Source of the DNA: Phaeosaccion multiseriatum
Lineage: Eukaryota > Protista > Ochrophyta, other classes
DNA: 64,000 nt
Reading direction: 5' to 3'
Assembly: GCA_965112735.1 (NCBI GenBank)
Contig: OZ218955.1
Coordinates: 2,418,001-2,482,000, forward strand
The notes beneath the pieces are model-generated. The model saw only the letters and a list, made by a program, of their open reading frames with translations. It had not been told where the DNA came from and made no database searches. A program made the translations under genes and the position numbers. Of the stretch, positions 1 through 64,000 are shown piece by piece (positions within the stretch are counted from its first letter, which is position 1; every line of letters starts with the position of its first letter).

Positions 1-2027
1 CGCAAGTCCCGTATCCAGCTCGTAGCTCATCTCCAGTCGATCATCGCTCACGAGGTCCAAGAATCCTTTTGTCACCTGAGGTGGTTCAGGCGCCACAAGC
101 AAGGAAGAGAAAGACTCAGTATGGCTCCTGCTGCTCTCACGAAATGAATAAGACTAAGCCTGACCTCCATCAAAATCTCGGCGTAGAAGGTGTTGCTGCT
201 GCTGCTACACCCCGCAATGTCTTGCGCCAGAAATCTCCTTGAAGCGAGAACCGGCCCCCGTAGGAAGGAAAATGCCCCCCCTTTGAGCGCCTCCACCAGC
301 GGATCTTCCACCTTACGCACAGGGGAGTGGGAGAGAAGAGTCGTCAGGGCCAGCAAAAGTGCGTTGGTGTCCTCTCTTCCCCTCCGCTCACCTGAGCCTT
401 ATTGCACATGCCGCTAAAGACAGAGGGGGCCATGAATTGTGCCCAAACTATTTGGACCACGGCCTGCACTTGGCGGTGGTGCCACCGCTCCTCCATTGCC
501 ACTCTGAGCAAGGGAAGGTAGACGGGATGAGATTTGGGTACATACCGCAAATGGCGCGGATCGCGGCCTGGCATTGGATGGACATGCGCACACTGACCTC
601 ATGAGTCCCCCCAACCCAGATGCGTTTTCCGGTGCACAACCGCTGGGTAAAAGAGCATTTCCTGTGGTCTGCGCCGGAACACCCGTGGAGCGGTCCCTCA
701 ACTGCTGGTCTTGGCTCAGGCAGCAGGCCAGTGTTAGCACAAGAATTAGAGTGGTGTTGAACATGGAAACCTGAGACACGGTAGAGAAACAGCGATTACG
801 TGAAGAGGGCTGCCGGCTTGAATCATATCGTATAGCTACGAACTAACCCATGAGGCATCGTTCTGATCCTGCGCCTGAGCAGCAGCCGTGCCGTAGCCAT
901 AATCGTGGTAGTGTAAGGAGGAGTGGTGCGCATGGTGCTGCGCCATCTTGCTCAGACGAGTGGAGCAATCTCTGAAGGGGTAAAATGAAGCACAGCAGCA
1001 GGCAGGCGGGTCAGGACACGGTGGCTGTCGATCGCAGTAGGTGTGTACAGCATCCTCACCTCAGCAGCTGCAAGAGCTCTTGCACCTCCTCAGCCGTTGC
1101 CTGTGTGTCGTAAAAGGTGAAGAACAGAGCTTCTGCGGCCACCAGCCGACAGCTGTCTGTGAGCCTAGTGCGATCCTCCCCACCTTTGCGTGCCCCCCCG
1201 AGCCCCGCACTCTCCTCGGGCAGCATTTGCCGCAGACACTCAATCAGTCTTGATGGCAGACCCTGTAAGTCGATGGGCGACGAGTTGATTTGGTCGGATC
1301 TCTGAATGACTCCCAAGCAGGGTTGGGCTTGTTTCTCTCCCTCTCTCTTTCTCACCTCCACCACGAGAGAGTTCGTGATCGTGATGATAGCCCCCAGCCT
1401 CTCTTTCGAGACAATCTCGTCTCGCCGAGCTTTGATGAGCTCGCAAACACACCGAAGCAACTGCCCTCGCTCCAACAAAAACAGCTCTTTCGCAGCCACA
1501 GCCAATGTGGAGGGGAGGTCGGACTTCAAGCTACCGTCCTGCCAAAAGTGCAAGAGCAACCAAAGAAGAGGCTTCAGCGTCAGAACTCTTGCAATGCCCG
1601 GTGCTCCGGGTCCCACCCACCTCAGCGCCAAGGAGCTGCTCCAGGACTGTCCTATTCTCTAGGGACGCCACCGCTCGCCAATACTCAACACACTGCAATT
1701 CATCCAGCAACAAGTCGGCCGACATCTGAATGATGGGTCCTCGCCATGCCTCCGGCACCAGGCCGTTGGAGACCTGTGGCAACACCATAAGCAGCGCAAT
1801 CAGTGGGGCAAAACTCTCGCACTACCAAACAGCTCGGAACACACCTGATTTCTGTGCTCCGTCGACGGGGGCGCGACATCGAATGGGCCAGGCTTGAGCA
1901 GCCCGTCCTTGTGCTCCCGCAAGGTCTGGACAAAAGCCTGGATCTCCTCCTCCGCACCACGGCCCTCTCCCTCCCCGAGGAAGAATTGTTGTATCCTATC
2001 GTACAGGGCGATGAAGCGACTCGTCAT
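1..2027 (-). CDS. NUP205: Nuclear pore complex protein Nup205/Nup192 (5' part, multi-exon, runs off the window start)
   Basis: Successive exons follow the Nup205 N-terminus: SADLLLDELQCVE; AAKELFLLERGQLLRCVCELIKAR..ITNSLVVE; CRLVAAEALFF; LILVLTLACCL; WHHRQVQAVVQIVWA; GAFSFLRGPVL. GT-AG introns lie between them. Confidence 0.8.
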
Positions 2028-2194
2028 AGCTCTTCGCAGGCGCGAGGGGCCGAGAAAGCGCCGCTTACAAAGGCGAAGGCAAGGGGGTTCAAAGGGGAAA
2101 CAAATCCTATGGTTCCAGGCTGGGGTTGTTACGCACCATTACTTTTAGAAATTCAGATCTCAGCAACACAAACAAACAAAAATTAAACAACAAC

Positions 2195-3721
2195 ATGAGC
2201 AGCAGGTGGGTGTACACTGGGAGGCACCTCCTGTCTGCTACGCCAAACTATTCCTAATGCTTTCGTGTGATGCAGGTCGAACAAGCGACGGCGAGTTCTC
2301 ACGGAGGCTTTGGCAGAGCAGCCCAACAGTGCTGCTGCTGGACCCTTGCCACTCTACATGAGTCCCACCTTTGTGAGCGAGAACGACGGCCTCGTGCTGG
2401 TGGAAGTGCCTCCGGCACTGCTGACCGAGGTGGCGGAGGACTCAGGTAAAAGACGGGCGGCTGTGGGAAAGCTGGGAAGACGAGAAATAATACTGTTCTG
2501 CACGCCCCTCTCGTCTGCGCTCAGATAAAGGGCTTGTGCGATTCGTGGGATCAAACAGTGCGAGGCTAGTGACGGGGAGCAAGACGTTCTCTCTCACTCT
2601 CGTGGAAACATCCAACACCGTAATGGTACTTCCCCCCGTCCACGCCCCCCAAAACGCCACGGTAAACGCCATCTGCAAGTACCACTACGAGCTGAAGCGA
2701 GTCGTGCCGGACTGGGATGCCCTTCGAACTCTGCTGAGTAGCAACCTGTACGACGGACACACAGAGACGAGCGGGGATTCGGATGGCGAGGCAGCAGAAG
2801 CAGCGGCGGAAAAGTTCTCTCTGGAGCGCCTAGAAGGTAGGGCAGGCAACAGTGGGAGGCCTCGCTGCGCTGCGCTCTTGTCCGCAGCTAAAATTGATGA
2901 CCGTCCTCCTCCGCCGCGCAGCCGAGGTGCACGTGAGCCGCGCAGAGCTCGTGCAGGGACTCAAGCAACTGAAAGCCCTCAATATCGACGGCTGGCGCCT
3001 CTTGTCTCCGGCCTACGAGAAGGCCACCTTTGACAAGATTCTCAATGTAGTCGTCGAGCGAGACTTGCCCTTACATGCAGTCGATGCTCCCACGGTGGCG
3101 CAAGAGCTCCTCAGGGGGAACAGGAAGGCAGCCGGGGGCTCTTCGCAGGAGCAAATCGTGAAGCATTGTTTGTGGCTGTACTCAGACCAGAGTAAGTGCA
3201 AAGAGGGTGGCGACGTGTTCACGCTGGATGAAAATCAGGTGCGTGTTCTTCGCTCCGCACGTGAGCACGTCGCTCTGGTCTGACGTTTCAATTCTGCCCG
3301 GCCAACCCTCCGTTGCAAAAACTAACACCGCCGGCAGGTGGCCATATTCAAGGCCCACATCCTCTTTTCCGCGAGGGCTACGTGGCCGGCAAGCGAGTGG
3401 GCTTCGGAGTGGGCAGCCAGCGTTCCAGGCGTGGACGCGCCATCGCAAGAGCTCATGAGGGGTATCGGCTTCCTGGACGAAGAGCGCGTCTGGCACTACT
3501 TTCCCGCCAGCCGTCTGCCGCACAACCCCGCGGCAAGATTTGCAGCCCTGTTCGCCTTTCGATCCAGGTGGACTCGGAAGGACCTCGAGCCCTATCTGGA
3601 ATCAATCGCAGACCAACACGGGGAGACCGCCTCCCAAGATGAGCTTCTGCTGAGGCATGCGAGGGAACTCGTCACGAACCAGCCAGGCTCCGCAGCTCCC
3701 TTGTACTGCAGCCGAATATAG
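2195..3721 (+). CDS. DCC1: Sister chromatid cohesion protein DCC1 (multi-exon)
   Basis: Motifs SARLVTGSKTFSLTLVETSNT, YELKRVVPDWDALRTLL, ELVQGLKQLKALNIDGW and FPASRLPHNPAARFAALFAFRSRWTRKDLEPYL are typical of Dcc1. ATG at 2195 starts a micro-exon. Confidence 0.88.
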
Positions 3722-4139
3722 GAACGTGTAGCTTATGCAAGACTCTGTTTTAGTTTGCAGTTGGAGGCACAAAAGCAAGTGTTCCCGTCGGAGATGGCCC
3801 ATGCATCCTTGGTACCAAGTAAATTTTGCAAGAACAAAGTGCCATCTCCGACGACGGGAGCTTCGCCTAAACTGAAACTCACACATCCACCGTCCACCCT
3901 CTTCACCAAGGAGTCACGCAGCATGCAGAAAGTGCGGCGTACAGAAAGAAGCACGTGATCGAGGCAAGCGGCGGGAAGTAATAGATGCAGAGGAAGACGA
4001 CGTAAGCAGTCGCAGCAGCAAAGTTGCAAAGAAGGCTTGCAGCCTGTGGGGAGAGAAGTGCGGAGCTGCTGAGGCAGCAGCCTGAGGCACCTTGCGGCAA
4101 CGACTTTAGTGGCGAGGCAACGATTATACGCAGGGGAGG

Positions 4140-5448
4140 ATGGACGAAGAGGTATCTCACGACCCCTACCTTTCTGATGGAGCGTCCATTTCCAGCGGGG
4201 GCCGGGGTTGGTCTACACTTAAGGACGTCTCTGGCTGCTCCAAATGTGCCTTGGCCTATATCCTTGCCTCCTTCTTATTGGCGTGCCTCATTGACCCGGT
4301 CATCGGGTTTTTGTTCCTTGCTTCGCTTCTCCTGAGTTCCGTACCGCTGTATCTCTGGTGGAAGAGGCATGCAGCAAGATGTCCGTTAGATTTGGTGATT
4401 CGGTACGTAAAAAGGAAGGGAACAGTCTTCCAATTCTCTTCTTCACGCGGAGATTATGCTCAAAACTGCTGCTGCTGCTGCTGCTGCTGCTCTTTGCAAA
4501 CCAGGTCGTTCTTCTCCGGGTTTGCGCCTCTCTTCTTTGTGGTCATCTTCTCTCTCCTCTTTGTGGGCTTTCCCATCCTCAACACTCTATGTTGGGCTCT
4601 GTTCCCAAAACAGGCGGTCCCGATCGTCACGATCACCTCTCAAGGTGGGTAAGCGAGCCTGCCGCGTGGTTGTCTGTCCGTCTGTCTGTCTGTGTCTATC
4701 CCCCCCTCTCTCTCACCCTCTCTCGCTCTCTCTAGGTCCTCAGAGTTGACCGATTTTGTTGTTGTTGTTCTTGTTGTTCCTGATTTCCTTTGCTCTCTGG
4801 TCTTGGTCTTCAGTCGTTGCTCTCGTTGGTTTTGAGGAAGTGGGGAAAGTGCTTTGGGCTCGACGATCAAGGGCTGGTGTCGAGCTAAATCGATTCACCA
4901 TTGCGGATCAGATTGGATACACAGCGACCTCGGTGGGCTACGCTACCGCTTCAGCAAATCTTTGGACGTGGGTTTCGTTCCGAGTGATCGAGGCAGTGTT
5001 CGGCGTAAATCACGACTCGGCCGCCGACTTGGGCCTCGGAGTAGTCGCCCTACTCATATGTTCACTGCTCGGCACCCCTCTCCATGTGCTCAGCGGCTAT
5101 CTTATAGGGCTAAACACCTCGTCACAAGCGAGCTTCGGAAGGGTGGGCCTCTACTCGTTTTGTGCACGGCTGGTGTTCGTGTTGATATGCATCGTTGGGA
5201 CGGTTTTGCTGGCTGTGACGGCCGGCCATGGCGTTGTGGGGGTAGTTTTTTCGCTTTCGTTCATGGCAGCGTGCTTTTGGGCCTTGTGCGTCGTTTTCCT
5301 GCGGCACATTAAGAGTGTAGAGGCGTCGATGCCTCCGGAATACCTGCGATCCGTAGGCTATCTCAACGTCGCCGGCTACGGACTGCTTCCAGGGGCAGAG
5401 ACCGCGGAGAGCATTGAGCTGCCCCAGAACATGTCCAACTTGGTGTAA
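4140..5448 (+). CDS. Multi-pass membrane protein, divergent PrsW (M82)-like
   Basis: Many hydrophobic helices with FEEVGK (EExxK), SVGYATASAN and GTPLHVLSGYLIG. The exon junction near 4646-4813 is ambiguous. Confidence 0.55.
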
Positions 5449-5643
5449 ATAGGCGTCCATTTGTCCCAAGGAAGCATGCATCATATATCTGTAGAAAGGT
5501 CGGGTCTTTATTTAATACACGGGGCGAACGTAGCACTTTCATGACACCACTCGCTTCTGCGGGCAGATGGCCGGCGGACGTCTCCCCCGTCCCCTCAATG
5601 CCTCTTATGTACACCCCTCCTACGTTTCAGTGCCCAAGCAAGT

Positions 5644-6174
5644 TCATGCCCCATCGGTGTTGGCAACCAACGACACCTCAGCTTGCTGCTCCTCATCGCT
5701 GTCCTCCTCTGTACGTGCAAACAAAGCAAGCAAGGAGAAAAGTGGTTGCGTGGCGTCAAGGTGATGCGTGCACGTGCGAGTTGCTGGGGTGAGGTAGCGA
5801 AACTCTCAAGGAAGGTAGTAGGGGGGTGGGGGCACGGGACCTGGCGATTATGCGGCCTGCAGCAGCACAGCCCCCGGCACCCGTCAGGTTCTCAAGGAAG
5901 AGAGTAGGGGGCGGGTGCCACGGGGCCTGCCGGTGCTGCTGCCTCCGCCCGCCATCCGTCAGCTCCTCAGAAGCTGTGACCACTTACTCTTCACGTATAA
6001 GGGTGGCGAATTCCCGCCTGCCATTCTGTTAAAGTAGTCTGCACTGAAGGCCAGGATGTCCGCTTCCGTCTTGGGGTTCTCGCGGATGACTGCTTTGGAG
6101 AACTCCTTCAAGACACCTGGTAGATCGGGGTGTACCTCTATTTGCTCGGGCATAAAAATCCTGTTCGCCTTCAT
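5644..6174 (-). CDS. Small RIIa-domain protein (ropporin/RSP11-like)
   Basis: IFMPEQIEVHPDLPGVLKEFSKAVIRENP..ILAFSADYF matches the ropporin/RSP11 dimerisation-docking domain. An inferred intron 5987-5709 (A|GTAAGT ... TACAG|) adds the acidic tail KEDSDEEQQAEVSLVANTDGA. Confidence 0.8.
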
Positions 6175-6388
6175 CTTGGTACTCCTTCTTAGAGAAGAGA
6201 GGAGGAGAAGAGAAGAGAGAGAGAGGAATGGAGAAGACAGTTACACAAATTCTGCGGAGGGACTCCGAGCGGGGATCGGGAGACACAGAGAGAACTTTTT
6301 ATTAAAGAGGAGGACGAGTCTTTGCGCAACCGGCACCGCCCCTCTGACGGTGCCGCGCACACTCCAACCCGCCCGATTCTCTATCTTA

Positions 6389-7228
6389 ATGATGGAGCGG
6401 TCATTATGCACCGGGAGGCCACTTGGGCTGACTGCCTTTGCCTTGTCGGTTTCTTTCGCTTGGCTGCGTGCGAGGCAAAGCCAGCGACGGGCTTTGTCGT
6501 CTAACGTTGGCTTCGATCGAGCTGAGATGAACACACTGCCACTGTCGTTCAAAGAATACAAGGAACATGTATTCGTGGGGACGGGTTTGGGTTCCGAGAA
6601 GGAGTGGCCAAAGAATTGGGAAGCGGCGCCCCTGGGTGCGGTGTTCCACGAGGCCGTGGCTTCGCTGGGTATGAAGGGCAGAGTGAAGGTGACTGCCTGC
6701 GATGCACCTCGAGGAGATGTGCTGCTCTTTCCATCCGGTATCAAGTACCAGATCGGGGCAGAGGTGCCGAGCCTGGCAGTAGCCAAGGCGATTGTCTCTT
6801 CCGATACCACCGCCTTTGCCGCGCAAGGGAGTGTGGAGGGGGAAGCTACCATAATGGTTTGTGCTCATGGCAAAAGAGATTCGAGGTGTGGCTTTTGTGG
6901 GCCGAGGTTGACCCAGGCCCTCAAGAAGCGCTTGGAAGGGAGAGATGTAAATGTGTTGAAGTGTAGTCATATCGGGGGGCATAAATTTGCAGGCAATGTT
7001 ATCTTGTTCGGGGGAAAGCGTGGGGCACCAGGCGTGTCCGCCAGGGGGGGCGGGGGCGATTGGTTCGGCTACGTGAAGCCCGACCGGTTGGAGGATATTG
7101 TAACTTTCTTGGACGAAGGGGCCAAGGGCCCTTCTTGGCAACAGACATATCGAGGCTCGATGGGGCTCACAAAGGAGCAGATTGAGGAAGAGAGGGCGAG
7201 TTGTCCATGCCAGCAGCAGGGCCGATGA
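6389..7228 (+). CDS. Sucrase/ferredoxin-like protein (Apd1/Aim32 family, 2Fe-2S)
   Basis: VCAHGKRDSRCG and CSHIGGHKFAGN (Cx8C plus HxGGH ligands), WFGYV and YRGSMG. Single exon. Confidence 0.9.
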   Translation: MMERSLCTGRPLGLTAFALSVSFAWLRARQSQRRALSSNVGFDRAEMNTLPLSFKEYKEHVFVGTGLGSEKEWPKNWEAAPLGAVFHEAVASLGMKGRVKVTACDAPRGDVLLFPSGIKYQIGAEVPSLAVAKAIVSSDTTAFAAQGSVEGEATIMVCAHGKRDSRCGFCGPRLTQALKKRLEGRDVNVLKCSHIGGHKFAGNVILFGGKRGAPGVSARGGGGDWFGYVKPDRLEDIVTFLDEGAKGPSWQQTYRGSMGLTKEQIEEERASCPCQQQGR

Positions 7229-7266
7229 CCGAGTATAGCTGGACATTATTTTGGCTCTGTGCCTCT

Positions 7267-9619
7267 CTACCCTCCCAAGCCGCCACCCCAGGACGGCGCT
7301 GCAGGCGTGGCGATGAATCCTGATGAGGGTGATGTCCGATTCAGGGTCGCAGAGGAGGAGTTGGTGGTGGAGGAGGTTTGAAAGACCTTGGCCACATGTG
7401 CCTCGATGCTCGTCTGCATGTCTACGAGCAAGCTCCGCAGCCAGGCCTCAAAGTCTGCTCCTTGCCCCGCTTGAAGCGCTCCGCTTTGGGGCTGCAGAAG
7501 AATGCGAGTAAACTTGGGCAGCACACTTTGCTCCACGAAGGACCGAATCTTGCTGCTCGGAAGTTGGCTGATGAGAGAGAGGCGACAAAGGCAGGCAGGC
7601 ACGACGGACATTTGGCGATGCGCAAAATGCCTTGTGGACGACTCCTTCCATGTACCCACACACACATACCTGTTGTACGAGAGGCGCCGGTCGTCTAGGT
7701 TGATGTTGACCGTGGGAGCGACGACGCAGAGCCGCACGCTGTTGTTGAGAGCGGCACGGAGCATCTCCTTGTGCACCGCTCGCTGTGGGCAAAGAGAAGT
7801 GTGCGGGAAGCGGAGTGTGTAAGGGCAATCTAAACTAGGAATACAGCCAAGGCACGCACAAGATCACTCACCTGGTTCTTCCCAACTTGGGCTGCTTTCT
7901 TGCTCCCGGCCCTTTCCACAAGCGCCTCCTTCTCCAGGGCCGCCGCTCTCTTGTCTGCAGAAGCCGCCTTCTCTTTCCACCTCGCGGTCTCCTCCCTCTC
8001 CTTGTGCGCCATCAATTCCGCCCCCCGCGCTGTATGCTCCACCTGCTCTCGCTTCTTCACCTCCTCTCGGATCTCCTCGTCTTTTGCTTGTAGCTTGGTG
8101 TTTACTGAGTTCAGCTCACCCCTGCATTCCGTCAGCACTTTCCGCACTTGGCCTACTTGCTCAGTCATTTCTTCCAAGCTCGCATGGGCGTCGCTGTTCT
8201 CTTGCTTTAAGGCCCTGATTATGGCCGCTGATGCTTGTCGCTGTTTGTGCAAATCTCCCATTAGTCCCTCCACCTCGTGTCGACTTGCTTCCTGCGCCTG
8301 CTCCGCGGCCTCCTTCAACTTGCCGCACCCTTTGCACGCAGCGCCAGCTGCCAGACTCTCTCTGCGCTCTTGCTGCTGGAGCTTACGCTTGTCCTCTTCG
8401 CGTTCCTGCTTGAGATTCTCCAATTCGATCTCTCTCTTTGCTCTCCAGTCTGCAGCCTCTTGCGCGGCCTGCTTGCTGCGCAACTCACTGTCCAAGTGCT
8501 GCGAGATTGAGGCGTCCAGATCCCTACGGAGCATCTGCGCCTCTCCACGCACAATCTCCAGATTCCTGTCCTGCGACGCGGCGTCTTGTCCCTTGCTCTC
8601 CAGCTGTCGGCGCAGTCCGTCCACCGCCGCGCGAAGAGATTTCTCCCGCGCTTCTGCTTCCGCCTCCCTACGCTCCATCTGCTTTTTCACTGAGCGCACA
8701 ATCTCCTCACATCTGCCTCTTTCCTCCGCAAGCCTTGCCCCAGCACTGACGCTGCTACCCTGTCCGTCGACGCAGATCACTTTCCCTGCCGCTGTGGTGG
8801 TGTTGGTGGTGGTGGGTTGGGGCTTTTCCCCAGTGTTTCCGCTTCGCCCCTGGCTGACTATTGTAAGCTGCTCCACGAGATTTTCAAGCTTGAACAGCTG
8901 TGCCCTCAGCTCTCGCCCTTCACCCCTCGTCTTTCGAAGACTCTCTCGCAGTGCCGCGCAGCTCGAGCAATCTGCGTGCTGCTTCCCTCCTCCTCCTGCT
9001 GCCCTGAACTGACTTCCTCCAACGAACCTCCCCTGTTTTGTTTTTCATGGGCAGTAACAACAAACGTAATGTAACGACTGCATTAGGAAGAGAACACTCT
9101 CCCCCCCATATGCGGGAGGCTGGGTTCCGCTTCTTCTCACTCACTCACCCTCCCCCCCCCGCTGAACTGAAGCAGGAGCGCTGTTTGAAGTCGCTTCACC
9201 TCTGCCTTGAGAGCGTCAAGGTCCTCCAGTTGATCATCGCCACCACGACGTTCCTGCCGCAGCAGAGGCTCCTCAAAGAAGAAGCCTTCGGTCGAAGCTG
9301 CTGCTGCTGCACCCCGCCCACGAGACAAGGACGGCGCTCCAACTGTTGAAGGACGCTGGTCTCCGCCAGGGCTGCCCGCCGGCACCTCGATCTCTAGCGC
9401 CGCTCTCTCAGCGACCACTCCTTCTGTGGCTGTGGCCTCGTACGGCTCGGGTGAGGAGTTGCGACGATACAAGACCGTCTTCGGCGCCCTTCTACGCAGC
9501 TGGATTGCCGTAGTAGTTGTAGCAGTAGTTGTAGCAGTAGTAGGACTGCCGCTCGGAAAGGCCAGGTTACTCGACGAGCGAGAGTAGCCTACGCTGGAGC
9601 GCGGCCTTCGCGAGCTCAT
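7267..9619 (-). CDS. Coiled-coil protein of unknown function (multi-exon)
   Basis: Ser/Thr-rich N-terminus, a long E/K/R/Q heptad exon (about 7870-8950) and a globular C-terminus (VRLCVVAPTVNINL..VLPKFTRILLQ..MQTSIEAHVAKVF). Canonical splice sites. An upstream ATG at 9724 is also possible. Confidence 0.65.
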
Positions 9620-9785
9620 CTTCGCCTTCGTCGCGAGGGACGGACCACCACTGGGCTGCGTCGTCGTAGGCTGCGCCGCTTGATTGAACCATCCGACAGG
9701 GGGCAGCGAGGGAGAGCGCTGCATCAGCAGCAGTCTTTGCGCTCTCTAATAAAAATCCGAAACCATATTTTATTGACTTATCATT

Positions 9786-12343
9786 CTACTCGGCGTGTGT
9801 CGCAATGCCATGTAAGATTTCGTTGGCATAGGCCATGTCGCCGTCTCCGATCACTACAACGTCGAAGGCCCGGGCGTACTTGGGCAGCTTGTCCAGCACG
9901 TCCCCGTCCACCTTTAAAAAGCCCACGGAGATGTGCTCCTCCTTCCCGGGCAGGCCTTGCATCAGGCCCAAGTCGCCCATGTCTCCTCCCAGCAGGAGGA
10001 CGTTTCCCCTGCTGGTGAGGACGGAAGTGTCCATGCGAGCGTTCTTCAAGAACTCGAGGATGGTCTTGCCGCTCTTGTTGGCCTCGTGAATGAGGGGCAC
10101 GGCGTCGTACATGCCAATAATGGTCATGGTGTCGTCTGTGGTGAAGAAATTGCCTACAATACGGATGTTGGGGTTGAAGGCGCCGCTGGGGCCGAGGATC
10201 TTCGGCGCCCCTCGCTTGATCACTTCCATGGCGACATTGCCTGCAGTGTGAATGAGTGCAAGAGAGAGAGGGAAAGTGTGTTGCAGGCATACAGAGGGTT
10301 TAGGGGTGGGCCTTGGATCCCTTGCTCGCCCACAGCTGTGATGAGGATGACGCACCGTATCCCGCGCAGTAGACGGTGAAAGGTACTCCGCGGAAGGCGA
10401 GACCCCCCAACATATCGTTGACTCCGTCTCTAAGGGGTATACTCGCTAGCTGCGACTCCACAGCGGGGCCAATGCTCGAAATGTGGGCGCCCCCTTCCAT
10501 GGCCGCCGTCGCGTACACCTTGTTTTTTCATTGACGATGAAAGCAAGCAAAGCGAGCGTTCTTGTTTCATTGATGAGGAAAGCAAGCAAAGCCAGAGTTT
10601 TTCCACACACAAGAGTCAGAGCGGTGGCGTAGCAGCGGTCCTCCCGGCCAGCAAGGGCTCACCTTTCGGATATGCTCTTCCAGGGCCTTGATGCGCGCTT
10701 CGGAAGTCATTTCTTTCCCCTCCGCCTGCATCCTTCGCTTGAAATCACTGCGGAGATAGCGAATCTTCTTGGCGGCCTCGGGAAGCATCACGTACTGTTC
10801 ATGGTTGAGGGGCAGAGCGCAGCAACAGTTCTGGTGAGGGAGGGTGGACTCGAGCAACACCAATCACCACCGAAGAGGGCCGCCATACCTGATTCTGCTC
10901 CAACAATTCAGTGCTCCGAAGAGTGGGACGTGTGGACGCGGCCTCCGTGAACCTCGTGAGACAGTGGTCGAACGAACAGAGCACTTGCAGCTTGCCCATG
11001 CCGTCGGCCGCAAACTTTTTCCTCTTCCTCTGCAGCTCGTTCGGCTTGAGCACAAAGACAATGCTTTCATCCACCTTGACATACTCAGGCGTACCCGGCC
11101 CTCCATCCTTCATCAAGTCCTGCCCGCCCATCATGCCATTGAAGCCGTAGGCTGGTGGAGGTGCCTGGACAGGCTTCTCCAGAGTACTTCCTTTCGGCCG
11201 AAACGAAGGGGCACCTCCCGCCTCGCCCGTGGCCCCGCTGCCCGCTCCCTGCTGGTCACTATTGTCTCCCTGAAAAACCTTCCCCTTGATGCGATCCCAT
11301 ACGCCCTTCTCTGGGCCTTGAGGGTAGTGCTGCCCTTGTTGCCCTTGCCCCCCCTGCTGAGGCGGCCTATGCTGCTGATGCTGATGCTGCTGCTGCTGCT
11401 GCTGCTGCTGCGGATACTGCTGCTGTTGTTGTTGGCTTGGCGGTCTTTGCTGCTGTTGTGATTGTCCCTGACCGGGAGGTCCATATGCACCCCTCGCTGG
11501 ACCTGCCACTGTCAACGCGCCTCCAACACCACCCTGCTTTTGTTGCTGCTGCTGTTGCTGCTGCTGTGGATTCTGAGCGGGCTGCTGCTGCCCTCCCCAG
11601 TACTGGGACTCTCCGTAGCCCCCGCCCCCACCCCCCCCACCCCCTCCTCCGTATGCGCCCTGGTGCGGCTGTTGCTGTGAACCATCTTCCCCTCTAATCT
11701 TGTTTGCCAAGCGTGACAACAGCCCGGGCCCCTCTACCTGCGGCTTTGGTTGGTACTGCTGCTGCTGGGGCGGTGGTCTGTATTGCTGCTGCTGCTGTTG
11801 CTGGTAAGGGCTTCCTACTGCAGATCCGGGAGGACCAAAACTCCCTCCTCCTGCCGCTCCGCCGGCTGGGCGTTGGCCGAGGTATTGTTGCTGCTGCTGC
11901 TGTGGGTACCCATGCGAGACCCCCCCCCCACCCCCTCCCCCCGGCTCTGGTTGACCTCGACGTGCCTGTTGTTGCTGCTGCTGCTGCTGATGCTGCTGCT
12001 GCTGCTGATGCTGCTGCTGCTGCTGCGGTTGCCTCGGCGGCGGCTGCTCATCTCTGCTACTGCTACTGCCGTAAGGCCCGTACCCCGACACAGAATGCCC
12101 GCCCACGGGAGCTGCCGAGCTAACTGGAAGCCCGTCTTTAGGTGGTCTCTGCTGCGGCGGCTGTTGTCGCTGCTGTTGCTCTAGTGGCTGCTGCTGCCAT
12201 TGCTGCTGTTGCGGGGCTTGGCCCCGTGGAGGCTGCGGCCGCCCTGCTTGCGAGGGATACCCACCCCCGCTCTCCTGTGCAAACGCTACTGGCGAGAGAG
12301 TAAGAAGCAGGAGAGTGAAGGGCTTACTTACAACCCCTAACAT
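9786..12343 (-). CDS. Pyrimidine 5'-nucleotidase (NT5C3/UMPH-1)-like HAD protein with signal peptide and Q/P/G-rich N-terminal extension
   Basis: KLQVLCSFDHCLTRF, IPLRDGV, PFTVYCAGYG, NIRIVGNFF, LIHEANK, RGNVLLLGGDMGDLGL, SVGFL and YARAFDVVVIGD are collinear with NT5C3. N-terminus is MLGVVSKPFTLLLLTLSPVAFA-QE. Confidence 0.8.
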
Positions 12344-12643
12344 GGCGATCACCTCCGCCTTCGACTGCACTTCACAGCGATCTCACAGCGGCAAAGCAGC
12401 CACTTGGCGGCCAAGGGGGAATGAGGAAAAGGATTGAAAATCGATATGATCGATATCATATCTCACTATCCGACTTTTTCTTCTTGCTTTGTAACTTTGT
12501 AACGTCCTTTCTCAAGCCCTTCACGTGCTTTCTTTTGGAAAGAGAGGAGGGGAGGAAGTGGTGATAGGAGAGGTTCGGTTCGCCGGCCGAGGAGGTGGAG
12601 GTGGGTGTTGCTTCTCCTTCTGTAGTCAATCCCTCCAGTGAAG

Positions 12644-13015
12644 ATGGAGGGCGGGCGGGCGCTCGTCCGGAAGATCCAACCAGAGTCCTCGAAATCCGAT
12701 CCCACATACGAGAAAGAGAGAATGGCGGTGTTGCAGAGATTGCGGCTGGCTCCTTCGCCGAAGACCGAGTCACCATCCGCGAGCAACCACCACGGCATCA
12801 CAGCTAGGCGCAAGAGAGACGAGAGAGGCCGTGAGCAACTAAAGACCAAGGCCCTGGTGCCTACTTGGAAGGAGCTCAGGCGAAGCCACTATGAGGAACT
12901 AAAGACCTTGGGCCGAATCGAAAGGCAAGCTGCGGGGGCTCGAGAAATTGAGGCAGCAACGAAAGAAAAGAGAGCTATACCGGAGTGGGCCTTCGCCGCT
13001 CTCTTAGGATCGTAG
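12644..13015 (+). other. Possible orphan ORF (basic/charged, about 123 aa), uncertain
   Basis: ATG-initiated ORF in a 1.5-kb gap, divergent from the NT5C3-like gene. No recognisable motif. Confidence 0.2.
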
Positions 13016-13313
13016 GCACCACTCCCAAGAAGGGATGGGAGAAAGAGGCCCTCTCAGTGGCGCTCTTTCAGCACAAGATCGAAGCAGCACCAGATTTCAG
13101 AGGGCTCTCTCCCGAGCTGAGCGTCGCCTCAGTCGCTCGCGATCAGCATTCTTCGGGGAAGCTCTGCTCACACAAGCAGAGAGAGGGTGTTATTTCTCCT
13201 TGCCACAAACCGTCTCTTCATCTCTGGACGAGAATCCCTGAGCAACCAGGAGGCGAAGCATGTCAGCAGCCGATGGGCATGGAGCCCATGTGCTCCCTGG
13301 TACTACTACATGG

Positions 13314-13675
13314 TACCACCAGCGTCAGCTGGCTTTCATCTGCTACCTATTGCCCACCCAAGCCGGCGCGTGCCTCCACTTCGAGTCCTGAAGTGCTACC
13401 GACGTATTCTCGGTAGCAGGTAGCACGCCCTGGCGCTGATGCCGTCGGGACGTCGGTAGCAGGTAGCACGCCCTGGCGCTGATGCCGTCGGGGGGGGGGT
13501 GGGGGGGCAGGCCGTTCGGTAGCAGATCAAGGCCGGCTGACGCTGGTGGTAGCAGGAAGCACGCCGGCTGACGCCGGCGGTAGCAGATAGCAACTAGCAG
13601 TTCAGGGGTCGATCATCTTGGGGCAGCTATCTGCTAACGTCGGCGTCAGCGCGTCAGCCGGCCTCTCCTGCTTCT
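13314..13675. repeat. GC-rich fold-back/palindromic element (MITE-like) with an internal 43-bp tandem duplication
   Basis: 13314-13347 is a near-perfect reverse complement of 13518-13551. Central hairpin tgctaccga/tcggtagca at 13394-13418. 43-bp unit at 13410-13452 repeated from 13453. Second inverted pair at 13567-13591 and 13626-13650. Confidence 0.75.
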
Positions 13676-13913
13676 GGGCGGGGCTACTGGGCACAGGCCT
13701 GATGCTGCCGAAGAATCGGTCCGCAGGCCAAAATATGTTGCACAAGTCGCCGTGGCCCGAGTTATCTAAACGTCGCCACCGCTTTACATGGCCTTGGTCT
13801 GTGCTTGCGTAAGGTCATATCTCTCTCCCGCCACAGGTCCTTATCCTCTCAAAACTTACGAACAGTGAGTATCACAGGTCGAAGAGTATTTACAACGCGT
13901 ATTTATAATGGCA

Positions 13914-14578
13914 TCACTGACTCTTCCGGGAAGCACCCTTCTTAATCGCCTCCTTCAGGGAAGAGAGGTGTTGTTGGAGGTTGTCGACCTTCCGATGCTT
14001 GGTCACTGGTGCTCTGAACAGGGCGTGTGCGACGCAAATTACAACGCCCAATAGAAGCGAGCGGACCAGTGTAACTACAGCACCTGTAACCGATAAGATG
14101 GCGGTCCCCGCCACCGCTGCCAGCAATACTCTCGAGTTTACGTCGAGATTCCAGCCCGCGATGACACATGCCTCCGTGTTCATGGGCTGCAGATAGGCCA
14201 GAAGCAGTCCAGCCAAAACCAGGCCAAGTAGTAAGGTTGGGCTACAGAGCACCCCTAGCAGTGATGTGGCGAGAAATACAACCAAGTAGTTTACCCTAAA
14301 GTATAAAGCATTGCTATGTATTCGCTGCTGCAAGACACTCAGCTCTCCCCCCGGCTTTGTGAGGGGTCCAGAGAACTGTGCCAAAGACCGAGCTTCACGC
14401 CAATCAATCCAATCGTCATCAAGAGCGTCCCTGAGTGAGCTCAACACGTTGCCGACGGGCGACGAGCTGACTCTCTCTCGCGTTCTCTGGAGGGGAACAG
14501 CATCAATGGAGCAGGAGAAAATATAATAATTTTCAAAAATTTCTCACTTCAGATGAAGAGTACACGTACCCGAGCCAT
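13914..14578 (-). CDS. PRA1 family protein (prenylated Rab acceptor)
   Basis: QRIHSNALYFRVNY, four hydrophobic segments and CVAHALFR. A 9-nt first exon ATGGCTCGG|gtacgt splices in frame to ..ctccag|AGAACG. Confidence 0.85.
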
Positions 14579-14786
14579 TAGAGGGGGGGGGGGCTACCCC
14601 AATCTCTTAACACTCTCCAGCAGTAGAGGTCAAGGAGGATGGCCTGGTGCTAGAGGCGCGCACCGGCGTTTGCCTAATAGTAAAGGGGGGGTCCGGGTGC
14701 CCCAGCTGTGACTTGTACTTACAACATGCGAACTTTCCTTCATTAAGTCAATTAAACAATCAAATTTCCCCGCCTCACAATCCCCA

Positions 14787-17661
<2,875 letters not shown>

Positions 17662-17691
17662 TGGCAGAAGTAGACAGACTGATCGATGTCT

Positions 17692-20600
17692 TTATTGATC
17701 GACATCTCCTTGATGCCTGGCTTCTCGCCACTGTGCCTCGGCTGCCTCCGCCTTGATCTGCGTCCCTCCGCCCACCACCACTCCCTGGCCCTCTCCCCTC
17801 GGGGCAGTGGTCGATTCCTCAGTCACCCTGTGTGACGCTGCTGCTGTTGACGCTGCTTCTACTGCTGCGGCTACTGCTGCTGTTGTAGCTGCTGCCGCTG
17901 CTGCTGCTGCTGCTTCCTCGTCCTTTGCCCCTCCCCCCCCCCCGCCGCATCAGGCTTCGGCTTGATGTTGGCGATGAGTGCCGCCTGCGCCGAAGGAGCC
18001 CCTCGGCGCTCACGGTCGAAGGGTCTCTCAAAGGCCCCGAGCTGACCTAGCCCCAACTGCTGCATCATCGAATCTGCGTAAGAGTATTGCGACGTGGCAC
18101 CAGCGTCAGGTTGGAAGTATGTAGTTCACGCCTCCTCCACAAAGAATACACAACGCGCTCCCTCTCACCTTGCTCCTCCATGATCTCCGATTGTGTGGTG
18201 AGGACCTTCTTACGAATCTCCTCCAGGAGTACGTGCACCTCCTCCTCGTCGAGCCCGAGACTGCGCAGCACCGCCCCTCCGAACGGAAGACTCACGAGCA
18301 CACTGGAACACAGTTTGAGGTTTGGGGAGCACAGAGAGCAAACAAGTGGGGAGAGACGTCAGGTCGGTCGGCGAACCATTCCAAGCGATTGAAAAGGATG
18401 TGTATGTACCAAAGCTCACCTGTCCTCTGGCAGCACTGGCACCATGGCCACCACGTTGAGCGAGCCCTGCAGCCTCTTGCGGTGGTCGTGGTCCTTCGCT
18501 CGAACGAACATGGGCAGGTCCGGATACTCCCTCCTCGTCACCATGCAGGCCGTATTGGTCGCCTGCGTGTGCGCGTTACACAGCGTAAGCAGCTGGTCCC
18601 ACATGGCAATAGATAACCACCTTCACATACGTACCTTCAAGTCTGAGATGGTGCATATTAGAGCCTTACTCTTGCCCACGTTGAAGGCGTGCAACACCTC
18701 GCCCCTCCTGGCGTCTCCGTAGTACACGGGCAGTCCCTTTTGGCGAGCCTTTTTGGCCTTGAGCGGGTTCATCTCGAAGGCAATGTAGGGGATGAACTTC
18801 TTGTCGAGCAAGTCGCACACCATCTTGCCGATTCGGCCGTAGCCCACCACCGTCACGAAGTCGTCTCGGGCGATGATCTGAATAAGGGTGGGGGGGGGGG
18901 GGAGTGAAGCCATGAAGGCATGCTCTGAAATGTGTGAAGGGCAAAGACCACTTACCTCGCTGGCCTCCTTCCCTTCCCCATCTGCCTCGAAGGAGTTGAA
19001 CTTCTGCTTGTCCTCGATGGCCTGCGCAATCCAGTTGGAGAACTCTCCGAGGTACGGAGTTATCCCCATGCTCATGGCCACCGTGGTGACCAGCAGCTTA
19101 CACAGCTCGGGTTCCAAGATGCCGAACTTCGATCCCTACATGAAACGTGTGCGTGGGAGGAAGGGGTCAGTGTTTCGCCGTAGAAGGGGGGGGAGAATAG
19201 CAATGCCTGCCTTACCAGGCCGAACGCTACAAAGGCGAATTCTCCCCCTTGGCTGAGGAGCAGGCCGGTCCGCTGCGCGGATGTGAGGGACAACCCCACG
19301 GACAGACTGATGAGTGTGAGCAGGCCCGCCTTGAGGGAAAGGAGCCCCACCACAAGGCTGCCCACCAGAGGCAGGTTGCTGAGAATCAGCTCCATGTCCA
19401 CGCTGAAGCCCACGGTCATGAAAAAGAGACCCAGCAGCATGGCGCGGAGGGGAGCAACCTCTGCCTCCACCTGGTCCATGGCAACGTAAAAGTTCGTTGT
19501 TCGTTAGGCTAGGCCTAGGGGGGGCACCCGAAAAGAATAACTTGCGAAACACACCTGGTACCGATACTTGGTCTCGCACAGGAGCACCCCCGCCAGGAAG
19601 GCCCCCAGGGTGTTGCTGAGCCCGAGCCCCTCCGTGATGGTCGACATGGTGAGCACTGTGAGCAAGATGAGGGACATGAAGGCCTCCTGGTTCTTGGTCC
19701 GAGACACCTGCAGAGAGGGGGGGAGCAAGAGGGTAGCTTAGGGGCAGCGCTGGTTTGGTTTTGACCAGTTCACGCCAAGGCTGCTCACCACAAAAAAGAG
19801 CCTGTCCAGCAGAGTCGATCCGATAAAGGCGATGATTCCAAGCGCGAGCACAGCCTTGAACAACGCGGACCCCAGGGCCGCCGCCACTCCGGTCCCCCCC
19901 CCTGCCAGCAGAGGGATGGCCACCAGGAGGGGCACCACGGCAAGGTCCTGAGGAGGGGTGCAAGGGGGGGGGAGGGGAGAGCGCGCTTAGAACCCGCACC
20001 AGCGAGACAACGAGACACAGGCACGCCTACCTGGAAGAGCAGCACCCCGAAGCAAGCCCTGCCGTGCCTGGTCCCCATGGCGTCCTTATCCCTGAGCAGC
20101 TGCAGCACGAAGGCACTGCTGCTCAGCGCCAGCCCCCCTCCAATCACCACAAGGGCGGGGGCGTCCAAGCCTGCGAACGAGCCGACTGCGGCGATACTGA
20201 GCGCCGTGCAGATGTACTGCGAGAACAGACAGAACAAGGGGGGCACCGAACACACTGTAAGGGGGCTGCCCTGCCAGGGTGGGGCGCGGCTCCTGCGCTC
20301 TCTCCCTCATCCCTTAAGTACCTGGAGGAGACCCAAGCCGAAGACGTCCCTCTTCATGGACTGAACGAGAGAACATGACAAAGATTAACCATTTCTAAGG
20401 GTGAGGGAGCAGTGAAAAACCAGTTCTAGAACAAACAATTTGCTCACCTTCAGTCTGCTCATAGACAGCTCCAGTCCCATCTCAAAGAGGAAGAACACGA
20501 TTCCCAGCTCTCCAAGGATCTCCATGGTCTGCGGGGGGGGGGGGGGGGAGGGGGTTGAGGGGCAGCAGAGAAGGGAGGCACACTAGAATACCCCGGGCTA

Positions 20601-21836
20601 GGACGCACGTGCACATTGTCGACCACCATTAGGCCGTTGGGGCCAATCGCGAGGCCCACCGCGAGGAAGCCGATGATGGGACTGATTTTGAGCTTCTGAC
20701 ACGTGGGGATGGTGAGCGCCGTGATGAGCATGATGAGTAGAGTGTCCCGCTTGCTGCCCGGCACGTGGTGGTTAAAGTCGTGCACGATTTTGTCCCACTC
20801 CTTGCCCACCACTCTCTTCAGGGACCGCAGCTTCTCTCTGTCGCTGGCGGAGATTACATTCTTGAGCAATGGCTTGGCGTCGTGGGAAGAAGGCATCACG
20901 GCTGCTGTCTGCAGGCGTTGATGCTGCCTTGTCGGTCGGAGCTGCGCCTCGCCCCTGTTCCGGCCCTTGCGCGAAGGTGCCGCAACCCTCTGGTCCAAAA
21001 CACTGCTCACCCTGACCTTACTCCTCCGCCCCCCTTGCTGAGATCGGCGCTTGCTTGGCGCCTTTTGAGCGACAGTCGGCACCTCCTTCAGCGTGAGCTC
21101 CACATTCCCTTTGGAGGCAGCCGCCACTGCAGCCACGGAAGAGGAGGGGGCGAAAAGAGGGCCCCAAAGGCCCAGAGCAATGCTTGTTCCCACGGCAAGA
21201 CTCACGGCTCTCCGTTTCAGGATACTCAAAGCTTGCGCTGGGCCACCGCTTCTACTGCTGCTATCTGAGAGCCGACCCGCGCCGAGCCCTCTTCTTCTTC
21301 TGCACCACTCTAATAGAACCGCTCGTCGCCGCCTCCCCTTGTTCCACCTCCCACCACCGGCCGAAACAGCATCCCCATGGCTACTCGGAGCGCCGTCTCT
21401 TGAGTCTGGAAGGTCAGCCTCGCTTCTCAAAAGAAAGCAGAAACAAGGCTAATTTGGTTAAGGGCTGTTCGTTCGAGCAGCGCCAAGCAGCAGTGAGTTG
21501 GAAGATTCGAAGATTCGCTTACCTTTCTCGCCTCCCACGCAGACTTTTCAAGAAGATACTATTCCTGCCCCTCGTCCTGGACCACCACCAGCGAGAAGAG
21601 TCATCTGCCGGTGCTGCTGCCGCGGCAGCAAGATCGCTACGTCCCCTCCGTCGCTGACTCCTCCTTTCGCCATTCCCCACACGGCAAGAGGTTGGACAAA
21701 ACCCCACCCCTAGCTGCCGCTGCTGCTGCCGCTGGTACTGCTGCTGCCCGCGCAGAGAAGAGGGAACGCTTTGAAGCAGGGCCTGAGCTGGAGGTACTGC
21801 GAGGAGGAGGGCGGCAACAACGGCGGCGCGTGCCAT
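17692..21836 (-). CDS. KEA: CPA2 K+/H+ antiporter with TrkA-N (KTN/RCK) domain, plastid KEA-type (multi-exon)
   Basis: KISPIIGFLAVG, GGGLALSSSAFVLQLL, LLFQDLAVVP, GLSNTLGAFLAGVLL, LSQGGEFAFVAF, VVGYGRIG and YYGDA. N-terminal signal MARAAVVAALLLAVPPAQA-LL. The C-terminus depends on a C homopolymer (stop at 17871 as written). Confidence 0.92.
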
Positions 21837-22372
21837 CTCGCGCGGTTTGTTCGTCGACCTTTCAGCTGACTTCAACGCTCCACGAGCCACATGCCTCAGG
21901 ACGGACTACGCGCATAGAGCATCCGCCAACGTGTGCCGCTTTCTTTTGTCGCTGCCTTTTCTTGGGTGCTGCTGCTTGCTTGACGCGCGATTTTTCCCCT
22001 TATGGAGAGAGCCAGAGTAATGGGTGTCAGGACAGGGAAACCTTCTGGCACACGCACACGCCGAACATCACACGATTTGAACCAAAACACGGTCTAGTAT
22101 TGTTTACATGGGGTGAAAAGCACTGTTGTCCATCCCCCCTGAAGAATATACCATAAAACCTCTCCGTGCTGTATCCCTTCAATACAATGTGCAGCGCTGC
22201 ACAGAGGGCAAGAGACAGGGCCACTTTCTTATGCCTCTCTTTCAACCTACCCGTCCCAGCTCTGCTAAGCCCCCCTCTCCTGAGTGTGTGGCGCACACAC
22301 GCGCTCATAGATCCACTCATTGCGTTTGCCGTCCGCAGCCAAGCTCAAGCACCTGGTGTACGCTACCCCGCA

Positions 22373-23981
22373 TTACTCACTATGCCTCTCCCACCATCTC
22401 CCTATTCATGAGCTCCTCCTCCACCAGCAGCTCGGCCATGGTCTGGCGCGTGTTGGGGAAGGGGTACACCTCCGCGTCCTCCACCTCCAGCTGCACGCCG
22501 ATGAAGTACGCCTTTCATGGATATAGATGGGGGGGGGGGTTATCATCAGTGCCTGCAAAGAAACAAGCCTGCCTAGGAAAGGGGGGGAGGGGGAGGTGGA
22601 AACTTACCAGAGTTCCATCAGCGTGCATGAGGGGACTGAGCTGGAACTGATTGATGAAGACGGTTTCGTCCTTTCGGTAGTTGAGCAAGCACACCCGGGC
22701 AGACGTGTGGTTCTTCAGTGCGTTGCGGATCACGTCTACGTCCTCCTGACTAGTCTGCAAGCCCTGCAAGAAGCGGCAGTTGATGCCATTGATCTCTTCG
22801 CGGGAGTAACCCGTCATGTCAGAAAAGTTATCAGACACAAACACTGGGGAGGTCGGGAGGGAGGAGGACAGCACCGTGTCAGCACCGTGCCGGGAGGGGG
22901 GGGGCGTTGTAAGTTGAGAGGGCTTCACATTTACGATGCATGGGAAGGAAGGGTGGCAGTAGCAAGCAGTAGCAAGCAGTAGCAAGGCCTCTCTCACCTA
23001 TTGGGTTGTCGTGCAGGGCCGGGTCGGTGATGCAGAACATTTCTTGCCTGGCTTGGAGCGTACTGACTAGCTTCTCATCTCTCTCGCAGAGGACTCTATA
23101 AGGGGAGAAGATAGTCCAATCATTCCCCGGGCTCTGGCAGGACAGGGACACGCGGAAACGACCGGCAAAGCTCCTACTCGGCTGCTCCCTGGCCACCTCC
23201 GCGGACTCCACTGACTGCATTGACACGAGAATGCCTAACGTGTTGGCCCCGTCCTCAGTCTTGAGCCTACTCATGAACCACTGCGTAATCTTCTCGTCTG
23301 CCCCAATAACAGCCTCGCAAACATCCTTCTCTTCCGCCAACTTGAGCCCCTGTCGCAGGTCCTGTAAAGAGCAGCGTGCAGAGTAATTGGGGGGCAGGGA
23401 TGGGCATAAAAGAAAGCCCTCACAAACACGAAGCTGGGCCAAGCAAGTAGCAGGGAATGACAGCAACATGAACCCCCAAGTCATAGCATGAACGACCCAC
23501 ATACCTCCTCCTTCGTCGTCGCCTTCAGGGCTGCCAAAATGTCTGCTACTTTCTTTCCTCCTGCGGCCGCCCAGTCCTCCTGCGTGAAACCCGCATCGAC
23601 CATGGCTGCAGGGCTCATGAACAAGACGGGACTGCCCTCCGCCTGCGAGCCCACAACCATATACGGCGACCTGTGAAATGCCAGTGCCCTGACCAAGCTC
23701 AAATCGTGAGCAGACAGCGCGCCAGCCGTCGGCATCCACGGCGCCTCGTCCGGCTCGTTAGACACATCCCTAGCCTCCTCCGTGCGAGGGCCTATTCCCC
23801 CCTCTGCGCAGTGCCCCGCGATCCTCTTGCCCTCCCCCAGTCTTGAGTCCAATTCTTCATTATATGAAATGGGCGCCCCATTCGGGCCCCGTGGCGCAAA
23901 TGTCTCAGGCAATCCTTCTGATCCCTCTGAATCCTCCGCATCTCCCCTCTGCACATCCGCTGGGGGAGGACCCATGTCCAT
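22373..23981 (-). CDS. Tandem PAS(degenerate LOV)-LOV blue-light sensor without effector domain (multi-exon)
   Basis: C-terminal LOV: MFCITDPALHDNPI|VFVSDNFSDMTGYSREEINGINCRFLQG..LLNYRKD..FINQFQLSP..AYFIGVQ. Upstream PAS-like repeat: DLSLVRALAFHRSPYMVVGSQAEGSPVLFMSP. Confidence 0.88.
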
Positions 23982-24324
23982 GACCCTCCCTCACTCTCCT
24001 TCACACCCCGGCGCTCCTCTTGATCCCTTGTCTGTTCCTAGCCGTCTGCTCCGGCAAAAAACTGCTGCCGGCCCTCTTTCTCGGCTTCTTTTTCCTCCCC
24101 CACAGCAGGGTGGGTGCACACACTCCTTAGCCCAGGAATCAAACCTTACACAACCCTTACACGAGGCACAGGAGTACACGGTGAATAGACCTCGATGTGT
24201 CCCAGAAGAAAAAAAAACAGCGCCCCCCTGGGAGAGGTTGAAGCTCCCCCCCAGGGGAGGCGAGTGACACGATGTAAGGGGGGGCGGAAATTTCGCCCCT
24301 TTCCCTCTCTCCCTTCTTCCAGCC

Positions 24325-24420
24325 AGCCGTGTCTGATTACTGATTATGACCGGCGCCAGCCGGCCTGATTACTGATTATGACCGGCGCTAGCCGGTCTGA
24401 TTACTGATTATGGCCGGCGC
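24325..24420. repeat. 3 x ~32-bp tandem repeat with an internal palindrome
   Basis: Unit agccggtc-tgattac-tgattat-gaccggcgc(c/t). The arms gccggtc/gaccggc are inverted. Confidence 0.85.
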
Positions 24421-24545
24421 ACACTGTAACCTTGTCCAGGGCCGATAAGTCGGAGAGAGAAAGGAAAGAAGGAAAAGAGAGAAGAGAGAAAGAGAGGGGA
24501 AGAGAAGGGATGCCATGCAATAAAGAGAACATCTTATTCGAAGTA

Positions 24546-26368
24546 TTATATTCTCTGTGCCGCCGCGGCGCAGATGATCCGGACAGCGTCTTTCATCTGC
24601 TGGTGAGAGAGGAAGGCGTTGGTGGTGACGCGCAGCGACGGCGGTGGCCGGAAGCTCTCGTTACGCACGTACTCGCCCGTGCAGACGGCGAGGCCCTGGT
24701 CGAGGCAGTACGCGGCCATGGCCTGCAGCATGTCGTGCTGCGCGGCGTGGGGCAGGCCGCCGTCGGCGTGCCCGCGGTCTGCGACGCGGATGTGCATGAT
24801 GGGGGAGCGCCTGTCCGACGCCACGAACAGCTTCTCGCGGAAGACGGGATGGTTCTCCAGGAGAGAGCACATGGTCTCCGTGGCCTGGCGCAGCTGTTCC
24901 AGCAGGTGGGGCTGCTCCTGCATGAGGCGAAGGCTCTCCGCTGCAACTGCGCTGACAAAGGGGGGCGCCGCGGCCGAGAAGCAGTACCCCGCGGCGGACA
25001 GGCGCTGGTGGTTCACCACGTCCGTAGCACCGATGCAAATGCCCCCGATGGAGGCCATGGAGTGCGCCAGGCTGATGGTGATGACCTCTGCGCATGAGAA
25101 GGGGAGGCCGAACTCCTCGGTCACGCCCCTGCCCGTCTGTCCCAGCACGCCAAAGCTGAAGCTCTCGTCCAGAATGAGGCGGTACTTGTACTTGTTCTTG
25201 AGGTCCAGCAGCTCGGCAAGCGGACACACGTCACCGTAGTTGCGGTACAAGCCCTTGGGGGGGAAGAAGGGGTGCAGGCGAAGGGGTGAGGCAGATGTGC
25301 AAGTCACAAGTCACAGCAGCAAGCGAGGCGGGGTCATAATAATCTCTGCCAACTCACCTCCACCACAATGAAGCGGCGCTGCTCCAGCACGTTTCGCTTC
25401 GTTCTCAAATCCTCCTCCCTAATCTCCTCGAGCACAGCCTCCAGGTCCGTCATGTCGTTGTGGTTAAAGGTGCGTACAATGGACCTGCTGAGGTTGAGGC
25501 CCGTCTGCACAGCCTCGCCCACTCCCCGATCCGCAATGATGACGTCCCCCTTCTTGGAGAAGGCCGGGATGCAGCTGCTCACGGTCGTCGCGCTGTCGGA
25601 GTACATGATGGCCTCGTAGGGCGCGCAGAACTCTGTGAAGCGGTCTTCGAGGAACATGTGCTGGTCTATGGTGCCGTAGAAGCCCCTCGGCCCGCACGAA
25701 CCGCAGCCGTACTTGTCCAGCACCCTCAGGGCGGCCTCCTTGAGCTGTGGCTGCTGCCCCATGCCCAAGAAATCGAAGCTCGACATGTTCAGGGCCCGCT
25801 TGGCCTGGCCCCTGCCACCAGCACCCGCACCAGGCCGGAGCTCCAGGTAGTTTCCCTGGACCCTCTCCACCACGGCCGTGTTGGCGACGAGCTTCTCTTC
25901 CGCCTGGGACAGCGCAGGCACGAGCGGCTCCGGCTCCCACTCATCGAGCAGCTCGGCCACATCCTTCTTAGACAGCTTGCCCTGGGCACTGGCTCGAGGG
26001 TTGGTCGTCTTCTTTATGATCAAGATGTAGATGATGAACACAATCAGCGCCGTCTCCACCACCACATGGTAGGGGTCGCTCCTCACCAGATCCAGCCACC
26101 ACCTGCCATAAAGCTGGGCGAGGTCGGACACATTACCCACCCCACTAAAGTCCACCGTGTCTCCGAACGCCCAGCGCATCGAGGCGTCCAGCATAGAAGG
26201 CTCTATTGCCTCTACATGGGCCTCCTCCTCTGGAGCTGCTGCTGCTGCTACTTCTACCACTGCTGCTACAGCTTCTACTGTTGCTTCTACCGTTGCTTCT
26301 GCTGCTGCTGCTGCTGTTCCCGCTGCTGTTGATGCTACATCGGCAACCAACTGTAAGGCGAGCACCAT
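24546..26368 (-). CDS. LCB1: Serine palmitoyltransferase subunit LCB1 (2 exons)
   Basis: PYHVVVETALI, LLDEWEPEPLVP, LNMSSFDFLG, KYGCGSCGPRGFYGTID, LDESFSFGVLG and HQRLSAAGYCFSA. Lacks the PLP-binding Lys (SLAH), as expected for LCB1. Confidence 0.95.
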
Positions 26369-26607
26369 CACAGCACCTGAGGAGCGGCTGCGGCCGCCGC
26401 CCCCGCTGCCGCTACAACTGCTGCTGCTGCTGTACTCCCTGCGGCTCTTCCCTCCGCTGCTGTTGCCTGCTGCTGCCCGCTAAGGCCCTCCAGTGGCGGG
26501 GGTGGGGGCGACTTCGCGGCGGTGGAGGCAATGATGAGGAGAAGAGGGTGGAGGTGTCGTTGACATATTTTTTTTCCCCCCTAAAAATAAGATCATCAAA
26601 AATTTTA

Positions 26608-29600
26608 ATGCTGCTCCTCCTGGTGCTGCTGCTGGCGGCAGCTACCACTGCTACTGGAGCTCATGGCCGGGCTGTGACCACCTCCCTCGTGGCCCAGTGG
26701 CCGCGCTCCTCGTTGTCCTCTCTGGCCGAGGTGGGCGAGTACTTGGCCGATGAGCACCGCCTTCAGAGCCAGGTCGGAAGCAGCGGCAGCGGCAGCCGCA
26801 GCAGCTTTTGGGCGTACTTAGAAATCGTCGGAGGCTCTGTGGATGAGTCTCAAGACGTCGAGAGTCTCGCAGTTGCCGCCGCGGTGGAGGCCGGAGAGTT
26901 GGATGACGCGGACATCCAACTGCTTCACTTGTTCCTCTCCTCGCACACATATTCCATTACCGTGGAGTCCCACCGTGCCTTGGCCAGTGCCTCTGCTCAG
27001 TCGTGTGGATACGGAGAGACGCATTTAGACTCGCGAGATGTGGCGGCAGCATGGGCTGTCCTCCTGCCGAGCGGGACGGTGGCGTGCAGCGTCGAGTCTC
27101 TGGAGCTCGAGCTCCTCCAGATGCAGCAGCAGCAGCAGCAGCAGCAAGGGGAGGAGGAGAAGGAGGAGGGGTTTTGTGGAGAGCTTTACCCTTCTTCTAC
27201 TGCTGACGGCATCCTACCTCACGACCACGTCTATAGGACCGATGCGGGGGGCGAGGGTGATGCAGCGGCGGTGTTGTACGGGGCCTTGGGGACGCCGAGC
27301 ATGCTCCACCTGCACCGCTTGCTCAAGGCGGAGGTCGACGCTGGCAGGTTGGGGACGTACATCTTTCGGCACGCGCTGCCACTGTCCCGAGAGGAGCTTA
27401 GCAGCAGCAGCAACTTGCAGGGGTTTGGGGTGTACTTGGACATCAAGGACATGGAGTACTCCGCTATCAACTCGTCCGAGGAGGAAGAGGAACCCACAGA
27501 AGGAGACGAGACGAGTGAACAAGGCAAGGTTCTGACAGATGACGAGCCCGACCTCGATACAGACGGGCTAAAGGTGAGGTGTAGTTGCAGATTCGACAGT
27601 CTCTCTCTCCCTTGCTCACGTCGTTCGTGACTAACTTGCTTCCTGGCTTGCTTCAGATCTCCAAGCTCCGGGACTTGGGCCTGCAGGCTCTGCTGGCCAT
27701 TGTGGACTTATCCACAGACCCCATCGAGGTGCTGGAGGATATCTCGCAAAACTTCCCTCTGCACGCCGCCCCGCTCTCCAAGCGGCGCGTGCCCCGCGCT
27801 CTCCGCTCCGAAGTGGGCGTGTTGCAGCAGCTCACGTCCAGCATGAGCGCGGGCATGCTGTACATCAATGGCCTGCCCAACCCGCTGGACGCCTTCCAGT
27901 TCAACGTATTTGGGCTGCTCAAGACGCTGCGCAAGGAGGCGGCGCAGCTGAGGCGCGTGCAGGGCTTGCACTTGCCGGTGCAGACCCGAGAGGTTCTGGC
28001 CATGGCTCTTGACGCTGACATGCCTCCTCCGGGGGGGCCGGGCGAGAACGTTCGGATCGACGTACTGAGGGACCCTGCTGTGAAGGCCGGAGGGGTGATC
28101 TGGATCAACAACATTGGTCAGTGGTGGCAGGCGTGAAGTGGGGGGGTGCATCAAGCTGTCGGCGCTTGCTTGTCTTCTCACAAACCTCCTCTCACCCTCA
28201 GAAAGAGATGCTGCCTACTCGAGCTGGAGCAGGAGTCTGTCGAGCCTCATGGGCTTTGGCTTCGGAGGTGGGCAGCGCGTGCGCCGCAATTGGGCTCACT
28301 TGCTGCTCTGCGTGGACCCCATGACTGCGCACGGCCGAGAGGCCCTGCAAGTGCTCCTCCCGGCGGTCGCACATCAGCAGATCCCTGTGCGACTCGCCGT
28401 GCTGCTCGTGTCGGACGAAGACCTCCGCGCAGGTCAGTCAGGCTCTAGCGCCCTTGGTGGGGCAAGCGAATGGCCCCGTAGGGCCTAAGTTCCAACCAAG
28501 CCGTACACCCTCCCCTTCTCCACAACAACTCAGTGAAAGAAACAGGCACAATCGGAGAAAGCGGCGAGGCGACGGCCCGGGATGTGGCAGAGCTGTCGGC
28601 CCTGGCCCTGCGGCAGGAGCATGGGAGGGGGGGGCGGAGCGTGTTAGACTTCCTCCTCGACGTGACGGGGGGGGAGGAGGGAGGCCCAGGCACCCGACAG
28701 GAGCTCGTCCGAGCCTATGCGCAGGCCTTGGGCGGAGACGACGACGAGAAGGAGGTAAGGAGGGCTCCTGTGGCGGCCTCATCCAATGGCTCGTTCCTCT
28801 CCCCCGTTTGCCGTTTCTCACTACCAGGGCCTTTTCTTTTGCAGGCATGGGCGGCCCTGCAGGAGAGGCCGGAGGGGGGGGAGATCCGCTCAGACTCTGC
28901 GGCTCTGAAGATGGCAAGGCTCGCGGCATCCAAGGGCCTCCCCTCTGGCGGCTGCTGGATGCTCAACGGGAGGATGTTCGAGGACGTGTCTGCCATAACC
29001 ACCTCGCTCATGCAGGCCGTGCAGGAGGAGCAGTACTTGCTCATACAGATGCTCATGGTGGGTGGGGGGTGAGGGGTGAGAAGCGAGCGACGCGAGAGAA
29101 GCACCGCCAGAGCGGCCCCCCGCTGACGCCATCGCCTGTCCCGCGCCTCTGTCCTTTGTGTCCTCGCTGCAGGACGGCTCTGTAACCGACGCATCCCGCG
29201 GGCTATACTCCAAGCTGCTGTCCCACCCATCCATAAGCGTGTTCCAGAAGCACCACCCCCTCCTCTCAGAGTCGCCGAGTAGCCTTCGTTTACAGCTGTT
29301 GGAAAGCCCGGAGGTAGGCATACTGCCCTGGGGTTGTATCATTTTTATTCGCGTGTACTCCAGCCAAATTCGGTTATGTTCCAAGAGGAAACTCATTCAG
29401 CGCCCCCTCCCCTCCCCTCCCCTCCCCTTTGTTTCCCTCTCAGGCGGATGAATGGGTGCGGCGCTTGTGGTGGCACCACTCTCCCGGCACTGCAGGGGAT
29501 ATCAAGCCCTTGTCCTTCATCCTTGCGCTCGACCCCTCAAGCCGAGGGGGGATCAAAGCGCTGCGGAGCGTGCTCAGCCTGCTCCACGACAGCCCAGCAC

Positions 29601-31970
29601 CAGGTAGCTCCCCAGAGGAGGAGGCCTTGAGCAGCTTCAGCAGGGAGAAGATGAGGGTAGCAATTGCGTGGAATCCTTCTCCCGCCCTGCTGCAGGCCTG
29701 CCAGGCAAGCTCATCATCCGGCAGCGTCGAGGAGGTCGAGATAGGGCTGCGCCTGATGCGAGTGATGGAGGCACTCAACTTGGAGCGAGAGATGTTCCCC
29801 TCGGCGGCGGCAGGGGCGAGCTTGGCGCTGCTGGAGGCCCTAGAGGCGTCCCCAGAGGGTGGGCCAGAGGGTGGGCTGATTGGGCTGTCTCTGGACCTGC
29901 TCCGAGGGGAGGCCGTGCTGAGAGACGCACTCGCTGGTGCTGAGGCGGAGGACGGGCTGGAGGGGCTGGAGGGGCTAGTGGGGAGATTCACCGCGGCGTG
30001 GGGTCTGCAGGACGGCTGCGCAAAGGTGCGGCGGGTGCGTGTGTGACGTTGCAAAACAGACTATGTACTTGTTCCTTTCGTACCTCCAGACTGGACCGGC
30101 CTGACTTGGCTAGCCAATAGCGTTTGATCCCTGTGTAACCCCCTATCCTCAGAGCCTGGCCCTGATGGAGGAGCAGGCGGCGATCACACGCAGAGTGCTG
30201 GGCTTGGATGCGGGGGAGCAGGAGGTGGTCGCCAACGGGAGGCGGATGGCGCTCGGTGCACACACAGGTGAGGGGGGGGCGCTGGACGAAGGCCCTCAGT
30301 GGCTTCCACCAACCCGCACTCATCCTCCCATTCCCTGTCCTGTCTGCATTTCCCTCTCTCCCCCTCTCTCTGTCCCTCCCTCTCTTCTTCTCCCGCTCTC
30401 CCCACCACCCCAGCCCTGGGCGAGGCTGAGCTGTCTCTCCTATCTGATAGCCAGGCCCCGCTCGCCGAGTACGTGGCCTCCGCCGCCTTGGAGTGGGACT
30501 GGTCCAGCTTTGAGTGGGAAGGCCCAGGCGCAGCTCGACCAGAGGCAGAGGCAGATCTCCGCAGCTCGTGCCTCATGCGCTTGATGGGCTTCCTGCAGAA
30601 CTACCAACGACAGGTTGGTAAAGAAGAGGCGGGTAGGGCGTGTATGGCGGGCAAGGCGGCAGGGCAGGCACACGTACGGCGGCTTGTCGAGAGGGGTTGC
30701 ACAGTTGCGAGCCTCTGCCCTGCTTGCCCTTCTTGCTCCTTGCTCACTCCCCGGCTTCCCCTCCCCTCCGACCCTCTCTCCCTGCAGGGGAGGGTGCCAA
30801 TCCTGTCGGAGCTAAGGGCCCTACCGGAGCTCATGGGCAGCAAGGAGCCTCTACAGTCGCTCGTCACCGTCGAGCCCGCACACAATGTACGCACACAGCT
30901 GCAGGAAGGGGCGTCGCTTGCCTTGCCTCCATCACGCGGTGGTCCGACGAAGTCTTGAGTACGATTAACGAAGTGCACGCCTGCTCTGCTCTGCTCCCCC
31001 CCCTCCTCCCCCCTCCTAGCGGCCGCAGCAGGACCCCCTGTGCATGCAGATCGTGGCTGTGCTGGACCCGCTGTCCATGGCCACTCAGCGCGTGGCGTCT
31101 GTGCTGCGCGTGCTTCGAGACGACTTGGGCCTGTCCACCAGCCTGCTCCTCGTGCCGCAGCCAAGAGTCAGGGACATGCCGCTACAGAACTTTTATCGAT
31201 TCGTGTTCGGGTGAGTGGGTGGGTGAGTAGATGGCAGGAAGGGACTGCCCTACTCACCCCCCTCTCCTATCCTATCCTATCCTACCCTATCCGTTCCCTC
31301 CCCTCGGAGTCAGCCTGCGCTCTCTGCGCTCTGTCGGAACGAACGATTACATCTGACCCACTGTCTGACCTGTGCCGTCTCCTTTCATCGCCCTTCTGCG
31401 ACATTGCTTGCCCTATGGAGCAGCTCCGCCGCAGCAGCCGGTGGTGACGTGGCGATGTTTGAGGGCCTCCCCCCTCAGCACGTGCTGACCATGCGGCTCG
31501 ACACCCCCGAGGCGTGGAACGTGCAGCAGCTCACCGCTGTGCAGGTGAGGGGGGTGAGGAGGAGGAGGAGGGGGCACATTCTCAAGGCCAGTCCCAGTCT
31601 CCTCGTTGGGCGTCTTCTGCCGTTGACCCCCCCCCCTCCCCTCCCGCCTGCGCAGGACACGGCCAACTTGAGGTGCGACGTATCTGAATGCGGCGACGAT
31701 GGCACGACGGTAAGAGGCCGTGGCAAGAAGCAGCAAAGCAAATCGCTGTCTACAACACCTGCTCCGCCCCTCTGCGTGCGTTGTGTCCTCAGTCGACTTC
31801 CGTGGGGTACGAGCTGAAGCACATTCTGCTGTCGGGGCAGTGCTTCGACAAGACCGCTCCCAAGACCCCCTCCCCCCCCACGGGGCTGCAACTCAGGCTC
31901 GCACGAGGCGACAGCACCAGCACCACAGACACGGTACATCCATCTCAGACTGTGTGTGTGTCTGTCTGTC

Positions 31971-32029
<59 letters not shown>

Positions 32030-34339
32030 CAGTGCGACAGTGTGACAGGGTGCGCCAGTGCATCAGACAGAGAGGAAAGTCTGAGTCGAATGCGCATGCT
32101 GTGCCGTGCTGTGCTCTCTCTTCCAGGTGGTGATGCAAAATTACGGATATTTCCAAGTCAAGGCCACGCCGGGTGAGTCGCCATCGCTGGCGAGATACTT
32201 TTACCTTCCATCCTCGCGCGCTAATTTCTCTCCTTCTCCTCCTTTCCCTCGGCACGGTGGGCACTCACTACCCTCATAACGCATTCCAATGACAATGCAC
32301 AATGCAGGCGCGTGGCTGCTCGGGCCTGCGGAAGGGCAGAGCGCCGAGCTCTTCTCCATCATCCCTGAGGGGGCATCTGCAGTTGCGGGCAGCAACCGCT
32401 CCAGCCCCGCCTTGCCTCCGGTCGAGCAGCAGCAGCAGCAGTGGCAAGTTGCGGTTGTGGACTCGTTCGAGAGCCATGTAGAGAAGCTCAGTGTGAGGAA
32501 GAGGCCCGGCCTGGAACACGAGACGCTGCGCAGCCTCTCTGCCAAGGCCGCACAAGCCAAGGTCCGTGCTGCGCGGTGCTGGGGCCCACACCGACTCCTT
32601 TTCTCTTCGATGGAGTCACGCACTCACATACCCCTCTTGTCTGTCTCTTTCGGGCCCTGGTCTGGACCTTATGATCTGTTATGTATATATGTGTGTGCGT
32701 GTGTGTGCGTGTGTGCCCCTTGGCAGGCAAGCGCAGGCTCAACCTCAAGCTCGGGTGACTCGGACGAGGACCCTTATATCCACGTGTTCTCTCTGGCCAC
32801 GGGGCACCTCTACGAGCGCTTCCTGCGCATCATGATGTTATCGGCGCACAAGCGTAGCCCCTCCAAGCCGCTCAAGTTCTGGCTGCTCGAGAACTTCCTC
32901 AGCCCGTCCTTCAAGGACAGCGCGGCGGCCATGGCGAGGGAGTACGGCTTCGCGGTGGAGTACGTCACGTACAAGTGGCCGGAGTGGCTCCTCCAGCAGA
33001 CAGAACTCCAGTAAGTCAATAATCAGTAGGCGCAACTCTCATAGAGGATAGAGGACACGGAGAAAGGAGAGGGGACGGAGTGCCCATCATCCCACTGCTC
33101 TTACCTTGCTTGCTTTGCCCCCCCTATCTATCTGTCGCACCCCCTCTCGCACCCCCCCCTATTAGGAGGGTGATCTGGGGCTACAAGATCCTCTTCCTCG
33201 ACGTGCTGTTCCCCATCGATGTCAAGAAGGTCATCTACATCGACGCCGACCAGGTCATCCGAGCGGACCTGGCCGAGCTGTGGGAGCTTGACCTGCAGGG
33301 CCACTCCTATGCGTACACGCCCTTCTGCAGCAGCCGGGAGAGCACGCTGGGCTACCAGTTCTGGAGGGGCGGCTTTTGGAAGAACCACTTGGCCGGCAAC
33401 GCCTACCACATCAGCGCGGTAGGTCTCGAGTCAAGTCCCGCTGCCTGGGGCAGAGCACTGATCTCCTTTCTTCTTCCTCCTCCTCCTCCTCCTCCTCCTC
33501 CTCCTCCTCCTCCTCCTCCTCCTCCTCCTCCTCCTCCTCCTCCTCCTCCTCCTCAGCTTTACGTGGTAGACTTGGAGGTGTTCCGGCAGCACGCAGTGGG
33601 TGATTCGCTTCGCTCCGTGTACAACTCGCTGGCCAGGGACCCCAACTCCCTCTCCAACCTTGACCAGGTGGGCGCGTGTGTGCCGTCCATTTTGTGGCCC
33701 CGTAGTACCCACCTCTGCGGCTCTCCCCTCATCGCTTTCCTCCCCTCGCTGTCCTCCTCCCCTCACCGCCTTCCTCTCCAGGACCTGCCCAACTATGCGC
33801 AGCACGAGGTGCCCATCTTTTCACTCCCCCAAGAATGTAAGTCTGACAGAGACACCAATTAACGACGCAGGACTTGACGGATGGATGGATGCAAAAAGAG
33901 TGAAGTGATTGGAGGCCCTGCCCCTCCCTCTCTCTCCCCTGCACTGAGTCAACGCCCTACTTCTGCTCTCATTGAACGCCCTTCCCTCCCCCCGCCCCAG
34001 GGCTGTGGTGCGAGAGCTGGTGCAGCGACGAAAGCAAGGCCTCCGCCAAGACCATCGACTTGTGCAACAACCCGCAGCACAAGGAGCCCAAGCTAGACAT
34101 GGCCAAGCGGGTCATCAGCGGGCCTCTCTTTGAGGTACATGTACAAGGGGGGGGGGCGTCGTTCTCGCGGCTTGGGCGATAGAATAAGGAATAAGACTCA
34201 CGCCTCCATGCTAATGCGCATGCTCGCATCTCTTATCTTATCCTCTTCTCTCTTGTCTTGTGTCTCGCAGGAGAGCTGGCTAGAGCTTGACGAGGAGGTG
34301 AAAAGCGTCCAGCGGAGAGCCGGGCTGCTGCCTTCTTGA
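26608..34339 (+). CDS. UGGT: UDP-glucose:glycoprotein glucosyltransferase (many exons)
   Basis: Signal peptide, [86 protein letters not shown] and IDLCNNP. Confidence 0.96.
31951..32028. repeat. (GT)n microsatellite in a UGGT intron
   Basis: Directly visible. Confidence 0.9.
33470..33553. repeat. (CCT)n microsatellite forming a UGGT intron polypyrimidine tract
   Basis: Run of CCT ending at cag|CTTTAC. Confidence 0.9.
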
Positions 34340-34408
34340 TCTCTTATTGAGGGCTGCTGCCTTCTTGATCTCTTATTGAGGGCTGCTGCCTTCTTGATCT
34401 CTTATTGA
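34322..34408. repeat. 3 x 29-bp perfect tandem repeat spanning the UGGT stop codon
   Basis: gggctgctgccttcttgatctcttattga at 34322, 34351 and 34380. Confidence 0.92.
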
Positions 34409-34591
34409 ATACCCACACCCCTACCTCCCAGGCTGTAGCGCCACAAGAGGCAGGAATAGAAGGGGAGAAGTTGTGTATTGGTTATTCTTTGTATAGCACA
34501 CATAGTACTGTAATGTATTGGTTATTCTTTGTTCTACCAAGTACATACATATTACGGAGGATTTCCCCTCCCCCCCCTTGCCCTGCCTACC

Positions 34592-37556
<2,965 letters not shown>

Positions 37557-37724
37557 ATTAAAGCCTTTCCTTCACTCCTGCCAAGCCCGAAAGTCTCTTA
37601 TCTTTGTGAGAACGGGTGCGCGGGATTGGAACTGTTACGTTTCGGCGAAACCAACAACCAACGTGGAAGGAGATGTCATTTGTGAAAGGAAGGTGTGAGC
37701 CTCACCTAAGGTGCGTAGGCGACA

Positions 37725-37852
37725 GCATAGCGTCAGCCGGCCTTGGGGGGGGGGGGCGTGCTATCCGCTATCGCCGGCGCCAGCCGATCCGCTATCCGCT
37801 ATCGGCCGTAGCGCGCTATCGAGAATGTGGGCGATAGCGCGTCAGGGGTCGC
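37725..37852. repeat. Palindromic element related to the 13.3-13.7 kb element
   Basis: 10-bp hairpin cgcgctatcg/cgatagcgcg. Shares the exact 17-mer agcgtcagccggccttg with the reverse complement of 13528-13544. Confidence 0.7.
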
Positions 37853-38142
37853 AAGAGGAAGGGAGTGGTGATCAAATATACGTCCTCTCTCCATAAGTAT
37901 TAACTCCCCTGCGGATCACTCGCTCATCCGCTGCCCTACTGCTGCCTACAAGCCTTTTCCCTTGCTCCCCCCCTCTCTCCCTGGAGCCTGCCACATGAAT
38001 GAGCCCAGTGATGCGCAGTACGCCTAATACAGCAACACCCCAAGACCCGCCCCCTCTACACAGGGCGGCACCAAGTGGAGTCGGGTAGATCAATTATCAT
38101 CCCCAACGGAGCTGCGGAGGCAACGCACGCTCAAGTGCTTGC

Positions 38143-41100
38143 TCAATCGTCCTCATCATCATCATCATCATCATCATCTTCGTCGTCCTCGTCATCCTCA
38201 TCATCCTCGTCATCATCCTCATCGTCGTCCTCCTCGCCGCCGTCGTCATCGCTGTCCGTGTCGTCTTCGTAGGGTTGCATGACCTGACAAGGCAGGGCAG
38301 GGCAGGCACGGGGTGTGGAGAGCAGAGAGGAAGGAAGAAAGGCATGAGCACGTACACAGCATCCACTCCCTACCCGGGGAAAGGACAGGGAGCTGAGGAG
38401 CTGCCGAGCTGCTGAGCTGGTCCAAAGCCTCAGTCTACACACTACACACCTGCTCGAACAGCGTGGGCTCATTGTCGAGGTCCACGTCGTCCTTGTGCGG
38501 GGCGTACACAGGAAGGGTGCTCGCGGACACCACGTCGAAGTTGGCCACGTCCTACACAGAGAGAAAAGTACAAGGTCAAAAGAGAGAGGGTAAGACAAAA
38601 GAGAGGGAGAAGAAGCAAAAGGAAACAAACGCGGGGTAAGCACGAGCTCCTATCCCTGCACTATGACCCAAGCACTCTCCCACACCCACAGCTCCCAACG
38701 CCGTACCACCAACTGCCACACCGCACCTTCTTGTTGAGCCCCATGTACGAGTCGCTGAGCAGCAGCACGTCCAGCGACAGGGTGCACGCCTGGTTGGGGG
38801 CCAGGATCTTGATTTCTTGTGACTCCACCCGGCCCTGGCCTGTGATCTTCTCCACTGCTACAAGCTGAGGACCGTCGTCGCACACCACACAGGAGGAGCA
38901 GCAGGGGAAGCAGCAGAATGGTTAGCAGAGGGGCACCGGCGGTAACAAGTAATCAGCGGTTGAGCCGGCCCGGCCCGCACGATGCTCTTCTGATTCGGGC
39001 TCTTGCCTGACTGAATGACTGATGGACACTGACCTGATTCTTCTTGACGTATCCGATGAGCACCCACCAGCCCTCCTCCAGCACCACAGGCATCTTGGGG
39101 GCGTATACAGGCCCCGCCTTCTCCCCTTCTGGCACGTTATTTCGCGTGATGGTGACTTTGATTGTAATGTAGTCGTTCTCAGCAATCACTTCCTCGTCCT
39201 CCACAAATGTCTCAATCTAGAGAGAGGAGGGAGAAACAAAGGGTGTTGTAAGGACAGCAGCACTTCGCGACGAGACCCTTCTGAGAAGTGTTGGTTGGTT
39301 GGTTGGTAGGGAGGGAGGAGGGGGACGAGGAGGAAAGGAAAGAGGGCCGCGGCCGCACTCACCTCCATGTCGATGTCTGGGATGCAGCTGCACACTCTAA
39401 ACACCTCGTCCTTTTGCTCCTTGCTGAGCTTGTCCAGGCCCTTTTTGTCCTTGTCCGCTAACTTCACGTAGTCCCTGATGCCCTTGGGCCCCCCCGGCGT
39501 GGACATGATTGCCTTTGCGTCCTCTCTGGTCAGGTGGGGCAGTTGCTGCACATCGCGGTCTCGGCCTTGCCACAAGCCCTGTAGTAGCGCGGCGGGAGAG
39601 TGGGTGGTTCACAAGGTACACAAGCAGAGGGGCGAATGGCAGAGCGTCAGACAAGGCAGGAGGCACGGTGGAGCAGAGGGCTACATACAGACAGTTACAG
39701 TGTGTAAACACAGGGCGTCCTCCTTCCTTCGCCGCTGCTGCCTCACCTGCGTCACGAACTGTGAGAAGGTAATGACGTCCACTGTGGTTTTGAGCCATCT
39801 TCTCGAGGCCGCGAGTTCGATCATGGCCTGGGAGAGGGGAGAGGGGAGAGGGGGGACAGCAGCGAAACGCAGGATCGCGTGAAGGGCTTTTTGGCTCACG
39901 GAGGAGCCTCACAGTTACGAACACGCGGAGGGAGGGAGGGAGGCTCAGTGCCCCTCCACCTGCATAGCTCTCTCCGGCCACCCCCCGGCATCACACCCCC
40001 ACCCCACCCCATCACCCCGCCATCTAGTTCTGATGCAGAGCTCACTGACTGACGCACTGACGCACCTCTATGAGATCTGGGGTTTTGCACAGCATGGCCT
40101 CGAGAGGGGGGGCCAGAGACTTGGGCACCGCCACGTCCCCTCCGCTGCAGTGCGCACAGATCAGGGCCACGCCTGTGAAAGGGCCGGGCGGGATGGGGCG
40201 GAACGGGACGGAGGCAGCAGGCAAAGGGCGTCAAGGGTTCCGCTCCGCTTCTTATGTAAGCGAATAAACGCACGCACCACACACGCATGCACGCACACGT
40301 CCCTCACCTTTCCGAATGACGGCAATGTCATACTTAAATCTGGTGTTGAAAGCGTCGGCTGGCTGCAGGCCCTTGAGCTTCTTGAGCAGGGCCAGCACCT
40401 CCGCCGTCTCCTCCTCCTGCTTCTTGCTCTGCTGCCCTGCGGCGTTCATCTTCCTAAACTCCGCGGACCCCGCCAGCACCTCGGGCAGGATCTTCACCAT
40501 GGAGCGCTCGCTGCAGCCAACACAAGCGCAAGAGAGAGAGAGACAGAGAGACAGCGACAGAGGCAAACAGACAGACAGACAGAGCCACACAGGGACAGAC
40601 AGACACCAGGCACAGTGGTAGAGGCAGAGACAGGGACAGAGACAGAGCGGTGGTGTGTCAGGCGCCTGCAGGGAAGGGCAGGCAGGGGGGGGGGGGGCTT
40701 GACATTCAACACTGAGCAATAAGCACTGACCTGAGCATGTGGTTGTACCACGCGTAGGACTCGTACATGACGTTCTTGTCGCCATATTTCTTGGAGTGTG
40801 CGTACCACATGGCCACCAGCGCTGCACACACAAGCATCAGGTATTCAGCGTTCAGGGGCTCTGGTCAGAGAAGGGTGGTGGTGGGGGGAAGCTTCGCAGC
40901 TTCATTCAGCAAGCGCTCTAGCGCTCCACCCCCCCCCGCGGACCTATGGCTCCCTCTGGCTCTCTCTCTATCGCCCTCTCTCTCTTTCTCTCTGTCTCGC
41001 CTTACCGGGGATGCCGATGCACATCACAATGAGGTACACTGTGAGCACGAAGTTATGCCAGTCCTTGTCCAGCAGGAAGGTGGGCAGGGCGATGGACACC

Positions 41101-42136
41101 TCCATCGGTTGCTTTCCGTCGGGGTTGCCGTACTTCTCCCAGTTTTCCTGCGAGGCGAGACGAGACGGGAGGGGACGGAGGGAGAGAGGACAGGTGCGAC
41201 AGGAGTCGGTTGGTAAGACGGGGAAGGGGGGGGGGGGGAGGGGCGGAGGCGTTGCTGTATCCGGCCCCTACACACGCCCACACAACCCACTCACCCTGGC
41301 GGTGGCGTCAGTGAGGGCCTCATAGGCCTTGGCGATCTTCATAAACATATCCTCGGCCATCTTGTTGCCGGGATTCTGAGAGAGACACACAAACACACAC
41401 ACGCACTCAACTTCGTTAGCACTCCAATGCAGGCACATTGAGTACAGGGGCTGAAGCAGAGCAGCGGAGCGACACTTCCCTCCTTCCCCTCTCCCCCCCC
41501 CTCCTGACCTTGTCTGGGTGGTACATGAGAGAGAGCTTTCTGTAGGCGCTCTTGATGCCTTTGTTGTCCACTCCCACCCCGACCCCTAGAATGGCGTACG
41601 GATCGAAGGAGGCGATCTCGGCGTCCCCCTCCATGTTTTGCACCATAATGAAGAAGATAGACCACCCCACCAATAGAGTCAGCGCCTGTGGGGGGAAGGA
41701 GGGGGGGGTGGGCAAGGGTGAACAAGAACGAGCAGTGTCGAGCAGAGAAGAAAGACATTGGGGGCTCACCGTGAAGTCGAAGGTCCACGAGCCGAAGAGG
41801 GACGAGAGGCCCTGCTTCTTGCCCTTAATGACCTTAACCTTGGCCTTCTCCTCGGCTGTGCGGGCAGGGAGCTTGGAGTCCGCTGGCGCTACTGCTCGGA
41901 ACATCTGCAGCACAGGCGGACAGCAGCGACGACGACAAGACCCCACGTCAATTTCAGCGCACGCAGTCCAAAGGGCACACGTAGGCCTTAGAGCTCTTGG
42001 ACAGACTCTCTTCCCCGCACTTGGTGCGGCTCTCTGTGGACCAGCCCTGATTCTTACTGCGGCTGTCCTTCGGCCCCATCCTTCCCGCGCCTCTCCTGCT
42101 GCTGTTGATCCGTCTGCTTCTGATGCTCCTGATGCT

Positions 42137-42171
<35 letters not shown>

Positions 42172-42324
42172 TGCTGCTGCTCCTGTGCAGCCCGGCACCC
42201 CTTCATCCCTTCCGAACAAGACTTAACGCACCTGCCACCCCACGTGGAAGGACACTGGCACCAGGTAGAAGGTGATCATGGTGAGGGTGAAGTAGTAGAA
42301 CGCCGAGTTGTCATACTCAAGCAT
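38143..42324 (-). CDS. SEC63: Translocon subunit Sec63/ERdj2 (many exons)
   Basis: MLEYDNSAFYYF, J domain FDPYAILGV..IKSAYRKLSLMYHPDK, ENWEKYGNPDG, IALPTFLL, QQLPHL, VYAPKMP..EGWW, SDSYMGL and an acidic tail. Confidence 0.95.
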
Positions 42325-42919
42325 GGTGCCTCAGCTCCGCTGGAGCAGGCTGTCAACCGAAGCACACAAGAGAGCAGTAGCAGGAGCAGCAGCAAGTGGG
42401 GAGGTGCGTGACTTGGCTGCGGCGGAAAGAGGGTGTATGTGTTGGGGGGGGCTCCCACTCAACAATTGCTTGACCAAGTGTGCTCCAGTTTTGGACAAAA
42501 TAAGTGAGGTTTCGGCACTGCAATGCAATGGGTGATGACGCCACTGCTGCTGCTGCCTCTGCCCCTGGCCCGTCGGCCGGCCACTCCACTCCAAAACGTA
42601 AGCCTCTCGCCGTGACCACTCAGGCCCCTCTTTCGGCAACTTCAGATCTTTTGCCCCAACACACCCAGGTCCGCACTGCAACAGTGCAGCATCCTCATCT
42701 CACCTCCTCAACCACGCAACCTCGTCTATGCTCTGGCCCTTCCTTGGCCTTCTACACTGCACGAAATGATGTCCCTATTATGTGCGTAAGATTACGTAAT
42801 TGCCACGAGGCACTCTTTACTCTTCCTTCTCCCAATGGGGTGCTACCTAGATTCCTACACCGCGTAGCTCTGTCGAGCCGAGGAGCAGGCGGGTAGCGCC
42901 GCGCCCCTGAGAACCGCCT

Positions 42920-43225
42920 TTACCAGCCTGAGAAGTTGTTGGAAAAGCCTGACGCTTTCTTCTTCTTCGGTGGTGGCGCTGCTGCCGCTGGCTCTGCTGC
43001 TGTTGCTGTCGATGCTGCTGTTGCTGTTGCTGCTGACTTCTTGATGTACTTCCCCACTCCGCTGCTGCTGGAAGTGCTCGCGGTCAATACTGGTACTGCT
43101 GCTGCTGCTGCCTTCGGGGTGGGCTGCCCCACCCTACGCTTCTTGGCCTCTTCCGCGGCAGCCTCCCTGGCGGCTATCTTCTCCTTTACCTCGGCTTCGA
43201 AGAGGGCCTCCATCTGTACATATAT

Positions 43226-43259
<34 letters not shown>

Positions 43260-43716
43260 CAAGCTGAGCTGAGGCTGAGGAGAAACACATAAAGTCAATG
43301 CCCATCTGAAACTGACCTCTGGTATGGGGTTCTGGAAGACCACCGCCTTCCGAATCACCACTTCCTCCCTGGGCCTGTCCTTGGAGTCCACTTCCACGCC
43401 CTCCAGTCGGGCCAGCACGTCGAGCCCGCCCACCACGCGGCCGAACACGCTGTGTTTGCAGTCCAGGTGCTGGCAAGACTTGAAGGTAATGTAGAACTGG
43501 CTCTTGTTGGAGTGGGGCCCGCTATTGGCCATGCACAGCTGACCTCTCGCGTCGTGTAACAGGCGAGAATCGAACTCGTCTTTGAAGGAGCCGCCCCACA
43601 GACTCTCACCTCCTCGCCTGCGTGGGTGGTGGGGCGGAGAAGGGTTGGGTTAGATTTCCCCCCCTACACACAGAGAGAGAGACAGAGAGAGCAACAGCCA
43701 GGAGCCCCCCGGGCCG

Positions 43717-43764
<48 letters not shown>

Positions 43765-46025
43765 CGACCCCTCAACCCCCGCCCTGACTCCCTGATTCCC
43801 TGACGCCCTCCCTCACTCACCCTGTGCCCGTGGGGTCTCCCCCCTGTATCATGAAGTTAGGTATGACGCGGTGGAACTTGGCCCCGTCGTAGTACTCCTT
43901 CTCGCACAGCCCGAGGAAGTTTTCGGCCGTGCGCGGCACCATGTCGAGGTGCAGCTCCAGGTTGAGGTTTCCGAGGCTGGTCTGCAGTTGCGCGTACGCC
44001 TTCTTCTTGAGCTTCCTTAGGCGTGCCCATCTCGCCTCCCGCACCTCCTCGTCTGGTGGGAGAGGACAGGAGAGCCCATCAGGTATATGGTTGGGTATGC
44101 ATCATTACACTCGGATGCCAGACGCTCTTTTCTTATGCAGCCAGTGTGCCATGCAGGCAAAGAACGCCCTTCCCTTACCAGTGGCAAAGGCAGCGATGTT
44201 GGCGACGCTGAGGCCGACGGCTGTTGAAGTCAGAGAGCGAGAAGTCGCCCCGGTGCTCGCCTGCAGAAGCAAGGAACCGCAGCAGAGGGGTGAGGGATGG
44301 AGTCAGAGGCCAGGGTCCGCTCGTGGCCATGAAGCAGCTCCCACTCACCTGCTTTCCCTCGCAAATATCATCGGCGAGAAGCTTCTGCCTCTTCCAAATC
44401 GGCTCTCCTGCCGCCACCTGTTTAGCCAGTTTGGATGCAGCCTCTTGCGCCTCTTTCTCCTCTTTGTCTGCTATCTCTTGCTGGTCTCTGACGTTGAGGG
44501 CGGTGGTGCCAACACGAAAGTAGTCAAAGGGACTGAAGCCAATGACACAAGTTGGGCCGCACCCCCCCCTTTCTCACCTTTTTCGCTTCTCCTTGATTTC
44601 TCGGAAGATGCCCGTGGTCGTTGCGTTTGTCCTTATATTCGCAATGGGTCCGAGTTTGGCAGCTTCCGCTTGCTTCTCGTCTCTCACCTAGTCAGCACAG
44701 CCGCGGCGGGGGTTACAGACAAAGGCAGGCACACGTCGGACACACAGCCGTAGAGGGCCATCCATGACACCCCAAGGACACTACTCGCTCGGCGTACCTG
44801 CTGCAGGTGCGTAAAGTTGCTAATGTCTCTCCTGCGCAGGAGCTCCTGATCGTTCGGATCGTTGAGCAGGATGATGTCCTTCTTCGTCATAGGCTCCCCC
44901 GTCAGCAGATCTGTCCAGCATTTGGCCTGCGAGGAGAGGGGCCGCAACAAGCTCAAGTGTTTCTTTACTTTCATGAACAGTCCCCCGTTAACAAGGCACG
45001 CCAGTAACAACCATCAGCGCACCTTCACGTTCAGCTCCTCTACAGCCTAGGAGAACAACAAGAGAGAAAAGGCGAGCAGAATGTGAGTCGGCGTGAGCAA
45101 GTCACAGCCATCTTTAGTCAGCCATGCATACCTCCGCGGCATAGACGTTTCCACTGGTCTTGATCGCCACTATGCGGCTGTTGTCGTTGAACACCTGAGC
45201 GTGTCACATGTGGTGGCAAAACGAAGACACGTCCTCACTCATCAGGTTCAGCGGTCAAAACCAGTCACCCCGATCTACGGCCCTCAAAAGCCCGTCCGAT
45301 AGTCCGGCCGCTAGTCCAATATAGGCCAAACTTGCTTTGGCACCGTGGCCCCTCTCCCACCCCCAACCCCAACCCCCGAGGCTGTGTGCATCAATGCGTA
45401 CCTTGCACGTGACAGGGCAGTGCCACCTGCCGTCCCCGTTCTTGGCCATGTTGAGCCGAATCAAATCCTTCGCAGCCATGGGGGCCCCGGTGAGGGGGTT
45501 CTGAAGGAGACAAGACGTGTAGGTGAGGGAGTGCTCCTCCTTTACTCTACACGTGTCCTTTTCTTTTTACCTCACCTTCTTGTGCTGCTTGACCCAGGGC
45601 ATGATGTTCAGTATATCATACATCACGCCTTCCTCCGAGCACACAGGAGTCTACGATGCCAAAGTAAGAGGATACTGTTAGAGAGGAGGGAACTTTATAT
45701 CCTGCGACACACTCTTCTCGCTTCAATTACATCCTCCATCCTAACCTGAAATGGACTCAGAGACAAGGCGCAGCAGTCGAAGGCCAACGGCCTATACTGC
45801 GAGCCTGTCTTTTTTGTTTTCTTTCCTCCCCAATCGTTCGCCCACTCGCTGGCACTCACGAACATGCGGTCCTGGCGAGGGAAAGGATAACGAAAGCACA
45901 GCAGGGGTCACAGAAGAGCAATCAGAAGCTTACAGAGAGAAGTGCGGACGCCAATTTTGTGTGAAAGACGTGGTGCGACAGGAGGTGCGACATAGCACCA
46001 TCACCTTTGTATGTTTCTTCCCCAT
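42920..46025 (-). CDS. PPIL2: RING/U-box cyclophilin PPIL2/Cyp60 (multi-exon)
   Basis: [41 protein letters not shown], and cyclophilin core [46 protein letters not shown]. Confidence 0.93.
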
Positions 46026-46407
46026 GTTGGCCGCTGTTAGCCTCGCACTAACGCGCAATAGAGCTGTGTGCAGTGCGGAGCAGGTCTGCAGCAGTTGGTG
46101 CGCCAAGCCCTTCATGTCACAGGTGTCGGAGGATGGCACTGGATGGCGAAACGGCACACCTTCCTAATGGTGCATATAAAGACTCTTTCATCTCCTTACG
46201 GCTGCGCATTGGGCTGTGATACGTATCGGTGAGGTAGAAGATTAATGAAACCTCCCCCCCACTCTCTTATTCTCCTCAGCTTTGACCCTCATGTCCATCT
46301 TTTCGCAAAGAAGGAAACGAGAGACAGAAGAAAAATAAGAGGAAGTTCTTTCCCCATGCTTTGTGCTTGCCTGGAAGACAGGTCTTGGCCGCGGTACATG
46401 TCACATC

Positions 46408-47352
46408 ATGCCTCGAGTTCTGGAGAAGCTGAGTGATGAGGAAGTGGCGGAGTTCAGAGAGATCTTCAACCTCGTGGACAGAGATGGAGGGGGGAGCATC
46501 ACGAAGGAGGAGCTTGGGGAATTGATGGACACGCTGGGAATCGAGGCCACTGCCACAGAGATTGACGCCATGATTATGGAGATTGACCAGGACAGCAATG
46601 GAGAGATCGACTTTGAAGGTATGTGGAATGGAAAGAGGCCGAGGAGAGGGAAAGGGGGGGGGGGGGATATTGAAGGAGGGGGGGGATTGGATTGAACGAA
46701 TCCAACACGTTGTTGGGGTCCAGATGAGGTCCGAGCAGAGAGAATAAAGACTCTTTGACAAGTCCCTCTTCCCCATCGATCTCTTGCGCGCGCAACAGAG
46801 TTCGTTGCAGTCATGTCCAGGAAAGTGAACGCTTCGTACACATCGGAGCAGGTCAAGGCCGCCTTCAAGGTCAGTACTTACCGCCTGGGAGCAAACCAAC
46901 GAGCGCCTATTCTCACATTGCTTCCCGCGGAATAGGTCTTCGAAGGAGGCAATAACCCCGGCTTCATCAAAGTGGACGACTTGGTGAAGGCGCTCATGAT
47001 TTACGGGTCGGAGAAGCTGTCAGAGGACCAGGCGCAGGAGTTAGTCAGTCAGGTGAGAGGCTTCGATCCCCGGATGAGACGAAGGAAATAGTGCGCGAAA
47101 ATGGCGAGAGAGAAGGGGGCCTCCTCATCAAAACCACATGACTACCGGACTCGCTGTATTTGCCCAAGCGAAGGGGTGGAGTAGGGGTTTTCTTTCCCTG
47201 GAGTAACGCCCTGGAGTAACGCCCCTCTCTAACCTACATCTTTTCTCTCGGACTGTCTCGGTCTCTGCCCCCCCTCGGCCCTTCAGCTGGAGCCCGACCA
47301 CAACGGCCTCGTCAATTACCACGAGTTTGTGGGCATGATGTTGACGAAATAG
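46408..47352 (+). CDS. Calmodulin-like EF-hand protein (4 exons)
   Basis: LSDEEVAEFREIFNLVDRDGGGSITKEELG..IDQDSNGEIDFEEFVAVM..KAAFKVF..EPDHNGLVNYHEFVGMM. Confidence 0.92.
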
Positions 47353-47739
47353 GGTCACGAAAGAATGGCCACCCACCTCCCATCGTGTGCAGCGGCAACA
47401 CTCCGGACAACCTCCAAGCACCCGCTCCCCCGACCTCTCTGGTGCGGCAGTTCCTGCTGTCTCACCCTCTTCAGAGGCGAACATGATTGCTGTTCTGCGC
47501 AGCCAGGTACCGTGCTGGGTACCCCCTGGGGTGGTAACAGGAGTTAATGGCAACAGCTGCTTCTCTCCGCCCCGACGCCCGACGTGCCCGTCTTCCTTCT
47601 TACCTTCGCCTTCTGGCTGGCTAGTTGGAGGCTGGGAGAGAGAAGAGAGGAAGAGAAAAGAGAAATGAGAAATGAAGCCAGTTTCGGTTTCAGCTTATTA
47701 GTCCCCGTGTTGGATCTCCACGGGACCACAATAGTATAA

Positions 47740-49576
47740 ATGAAAGAGAGAGAGAGAGAAAAGAACAAAACGATCAAAGGATGGCTTCTTTTTCATATGC
47801 TGATGAGTTGCTACTGCTCCCACGGTACGTCCTTCCAAGTACGCAATTTGGTGCGTGGCGCGCCGACCGTCAAAGCCCGCACAGCGACAATGATGGCGAC
47901 GACCACAGACACGGGGGGAGGAGGCAATGAATGCCATTCACGGGTTGTTGTCCTCAAGGTAGAGTCAAGGGAGGCGGAGCGGTTTCTCTCACTTGTGGAT
48001 GGGGTTGAGATCAGCGGCGGGGAGGAGTTCGACTCCCGCCTTGACTCCTCCCCCGACAGTGGGATTCGTGAGGGTGCTATTGATGCGGCGAAGGGTGTTC
48101 TCTCCGCCTTGGAGAGCATAGAGGAGCACCTTCGTTCGGATGATAAGTATGAAGCAGTCGCCACCCCATCGTATGTGGCGGAGTTGAAAGATGAGCTCAC
48201 AGGCCATATACGAGGGATGGAAGGCGGGAAAGAGAAGACAGAACAGGCAAGGGCCGAACTAGAGATGCATCGGTCTGAATTAGCTCGTTTGAACCGTATC
48301 GTCGCACGAAAGGAGGCGAAGTTGGCGCTTATGAGGAAGAGCATGTTTCAGAACTTCTTCTTCTTGGGCTGGGACGAGAAGTCCGTCGAGGCTGAAATCG
48401 CGCGCGTGGTGGATGGTCCGGTTTCCTCCTTCCTCCTTCCGAAGGACATGTGCCTGGTCTGGATCTCGAGGACATCGCTGCTGCTCTTGGTGCCGGTGTC
48501 GCTACTACTCGCGGAGCAGTACGTGCAGCTCTCCGAAGCCTTACGAGCCGGCAGCAACCCATGCGTGTACAAGCCAGTAGGATGCGTGTACACGCCAGTA
48601 GAGGAGGAGCACCAGGCAGTAGAGGAGGAGCAGAGTGTCCCTTCCTTGCGTCAGCTCGCTGCTCAGGTTGCCGAGCAAACAAAGGCCCTGGCAGTCGCGG
48701 ACATTTGTTGGGGGAAGCTGCCGACCGAGAGGGGTGAGCTCACCCTCCTTGGAGGGGCAGGTAAGTTGTGGTTGGCCGCAAAGGGGAGAAGAGTTCTTTC
48801 GCTCACGTGCGCAATTTCCTCCTCCAGATGAAGGCGCTCATGCTGGCATCTTGAAAGATCTCCGCATTCCGCCGGAAGCGTATCTACCCCTCAACAGCAG
48901 CGCGGTGCACACGTATTTCGACAGGAGAGAGGGCCGCCCTCCTCGTGTGCGCCTTCGCGTCAAGATAAGCCGTGGACCAGTTCCGCGATGGATAGCACCA
49001 ATACTGGAGCCAATCCGGAGATACGCGATTGCTCCCAAAGAGGGTGAGGGAGAGGAGGTTACCGTCGAGGCCCACCTCCGCGAGCGACCACCACGAGGGC
49101 AAAGAAGCTGTATCGGGAAGGCTGGCTTCCTCGTGCCCAAAGTTGCCGGCAGCCTCAACAACGACGCCATGACCACGGCTCTGTCTACTCTCTTCGGCGT
49201 GAGCAAGACACGCGCAAATGTCCGCATTGCCCCTGTGAAGTACGTTTACGTGGACCCTCGCTACCGGGGCTTCGGCTTGGGCACGAAGCTGTTCCTCGCC
49301 GCCATGGAGTGCCTGGCGGGGGCAGGGGTCGACTTTGCGCTGATCGTGGTGGAGGACAATGGCAGCGACAGGTACGTCTTCAGCGCAAATGTACTCGTTT
49401 AGCTCCATCAGTTTGGTAAACTGTGTCTCCTCTCTCCCCTCGCTGTGCTCTGCCCCCCCCCCCCCTCTCCAAGGCTCTTTCCGTTCTACGAGAAGATGGG
49501 ATACGTAAGAGCTGATTCTCTGCTGGGCATTCCCAGAGCAATGCTGGCTCCGTTACGCCCGCAGCCGCGTCAGTAG
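47740..49576 (+). CDS. GNAT acetyltransferase with long N-terminal coiled region and possible presequence (3 exons)
   Basis: YVYVDPRYRGFGLGTKL (acetyl-CoA motif A) and LFPFYEKMGY. Start codon uncertain. Confidence 0.8.
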
Positions 49577-49657
49577 GGAAAGCGCATGGTACAATTTTGG
49601 CATTAGAATTTAAAAGGTTTTATGTACAAAACGTGGGTTTGCGCGTGCCCTCACGGC

Positions 49658-50716
49658 TCACACATGCACAGGCACTGTCGCAGATGCCGTCGTCTTTGCT
49701 TGCACGGCTGCGCTGCTGGCCGCGGCCCCGGCACTCGCCGGCGAGTGCTCCTCTCTAACGTAGGGGCCCAGCTCTCCGCTCCCCCCCAGCCCCCCCTCCC
49801 CCTCAGCTACCCCGCCCCCGCTCACAGGGCTCGGCCCCACGGCGGGGCACTGTGCCACGCCGCGCGTGTCGAGAAGCCACTCGAGGGCTGCATATAACAA
49901 ATCGGCTTCGTCCTGGTTTCTCGCCTCCAGGCCCACGTTGCCGTTGTGCAAGGTCTTCATCCAAAGCACCTTTCCGTGTAGCTCCACATCGAGCAGATCG
50001 CACACAGGCACCACTCCCTTCTGCACCCTGGCCCTCACCGCCTTCCACCGCCCGCCTTCTGCTGCTGCTGCTGCTGCGCCTCCTGCTCCTACCCCTGCTG
50101 CCCCGCCCCGCCAACCCCCCCAGCCCCACAACCTGCTCCTCGCGCTCTTCCAACCCAATTCGTGTCGCTTGGTGTCCAGACGAAACGTCCGCCTGGCCAC
50201 ACCGCTCTTGTGTCTGTGGAACTTGGTCACTTTGATGCCGGGGCCTGAGCTGAGGCGCCCGATGAACTGTTCCACGGTCCTGTCCAGCCCGTAACCCCCT
50301 TCGGAGTCGCCTATTGCCGCTCCGTGACTCACGCAAGTGTACGCGGAGTTGGCCGTAGACATGGCCCGTGTGGTTGCCTTAGATACCGGAACTGCGCTGC
50401 ATTCTCGCCACTGTTTGAAAGTCAATATATCCATCTCATTCACCTCAGGTAGCTGCACTTCGATGTTCTCAGCCTCGCCATCCGTAGAAGCCGCTGTCAG
50501 GTGCTCGTGCTGTTTCAACTCTTTATGGAGCTTCCTCTTCCGTCCTCCCTTTATTCTGCTGGACCTCCTGTCGCTCGACCTCCTGTCGCTACTCATCCCG
50601 ACACTCATCTCTCCTCGCCTGCTTGTTCTCCGAGATCCCACCGCGTGAAGCCCAGTCGAACTCATTGTCCTTCGATAGTCATGTGGTTTCCCGTCTCTTC
50701 TCTTTGAGGGAAACAT
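49658..50716 (-). CDS. PH-domain-like protein (single exon)
   Basis: GIKVTKFHRHKS..RRTFRLD..LGWKS..VPVCDLLDVE..VGLEARNQDEADLLYAALEWLL resembles the PH fold. Confidence 0.6.
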   Translation of the reverse strand: MFPSKRRDGKPHDYRRTMSSTGLHAVGSRRTSRRGEMSVGMSSDRRSSDRRSSRIKGGRKRKLHKELKQHEHLTAASTDGEAENIEVQLPEVNEMDILTFKQWRECSAVPVSKATTRAMSTANSAYTCVSHGAAIGDSEGGYGLDRTVEQFIGRLSSGPGIKVTKFHRHKSGVARRTFRLDTKRHELGWKSARSRLWGWGGWRGGAAGVGAGGAAAAAAEGGRWKAVRARVQKGVVPVCDLLDVELHGKVLWMKTLHNGNVGLEARNQDEADLLYAALEWLLDTRGVAQCPAVGPSPVSGGGVAEGEGGLGGSGELGPYVREEHSPASAGAAASSAAVQAKTTASATVPVHV

Positions 50717-51313
50717 CTCCAGCTCGCGGAGAGGCAATCGCCGCCCTCTCCTCTCTATAGAACCCCCCTCTCCCTCCCTCTGTCTCTCTCCCCCCCTCCC
50801 CGCTCTCTCCTCTCTATATCTGGTCTCGATCTGTGCTCTCTGCTCTTTCTCTCCGTCTCCCTCTCTTTTCTGTCTCTGTCTCTCTATTTTATAAAATAAG
50901 CCCACGCCCTTTTTCCGGGTTCGGTCTCCCATATGCCTGTGCTCACGCGCACCCCCCCGGGTCCATGGTTGGGAGTGGCGACGAGCGATCAGCAGAGGTT
51001 TGTTGGAGAGGTAAGGCATAGGGAGGGACTGCGAAGGGGGGGTTGGCAAGCCTGGGTGGTGGTGCGAAGAGAGAGCTGTTCTGTTGTCGCAAGGGATGCG
51101 GGTGATAGGTAGTAACAGCTAGGGAAGCGACCAAACACTTTTTCCCAAGAAGAGGGTCTTTACCTCTGCGTTAGCCAGACGCCGCCGTCTCTTTCTCCAC
51201 AGTACATGGCCTTTCTCTCGCTCACTAGCTCTGTCCCCTTTCCCTCTCTCACGCTTTGATTTGGCTTTTGCGTCTCTGGACCGCGAATTCATAGGCACCA
51301 ACAAGTGGACATT

Positions 51314-52991
51314 ATGGTTGCTGCCGCTGCACCCATGTTCACGGGGGCAAATAAGATCCAGAAGGCAGAGGGCGCGGAGGCCGCCAATGACTTCGAGAAG
51401 TCAGTCGCCACTGAGTTGTTCAACCTGCAGGTAAGGGAGAAGAAGAAGAGCTCGCGAGACCGGGCAACTGGGCAGGTGCATCAGCAGTCAGGGGGGGGCA
51501 TTGGTGGTAAGCTCGGAGTCTTCATGTCAGGAGGGCCATAAAACTTTCCTCTTACGCTCTTCCGGGGGCGGGAGCAGCGAAAGGAAGGGGGTGAGGAGCC
51601 GAGCACCGTGTGGAGAGGCTTGGGAGGGGGTGGGGGGAGTGGACGAGAGGCACTGTGTGAGGAAGGCCACTACGCGGACGATGGACTGTGATTCCGATCG
51701 CCAGCAGGAGAACAACCGATTTTGGAGCAATGCACCTCCTCCCTCGCACCGAGGAGGAAGACGAGGCGAGGAGTCGGGAGAGGCTGAGAGGAAAGTCCTT
51801 ACGATATCAGCATATGATTTGGAGCACAGTGCCTCGGCGCGGCAGCGGTTGCAGGGGTCCTTGCCTGCTTCTGAGGCCCCCTTTTCCGGCATGGTGCTGC
51901 TGGTGTCTAGGGCAAGGCCCCCGTGAGGAACTCATGGAGCCTCTACTCGTGTCTCTTTGAGGACTCGTGAGGACTCTGCTGAGCCGTTGGCGCCTCTGTG
52001 CCTCTACCCTCCCTTTTTTGTGTGTGTGTTTGGCATCTGCAGATGAGCGCCAGCGACATCAAGGCAGATCTGCAGGACCTCTACATCACAGAGGCCAAGG
52101 AGCTCGATGTCGGGGGGGGCAAGAAGGCCATCATCATCAAGGTAAGCGCCGGCAAAGAGCAGCGGAGCAGCAGAGCAGCGTCCATGTTTGTGTCATGTGT
52201 GTGTCCACACACCTCATCGCGTTTCTTCTCCCTTCCCTCCCCTCAACTGTGTGCTGCTATTGGCAGGTGCCCTTCCCTCTCCTCAAGTCATACCACAAGA
52301 TCCAACAGAGGCTGGTCAGGGAGCTGGAGAAGAAGTTCAGGTGAGACGCGCTTTTCGTCTCTTCTTCTGCTGTCAAACGCCCTTGTTTCTCAAAGCACAC
52401 GCCCTCTCCCTCTTGTCTTCTCTTGTCCTGCGCAGCGGTCGCCACGTCGTGATCATCGCCCAGCGCACCATCCTGGGCAAGGGCTACGCACGCTCCACCA
52501 AGACATCAGGACCCCGTCCTCGTTCCCGCACACTCACACACGTTCAGGTACGATACGGCTTTGGCGTAGAGGAAGGAAAGTGATGGAGATGAAGGACGTC
52601 TGGCCCTCCGTGCCTAATTTTTCTCTCTCTCTCTGTGGCCTGCAGGAAGCGATCCTGGACGACCTTGTGTACCCCACCGAGATTGTTGGCAAGCGCACCC
52701 GCTGCAAGCTTGACGGCTCCAGGCTGCTCAAGGTGCGTCTGCCCCGTCGGGGGAGGGGAGGGGAGAGTCCCTCGTACGAGCTTGCCGTGGGAGCCGAGGC
52801 CCCGCTGATCTGCCTACCCGCCTGACCACCTCTACCACCCTTCTCTGTCCCTCCCCCTCGACTCTTGACAGGTGCAACTGGACCCCAAGGACCAGGTCAA
52901 CGTGGAGACCAAGCTGGACACGTTTAGCTGCGTGTACAAGGAGCTCACAAAGAAGGACGTCGTGTTCGAGTTCCCTGTGCAAGAACCCTAG
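51314..52991 (+). CDS. RPS7: 40S ribosomal protein eS7 (6 exons)
   Basis: [65 protein letters not shown] and [22 protein letters not shown]. Confidence 0.98.
51915..51986 (+). ncRNA. Candidate intronic C/D-box snoRNA in RPS7 intron 1
   Basis: GTGAGGA (C-like) at 51923, TTGA (D'-like) at 51957, GTGAGGA (C'-like) at 51967, CTGA (D) at 51979. No target identified. Confidence 0.25.
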
Positions 52992-53289
52992 GCTCTTTCC
53001 TTGACCGCTCCACTTGCGCGTGGTCCTTTGAGCCCGAACACGGCAAAGCAGCAGCAGCAGCAGTAGGCCTGCGAGCAGCCAAGCCAAACGTGTTGCCTTA
53101 GTTGCCAACAGAGATGGTTGGTGAGGGCTGAGGCGATCGCCGACGCGTCTCTAATAAACCTCGTAAAAATGCTTGTCATTTCTTAAGTCATGCCTGCCTC
53201 CAAGCTCTGGTTCGTACGCACAAACGCAGACCAACCCGAGAATGGCGCTATTCATTACCTGACGTCATCGCGAGAAGGGAAAGGAGGTC

Positions 53290-54498
53290 TCAGGGCACGC
53301 CAAATGTTCTCCGCAGCTCTGTTAATGCCGACGGGGGGCGCGGCGCTCTCGCTGCTGCCTCACTAGCCTGCTCCTCGCCTTCCACCACAACGTAGCCATC
53401 GTCTTCGTCTGAGAGGGCCCCTTCGCCCCCGCTCTGCTCTCTCTGCATCCTGTCAAAGAGCCCAGCCAGGACAGACGTTTCCGGCGGCTCCAAGAAGCTC
53501 ACGTTCAGCTGGAACCGTCCCGTGCGGCTGAGCGCTCGGAGCCACTTTACGCACAGGTCCACTCGGCCTTGGCCGCATGGAACTGGTAGTGGTTGCAACT
53601 CGTCTGCTTCCCCCTTCCCTTCCTTTGCAGTGTGTGCGTCCCTGTCCCTCGGAAGCATGCCCGTTTCCATCCCTTTTGCTAGACAATCGATCACCTGCAC
53701 ATGGTGGGAATCCACCCATTACGACACCCGATTGATTTGGGACATGGTCAGCGGAGCCTGTCCATAGCCAGTTTTACAAGGCCTTGTTCTCTCCTTACCT
53801 GTCCTAGAATGTTGGTGTCCATTTCCACCCGGAACAGCTTCTCAATCCGGCCCACCCCCACCACCTCCAAGTACTCTCTCCTCTCCTCCGCACTGGGGCA
53901 CTTCCGCCGCCAGACCTTCTCGAACTCCATCAAGTCTTCTGGCGAGTTGCTGGGGACACCCTTTCCGCCCAGGGCATTCTGTGCATGGGCATAGTAGACG
54001 AGGGGAGCGGAGCCGGGATGGGTTGGCCAACCTTGCCGAGAAAGGTTCATCATGTTTGGCACGTACCTTTTTGCTCTTGTTCTTCTTCGTCGAGGAGCAC
54101 CGCCTGGCGCTATTGCTGCTCCGTCGTCTTGTTGCAGCAGTGCGAGCGTCCTCGGTCGTAGCGGAGCTCTGCTTCCGCCACCCTTTCTTGGAATCGCTGA
54201 GACTCTCCATCTCCGCACGGCTGTGACAACAACAAAAGGTGGGAAAGACCGTGGCTTAGGACAAAGCAGTCGACAAAGAGGACCCCCTCCCTCTCTTTAC
54301 GCACGTGACTGGGGTGAGTTGTGCGCATGAAACCATGTGACGGAACTCGTCGTAGGTTCCAGCGGAGTGGATTGCCCTCTTTTTCATGCTATCCTCTTTC
54401 TGCCTCTTATCGTCCTCGTTCAGCGCCGCCGCCAGCTCCTTGGCAAGGCAGGCGGTGTTGAGTTCCCCATCCACGTCGGTGATTGGAATCGAGGACAT
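53290..54498 (-). CDS. CCDC103: Dynein attachment factor CCDC103/DNAAF19 (multi-exon)
   Basis: LAKELAAALNEDDKRQKEDSMKKRAIHSAGTYDEFRHMVSCAQLTP (Dynein_attach_N) plus RPAP3_C-like EFEKVWRR..LRALSRTGRFQLNVSFL. Confidence 0.9.
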
Positions 54499-55001
54499 CT
54501 CTTTTCTCTCCCTCCCCCCCCGGACAGCAAGTGCCTCGGCGGTTACTCGATGAAGGCCTTTGGGCTGCCGCGATGCTCCCCCTTCCTTCACCCCGTCAAT
54601 CCGGAGATGCTTAGCGGTGGCCCTGCCCAGGTCACTTTAGTCGAGATCGACTCGACACGGGACTGTGGGGGTGGGCGGGCGCAGAAGAACAGCACACATA
54701 AAGGAGAGAAAGAATTGGGGATGAAAAGTAAAGGGATGGCACTGGACGGCAACCGATCCCAAACATATCCATCTCCCCATCACCCCAAAGATCCAAAGCT
54801 TGAACAACAAAACAAACAACACGCACACCACTACCACCCGCAGCAGTATTACGAGGATAAGCAGCAGAAGAAGAGGTAGTCACTGTGAGGGAACTATAGG
54901 CGGAGCAGTAGAATCGGCCGCGAGAAGCATGACCGTTGGTGCTGCTTCCGAGGTCTTCCCTCCCTAAAACAATTTACCTGTCTACCTTAAAGGACTGCAA
55001 G

Positions 55002-58000
55002 ATGCAACACCCCCCGTTTGGAAACAAGGTGGAAGCTAGGGAGATTCTTTTCGGTTGCGGTCCTTCCGGTTTCGCCAGCCCGGGCGCGGGTTCACAAGTG
55101 AAGAGCGGCCCGGAAGCGGAGGACTATATGGAGTTGGATCCTTCATTCGGGTCCACGGGAAGGGAAGTGGTTGTGGGGGTTGACGATTACGACATTGGGA
55201 GCAGCAACAGCAGCAGCAACACCAGCGCTTTTCTAGATCTTAGGAGCGAGCTTGTGGGGGAGGCTGGGGAGAATGACAACCCAACGTCAACAGGTATTCA
55301 TTTAAGGAGGAGAATGGGCGCGCAGGGAGAGGAACGGCGAGCAGCCGGGGCAGCAGCAGGATCAGCAGCAGGAGCAGAAGTAGGACGGGCTGCTCCTCTG
55401 ACCCCTATAGGGAACCGCTTACCGGTCGGCAGAGATGCCGCGGTTAAGAGCGTGAAGCAGAGGGGTACCCCTCCTTCAACCCCCCCGGCGGCCGCCACCC
55501 CATTCAGAGGTGGCAGGAAGTCCAGTTTCCCAGGTGGCGGGTACGGGTCAGGTGTCCCTACCACTGCTACGGCCCCCCGCCTCTCGGAAGGACTGCAGGT
55601 GCACAGCACGCCCCCCCTTCCGCTGGCGCCCAACACCAACCCCTTCGCCTCTCGCTCCAAGCTGAACCGCCGCCGCAGCAACCCGCTCCTGCTCCGAAAC
55701 GCTTCGGGTGGGAGACGGGCTCCTGCGGCTGCCTTTTCTGCCCCAGCTCGTGCGGCCTTCGCTCTCGTCGATAGAGACGATGCCGCCGGCTCCTGGTCCT
55801 TCTCCTCGTCGTCTCCCTCTACCCCCAAGGCAAAGACGGCATTGGAAGGGGAGTGGACGGGCCAGCACACCCAACACAGCGGCAGGAAGCCTTCCTCTGC
55901 TGGCATGGGTGGAGCTCACCACCAGCAGCAGCAGCACCATCAGCACCAGCGGCAGGGGCAGGACGGTGGTTTGACTGCTCCCGAGGAGACTGGGCTGGAT
56001 AAACGTGCCCAATCAGCAAGAGCAAGACCCGGTGTGGGGAAGAAGGCATTCGGCAGTCCTAGAGACTCTGTGGAAGCGGCAGCACAGAGGCCTGATCTCA
56101 GAAACGCGGCCTTTGAGGAGACGAAAAAGCTCCGCAGGACTTCCAGCTCTCCCTCAATCATCGTGCCGCCGCCCAACTCGGGAGGGCGAGGAGGAGGGGA
56201 AGGAGGAGGAGGAGGAGCAGGAGCAGGAGGAGGAGGGAGCGGAGGGAGTGGAGGAGGGCGGAGACGACGGCGAGATGACGGCGATGATGCATGGGACAGA
56301 TCCCCTCAGGGGCAGGTCCGTCTGTTGGAGAGGAGGCGGTCTGCGACGGAGCTGCGGAGTGTCTTTGCTTTGTCCCCCCGGCACCAGGAAGCACGCTTTG
56401 GCACTGGACAAAGGCGTTTCGCACTGGACCCCCCGTCCGGGAAGCGCCGTGGGTCGAGCTGCTCTGGAGCCGATGCGGGGCACTTGGGTGAGAGGCATTC
56501 GGGGAGTGTTGGTGCGTTCTTGGAACGAACTCATTCGGGGAGCAGCATCAAGACTACCATTAGCAGCAGCAGCGACAGCAGTAGTGTGGGCTGGGATGAC
56601 ACCGTTCTGGCATCATGCCATGAAGCAAAGCGGGGGTTCGAGGAGGAGGTGACCGAGCTTATGGGGCGGCAGCGGCAGGTTGGGCAGCACGGCGGCTTTT
56701 CTTTTCTCGCGGACGAGGCCGACGAAGAGAGAATGGACATGAGCATGATGATGGACTCCACCGTGGACTCAGACCTCGGCACCGCCGACTTCGTCTATTC
56801 CCGGTGAGTCAAGACAGATGGACAGACAGAGACACAGATAGACATGCTTCGGCTGTGGCCGTGCTGGCGCCTCTCTTACGTGCCACCCCTTGTTTTGCCC
56901 CGCCTTGCCCCCCTTTGTGTTGCCATCGCCAAGGCTGGAGGCGGACTTCGTGGCCATTGCCCTGGTGGGCAAGGGCAGCTTCGGAAGTGTGTTCAGCGTG
57001 CAGGGCCGGCTGGATGGCATGCTGTACGCTATCAAGGCCAGCCACCACGTCATCAAGGTGAGTGGAGTGGGCCGCCTCTTCCAGTTGTATCATATTTGTA
57101 CAACATCCCCCTTGTCGTTCACTCTAGCCAAAAGGGCGTTTCGAATGCGTCTCTTTGGCTAGGGGAAAGCAGAGTAGTTATTACCAAGCTGCTGCTGCCC
57201 GAGCCTCAGCTTCGCTTCGGCAATCACCCCTCCTGGACCTTTTACGTTCAGAAAAGCAGTGACTCTGATGACAACACGGCTCTCTCTCTCTCTCTCTCTC
57301 TCTGTCGAGCAGGGTATTCGCGACCTGGACACGAAAATGAAGGAAGTGTTTGCGCTGTCTGCGCTGTCGGACATGGCGGACATGACCCACATTGTGCGCT
57401 ACCACCAGGCGTGGATCGAGGACGAAATGCTCTTCATTCAGACGGAGCTCTGCGACTGCTCTCTGGAGAAACTCTTGATCGGGTGAGTGAGTGAGTGAGT
57501 GAGTGAACGGCAAGGAGCTAAGTCTCTTGTGTACACGAAAATTCACCGAGTCGGAATGCTTTTCGCTCCGCCACGCTGGTGCTGGCTGCCTCTCGACCCC
57601 CCCCCCCAGGCAAGCCGCCATGACCCTGGCCGAGGTGTGGGTGATGCTGCGGCACTCGCTGCTGGGCCTGGTGGTACTGCACACGCACGACCCGCCCATC
57701 GTGCACCTGGACATCAAGCCCGCCAACATTTTCGTCAAGGGCGAGCTGTACAAACTGGTTAGTAGGGAGGAAGGGGCAGAGAGTGTGTGCAGACGTGTGA
57801 GTGCGTGCGTGTGAGTGCAGAGAAATGGTAGCGTCGAACGTGAACGTGACCTCTGCTTGCACCCTCCCTTGCGCCACCTCCCACAGGGTGACTTTGGCCT
57901 GGTGACGCCGGCCGACCACCAGAGCGGCGATATCGTGGAAGGCGACGCCCGATACATGTCCAGGTAAGTTTGGCACAGCGAAGTGCGGAGGGAAGGAGTG

Positions 58001-58652
58001 CAACGCTCACTGACGGCAAGAGGTGTCTGTTGTCTCTGCCTCGTTTTGTTTGCCACAGGGAGCTGCTCAATGCCAACGGCCTGAGTCTGCCCAAGTGCGA
58101 CATCTTCTCGCTCGGTATCACCCTCTTCGAGATGCTGAAGGTGAGTGAGTGGAGTCTTCGTTCGGTGTGTGTCAAGTCAGGACTTGTCCAACTCATTTCA
58201 CTCACCTCTGCGCGGCCCCTTCCTTCTCTTTCTGCGCGCGCGTGCGTGTGCAGGGCGGTGAGCTGCCTCACAATGGCCCGGAGTGGCACGATCTGCGGGA
58301 CGGGCGGCTGAGCTTCGGGCTGGGGGTGACCAAAGACATGCAGGACATCGTAAGGGCCATGATGCACCCCGACCCTACCCAGAGACCCACCGCCAGCGAG
58401 CTCCTCAAGCACCCTCAGCTGTGCAGCGAAGTGGAGACGCAAATACGGGAGCAGCATGAGGCCACGGACAAGCTGCGGCAGGAGGTGGCCCAGCTGAGGG
58501 CCGAGAACGAGGCCCTCAGGGAGGGTAGTGCCGCTGCAGCTGCGGTGGAGGAGCTGAAGCGGCAGCTGGCGGAGGAGCGGGAGCGTAGCCATGCCCTCAG
58601 CGAGCAGGTCCAGCGTCTACACCCCACGGCCCTCAAGGAAGAGAGCAAGTAG
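55002..58652 (+). CDS. WEE1: Wee1/Myt1-family kinase (multi-exon)
   Basis: VGKGSFGSVF, LDGMLYAIK, KEVFALSAL, HIVRYHQAWIE, VHLDIKPANIF, KLGDFG, EGDARYMSREL, KCDIFSLG and LPHNGPEWHDLRDG, behind a long disordered N-terminus. Confidence 0.93.
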
Positions 58653-58874
58653 TTTAAAAGGAGGGGAGAGAGAAAGGGAATAAAAGTAATACGCTGGAAA
58701 TTACCAACGGGCACCCTCTCTTTGTTTTCTTCTTTCCTCTCCTATACCTCTACCTCCCCCTCGATGACCAGCCTTTACCCCCCCCCCCCCTAGTTGATAC
58801 CGCTACGGAGAGCGCCTCCACCCGGCCAAAGCTCCTTTTCTTATTATTTAACGCGCACAACCGTCATTTGTGTA

Positions 58875-61800
58875 ATGGCGAGCTCGTCGGACTCGACGCC
58901 GGCCGTGAGCAGCAGCCACAGCGGCAGCAGCAAGGAGAACAATGGCACGGCCCTCAAGTCGTTCCTAGGCCCTGACAGCCCTCGTCCTGCTGCTGGTAGT
59001 GCTTCAGGGGCAGTCACACCTCCCAAAAGGTAGGGGAGCTGTACCGAAGGGTGTAGACAGGAGGTCTACAGATCATCTGTGTAAGCCGTGTCTCACTCCG
59101 TCCCATGCTCACCCCACCCGTCGGTCCCTTCACGTGCGCCACCCCTCGGATTTCGTACCTCGCATGTTCTGTCTTTGCCGTGAGCAGGAGCGTTACCTCA
59201 CCCAGGACACGGCACAGCAGCCCCGCCACTCACACCAAGGCGGCCAAAGCGGGCGTCCTGTGTTGTAGAAAGGGCGCGCTGGTCAACAAGCGCACGGAGC
59301 AAGTCCTTCAGCGAAAGAGTGATGCCGGAGCGGCTCAGCTGCGCCTCAGCCATCTCACGGAAATTAATTTCCTCACCAGCCACAGAAGGTAAGGAAGGCA
59401 TGCCTCATATCAGCAGGTTGGCGTGTTTGTTTCTTTGAAGCCATTCTTTGCCCACAATGCACCAAGCAGAGCCAATATGGCCTCTTTAAGACGCCTGTCA
59501 TCACGGTGTATCAAGAAAGTTGTCGTCTTTTGATCCTTTCCCCGCCACTCACAAAGCCTCTCGTCCTCGCTCCGCCCTCTACGTGTGAATCATCTCCATA
59601 CACAGTGCTGGCAACGTGCGCCTCGCGGCGGATCGATTCCGGGGCTCGTCCAGTATAGAGACCATGGATGCGGCCGTTCTGCGGAACGCTGCGGAGGAGA
59701 GGAGGTACATGGAGAGCAAGAAGAGCGCCAGGAGACGCATGGCGCAGGACAGAGACGCGGTGGGGGAGGACGCCTTGCAGCAATTTAACCGCAAGGTGAG
59801 GCAGTCTCTCGGACTGAACTAATCCTCTGATTGTCCATACTTGTCCACATCTCCACCGCTCCCCTCACTCTGCGGCTTTCTTGCTTTGGACGCACCTCAC
59901 CCCCTGGCACAGATGTCCTTCGCCACGCCTGAGGGGAAGATCCGACTCTTGAGGCGGTGGGCGGCAGGGCTGCGAGCAAAAGGCGAGGAGCACAAGCTCA
60001 CAGAGGACGGGGCCCGTGAGTTCCTGCAGAGCAATGGCGTGCTCACCCCTCCTCCCCTCCCCGGCGCCAGTGGCAAGGGCCGCGGCAGGGGCAGGAGAAG
60101 GGACAAGCACCCCATGTGTCGCGCACCCTCGTCTGATGAGAGTCTGAGCAAGGTCCAGTGGGAAGCAGCCATCTCTGAAGTAGTGCAGCGAGCCCAGCGC
60201 TGCCGCAGCGAGGATATCGTGGTCGGGGAGAACCCCCACGAGGTTTGGGCCAAGAAAGAGGTGGACATGGCCGCAAGTGGGGAGCTTTACATTCACCGCC
60301 CCCGGGCTGCGACATCTCCGTCAGCGGTGGCCCCTGCTGCAGCTGCCGAGTACCCATCGGACGCAAAGAATGCTGTGGACTTGCGCACAACGGGTGGCAG
60401 CTCTCTCGGTGTGATCGAAGTGGACGAGCTCTGGAGCTCAGATGATGAAGATGAAATGCACGGTATCAGCAGTGGCGGTGACGGGTGGGGGCAGAAGCGA
60501 CCCGCCTCTTCGTCCGATGCAGAGTCTGAGGATGAGCTGAGGCTCGGCGGCGCCGAATGGGGAAACTCGTTTGTTGACACGACAGAGTTATCTTCCCCAG
60601 GGCCAGCAGCAGCAGCGGACGCGAATGTGACGAGGCGGCGACAGGATGTCTGCCGGCTTAGCACTGAGTCGGATGCTACAGACCTCATCGGACTCCACGT
60701 GGCCCTCCTGTCAGATGACGAAGGAGGCGAAGGCACTACGTCAGAAGACGAAGGGGAGGAGGAGGAGACTGTCTCCACTGAAGAAGCAGGAGGCAAGGCT
60801 ATCGCCAAGCGGAACATCGAGGAAGCTGCTGCTGCGGAGGCGAAGGCAACAGCTGAGGCGGTGGCAAGGCGTGAGGCCGAAGAAGCTGTTGCTGCTGCTG
60901 CTGCTGCTGCTGCCGCGGATACTGAGGCCGCTGAGGCTATCGCACGGCGCGAGGCTGAAGTTGCGGCTGCGGCTGCTGCCGAGGCCCAGGCTCTCGCAGA
61001 GCGCGAAGCTGCCGCTGCCGCTGCTCTTGCTGAGACGGAGGCAGCAACAGAGGTCGTTGTAAATCGAGAAGCTGAAGAAGCTACTGCTGCCGCAGAGGCG
61101 GAGGCTGCAGAAGCTGCCGCTGCAGCTGCCGAGGCTGAGGCTGAGGCTGAAGAAGCAGCCGCTGCCGCTGCTATTGTGGAAGCTGTAGCAAAGCGTGAGG
61201 CTGAAGCTGCTGCTGCTGCTGCTGCTGCAATGGAGGCCGAGAAGGCCCAGGCTATCGTAAAGCGGGAAACTGAAGTTGCTGCTGCTGCTGCCGAGGCCAA
61301 GGCTGTTGCAGAGCGCGAAGCTGCTGCTGCCGCTGCTATTGCGGAAGCTGTAGCAAGGCGTGAAGCTAAAGAAGCTGCTGCTGCGGAGACGAAGGCAGCT
61401 GAGGCTATCGCAAAGCGGGAAGCTGAAGTTGCTACCACTACTACAGCTGAGGCCGAGGCTGTCGCGAAACGCCAAGCTGCTGCCGCTGCTGCAGAGAGCA
61501 AGGCTGTAGCAGAGGCTGTAGGAAGGCGCGAGGCTGAAGAAACCGCTGCCGCTGCTGAGGCGGATGCAGCAACGGAAGCGAGTGCAGTGCGCGAGACTAA
61601 GCCTGCTGATGCTGGAGCCGGTGGTGTCGTTGCTGGTGGTGGTGCTGCGGTCGTCAGAAGCATTGTGCCAGTCCGAGCAAAGGCGAAGCCTCCAGTGGCA
61701 AGGGGGGAAGACGTGTACCAAGACTTTGATCAAGAGCACGACTCCGCGGCCAACATTTCTTCCGCCCACACCTGCTTCCCAGGTCTACTGGGCAGTCGCC

Positions 61801-62051
61801 TCGCGTCAGGGGATGGGGGTGAGAGAAGGACAGGATGGAGCAAGCCGTTGCACCCCGCTCTCAAGCCGGCCTACCCGTCGCAAGAGCACATCCCCGGAGC
61901 GAGCCTGCGGGGTGGGCACCTGCAGAGAATCGAGCCGCGCCCCGGCCGAAAGAACCTCATGACGTGTCTCTTGCCCTTCTACTTTCCGGGGCCGACCAAG
62001 GGCCAGCAGCGGCAGAATCAGCAAGGGGAGCCGGAGGAGGAGGCGAACTAG
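58875..62051 (+). CDS. Unknown protein with Ala/Glu-rich helical repeats (about 4 exons)
   Basis: Canonical introns link ORFs 58875-59030, 59187-59388, 59605-59795 and 59913-62051. Repeated AEA(V/I)A(K/R)REAE-A(n) units. Confidence 0.7.
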
Positions 62052-62542
62052 CCAGGCTCTCTCAGGCTGGAGGAGCTGTCAGTAAAAGCCATGGCTGGGA
62101 TGGCTGCGTGGAGAGGGATACGCGAAGGGTGACGAGGGATCACCCACCATCGCTACCAGGTCCAGCGTTTTGCACGGACGGTGCGAGAGGACCACTGTAT
62201 TTGTATGATTGTGATGATTTATGATGCACACAGCAGAGAGGAATGGCCGCTTAGCGGCTTGTTGAGTTAGATGGCGCAGCTGCAGGCCTAGAGGAGCGCT
62301 GCAGGCAGAAAGTGTTGTAAGGAGGGGTAGAGGAGTGAAGCACGATGGACAGACGAGCCGCGAAGATGAATACAGGGCATCCCCCTGAGGAGGACAAGCA
62401 CACATAAATCAAAAGTGTTATTCTAGTTTTGCGCCTCCCTTCCCTCTTCGCTGCTACCCGGTCGAGTTCACTCTATTCGAGCTCGCTAAGACTCAGACTC
62501 TGGCAGATGAGGCACAAAGGAATGGCACGAAAAGGGAGGAGA

Positions 62543-62703
62543 GTGTGAGTGAGTGAGGGAGTGAGTGAGTGAGGGAGTGAGTGAGAGGGCGAGTGGGCGA
62601 GTGGGCGAGTGAATAAGTGAATGAGTGAGTGAGTGGGTAAGTGGGCGAGTGAGTGGCTGGGTGAGTGGGTGGGTGCGTGCGTGCGCGTGTGGGTGAGTGA
62701 GTG
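62543..62703. repeat. (GAGT)n-type degenerate microsatellite upstream of GEX1
   Basis: Directly visible gagtgagt/gggcgagt runs. Confidence 0.85.
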
Positions 62704-62785
62704 AAAACGATGTAAAAGTAAAAGTCGCTTTGTGCGCTAGATTTTCCTCGTTCCATAGAGAGAGTATAAGCTCATACGGAAGGCC

Positions 62786-64000
62786 ATGCGGGCTGGAGTC
62801 ACTTCCGTTCTCATCGTCCTCAATGGTGTGCAAAGCGAGGCATGGTGGAGCCTCTGGGGGGACCCTCCCACTCCTTCCCCCGCGCCGGCCTCCTCCGTCG
62901 GAGTCGGGATCGGCGGAATTAAGGAGACTACTCCAGACGCCTATTACGACACCTCCTCCGCTCTCCCGAGTGCCAATCTAAGGCTGAAGGTCACCCAACA
63001 AATGGTGCGTAGGGGGATGGGCTTCCCCGTGGCCGAGCAGCGTGGCGTCGCCTCGGAGAGGGCGGGCGCGCGGCGTTGCTTGCTTCCTCTCTTGTCGAGG
63101 CTCCCGATAGGGAGGGCGAGGGAGGCGAACGCGGACATGGCGCGTATAGCTTTGAGCGCAGCACATTCTTTCTGATTCTCTGACGGGATTGTAGTGGGGT
63201 TTGAGCGAAACTGAAGTATTCCTCTCTACGCCTTAGTAGTACATCTTGCTTGTTCCCCCCCTTGCATATCCCTTTTCCTTCCTTGAGAACGAGTATATGC
63301 AGACCGGCAAGAGCAAGTATTTGGAGTTGACAGAGAAGGTAATCGCCACCGACAGCTCCCACAGCAACAGCTGGGACCTTCCCATGGGTAAGCGCTCTCA
63401 TCCTTCTCTAGGAATGCGCCAGGCTTGCTTCCCCCCAATCGCCTGAACTTTGCCACGGCTTGACTTCTTGACTTTACGCCGGCCCCCGCTCCACTACCAG
63501 GCAGTACTCCGTGCTGGAGAGACGCCTTCGACAGCATCGGAGTAGCGTGTGAGGGCATGGCCCACTCCGAGAAGCAGCGCCTCGCGTTGAAGCTCGCAAG
63601 CTGCCATCTCAAGGATGCGGGAAGGGTCGGCTACCCCTGCGCTAACGCCGAGAGCATGGCCCCAAGTCAGTGTATTTCTCAGGTACAGGCAAAGTAGTGA
63701 GCCAGGGTGCGCGGGGGGTTGGGCGAAAGCGCTTGAGGTCCCTGTAAATTAGCGCCGCTCACGCCTTTTGACTGACTCCCCTTCGTGCTCCTTTTGTGCA
63801 GCAGATCCACGAGGACTTGTCCTTCCACGTGTACACGACGTACTTTTTGCATGTCGACAGCATCTGCTTCTATCTGCAGGTCGGTGTCGCTTGCTTGCTT
63901 TGCCTGTTTGTTGACCTTGCTTCGACTCGTGCCGCGCTTCTGATTGCTTCGTTGGCTCGGTGACCCCATCCTGTCACCTCCTCCTCGTCACGAACTCTGC
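62786..64000 (+). CDS. GEX1: GEX1/KAR5/Brambleberry nuclear-fusion protein (5' part, runs off the window end)
   Basis: Signal peptide, then Cys-rich domain PCWRDAFDSIGVACEGMAHSEKQRLALKLASCHLKDAGRVGYPC..QCISQ|IHEDLSFHVYTTYFLHVDSICFYLQ. Confidence 0.85.

Follow-up and report, generated by a model that had tools for sequence, protein, structure and literature searches.

A signal-peptide-like leader, a disordered arm with two amphipathic motifs and an altered NT5C3-like domain define a protein family of ochrophyte algae

A gene of Phaeosaccion multiseriatum encodes a hydrophobic leader, a long disordered arm holding two copies of an amphipathic-helix motif, and a C-terminal NT5C3-like domain without the usual nucleophile motif. 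On sequence comparison, arm proteins of this kind form a conserved, uncharacterised ochrophyte protein family. The best overall explanation, in which we place moderate confidence, is that a secreted arm with surface-binding helices tethers the NT5C3-like domain.

Gene structure

The DNA analysed (the window) is a 64,000-nt stretch of the P. multiseriatum assembly GCA_965112735.1, contig OZ218955.1, positions 2,418,001–2,482,000. The features of the gene, which lies on the minus strand, are collected in Table 1. Exon 1 (12343–10889) holds the leader, the low-complexity arm, both motifs and the start of the HAD domain. Its ATG at 12343 is the first in frame and lies 13 codons downstream of a stop in the same frame, and the ORF continues uninterrupted into the HAD-like domain, which reads YVKVDESIVFVLKPNEL...LQVLCSFDHCLTRF...ELLEQNQ in this exon, and on to a GT donor at 10888. 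The initial annotation had placed the leader, the Q/G/P arm and the HAD domain in one exon, as this continuous frame confirms, and both motifs that it named were recovered on the minus strand at the positions it gave.

Table 1. Features of the arm-protein gene, in window positions
Feature	Position	Strand	Evidence or remark
Start codon and signal-peptide-like leader, aa 1–22 MLGVVSKPFTLLLLTLSPVAFA	12278..12343	-	Likely cleavage AFA/QE
Disordered Q/G/P/Y-rich region, aa 23–420	11084..12277	-	Composition, AlphaFold
CAG/CTG triplet array, longest polyQ/His run, aa ~107–125	11973..12026	-	TRF
Amphipathic motif copy 1 GPGLLSRLANKIRG, aa 205–218	11690..11731	-	Hydrophobic moment, AlphaFold, relatives, profile
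Small box GALTVAGPARG, aa 275–285	11489..11521	-	Conserved in aligned relatives
Amphipathic motif copy 2 GPEKGVWDRIKGKVFQG, aa 343–359	11267..11317	-	Hydrophobic moment, AlphaFold, relatives, profile
Invariant box SFRPKGSTL, aa 380–388	11180..11206	-	Alignment of 10 sequences
NT5C3/UMPH-1-like HAD domain start, exon 1; altered motif I SFDHC	10889..11083	-	
Exon 2, 44 aa, cap-domain helix	10663..10794	-	GT..AG introns; aligns with relatives
Exon 3, 54 aa + 1 nt	10356..10518	-	Weak UMPH-1 match (Pfam)
Exon 4 and stop codon, C-terminal half of HAD-like domain	9786..10240	-	Pfam UMPH-1 3.7e-19

Long ORFs occur on both strands here from CAG/CTG-rich DNA, and such DNA, free of stops, might have kept the frame open upstream of a true start near the HAD-like domain. 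We dropped this gene-model artefact as very improbable and close to refuted, in view of ordered conservation that extends to complete transcripts: the leader, motif 1, an AGPxRG box, motif 2 and SFRPxGS keep their order in relatives that are 37–53% identical over the aligned part, and in the Ascophyllum and Chrysoparadoxa loci, separate exons that precede the domain encode these elements. The low-complexity ORF is a genuine N-terminal module, joined to an altered nucleotidase-like domain.

Distribution of the family

Homology searches, with each exon used separately as query, revealed at least 25 relatives that combine a hydrophobic leader, P/Q/G/Y-rich disorder and one or two motif copies. 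Named relatives come from Ascophyllum, Ectocarpus, Scytosiphon, Chrysoparadoxa, Chattonella, Paraphysomonas and Ochromonadaceae. The architecture, which the initial annotation had suggested looking for in other ochrophytes, is therefore found there, including in MMETSP transcripts labelled 'type:complete' that encode leader, arm and domain in one ORF. Because brown algae, chrysophytes and raphidophytes share this layout, we regard the family as real. The four closest homologues all have UMPH-1, motif 2 and SFRPxGS, and three of them, those with a sufficiently complete N-terminal arm, also have motif 1. Several gene models of brown algae lack the N-terminal exons, among them Ascophyllum and probably Ectocarpus. 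Literature searches for UMPH-1 in diatoms and for nucleotidase III-like proteins in brown algae returned nothing relevant and no experiment on a family member.

An NT5C3-like domain with an altered motif I

Homology to both the core and the cap domain of NT5C3/UMPH-1 was found. In addition to the exon 4 match to Pfam UMPH-1 (PF05822), relatives score 65–89 bits, the Chrysoparadoxa orthologue matches PDB 2bdu across the whole domain (phmmer, 1.3e-14), and its AlphaFold model has pLDDT >90 from the equivalent of the HAD domain start. The C-terminal 300 residues are homologous to NT5C3A/B (cytosolic pyrimidine 5′-nucleotidase III / 7-methylguanosine nucleotidase; PDB 2bdu, 2cn1, 7zee). Those enzymes are about 290–330 residues long, cytosolic and DFDxT at motif I, whereas the arm family adds a signal peptide and a 250–450-residue disordered arm with amphipathic motifs.

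At HAD motif I, where DxDxT supplies the Asp nucleophile, the P. multiseriatum protein has SFDHC instead of DFDxT; the altered motif I of relatives takes the forms xFDxxLT, [RK]F[DE]xxLT, DFE[HR]V and EYERC. In the tree, all arm-bearing proteins fall on one side of a branch with 100/100 support, and DxDxT occurs in none of the 35 proteins on that side and in all 15 on the canonical side. The proposed fusion of the arm to an altered nucleotidase-like domain is borne out by SFDHC at motif I together with UMPH-1 homology. The canonical DxDxT nucleophile motif has been lost, and the domain would probably bind a ligand rather than hydrolyse it. Pfam also finds a separate, canonical NT5C3-like paralogue in the genome, which has DFDFT and neither leader nor arm; an exon 4 search of the genome returned no further copy at E ≤ 0.001.

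Leader and predicted compartment

The leader (aa 1–22, followed by QE) contains one basic residue (K7), a hydrophobic core of 12–14 residues (FTLLLLTLSPV; mean Kyte–Doolittle 2.2) and Ala at −3 and −1. By rule, it shows the basic n-region, the 7–15-residue core and the small −3/−1 residues of a signal peptide. An equivalent hydrophobic leader is present in 11 of 11 N-complete family members (mean Kyte–Doolittle 1.9–2.9 over 12 residues), and these features uphold the cleavable-looking signal annotated before QE. As all N-complete members have the leader and the canonical NT5C3-like gene is separate and leaderless, a non-cytosolic destination would fit. Cleavage of the signal peptide and the final compartment of the arm protein are predictions from sequence.

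At ochrophyte plastid signal-peptide cleavage sites, the ASAFind rule describes an aromatic residue or Leu at +1, followed by a transit-peptide-like stretch. Taken as an ASAFAP-like site, the VAFAQ at the end of the leader would have Phe at +1; the adjoining CTP synthase gene has ...CCQAFAVPP, and the named matches are ochrophytes throughout. All of this would suit the first half of a bipartite plastid/periplastid signal and a protein located in the chloroplast ER, the periplastidial compartment or the plastid. We nevertheless consider this destination rather improbable. A cut before the Phe leaves Pro at −3, whereas AFA/QE obeys the −3/−1 rule, and a Glu stands four residues past the Phe. Of the 10 other relatives with a complete N-terminus, 9 carry N, Q or S rather than F/W/Y/L at +1 of the likely cleavage site, and the colourless Paraphysomonas retains the family.

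Composition of the disordered arm

The 398 residues of the arm (aa 23–420) include 113 Q, 79 G, 51 P, 23 S, 22 A and 15 Y (Q about 28–29%, G 20%, P 13%, Y 4%), with low charge (K+R 7%, D+E 4%), Q+N of 29%, no Cys and three Trp, one of them within motif 2. AlphaFold pLDDT is <50 at 361 of the 485 residues modelled, and the only helices predicted in the arm are both motifs, a polyQ helix (107–130) and one four-residue turn. The arms of 10 relatives are comparable in composition (Q 10–29%, P 12–23%, G 6–21%, Y 3–7%). The polyQ runs are encoded by CAG/CTG arrays (TRF) and are not conserved among the aligned relatives; the conserved property of the arm is its overall P/Q/G/Y-rich composition, and polyQ is lineage-specific. 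Pfam contains no family that matches the exon 1 arm or the motif segment, and an ESM Atlas feature search with residues 1–420 gave no usable match. 'Prion-like' would describe the arm by composition only: it is Q-rich and low in charge, with 15 Tyr about 26 residues apart on average, but Pro at 13% speaks against amyloid. The arm may form condensates or otherwise self-associate.

The composition is near that of HMW glutenin and resilin repeats. Cereal HMW glutenins/prolamins and resilin share with the arm protein a signal peptide and Gln/Gly/Pro/Tyr-rich disorder with GYG/PGQGQ-like contexts. The protein could be secreted into a matrix as a structural, elastomeric or adhesive component, its arm self-associating or Tyr-cross-linking as HMW glutenin or resilin does, and its helices and HAD-like domain binding wall polyanions or phosphorylated ligands. 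The conserved leader, the proportions of Q, G, P and Y, the GYG, GAYGPPG and PGQGQ-type contexts and the lack of Cys are in keeping with such a role, which we regard as doubtful all the same. TRF shows triplet and homopolymer arrays only, and no regular repeat unit was found in the arm; Tyr is sparse (15 per 398 residues) and less frequent than in those proteins, the terminal Cys domains are missing, and the protein ends in a conserved globular domain, compared with which the arm is far less conserved. The family is also present in naked or scale-bearing flagellates, e.g. Paraphysomonas and Chattonella.

Conserved amphipathic motifs and small boxes

The helical hydrophobic moments of the two motifs (0.61 for motif 1, the protein maximum, and 0.49 for motif 2) are the top two of the disordered region, which has a mean of 0.20 (s.d. 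0.12). AlphaFold places helices at 208–213 in motif 1 and 348–357 in motif 2, with pLDDT of about 50–55 and a length of only about 10 residues each. The moments and the predicted helices agree with the amphipathic character attributed earlier to the embedded motifs. In the full-length Chrysoparadoxa model, the motif 2 equivalent forms a helix at 229–237 (pLDDT about 55), and motif 1 is not helical but disordered. Each motif, after which an acidic/Gln stretch had been described, is followed by G-E-D or G-D-N-S-D.

Across the family, the motif follows the pattern G-G-[LFI]-[FLW]-[SG]-[KR]-[LI]-K-x-x-[FVI]...G-[DE]. Counterparts of motif 1 in relatives include GFLSRLTSKFKG, SFLGRLTNRIR, FFSKVKNKFK and GFLSRLKN..., and six close relatives carry a near-identical motif 2, [LI]W[DEHS]R[IF]K[GE]KVF. 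Among 38 motif instances in 25 proteins, Gly precedes the motif in 25 and position 9 is hydrophobic in 37, both being positions outside the selection criteria. Loss of the motifs in relatives would have told against the initial annotation; they are kept, although the surrounding sequence of the relatives is unalignable. Hydrophobic moment, likeness to the K-segment consensus and conservation in relatives each set the pattern above chance. A motif profile run against the whole 67-Mb genome recovered motif 1 (E 9e-5) and motif 2 (E 2.7e-5) and no sites beyond the two in this gene, and because its matches are limited to these two sites, the motif is not a general module in this genome.

Two further boxes are conserved in the arm. 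GALTVAGPARG aligns with GALVTAGPVRG, GAMTPAGPIRG and VGPARG of relatives. In SFRPKGSTL, which is restricted to the brown-alga/Chrysoparadoxa-type subfamily, F381, R382, P383, G385, S386 and L388 are invariant across 10 sequences.

A short conserved helix in disorder could equally be a protein-binding motif, and the SFRPxGS box is unaccounted for by a tether with surface helices. Both helices and this box might be short linear motifs whose binding partner is a sorting receptor, an enzyme or the HAD-like domain of the same protein, with the arm a mere spacer and no membrane binding. Short conserved islands inside unalignable disorder are what this would look like, and the invariant SFRPxGSxL box is not amphipathic and has a slightly higher pLDDT (62) in the full-length Chrysoparadoxa model. 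That model, however, docks neither motif on the domain with confidence (motif 2 ~55, motif 1 disordered). Spacing in relatives is very variable, with 65–140 residues between the motifs and 100–215 to motif I, and it is the hydrophobic/basic pattern that is conserved rather than particular side chains, as is typical of surface-seeking helices. We consider protein binding of this kind unlikely, while giving it more weight than any other alternative to surface-binding helices.

Comparison with dehydrin K-segments

The K-segment is defined as XKXGXX(D/E)KIK(D/E)KXPG (Malik et al. 2017, as quoted in PMC9096783). K-segments gain helicity on anionic membranes, with Lys beside the hydrophobic face (PMC9096783). 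The description of the motifs as K-segment-like stands in the physico-chemical sense and fails by the K-segment definition and by Pfam Dehydrin. Like K-segments, the motifs are short, amphipathic and rich in Lys and occur more than once in a Gly-rich disordered protein, with similar hydrophobic moments (0.49–0.61 for the motifs, 0.48 for the K-segment), basic residues flanking the hydrophobic face and a common core x-[KR]-I-K-x-K-Φ. By BLOSUM62 likeness to the K-segment consensus, the motifs rank second and third among the ~90,000 segments of fifteen residues obtained when the whole window is translated in six frames, and only 0.6% of exon 1 shuffles attain the observed score.

We dropped true dehydrin homology, by which the protein would be a divergent dehydrin whose K-segments came from the plant lineage by inheritance or acquisition, as barely credible. 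It could call on the score of motif 2 against EKKGIMDKIKEKLPG (28, rank 2 of the ~90,000 segments) and on proteins immunologically related to dehydrins that an anti-K-segment antibody detected in fucoid algae in 1998, as cited in PMC11763121 and PMC1550403. Against this, motif 2 (PEKGVWDRIKGKVFQ) agrees with 5 of the 10 defined positions and motif 1 with 3, the P-G end is absent, and the family consensus lacks both acidic positions. No match to Pfam Dehydrin (PF00257) was found for exon 1 at E ≤ 1, nor at E ≤ 10 for four full-length relatives, the motif-bearing segment or 24 isolated motif instances, in searches where very weak matches may have been lost to HMMER filters. Dehydrins are leaderless, highly charged, fully disordered and poor in Trp and Cys, unlike the arm protein, which has a signal peptide, Trp (one in a motif), a Gln/Pro-rich arm of low charge and an attached folded domain. 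The K-segment likeness is likely to be convergence.

Dermaseptin-type cationic host-defence peptides (GLWSKIKE...) also begin with G-L-W-x-[KR]-I-K and come from a secreted precursor, but the helix of the motifs is much shorter and their charge is neutralised by acidic flanks. This is a resemblance only, and antimicrobial-type peptide processing was dropped, dibasic sites being absent around the motifs.

Discussion

We propose that a cleavable ER signal peptide would bring the protein into the secretory pathway, where the ~400-residue Gln/Gly/Pro/Tyr-rich arm could serve as a long flexible tether. A short cationic amphipathic-helix motif occurs twice in the arm, with hydrophobic positions 1, 2, 5 and 9, Lys/Arg 4 and 6 flanking the face, a Gly cap before and an acidic patch after. 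Both copies would be unfolded in solution and become helical upon contact with an anionic or amphiphilic surface, for which the lumenal or outer leaflet of a membrane is the most plausible candidate. The helices would keep the NT5C3-like domain peripheral at that surface, and the domain, its DxDxT lost, would probably be ligand-binding rather than hydrolytic. The motifs would thus act physically like dehydrin K-segments, without homology to them. Surface or membrane binding by the motifs is suggested by analogy, and it is uncertain whether the lumenal/extracellular leaflet is anionic enough for it.

Upstream of the domain, the fucoid Ascophyllum has GLWSRFKGKVFQGD and GGFLSRMASRLWG, so that some of the 1998 antigens might belong to the family. 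To our knowledge, the dehydrin-related antigens of fucoids have never been assigned a sequence. A broader conjecture, which we offer as a long shot, is that the family constitutes a new class of lumenal/extracellular surface-binding pseudo-phosphatases of ochrophyte algae, with duplicated K-segment-like helices convergent with those of dehydrins; that it may include some of these antigens; and that the arm might also drive condensate-like assemblies in the secretory pathway.

Databases label the family 'cytosolic 5′-nucleotidase III-like' or 'unnamed'. Because every N-complete member has the leader and none of the arm proteins keeps DxDxT, the former label is probably wrong on both location and activity. 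In its proteins, a putative pseudo-enzyme domain is joined to a long disordered arm in which a conserved amphipathic helix is duplicated. The family would offer a testable candidate for the old dehydrin-like antigens of rockweeds, and a natural system for surface-binding helices and low-complexity tethers in the secretory pathway of complex-plastid algae.

Gene structure and domain organization

The gene is divided into four minus-strand exons by introns of 94, 144 and 115 nt, all with GT..AG borders. Exon 1 extends from the first in-frame ATG, 13 codons downstream of an in-frame stop, to a GT donor, and its 485 codons encode the leader, a low-complexity arm and the initial 65 residues of an NT5C3/UMPH-1-like HAD domain, confirming the single-exon arrangement proposed in the initial annotation, whose coordinates for both amphipathic motifs were also exact. 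The leader contains a single basic residue and a hydrophobic core of 12–14 residues. The 398-residue arm contains 113 Gln, 79 Gly, 51 Pro and 15 Tyr, with sparse charged residues and no Cys, and the polyQ runs of the gene are CAG/CTG triplet arrays. Exons were searched individually against databases: Pfam returned no family match for exon 1 and matched UMPH-1 in exon 4 (3.7e-19). The gene is single-copy in its own genome (67 Mb, 22 contigs).

Coordinates of the window gene, its neighbours, the Ascophyllum nodosum locus (L013, CAXNAB020000345.1) and the canonical paralogue
Feature	Position	Strand	Details
Exon 1	12343-10889	minus	first in-frame ATG at 12343 to GT donor
Leader	exon 1 start	minus	MLGVVSKPFTLLLLTLSPVAFA, likely cleavage then QE; Ala at -3 and -1
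Motif 1	11690-11731	minus	exon 1 arm
Motif 2	11267-11317	minus	exon 1 arm
Exon 2	10794-10663	minus	
Exon 3	10518-10356	minus	
Exon 4	10240-9789	minus	stop 9786-9788
Intergenic direct repeats	~13380-13600		~38-nt units (cggtagcaggtagcacgccctggcgctgatgccgtcgg plus variants) surrounding a G-run; upstream of window gene
PRA1-family (prenylated Rab acceptor) gene	13917-14447	minus	Pfam 3.2e-23; same-strand upstream neighbour
CTP synthase, first exon	14787-15263	plus	Pfam CTP_synth_N, 1.7e-14
Ascophyllum QPGY-rich open frame	L013 7733-8195		
Ascophyllum motif-1-like segment	L013 ~8896		GGFLSRMASRLWG
Ascophyllum motif 2	L013 ~12120		GLWSRFKGKVFQGD
Ascophyllum SFRPKGS exon	L013 13269		
Canonical UMPH-1 paralogue	G000:C8:2502795-2504934	minus	loci L008-L011; motif I VQVIADFDFTLTAF

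An arm-bearing family in ochrophytes

A word search seeded by residues 340–485 retrieved four UMPH-1 proteins of 438–714 residues, each with an invariant SFRPxGSxL box and motif 2 (LW[DEH]RIK[GE]KVF, though P0004 has a more divergent version). A motif-1-like segment (FLGRLTNRIR, FFSRLSSRL, FFSKVKNKFK) is present in the three with sufficient N-terminus, and the two longest begin with a hydrophobic N-terminus. Transcript support for the fused protein comes from the relatives only, one cluster of which contains an MMETSP transcript labelled “type:complete”. Further searching added Ascophyllum nodosum, Ectocarpus, Scytosiphon and Chrysoparadoxa australica. The 629-residue Chrysoparadoxa protein has the same architecture (leader, arm, GFLSRLTSKFKG, GLWDRIKGKVF and SFRPNGS), with the arm spread across several exons. 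A profile search of 1.84 billion representatives, together with a third word search, extended the family to more distant members, among them Chattonella subsalsa, Paraphysomonas (taxid 36769), Ochromonadaceae sp. CCMP2298 and numerous unnamed metagenomic or transcriptomic sequences. We found no paper on this family in the literature.

In all members whose N-terminus is long enough, the amphipathic motif occurs once or twice within a P/Q/G/Y-rich region (for example GIFSKLKNSIIAAGSAI, GLVGKIKNLFGQDE, GLFAKLKGVFSRED, GFFSKLKSKLFVED and GFLSRLKNRVFKGDGE), and some have a third copy on the C-terminal side of the domain. Arm composition is kept (Q 10–29%, P 12–23%, G 6–21%, Y 3–7%, Cys nearly absent), whereas arm sequence and polyQ are not conserved. 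For the “prion-like” label of the initial annotation, the observations point both ways: a Gln-rich arm of low charge with 15 Tyr on one side, 51 Pro and non-conserved polyQ on the other.

The deposited Ascophyllum model (P0007) has a non-homologous N-terminus and lacks the arm, which is nevertheless encoded at the locus. In Ectocarpus, models P0008 and P0011 contain no complete motif 2 and may suffer from the same modelling fault; the start of the Scytosiphon gene lies 943 nt from a contig end. Four members of a chrysophyte-type subfamily (P0015, P0022, P0025, P0027) have an extra C-terminal tail, absent from the window protein, with a third amphipathic segment such as GLLRKGLFGKLMG or IRSKLGQLLG; the tails mostly terminate in Phe (YGDF, NNF, VELF), and P0025 ends in EYD. 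P0003, from a Bolivina argentea (foraminifer) transcriptome in EukProt, shares 68% identity with an environmental ochrophyte-like sequence and 60% with brown-algal proteins; its probable source is algal prey, a symbiont or contamination, not the foraminifer itself.

Altered catalytic site

In a 50-row maximum-likelihood tree of the domain, a branch with 100/100 support divides 15 short canonical proteins from 35 others, which include all that bear the arm. DFDxT is present in 15/15 canonical rows and 0/35 of the others, whose motif I variants include xFDxxLT (nucleophile lost), [RK]F[DE]xxLT, DFE[HR]V and EYERC; the window protein has SFDHC. The paralogue on contig C8 of the same genome retains DFDFTLT, has a short, charged N-terminus with neither leader nor low-complexity arm, and is presumably the true cytosolic nucleotidase.

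Targeting and gene neighbourhood

The non-cytosolic leader proposed initially is borne out across the family: all 11 N-complete members have a hydrophobic leader directly followed by the low-complexity region. In the window protein, AFA followed by QE agrees with the -3/-1 rule. Cleavage between VA and FAQ would instead create an ASAFAP-like site that has Phe at +1, and the leader of the neighbouring CTP synthase (...CCQAFAVPP) has a comparable site; this cleavage, however, places Pro at -3, and Phe at +1 is not conserved, most relatives carrying N, Q or S at the position that follows the likely cleavage. A general secretory route is the favoured reading, with a periplastid route as the less likely alternative; no ER-retention-like ending was seen at the C-terminus.

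The CTP synthase exon is preceded by a polyQ run and the hydrophobic leader that ends in this plastid-type cleavage motif, and its product may be plastid-targeted.

A conserved amphipathic motif

The initial annotation had named lack of motif conservation in relatives as refuting; the motif occurs in 38 instances in 25 proteins, with the consensus G-G-[LFI]-[FLW]-[SG]-[KR]-[LI]-K-[NGS]-x-[FVI]-[F/x]-x-[GDE]-[DE]. Instances were picked by a pattern that left free the preceding Gly (25/38), position 9 (hydrophobic in 37/38) and positions 12–13 (acidic or Gly). This conservation makes motifs 1 and 2 two copies of a single family-wide element. On a helical wheel, the hydrophobic face (positions 1, 2, 5 and 9) spans 0–100 degrees and has basic residues on either side of it, position 4 at 300 degrees and position 6 at 140 degrees. 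The proposed amphipathicity is supported by helical hydrophobic moments of 0.61 and 0.49, the two highest in the disordered region (mean 0.20, sd 0.12), against 0.48 for the dehydrin K-segment consensus.

AlphaFold modelling of exon 1 (ten aligned sequences) gave pLDDT <50 at 361/485 residues, and the only arm helices were polyQ 107–130, a four-residue turn at 55–58, motif 1 (208–213) and motif 2 (348–357). In the full-length Chrysoparadoxa model, the domain is confident (pLDDT >90 from residue 310) and the arm disordered, with motif 2 alone helical (229–237, pLDDT ~55) and the SFRP box slightly raised (62); docking of either motif onto the domain had no confident support in this model.

Relationship to dehydrins

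In similarity to the K-segment consensus EKKGIMDKIKEKLPG (PMC4215689), the motifs rank second and third among ~90,000 fifteen-residue windows from six-frame translation of the full 64-kb window, and shuffled exon 1 matches the observed score in only 0.6% of shuffles. By the definition XKXGXX(D/E)KIK(D/E)KXPG (PMC9096783), motif 2 matches 5/10 and motif 1 3/10 of the defined positions, and neither the two acidic positions nor the terminal P-G occurs in the family consensus. Searches with Pfam Dehydrin gave no match, either to the proteins or to 24 motifs taken in isolation. A leader, the presence of Trp, a Gln/Pro-rich arm of low charge and a folded domain further set the window protein apart from dehydrins. 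We therefore reject a dehydrin identity: the architecture, conserved motifs, amphipathicity and leader of the initial annotation stand, and its “dehydrin K-segment” does not.

K-segments gain helicity on anionic membranes and place Lys beside the hydrophobic face (PMC9096783), and by analogy the motif plausibly works in a similar manner. Immunological work detected dehydrin-like proteins in fucoids (Li, Brawley and Close 1998, as cited in PMC11763121 and PMC1550403), and one of the two citing papers states that almost no heterokont sequences with a K-segment are known; the Ascophyllum orthologue is therefore a speculative candidate for the fucoid antigens. For the window protein, putative membrane binding and putative condensate formation are reasonable proposals.
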